A stretch of 8,311 nt of DNA, taken from assembly GCF_006345805.1 (NCBI RefSeq), contig NW_021828434.1, forward strand, positions 1 through 8,311, read 5' to 3'. The translations under genes were made by a program, and so were the position numbers. Below, piece after piece: positions 1-8,311 of this stretch. The notes beneath the pieces were generated by a model, which did no database searches, had not been told where the DNA came from, and saw only the letters and a program-made list of their open reading frames with translations. How positions within the stretch are numbered: position 1 is the first letter of the stretch; the number at the start of each line of letters is the position of its first letter. Source of the DNA: Octopus sinensis (taxonomy: Eukaryota).

Positions 1-26
1 GAAAAAAAGACGTATACAGGTCAAAT

Positions 27-345
27 ATCATCATCATCATTATTTGACATCTAATGTCCATGCTGGCATAGGTTGAACGGTTTGAAGAGGGCTGGTAAGC
101 TGAGGGGCTGCACCAGACTCCAGTCTGATTTGGCATGGTTTCTACGACTGGATGCCCTCCCTAATGCCAACCAATCCAAGAGTGAAATGGGTGCTTTTAC
201 ATGCCAGTTGCATGACACCAGTATCTGTCACTACTACAATTTCACTTGACTTGATGGGTGTCCTTCTCAAGCACAGCACATTGCCAAAGGGCTCTGTGAG
301 GCCTAAGACTCAAAAGGTGCTTTTTGTGTGACACCGGCATCAGCC
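27..345 (-). mobile_element. Ceph-domain-like SINE (or RTE-related 3' end), diverged copy 1
   Basis: (CAT)n at 27-40 is a (GAT)n 3' tail on the minus strand. ctggatgccctccctaatgccaacc is the reverse complement of the GGTTGGCGTTAGGAAGGGCATCCAG-type motif. Colinear with the copy at 404-800. Family name is from recall; the right boundary is approximate. Confidence 0.75.
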
Positions 346-403
346 ATGGACTGGTCTAAAAGTTTGTTTAATCCTTAAAGCTTTCAGTACTTTGAATTAT
401 TTT

Positions 404-800
404 CATCATCATCATCATCGTTTAACGTCCGTTCTCCATGCTAGCATGGGTTGGACGGTTCGACCAGGGATCTGGAAAGCCAGAAGGCTGCACCAGGCTC
501 CAGTCTGATGTGGCAGCGTTTCTACAGCTGGATGCCCTTCATAACGCCAACCACTCCATGAGTGTAGTGGGTGCCTTTTACGTGCCACCGGCACAGGTGC
601 CAGGCGAGGCTGGCAACATCCATGATTGGATTGGTGCATTTTACGTGCCACCGGCACGGAAGCCAGTCGAAGCGGCGCTGGCATTAGCCACGTTCAGATG
701 GTGCTTTTTACATGCCACCGGCATAGGGATCACAACTGCAGTTTCCATTGATTTTGATGTTGGTGTACTTGACTCAATGGATCTCCTCAAGCACAGGGTC
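404..800 (-). mobile_element. Ceph-domain-like SINE, copy 2
   Basis: (CAT)5 tail at 404-418, then cgtttaacgtccg...ccatgctagcatgggttggacgg and ctggatgcccttcataacgccaacc. Homologous to 27-345. Confidence 0.8.
570..724. repeat. Internal tandem repeat of the SINE: three 25-bp GGTGCnTTTTACrTGCCACCGGCAy units, period 63 and 67 bp
   Basis: Units at 570-594, 633-657 and 700-724. Units 1-2 contain the hairpin GTGCC-acc-GGCAC; unit 3 has ATGCC-acc-GGCAT. The intervening segments are homologous to each other. Confidence 0.85.
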
Positions 801-835
801 GAAATGGTGTTTCATGTAGAATAATACCAATTGCT

Positions 836-841
836 TTTATT
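836..841 (-). promoter_or_regulatory. Candidate polyadenylation signal AATAAA
   Basis: Plus-strand tttatt, about 47 nt downstream of the candidate stop. The hexamer is common in AT-rich DNA. Confidence 0.3.
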
Positions 842-887
842 GTCGAACCTACGCAGTTTCATAATAGCACATGAAGGACAAAATGCT

Positions 888-979
888 TCACAGCTTTTCA
901 TCTATCTTCATGTTCCGTGTTGAAATACTGCCAAGATCAACTTTCCTTTCATCTTTGTTGGGGTTAATGAAATGAGCAC
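888..979 (-). CDS. Probable terminal coding exon of an unidentified gene: phase-1 start, xAHFINPNKDERKVDLGSISTRNMKIDEKL*
   Basis: Minus-strand acceptor ttaattcaattacattgaccttaatgtttcacAG|GT (AG = plus 980-981). 29 sense codons, then TGA at 890-888. AATAAA at 841-836. Unique sequence in a repeat-dominated window. No protein family recognised. Confidence 0.5.
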
Positions 980-1325
980 CTGTGAAACATTAAGGTCAAT
1001 GTAATTGAATTAAAATTTCAGGCCTTGTGTTTCTTGTAGAAAGGATTATTATATTTCTCTAATTCTGTGCTCTTTTCCTTCCCCATACAGCAAAAATAGC
1101 TATAGCTATTCCAAAAGTCTGTCAAATTTTCTTTAGATTAATTATTTTCTTAATTTTCTTTATAATACTTATGTTCTTGCAAGCATTATGATATAATCTG
1201 ATCATAATTTGTTTTTAAATCTAATAATACACACTCAGAAACAGAGATTAAATCGCTGTAAGTAGTATTAACATATAGGAAATAGATTTAATCCCTTACC
1301 TAGTTTAACACTGCCGCCTGGTCCT

Positions 1326-1829
1326 AGAGGAATCCAGGGGAAAAAAATGTCACTGGAAAAAAGTCACAGAAAAAATATTGAAGGAGTGGCTGTGTGGTAA
1401 GTAGCTTGCTAACCAACCACATGGTTCCGGGTTCAGTCCCACTGTGTGACATCTTGGACAAGTGTCTTCTGCTATAGCCCCGGGCCGACCAATGCCTTGT
1501 GAGTGGATTTGGTCGATGGAAACTGAAAGAAGCCTGTCGTATATATGTATATATATATATGTATGTGTGTGTATATGTTTGTGCCCTAGCATTGCTTGAC
1601 AACCGATGCTGGTGTGTTTACGTCCCCGTCACTTAGCGGTTCGGCAAAAAAGAGACCGATAGAATAAGTACTAGGCTTACAAAAGAATAAGTGCCGGGGT
1701 CGATTTGCTCGACTAAAAGGCGGTGCTCCAGCATGGCCGCAGTCAAATGACTGAAACAAGTAAAAGAGTAAAAGAGAGAGTCAGTAAAAAGGTCACCGGA
1801 ATTACGCATTTTTCCTGGAATATTCCTCT
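1326..1829. mobile_element. Degenerate MITE-like element with AAAAA(n)GTCAC subterminal repeats, interrupted by SINE copy 1
   Basis: agaggaat-ccaggggaaaaaaatg (1326-1349) is an imperfect inverted repeat of catttttcctggaatattcctct (1807-1829). The GTCAC motif recurs at ~1349, ~1363 and ~1792. No clean TSD. Confidence 0.5.
1383..1780 (+). mobile_element. tRNA-derived SINE with internal (TA/TG)n tract, copy 1 (octopus OK/OR-type by recall)
   Basis: A-box-like TGGCTGTGTGG 1387-1397; B-box-like GGTTCAGTCCC 1430-1440; microsatellite ~1541-1580; 3' body with tail aagtaaaagagtaaaagag. Highly similar to the copies at 1999, 3012 and 7409. Confidence 0.9.
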
Positions 1830-2174
1830 TAGTCATCAACATTAAAGAATACTGAATATATATATATGTAGTGCCACGATATAAAGTGTTTTCAATCTGT
1901 ACATGTCATGTATTGTCAATAAATGGCAGACTATAGTTTTTTTTTGTTTCCTTGTTTTATACTTTGCTTAAGAAGTTGAATAATGGAGGATTTTTTCACA
2001 GGAGTGGCTGTGTGGTGCAAGTAGCTTGCTTACCAACCACATGATGCAGGGTTCAGTCCCACTGCGTGGCACCTTAGGCAAGTGTCTTCTACTATAGCCT
2101 CGGGCCGACCAAAGCCTTGTGAGTGGATTTGGTAGACAGAAACTGGAAGAAGCCCGTCAAATACATGTATATAT

Positions 2175-2350
2175 GGCGTAACTTCGGTATAGGTACCGGA
2201 AATACCCGATACATTTCAAGAAAGTGTTTTTTTTATATATATGGGGGGTTAGGGTTAGGGTTAGGGGTGGGAGAAAAGGGTTTCTGTTATATTCAGAAAT
2301 GTAAACAAAGCCACTTCAGGTACTTACGGTACCTATACCGAAGGATCGTC
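2175..2350. mobile_element. 176-bp MITE with a central (TTAGGG)3 array
   Basis: Perfect 16-bp inverted repeat ttcggtataggtaccg (2183-2198) / cggtacctataccgaa (2327-2342), inside a ~36-bp imperfect inverted repeat (29/36). Flanks gtatatat / atatatat (7/8). Confidence 0.8.
2246..2266 (+). repeat. GGGTTAGGGTTAGGGTTAGGG telomere-like array, G-quadruplex-competent
   Basis: Exact 21-mer with four G3 tracts. Further G tracts lie on either side (2243-2271). Confidence 0.9.
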
Positions 2351-2369
2351 ATATATATGTGTGTGTGTG

Positions 2370-2416
<47 letters not shown>

Positions 2417-2775
2417 TTTGTGTGTCCCACCAACATCGCTTGACAACCGATGCTGGTGTGTTTACGTCCCCGTAACTTAGCGGTTCGGCAAAAGAGACCG
2501 ATAGAATAAGTACTAGGCTTACACAAAATAAAAGTCCTGGGGTCGATTTGCTCGACTAAAGGCGGTGCTCCAGCATGGCCGCAGTCAAATGACTGAAACA
2601 AGTAAAAGAGTATATGTATAAAGCCATCACTTAAAAATTGTGTACAAGTCATGTAGTGTTAGTTAATGACTGTTTGTTTTGTAAATAATAATAATACTCA
2701 GCTTAAAGCTTAATATCATCACAGGAAATTATTTTTGCTTTATAAACTTTAATTGTTTAAAGTATTTAAATAAAA

Positions 2776-2844
2776 TGTGACTTTTTTTTCCTATCTAAAA
2801 TTGTGATTTTTTTCTGTGATGTTTTTTTTTTTCCAGACATCGCC
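2776..2844 (-). mobile_element. Right end of an AAAAAGTCAC-repeat element
   Basis: Reverse complement reads GGCGATGTCTGGAAAAAAAAAAACATCACAGAAAAAAATCACAATTTTAGATAGGAAAAAAAAGTCACA, which resembles ctggaaaaaagtcacagaaaaaat at ~1353-1376. Confidence 0.5.
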
Positions 2845-2848
2845 ATAA

Positions 2849-3649
2849 CTTTGTTTCCGCATAACTTTCAGAAAAATAGATATTTTCTAATGAAATTTTC
2901 TACAAATTCGTTTCCGATGGTGTAGATTAAGATTATATCGATATTTAATGTGGAAAAAAAAAAAGGTGGTCATGCACACATACATACTAACACACATCAA
3001 ACACACACATAGGCGCAGGAGTGGCTTGCTTACTAACCACATGGTTCCTGGTTCAGTCCCACTGCGTGGCACCTTGGGAAAGTGTCTTCTACTATAGCCT
3101 CGGGCCGACCAAAGCCTTGTGAGTGGATTTGGTAAACGGAAACTGAAAGAAGCCTGTCGTATATATGTATGTGTGTGTATGTTTGTGTGTCTGTGTTTGT
3201 CCCCTAACTTGACAACCGATGGTGGTATGTTTACGTCCCCGTAACTTATCGGTTCGGCAAACGATAGTGATAGAATAAGTACTAGGCTTCTAAAGTCCTG
3301 GGGTCGATATGCTTAACTAAAAAGGCGGTGCTCCAGCATGGCCACAGTCAAATGACTGAAACAAAAGAGTAAAAAAGTACACATACACACACAGAGACAG
3401 ACAAACAGGCAGGCAGGCAGACATACAGATAGACACAATGAAACCCGAAATTTTGAAAAACATTGTGATGTATGCAAGGATGTATGAATGCACATCAGTT
3501 GGGGATTTAGGGCTGTTTTTATTTTTGTTTTTTTTGTTTTCATTCTAAATTCCGATAAAATCATAATCTACACCATCTGAAAGGTTGTTTGAAGAAAATT
3601 TCATTAAAAAGTATCCATTTGTCAGAAAGTTATGACGAAACAAAAGTCG
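2849..3649. mobile_element. Foldback/MITE copy with ~105-bp inverted arms (2849-~2950 and 3546-3649) and a SINE in its centre
   Basis: The module ctttgtttccncataactttcagaaaaatggatattttntaatgaaattttct...tttcagatggtgtagatta occurs on the + strand and again as its reverse complement. The centre resembles 5770-5895. Confidence 0.8.
3012..3378 (+). mobile_element. SINE copy 3, with a 15-bp deletion through the A box
   Basis: ggcgcaggagtggc is joined directly to ttgcttact. The rest is colinear with copy 1. Low-complexity acacat on both flanks (3005-3010, 3379-3384) may be a TSD. Confidence 0.9.
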
Positions 3650-4339
3650 GAAACTTGGTTATTGAAAATAGAAATGTGAAGAAATTTGGGGAAAAACATA
3701 TTTTCCACCTGTGGTAATTCAGAGTAGTTGTCGATATTTTCACTTTCAGTTTGTCGACATAAAACCGAAAGAATGACGAAATTGGATGTTCCGGATTTCA
3801 AGATACAAGAAGGAGTTTTCAAAATGGGAAAATAAATTGGCTGATTTCTTTGCACAGGCAAGAAAAAATGCATTTAGAAAAAAAATTACAAGGGAACAAA
3901 ATCCAAGAAGAGAAAGTGAGAGAGACAACCAACGGCAAATTGTAACTATGCAAAAAATAAAAACCAGAAGGTGATGGTCATGGTTGGAACGCTTTTTAAA
4001 CAAGATCTGTGTATTAGGAAAACAGTGAGATATTTAAGGAATTCAACGTTATGAAATAACAGCTAAACCCTCTGTTTAAAGCAAAAACTTTTAAAAAGCT
4101 ATTTTAAAAAATAATGAAATAGAATCGGAAATTATCTAGTGCACCAAAGGCCGTAATTTCTTGGGATCTTTGTGTTTAAAGCAACGTATATTGCGATTCT
4201 GTAGGGAAAAAGTGGGGATTGAGAATGATTTTTAACCCCACCTGTCCACCAGTTTTCCGTAATTTTCCAGTTTTAATTTCTTTTGAAAACTTTTTGAAGT
4301 ATTCGTTTTAAATAATAGAGAATATGATCCATCAAAAAT

Positions 4340-4605
4340 ATCATCATCATCAACCCGTGGACATTACTGGCTCGAGATTTTGGCCTTATTGGACCGGTTA
4401 TCCGGAGTTTTTTTTCCGTGGAATACAAGTGACCAAGATCACAAAATTCCCTCTGAACAGGAGACCTGTCAATTGCAAGGTTACTTATTTTTGCCAGCTG
4501 TGTTGACTGGAGCAACATGAAATAAAATGTTTTGCTCACGGACACAAACCATCTTGCAATCGTGAGTGAGCGCAACACTTTGGCCATTAGGCCATGCGTT
4601 TTCAC
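4340..4605 (-). mobile_element. Different tRNA-derived SINE, possibly with a Meta-domain-like body, and a (GAT)n tail
   Basis: Minus-strand head GTGAAAACGCA-TGGCCTAATGG (A box). No B box is visible, so it is probably deleted. Body gagcaaaacattttatttcatgttgctccagtc; tail atcatcatcatc at 4340-4351. The domain name is from recall only. Confidence 0.65.
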
Positions 4606-4676
4606 CTTTCCAAAAACATACGTAACATAAATCTGGTGGGGGGAAGGAGAAATAAATAAAATATTGCTGCTGCAAA

Positions 4677-4798
4677 GGCGCAGGCCTGGTTGTGCGGTTT
4701 CCTAAACACATAGTTTCGTGTTCAGTCTCACTGCATGGTACCTTGGGCAGGTGTCTACTATATAGCCTTATGAGTGATGGACAGTAATTAAAAGAAGA

Positions 4799-4829
<31 letters not shown>

Positions 4830-4913
4830 GTAAAAAAATATACAAACTGGGACAAGAACGTGAAACATTTAGAAGACGACACAAAAAACACGGACGGGAC
4901 ATTCGAAGCCCTC

Positions 4914-4982
<69 letters not shown>

Positions 4983-5180
4983 TGTATTTAAGCATGTATG
5001 TACGTGTCCCATCACTGCTTGACAACCGGTCTTGGTTTGTTTATGGCCCTATAATTTAGCGGTTCGGCAACAAACACCAGACTTTTGAGAAGAAAAAAAT
5101 TAGCACTGGGGTCGATTCGTACGACTAAAACCCCTCCAGGCGGTGCCCCATATAGCCACAGTCAAAGATAGAAAAAGAGG
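4677..5180 (+). mobile_element. Older, diverged SINE copy 4, with an expanded microsatellite and an inserted island
   Basis: Head ggcgcaggcctggttgtgcgg...gttcagtctcactgcatgg. 3' half gcttgacaaccgg...ttagcggttcggca...ggggtcgattcgtacgactaa...ggcggtgcccc. Confidence 0.75.
4799..4982. repeat. (TA)n, 90-bp island, (TA)n, (GA)n compound tract
   Basis: TA 4799-4823, island 4824-4913, TA 4914-4932, GA 4933-4982, read directly. Confidence 0.9.
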
Positions 5181-5293
5181 TAAACTTGTGCCCTCGCCTC
5201 GACTTTGTTTCCTCATAACTTCCAGAAAAATGGATAATTTCTTTTAATGAAACTTTCAACAGATACGCTTCAGATGGTGTAGATTCCCATTAT

Positions 5294-5382
5294 AGCGGAG
5301 GTATACACCACCCGTTTTCGACGTAACAAAAACCCTAACCCTAAACCCTAAACACCGGGTGTACCTATTCTTTACTTTCGCC
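5294..5382. mobile_element. ~89-bp mini-MITE with a central CCCTAA-type array
   Basis: Absent from the mirror arm at 6446-6470. TSD cccattat(a) at 5286-5293/4 and 5383-5390/1. Inverted repeat aggtatacacc / ggtgtacct. Array aaccctaaccctaaaccctaa at 5331-5351. Confidence 0.7.
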
Positions 5383-5954
5383 CCCATTATATCGGAATTT
5401 GATGTGGGAAATTAAAAAATTGTCCGTGAAGAGAGTCAAAACTATTGAAAAGGTTGCAAAACGCAACGAAAATTTTAGGAAAATAAAAATAAGATAAAAA
5501 AGTGGAAATTTTACCGGTGAGTGTGTCAAATAATAAGGCACAAAAAGAAAACGACTCTCCCCAGACACAACAGAATATGCTTCAACACACGAACTCAAAT
5601 AAAGAATCTTGCAAACCAAATCCAAAAACGAAATGTCCGTGAAAAGGTTTCGGAAAATTCACATGGGTTGGATTTGTTTCCTCATAACTTTCAGAAGAAT
5701 GGATATACCTTGGTAAAATTTTCTACAAATCCCTTTCAGATGGTGTAGATTACGAATATATTAGAAGTTTAATATGAAAATTGGTGAACTCGCACACATA
5801 TATACTGACTCAAATTACATATTTCTACAAAATGAAATTTGAAATTTCGAAAAAAAAATAATGTGTGCCAATATGTGCTCACTTTTTTTTTATATATATA
5901 TTAAATTCCGATATCGTAATCTACACATTCTGAAAGATATATATAAGAAATTTC

Positions 5955-6334
5955 GGAAAGACTTCCGCCCGTACCCACTTTTCTCCCAAATTAATTAAAA
6001 AAAATTTTTTGTCAAAAATCCCCGTTTTCGGATACGGAGGTTCCGGAAAATTGCCAAAAATCGTCATTATGAAAATTTACCTCCCCCCTTTCCCACTCAA
6101 CTTCTTCAATTTTAACTTCTTTCCGCAACACTAACCCTAAAACCCTAACCGTAAGTACAGAACTGTTTGGGAATTTTTGTCCGAATCCTGATATCCGTAT
6201 TTTTCCGCATATTTAGAAAAGAAAAAATTCTTAAAAAAAAAAATTGGAAATACTTCTACCCGTACCCCACCCCCAGCCATTTTCTCCCTTAAAAAAAGGG
6301 TGGTTTTTGGAAGGGGACGGGCGGAAGTCTTGCC
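5955..6334. mobile_element. 380-bp MITE with GG...CC termini, 8-bp TSD and central CCCTAA-like repeats (Merlin- or MULE-type signature)
   Basis: TIR GGAAAGACTTCCGCCCGT / GGCAAGACTTCCGCCCGT (17/18). Exact TSD gaaatttc at 5947-5954 and 6335-6342. Removing the element restores a continuous host module. ctaaccctaaaaccctaacc at 6131-6150. Confidence 0.9.
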
Positions 6335-6748
6335 GAAATTTCATTAAAAAATACTAAATTCTCTTAAAGTTATAGGGAAACAAAATCGATTCATGTGAAT
6401 TTTCCGAAACTGCTTTACGTCACACGCGGAAAGTATTTTTCACAAAATTCCGATATAATCGGAATTCTAAACCGTCTGAAGCGTATTTGCAGAAATTTTA
6501 ATTGAAAAGAACCCATTTTTTCTTAAAATCATAAGGAAACAAGATCGGGCCGGGTGGGGCACTTGTGTAGGTATACCAAAGAGGGAAAAAAATAGAAAAA
6601 TTTCGGGAAAAAATGAAAAGCGAGCGCCTGTAATTTTATGAAATGCGATGAGTTGGCATTTAATGCTTTTCTTACAATTAATTAATAATTAGTCAGAAAT
6701 AGTATTATTACAAGTCACCTTTTAATTATGAACCTGAGAGCGGGTGTT

Positions 6749-6870
6749 TTTGTTGTAGTTTAGCCACAGGTCGGTCAGTCACTCCTCGTTATGATCAAAG
6801 TCGTTCCAGTTTTTAGTATATTGTCATTTATTCAGAGACACAACAGTATATCTAGGACATTATCGAAATG
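6749..6870 (-). mobile_element. Degenerate 3' fragment of another SINE/LINE with a (CAA)n-like tail
   Basis: ttgttgtagtttagccacaggtc reads gacctgtggctaaactacaacaa on the minus strand, resembling a recalled octopus repeat end. No second copy in the window. Confidence 0.4.
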
Positions 6871-6891
6871 TTTGAAAGTTTTTCTCTGTCG

Positions 6892-6894
<3 letters not shown>

Positions 6895-6934
<40 letters not shown>

Positions 6935-6949
6935 GTGTGTGTGTGTGTG

Positions 6950-6980
<31 letters not shown>
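6895..6980. repeat. Compound microsatellite (TG)n(TCTG)n
   Basis: Read directly; one TT interruption near 6933. Confidence 0.95.
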
Positions 6981-7061
6981 AGAATGTGTGTTAGTGCGTG
7001 TGTGTGTTGAAGTAATGTTCTTTGATGTTCATCCTACAATTACAATTAAGTCTAACATAAT

Positions 7062-7255
7062 TTTTTAACTTGTTCCAGTCGCTGGACTATGGCCATGCTG
7101 GAACACTGCATTCAAGAGGGTTCAGTCAAGCAAATGGACCCCAGCCTGGTACTTATTCTGTCGATATCTTTTGCTCAACTGGTAAGTTACAGGGACGTAA
7201 ACAAGTATCACCAGTAGTCACGCGGTGGAGAGTAACACGCACGCACACACACACT
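7062..7255 (-). mobile_element. 3' half of an old minus-strand SINE related to copies 1-5
   Basis: acttgttccagtc...ggccatgctggaacac...gtacttattctgtcga...taagttacagggacgtaaaca is the reverse complement of the SINE 3' body. Confidence 0.8.
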
Positions 7256-7258
7256 CAT

Positions 7259-7407
7259 TATATATATATATATATATATAAATATATAATATATATATAT
7301 ATATATATTATATATATTTATAATATATATCGCCACATACATATATATATTCTTATATATATATACTATATAGATATATATATATATTATATATATATAT
7401 ATATATA
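7259..7407. repeat. Imperfect ~150-bp (TA)n tract
   Basis: Read directly. Confidence 0.95.
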
Positions 7408-7408
7408 G

Positions 7409-7735
7409 CACTGCGTGGTACTTGGGCAAGTGTCTTCTACTATAGCCTCGGACCGACCAAAGCCTTGTGAGTGGATTTGGTAGACGGAAACTGAAAGAAG
7501 CCCGTCGTATATATGTATATATTTATATGTATGTATGTGTGTGTATATGTTTGTGTCTGAGTTTGTCCCACCGACATCGCTTGACAACCGATGCTGTTGT
7601 GTTTACGTCCCCGTAACTTAGCGGTTCGGCAAAACAAACAGATAGAATAAGTCCTGGTGTCGATATGCTCGACTAAAGGCGGTGCTCCAGCATGGCCACA
7701 GTCAAATGACTGAAACAAGTAAAAGAGTAACGAGT
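7409..7735 (+). mobile_element. SINE copy 5, 5'-truncated (no A or B box)
   Basis: Begins at cactgcgtgg and is close to copies 1-3. The segment between the two agaataagt repeats seen in copy 1 is deleted. Confidence 0.9.
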
Positions 7736-7746
7736 ATGTATGTATG

Positions 7747-7813
<67 letters not shown>

Positions 7814-7818
7814 TATCG
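7733..7818. repeat. (GTAT)n then (TA)n tract
   Basis: Read directly. Confidence 0.9.
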
Positions 7819-7914
7819 GCTATATTACGGTATATATACTTTATAAGTGACAATGATTCATACGCACATATCGGTTAGTAGTGTATGTATGTATATATGT
7901 ATGTATGTATGTAT

Positions 7915-8057
7915 GACGGGCTTCCACACAGTTTCCGTCAAACAAATTCCCTCCCAAGGCATTTGGGTCAGCGAAGGCTGTAGAAGACACTGAAGATGCC
8001 ATTCAGTGGGACTGAACTCAAAACCATGCGACTGGGAAGCAAAGCTTTTTTATACAC
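7915..8057 (-). mobile_element. 5' half (tRNA-like head) of an old minus-strand SINE
   Basis: gacgggcttcc...cagtttccgtc...gtagaagacact...cagtgggactgaactc...accatg is the reverse complement of the SINE head. Confidence 0.8.
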
Positions 8058-8311
8058 CTTATATTATATATATATATATATACAGAAACTTGTATTTCTG
8101 ATCAAAAATGTTTCACAATATTCTTGCTAATTGTTTACCTTTATGAATCCCAAGTTTTCTGAACTTTCTTTTTTCTTTCCATTTCCGCTACAAACCGATT
8201 GTGTGCATGCGTTAGTGTCACTTATAAAATTGAACAATCTCGGAAAAAAATAGTGTGTATATATATATATCGCTCTGTGTGTGTGTGTGTCGCTTATTGT
8301 ATATATTTGCA

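Follow-up and report, generated by a model that had tools for sequence, protein, structure and literature searches.

Three short insertions in an 8,311 nucleotide stretch of Octopus sinensis DNA (the window; contig NW_021828434.1, positions 1 to 8,311) are probably MITEs of the Merlin superfamily of DNA transposons, belonging to at least two families and carrying a heritable array of TTAGGG-type telomere repeats at their centers that telomerase may originally have supplied. Two of them, el1 and el2, have related termini, and el3 appears by its ends to be a separate family.

Each insertion is delimited cleanly by alignment with copies of its host repeat inside the same window. In particular, el1 (2175–2350, 176 bp, forward strand) interrupts a SINE copy (2000–2612) within its TA/TG microsatellite, and corresponds to a gap relative to the three uninterrupted SINE copies at 1382–1776, 3020–3379, and 7409–7730. 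el2 (5294–5382, 89 bp, reverse strand, with its intact GGCG terminus as the right end) interrupts a family B repeat and is a gap relative to five other copies of that repeat, and el3 (5955–6334, 380 bp, reverse strand) lies in a reverse-oriented family B repeat and is likewise a gap relative to five copies; uninterrupted family B copies are present at 2840–2997, 3529–3644, 5673–5815, and 6437–6548. All three were inserted as units into older repeats. Their sizes fall within the range of MITEs (less than about 800 bp), they have TIRs and a TSD, and they are non-coding; a comparison with 1.8 billion representative proteins gave no homologue of the single open frame, which runs through el1.

The 8-bp TSDs that a sequence-only reading of this DNA had assigned to the three elements hold up, two being perfect and one matching at 7 of 8 positions. 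The el2 TSD is CCCATTAT (5286–5293, partner at 5383–5390), which is 8 bp long, or 9 bp with the following A included. That of el3 is GAAATTTC (5947–5954, partner at 6335–6342), a perfect 8-bp match that is itself palindromic and so makes the TIR appear longer than its true length. The candidate left TSD of el1, GTATATAT (2167–2174), matches its partner ATATATAT (2351–2358) at 7/8, and its length is ambiguous because it lies inside a TA run.

The el1 TIRs, GGCGTAACTTCGGTATAGGTACCG at 2175–2198 on the forward strand and, at 2327–2350 on the reverse strand, the reverse complement GACGATCCTTCGGTATAGGTACCG, agree at 18/22 positions and have an identical 17-nt core, CTTCGGTATAGGTACCG; the left terminus starts with GG and the right terminus, GA, is degenerate. 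As a hairpin el1 folds better than shuffled sequence (z −4.9), and el2 as single-stranded DNA folds no better than shuffled sequence (z +0.8). The right terminus of el2 starts with GG, and its left end, which starts with AG, is degenerate or truncated (AGCGGAGGTATACACC vs. GGCGAAAGTAAAGAATAGGTACACC). The el3 TIRs, GGAAAGACTTCCGCCCGTACCC at 5955–5976 (forward strand) and the reverse complement GGCAAGACTTCCGCCCGTCCCC at 6313–6334 (reverse strand), match each other at 20/22 and both start with GG. We also note a third TIR copy inside el3, GGAAATACTTCTACCCGTACCCC at 6246–6268 on the forward strand, which is a direct copy of the left TIR and was absent from the sequence-only reading; together with the right TIR it makes 6246–6334 an 89-bp mini-palindrome.

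Between the el1 left end and the el2 right end, 16/22 positions agree (P ~1e-5 for one anchored comparison), exactly as had been claimed. The same reading had taken all three elements to be related, and this is borne out for el1 and el2 but not for el3, which shares with their termini only G1, G2, T9, T10, and C11, the five positions common to all termini compared. The string GGnnnnACTTCnG followed by GTACC that had been said to link el1 and el3 is indeed present in both, but it amounts to just 9–10 matches in 22. Outside termini and array, similarity among the el1, el2, and el3 families is weak and consists of low-complexity T/A-rich sequence.

Matches to two telomere units (TTAGGGTTAGGG, at most one mismatch) occur five times in the window, against 0.05 expected, and a count of five is reached by none of 200 shuffled sequences; all five fall within el1, el2, and el3. 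The el1 array (2249–2266, forward strand) consists of three perfect TTAGGG units with G runs on both sides, and an 18-bp direct repeat lies on either side of it. The el2 array (5331–5351, reverse strand) reads CCCTAA, CCCTAAA, CCCTAAA, and the degenerate 26-bp array of el3 (6129–6154, reverse strand) reads CACTAA CCCTAA AACCCTAA CCGTAA. Their centers lie 5, 3, and 3 bp, respectively, from the midpoints of the elements, an arrangement with a joint chance of about 1.4e-4 under uniform placement. This centering and the interrupted host repeats together confirm the original proposal of three real insertions with a TTAGGG-type array near the midpoint.

Merlin elements are defined by 5′-GG termini and 8–9-bp TSDs (PMC8101967), and GG stands at the el1 left terminus, the el2 right terminus, and both el3 termini, with TSD lengths that agree (8 or possibly 9 bp in el2, 8 bp in el3, and the 7/8 match in el1). 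Merlin and its MITEs also have imperfect TIRs longer than 20 bp (Feschotte 2004, as summarized in PMC8101967) and short non-autonomous derivatives, as here, and the Octopus DNA sampled includes a Merlin with 8-bp TSDs and termini of a related kind. This 8.7-kb element, found at three loci (L124, L125, and L126), encodes a transposase (P0084) with the Pfam domain DDE_Tnp_IS1595 (PF12762), has TIRs of ~355 bp with the termini GGCGATGTTTCGTATG.../GGCATAGTTTCGGTTG..., is flanked by perfect 8-bp TSDs at all three loci (GCAAATCT, CAAGGCTT, and GAAACTTT), and is 99% identical between species. The el1 and el2 termini resemble its termini, those of el1 agreeing at 11–14 of 22 anchored positions, where about 6 are expected (P ~3e-4 for the 14/22 between the el1 left TIR and the Merlin right end). 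The el3 termini match at 6–8 of 22, which is chance level. A second, complete Merlin of 1061 bp (L133; TIR GGGTACTTCTAC...) has TACTTCTAC in common with the TIR copy inside el3, and its ACTTC motif adjoins the GG terminus, as it does in el1 and el3.

Two other superfamilies were considered and rejected. Mutator-like elements usually have TSDs of 9–11 bp and often long TIRs; here the TSDs are 8 bp at el2, at el3, and at each of the three sites occupied by the related autonomous element, whose transposase is of the DDE_Tnp_IS1595 and not the MULE type. hAT elements have 8-bp TSDs, which is compatible, and short YARNG-type termini; the termini here are GGCG... and GGAAAG... and are not C/TA-initiated. 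The earlier suggestion of Merlin or Mutator-like transposons thus stands for Merlin, which fits better than Mutator or hAT, with the qualification that the el3 termini are only at chance level. That resemblance, no closer than chance, would suit an origin of the elements in another superfamily with 8-bp TSDs (for example hAT, P, Zisupton, or short-TSD Mutator-like), as would the result that ~181 kb of Octopus DNA yielded no autonomous Merlin sharing identical termini with el1, el2, or el3. We nonetheless regard such an origin as very improbable, since neither the hAT termini nor the usual Mutator TSD length fits, el1 reaches 14/22 with a real Octopus Merlin, the complete Merlin L133 has the same ACTTC motif beside its GG terminus, and GG termini with an 8-bp TSD are the published Merlin signature (PMC8101967).

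The same ~181 kb of Octopus DNA, a sample biased to loci with Merlin genes, contains one further el3-family copy and one el2-like core, and no further copy of el1. The el3-family homologue, from O. sinensis (L128, 7095–7666; E 1e-33, TSD 6/8), has its array in the same alignment column and orientation as el3 but at a length of ~96 bp rather than 26 bp, so that in the el3 family the array is inherited and variable in length. With two independent copies compared, this shows microsatellite-like length variation of an internal component that is passed on with the element. The el2-like core, from O. vulgaris (L125), has one TTAGGG unit. Because only these two additional members were recovered, any family-wide statement applies to n = 2. 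The sequence-only reading had the motif kept while the interiors diverged; its position is indeed kept in the el3 family, the one family tested, but not every member of the group has the motif, as the 8.7-kb Merlin, the 1061-bp L133 element, and a 472-bp Merlin MITE with 44-bp perfect TIRs (L128) are array-free. In the window and the sampled ~181 kb together, all five ITS sites with readable flanks (three in the window, one each at L127 and L128) are central in inverted-repeat structures. At L127 the structure is a 730-bp palindrome (5565–6294) with a head-to-head (TTAGGG)n...(CCCTAA)n center; it shows neither a TSD nor GG/GG termini, and so may be no transposon.

We suggest that el1, el2, and el3 would be mobilized in trans, by cut-and-paste, by Merlin DDE transposases. 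Octopus has an unusually large number of such transposases, with 191 Merlin proteins in O. bimaculoides (PMC8101967). As the array lies inside the moving element, every transposition would leave a short ITS at a new site. The most likely source of the array would be repeat addition by telomerase to a double-strand break at or near the symmetry center of a palindromic progenitor, either a break at a hairpin or cruciform tip or one at an internal-deletion junction. After repeat addition the broken progenitor would be rejoined and the copy then amplified; if one broken end was extended, the array would run in one direction, as in el1, el2, el3, and the L128 copy, and if both ends were extended, head-to-head arrays like those of the L127 palindrome would result. 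An origin of this kind requires no function for the array. Insertion of short ITS by telomerase at double-strand-break repair sites is described for vertebrates in PMC8537989 and is also reviewed in PMC6410037, and TTAGGG is the sole experimentally determined cephalopod telomere motif (PMC13218726). In the recovered Octopus DNA there are no TERC-derived bases flanking the arrays and no array-free orthologous site. The single TTAGGG unit of the el2-like core means that an array could derive from a chance hexamer via slippage.

A single ancient acquisition, in which an ancestral Merlin-type element, the source of all present families, had the array and slippage kept it recognizable while the interior diverged, is possible though rather unlikely; it would need neither a telomerase event at a palindrome center nor a function. 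With both elements read in the TTAGGG orientation, the el1 terminus most similar to el2 lies on the same side of the array as its el2 counterpart, el1, el2, and el3 resemble one another slightly more in their upstream halves when these are compared in the same than in the reverse orientation (z 3.4–4.2), TTTAGGG and TTTTAGGG recur as variant units across el2, el3, L127, and L128, and array length differs between homologous copies as in a microsatellite, all of which would be in keeping with common descent. However, the similarity between families outside the termini is of the low-complexity T/A-rich kind noted above, a neutral array of 2–3 units would be expected to decay with the interior and yet el1 has three perfect units, and neither the 8.7-kb element nor the L128 MITE, the Merlins nearest el1 in terminal sequence, has an array.

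The motif could instead be a functional core, selected as a TRF/Myb-like or POT1-like binding site, as a G-quadruplex or loop, or as a telobox-like regulatory site taken over by the host, and a bound protein could hypothetically help transposition or protect the excised element. We give this little credence. The presence of the motif in several families despite their diverged interiors, its exactly central placement, and the at least four G-runs formed by the el1 array and its G-rich flanks are what selection might produce; but the array can be as short as 1 unit (L125) or as long as ~14 degenerate units (L128), with only two intact GGG runs left in el3 a G-quadruplex has not been conserved, and Merlins that look active (the 8.7-kb element by its near identity between species, and the MITE by its perfect TIRs) do without the motif.

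The L127 palindrome, and the arms of el3 and its L128 copy, which are inverted copies far beyond the TIRs, bring to mind a different history, in which a broken transposon was capped by telomerase and then became a perfect palindrome with identical ends by sister-chromatid fusion or fold-back. Such a palindrome would at once be a good transposase substrate, and its center would later have decayed asymmetrically. We think this birth of MITEs from capped breaks quite improbable, given that the L127 palindrome shows no TSD, that non-palindromic sequence separates arms from array in el1 and el2 (the el1 array also lying within its 18-bp direct repeats), and that sister fusion normally gives a dicentric chromosome and not a small element. 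A broader version of the preferred telomerase origin would have octopus short ITS made and spread mainly by palindromic Merlin-type MITEs, with telomerase repeatedly seeding breaks at their centers, or alternatively the break that gives rise to a new palindromic MITE, and an asymmetric spacer stabilizing the palindrome; we consider this an unlikely extension. No description of a link between telomerase, palindrome fragility, and MITE birth was found in the literature searched.

Other mobile elements are associated with telomere repeats or tandem cores in different ways. The ciliate TBE and Tec elements are Tc1/mariner-like DNA transposons that bear the host telomere repeat at the tips of their TIRs; they have in common with the octopus elements that a DNA transposon carries the host telomere repeat, but in octopus the repeats are central, the tips are GG...ACTTC, and the superfamily is Merlin. 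Bivalve pearl, DTC84, and Helentron-associated repeats are built as flank, central tandem repeat, and flank, with variable unit number; their cores, however, are satellite monomers or tetranucleotide microsatellites, and many are Helitron-related and not of the TIR/TSD type. Rotifer Penelope-like Athena elements and Terminons are reverse-transcriptase elements with host telomere repeats that attach to chromosome ends and lack the TIRs and 8-bp TSD of the octopus elements. A central telomere-type array such as that of el1, el2, and el3 is not described in the Merlin literature searched. The ITS inserted by vertebrate telomerase are, like the arrays reported here, short TTAGGG arrays (2–25 units) at internal sites, but in PMC8537989 and PMC6410037 they are one-off events at unique sites, whereas the octopus array is copied with a mobile element and sits at its symmetry center. 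The idea that telomeric repeats may be transposed by mobile elements appears in the latter review as speculation only (PMC6410037).

Octopus genomes are rich in Merlin elements and in repeats, and chromosome-scale assemblies exist. ITS are recombination-prone, fragile, and able to seed new telomeres, and the route of their dispersal is debated. The elements described here provide a concrete case of a TIR/TSD transposon group with the host telomere motif as an inherited central core, and thus ITS would be placed at new sites whenever the group moves. If the central position reflects the action of telomerase at palindrome centers, it would also bear on the origin of MITEs and on the stabilization of long palindromes.

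The window DNA is animal, AT-rich and dense in repeats, and self-comparison of the window, together with alignment to the host-repeat copies within it, reveals three clean insertions. The first, el1 (2175–2350, 176 bp), splits the microsatellite of a copy of the window's main SINE, family A (2000–2612), three other copies of which are intact there. The other two, el2 (5294–5382, 89 bp) and el3 (5955–6334, 380 bp), each lie within a family B copy; five other copies of this second repeat are intact. The target-site duplications (TSDs) are CCCATTAT for el2, GAAATTTC for el3 and GTATATAT/ATATATAT for el1. Thus, of the sequence-only reading's proposals, three insertions with telomere-type arrays near their midpoints are borne out by the intact host-repeat copies and by array offsets of 3–5 bp, and an 8-bp TSD at all three holds for el2 and el3, with el1 matching at 7/8 within a TA run. 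Two solo terminal inverted repeats (TIRs) on either side of a pre-existing interstitial telomeric sequence (ITS) are ruled out, because the uninterrupted window copies lack the whole unit and so show each unit, array included, to be a single insertion.

Family A copies lie at 1382–1776, 2000–2612, 3020–3379 and 7409–7730, with further diverged and reversed copies, and 61 kb of O. vulgaris DNA contains 19 matches to this family with identities of up to 94%. ORFs running through the SINE-like repeats of the window are 72–75% identical to O. vulgaris "hypothetical predicted proteins". These two sets of matches place the window DNA in Octopus or a near relative. A ~95-bp insertion in an Octopus locus (L123, 15420–15520) lies in the microsatellite of a family A copy, the region also hit by el1; it is without TIRs and has one TTAGGG-like unit only. 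Family B occurs in inverted pairs at 2840–2997(+)/3529–3644(−), 5638–5815(+)/5880–6419(−) and 5181–5400(+)/6437–6569(−), one apparently nested within another, an arrangement that suggests foldback-type elements. A further repeat family is present at 27–206 and 405–587 (reaching ~731), its two copies being 80% identical, and a 128-aa open frame read through this family (438–824) matches O. vulgaris "hypothetical predicted proteins", gene models that are probably repeat-derived. Outside the three elements, TTTCCG/CGGAAA is about sevenfold commoner in the window than in the 61 kb of O. vulgaris DNA. Searching the window for Rfam families and tRNAs gave no match.

The only cephalopod telomere motif determined experimentally is TTAGGG (PMC13218726). 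With at most one mismatch allowed, TTAGGGTTAGGG occurs five times in the window, all within the three elements, against 0.05 expected, and chance co-occurrence of arrays and elements is rejected on these numbers. The array centres of el1, el2 and el3 are offset from the element midpoints by 5, 3 and 3 bp, respectively (joint P ~1.4e-4 under uniform placement). An unlikely explanation of such a core would be selection for a binding or structural role. As single-stranded DNA, el1 forms a hairpin with the array in its unpaired centre (z −4.9), while the el3 fold is weak (z −2.2) and that of el2 is no better than shuffled sequence; a conserved G-quadruplex is unlikely, since el3 keeps just two intact GGG runs. 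An 18-bp direct repeat (15/18; 2221–2238 and 2275–2292) brackets the el1 array together with the G-rich sequence bordering it. The repeat may be coincidental in such T-rich DNA or may record array insertion.

The termini of the window elements (GGCGTAACTTCGG... and GGAAAGACTTCCGCCC...) can be compared with those of Merlin transposons, whose TIRs begin 5′-GG and whose TSDs are 8–9 bp, and of which O. bimaculoides has 191 proteins (PMC8101967). The TIRs of el1 match at 18/22 positions with a perfect 17-nt core and those of el3 at 20/22. Within el3 the left TIR recurs in direct orientation at 6246–6268, and el2 has a truncated left end. The 16/22 match noted previously between the el1 left and el2 right ends is exact on recount, and the resemblance noted between el1 and el3 is present but amounts to 9–10/22. 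Starting from an octopus sequence of the survey (KOF79200.1), we reached octopus Merlin transposases and from them their genomic loci. An 8.7-kb element encoding a protein with the Pfam domain DDE_Tnp_IS1595 (P0084) is 99% identical across two O. sinensis loci (L124 4266–12986 and L126 4253–12988) and one O. vulgaris locus (L125 3887–12938), and it has ~355-bp TIRs with termini GGCGATGTTTCGTATGTCGTAG... and GGCATAGTTTCGGTTGTAGTAG..., plus a further internal inverted repeat. Its 8-bp TSDs are perfect at all three loci and different at each, and the element appears to have been recently active.

Over 22 anchored positions, where ~6 matches are expected, the termini of the 8.7-kb Merlin match el1 at 11–14 and el3 at only 6–8. 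When all termini except the truncated el2 left end are compared position by position, G1, T9 and C11 are common to all, G2 to all but el1 right (A at position 2), and T10 to all but el2 right (A at position 10). Another Merlin, complete at 1061 bp (L133 1–1061, Logan SRR22455140) and recovered in the assemblies of four sequencing runs, encodes a 299-aa DDE_Tnp_IS1595 transposase between perfect 30-bp TIRs (GGGTACTTCTACAGAACAGCCCACCCATGG); there the TIR (GGGTACTTCTAC...) carries an ACTTC motif beside the GG end that is also found in el1 and el3. Four other contigs with Merlin homologs (L129 and L130 from ENA, L132 and L137 from Logan) are without similarity to Octopus DNA, and L132 has nothing comparable. 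Because of these terminus, TSD and transposase comparisons, assignment to Merlin is well supported for el1 and el2, judged from sequence, and is the best available for el3, for which the 6–8/22 figure speaks for an unlikely alternative, another superfamily. Most likely, all three are Merlin MITEs, and they behave as such.

The elements have no coding capacity. Four stop-free translations of el1–3, joined as a query, had no match at E ≤ 10 in a collection of 5.8 billion proteins, nor did the el1 open frame match any of 1.84 billion representative proteins; MITE copies are therefore unreachable through called proteins. None of ten ORFs from the window had an exact match in the collection. Scanning metagenomes with the 15-mer AAGACTTCCGCCCGT returned 120 loci, all of them lone chance matches without extension, the pattern being too short.

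O. sinensis locus L128 contains, at 7095–7666, a degraded el3-family member (200 bp aligned at 76% identity, E 1e-33), whose flanks give a 6/8 match to an 8-bp TSD. In pairwise alignment the two run in register from left TIR through array to right half, and the L128 array occupies the same column in the same orientation, with ~96 bp of degenerate units vs 26 bp in the window. This shared column and orientation indicates that the el3-family array is inherited with the element, its length changing as a microsatellite's does. When the arrays are taken out, the families resemble each other only weakly (z up to 4.2), in stretches that are T/A-rich, and el1 and el2 are linked by their termini only. 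Thus, either the arrays have survived far better than the remaining interior, or they were acquired more than once. A single ancient acquisition kept by slippage would be a less favored alternative.

The occurrence of ITS was surveyed in the window and ~181 kb of Octopus DNA, a small sample partly biased towards Merlin loci. Sites were found at the three window elements, in L127, in L128 and at the cut end of L002, and in this sample all five with visible flanks sit centrally in inverted-repeat structures. The L002 array (TCCTAACCCTAACCC, 20391–20414, O. vulgaris) was left unscored, as its right-hand context is outside the locus. In L001, L002, L123 and L131 (~81 kb reached via SINE-derived "hypothetical proteins") there is no other ITS and no copy of el1–3. 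In O. vulgaris, L125 has a core resembling that of el2 (17196–17231, E 1e-5), CACCCGGTG-GTTAGGG-TTTTTGTTGC..., with one unit in a small hairpin loop. The 8.7-kb Merlin lacks the array, as does a 472-bp Merlin MITE (L128 10778–11249) that has a CA/TA-rich microsatellite instead, TIRs that are perfect over 44 bp (GGCGATGTTTCGCTTGTCG...) and an 8-bp TSD matching at 7/8; the latter lies directly after a truncated Merlin transposase ORF (P0023).

In O. bimaculoides, a 730-bp palindrome (L127 5565–6294) has head-to-head degenerate (TTAGGG)n...(CCCTAA)n at its centre, and neither a TSD nor GG/GG termini were seen. It lies 1.5 kb downstream of a Merlin transposase gene, with a third partial arm copy at 4505–4612. 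An unlikely origin of the arrays would be a palindrome made at a telomerase-healed end. We favor an origin in a progenitor copy, where telomerase would have added repeats at a break in the middle of the palindrome or at the junction left by an internal deletion. Telomerase addition of this kind would account for the central placement without an assumed function, for one-directional arrays (one end extended) as well as head-to-head arrays (both ends, as in L127), and for recurrence of the array in families otherwise unrelated internally.

The three elements share Merlin-type traits, but their telomere-motif core is absent from the Merlin survey (PMC8101967). Nor is it described in the O. vulgaris repeat annotation of 2026, whose supplement is without a consensus library, and full-text literature searches returned no matching account of telomere repeats inside a MITE or other transposon. 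Repbase or Dfam may already list the families. Merlin transposases would mobilize el1–3 in trans, and every transposition would then create an ITS at a new site.
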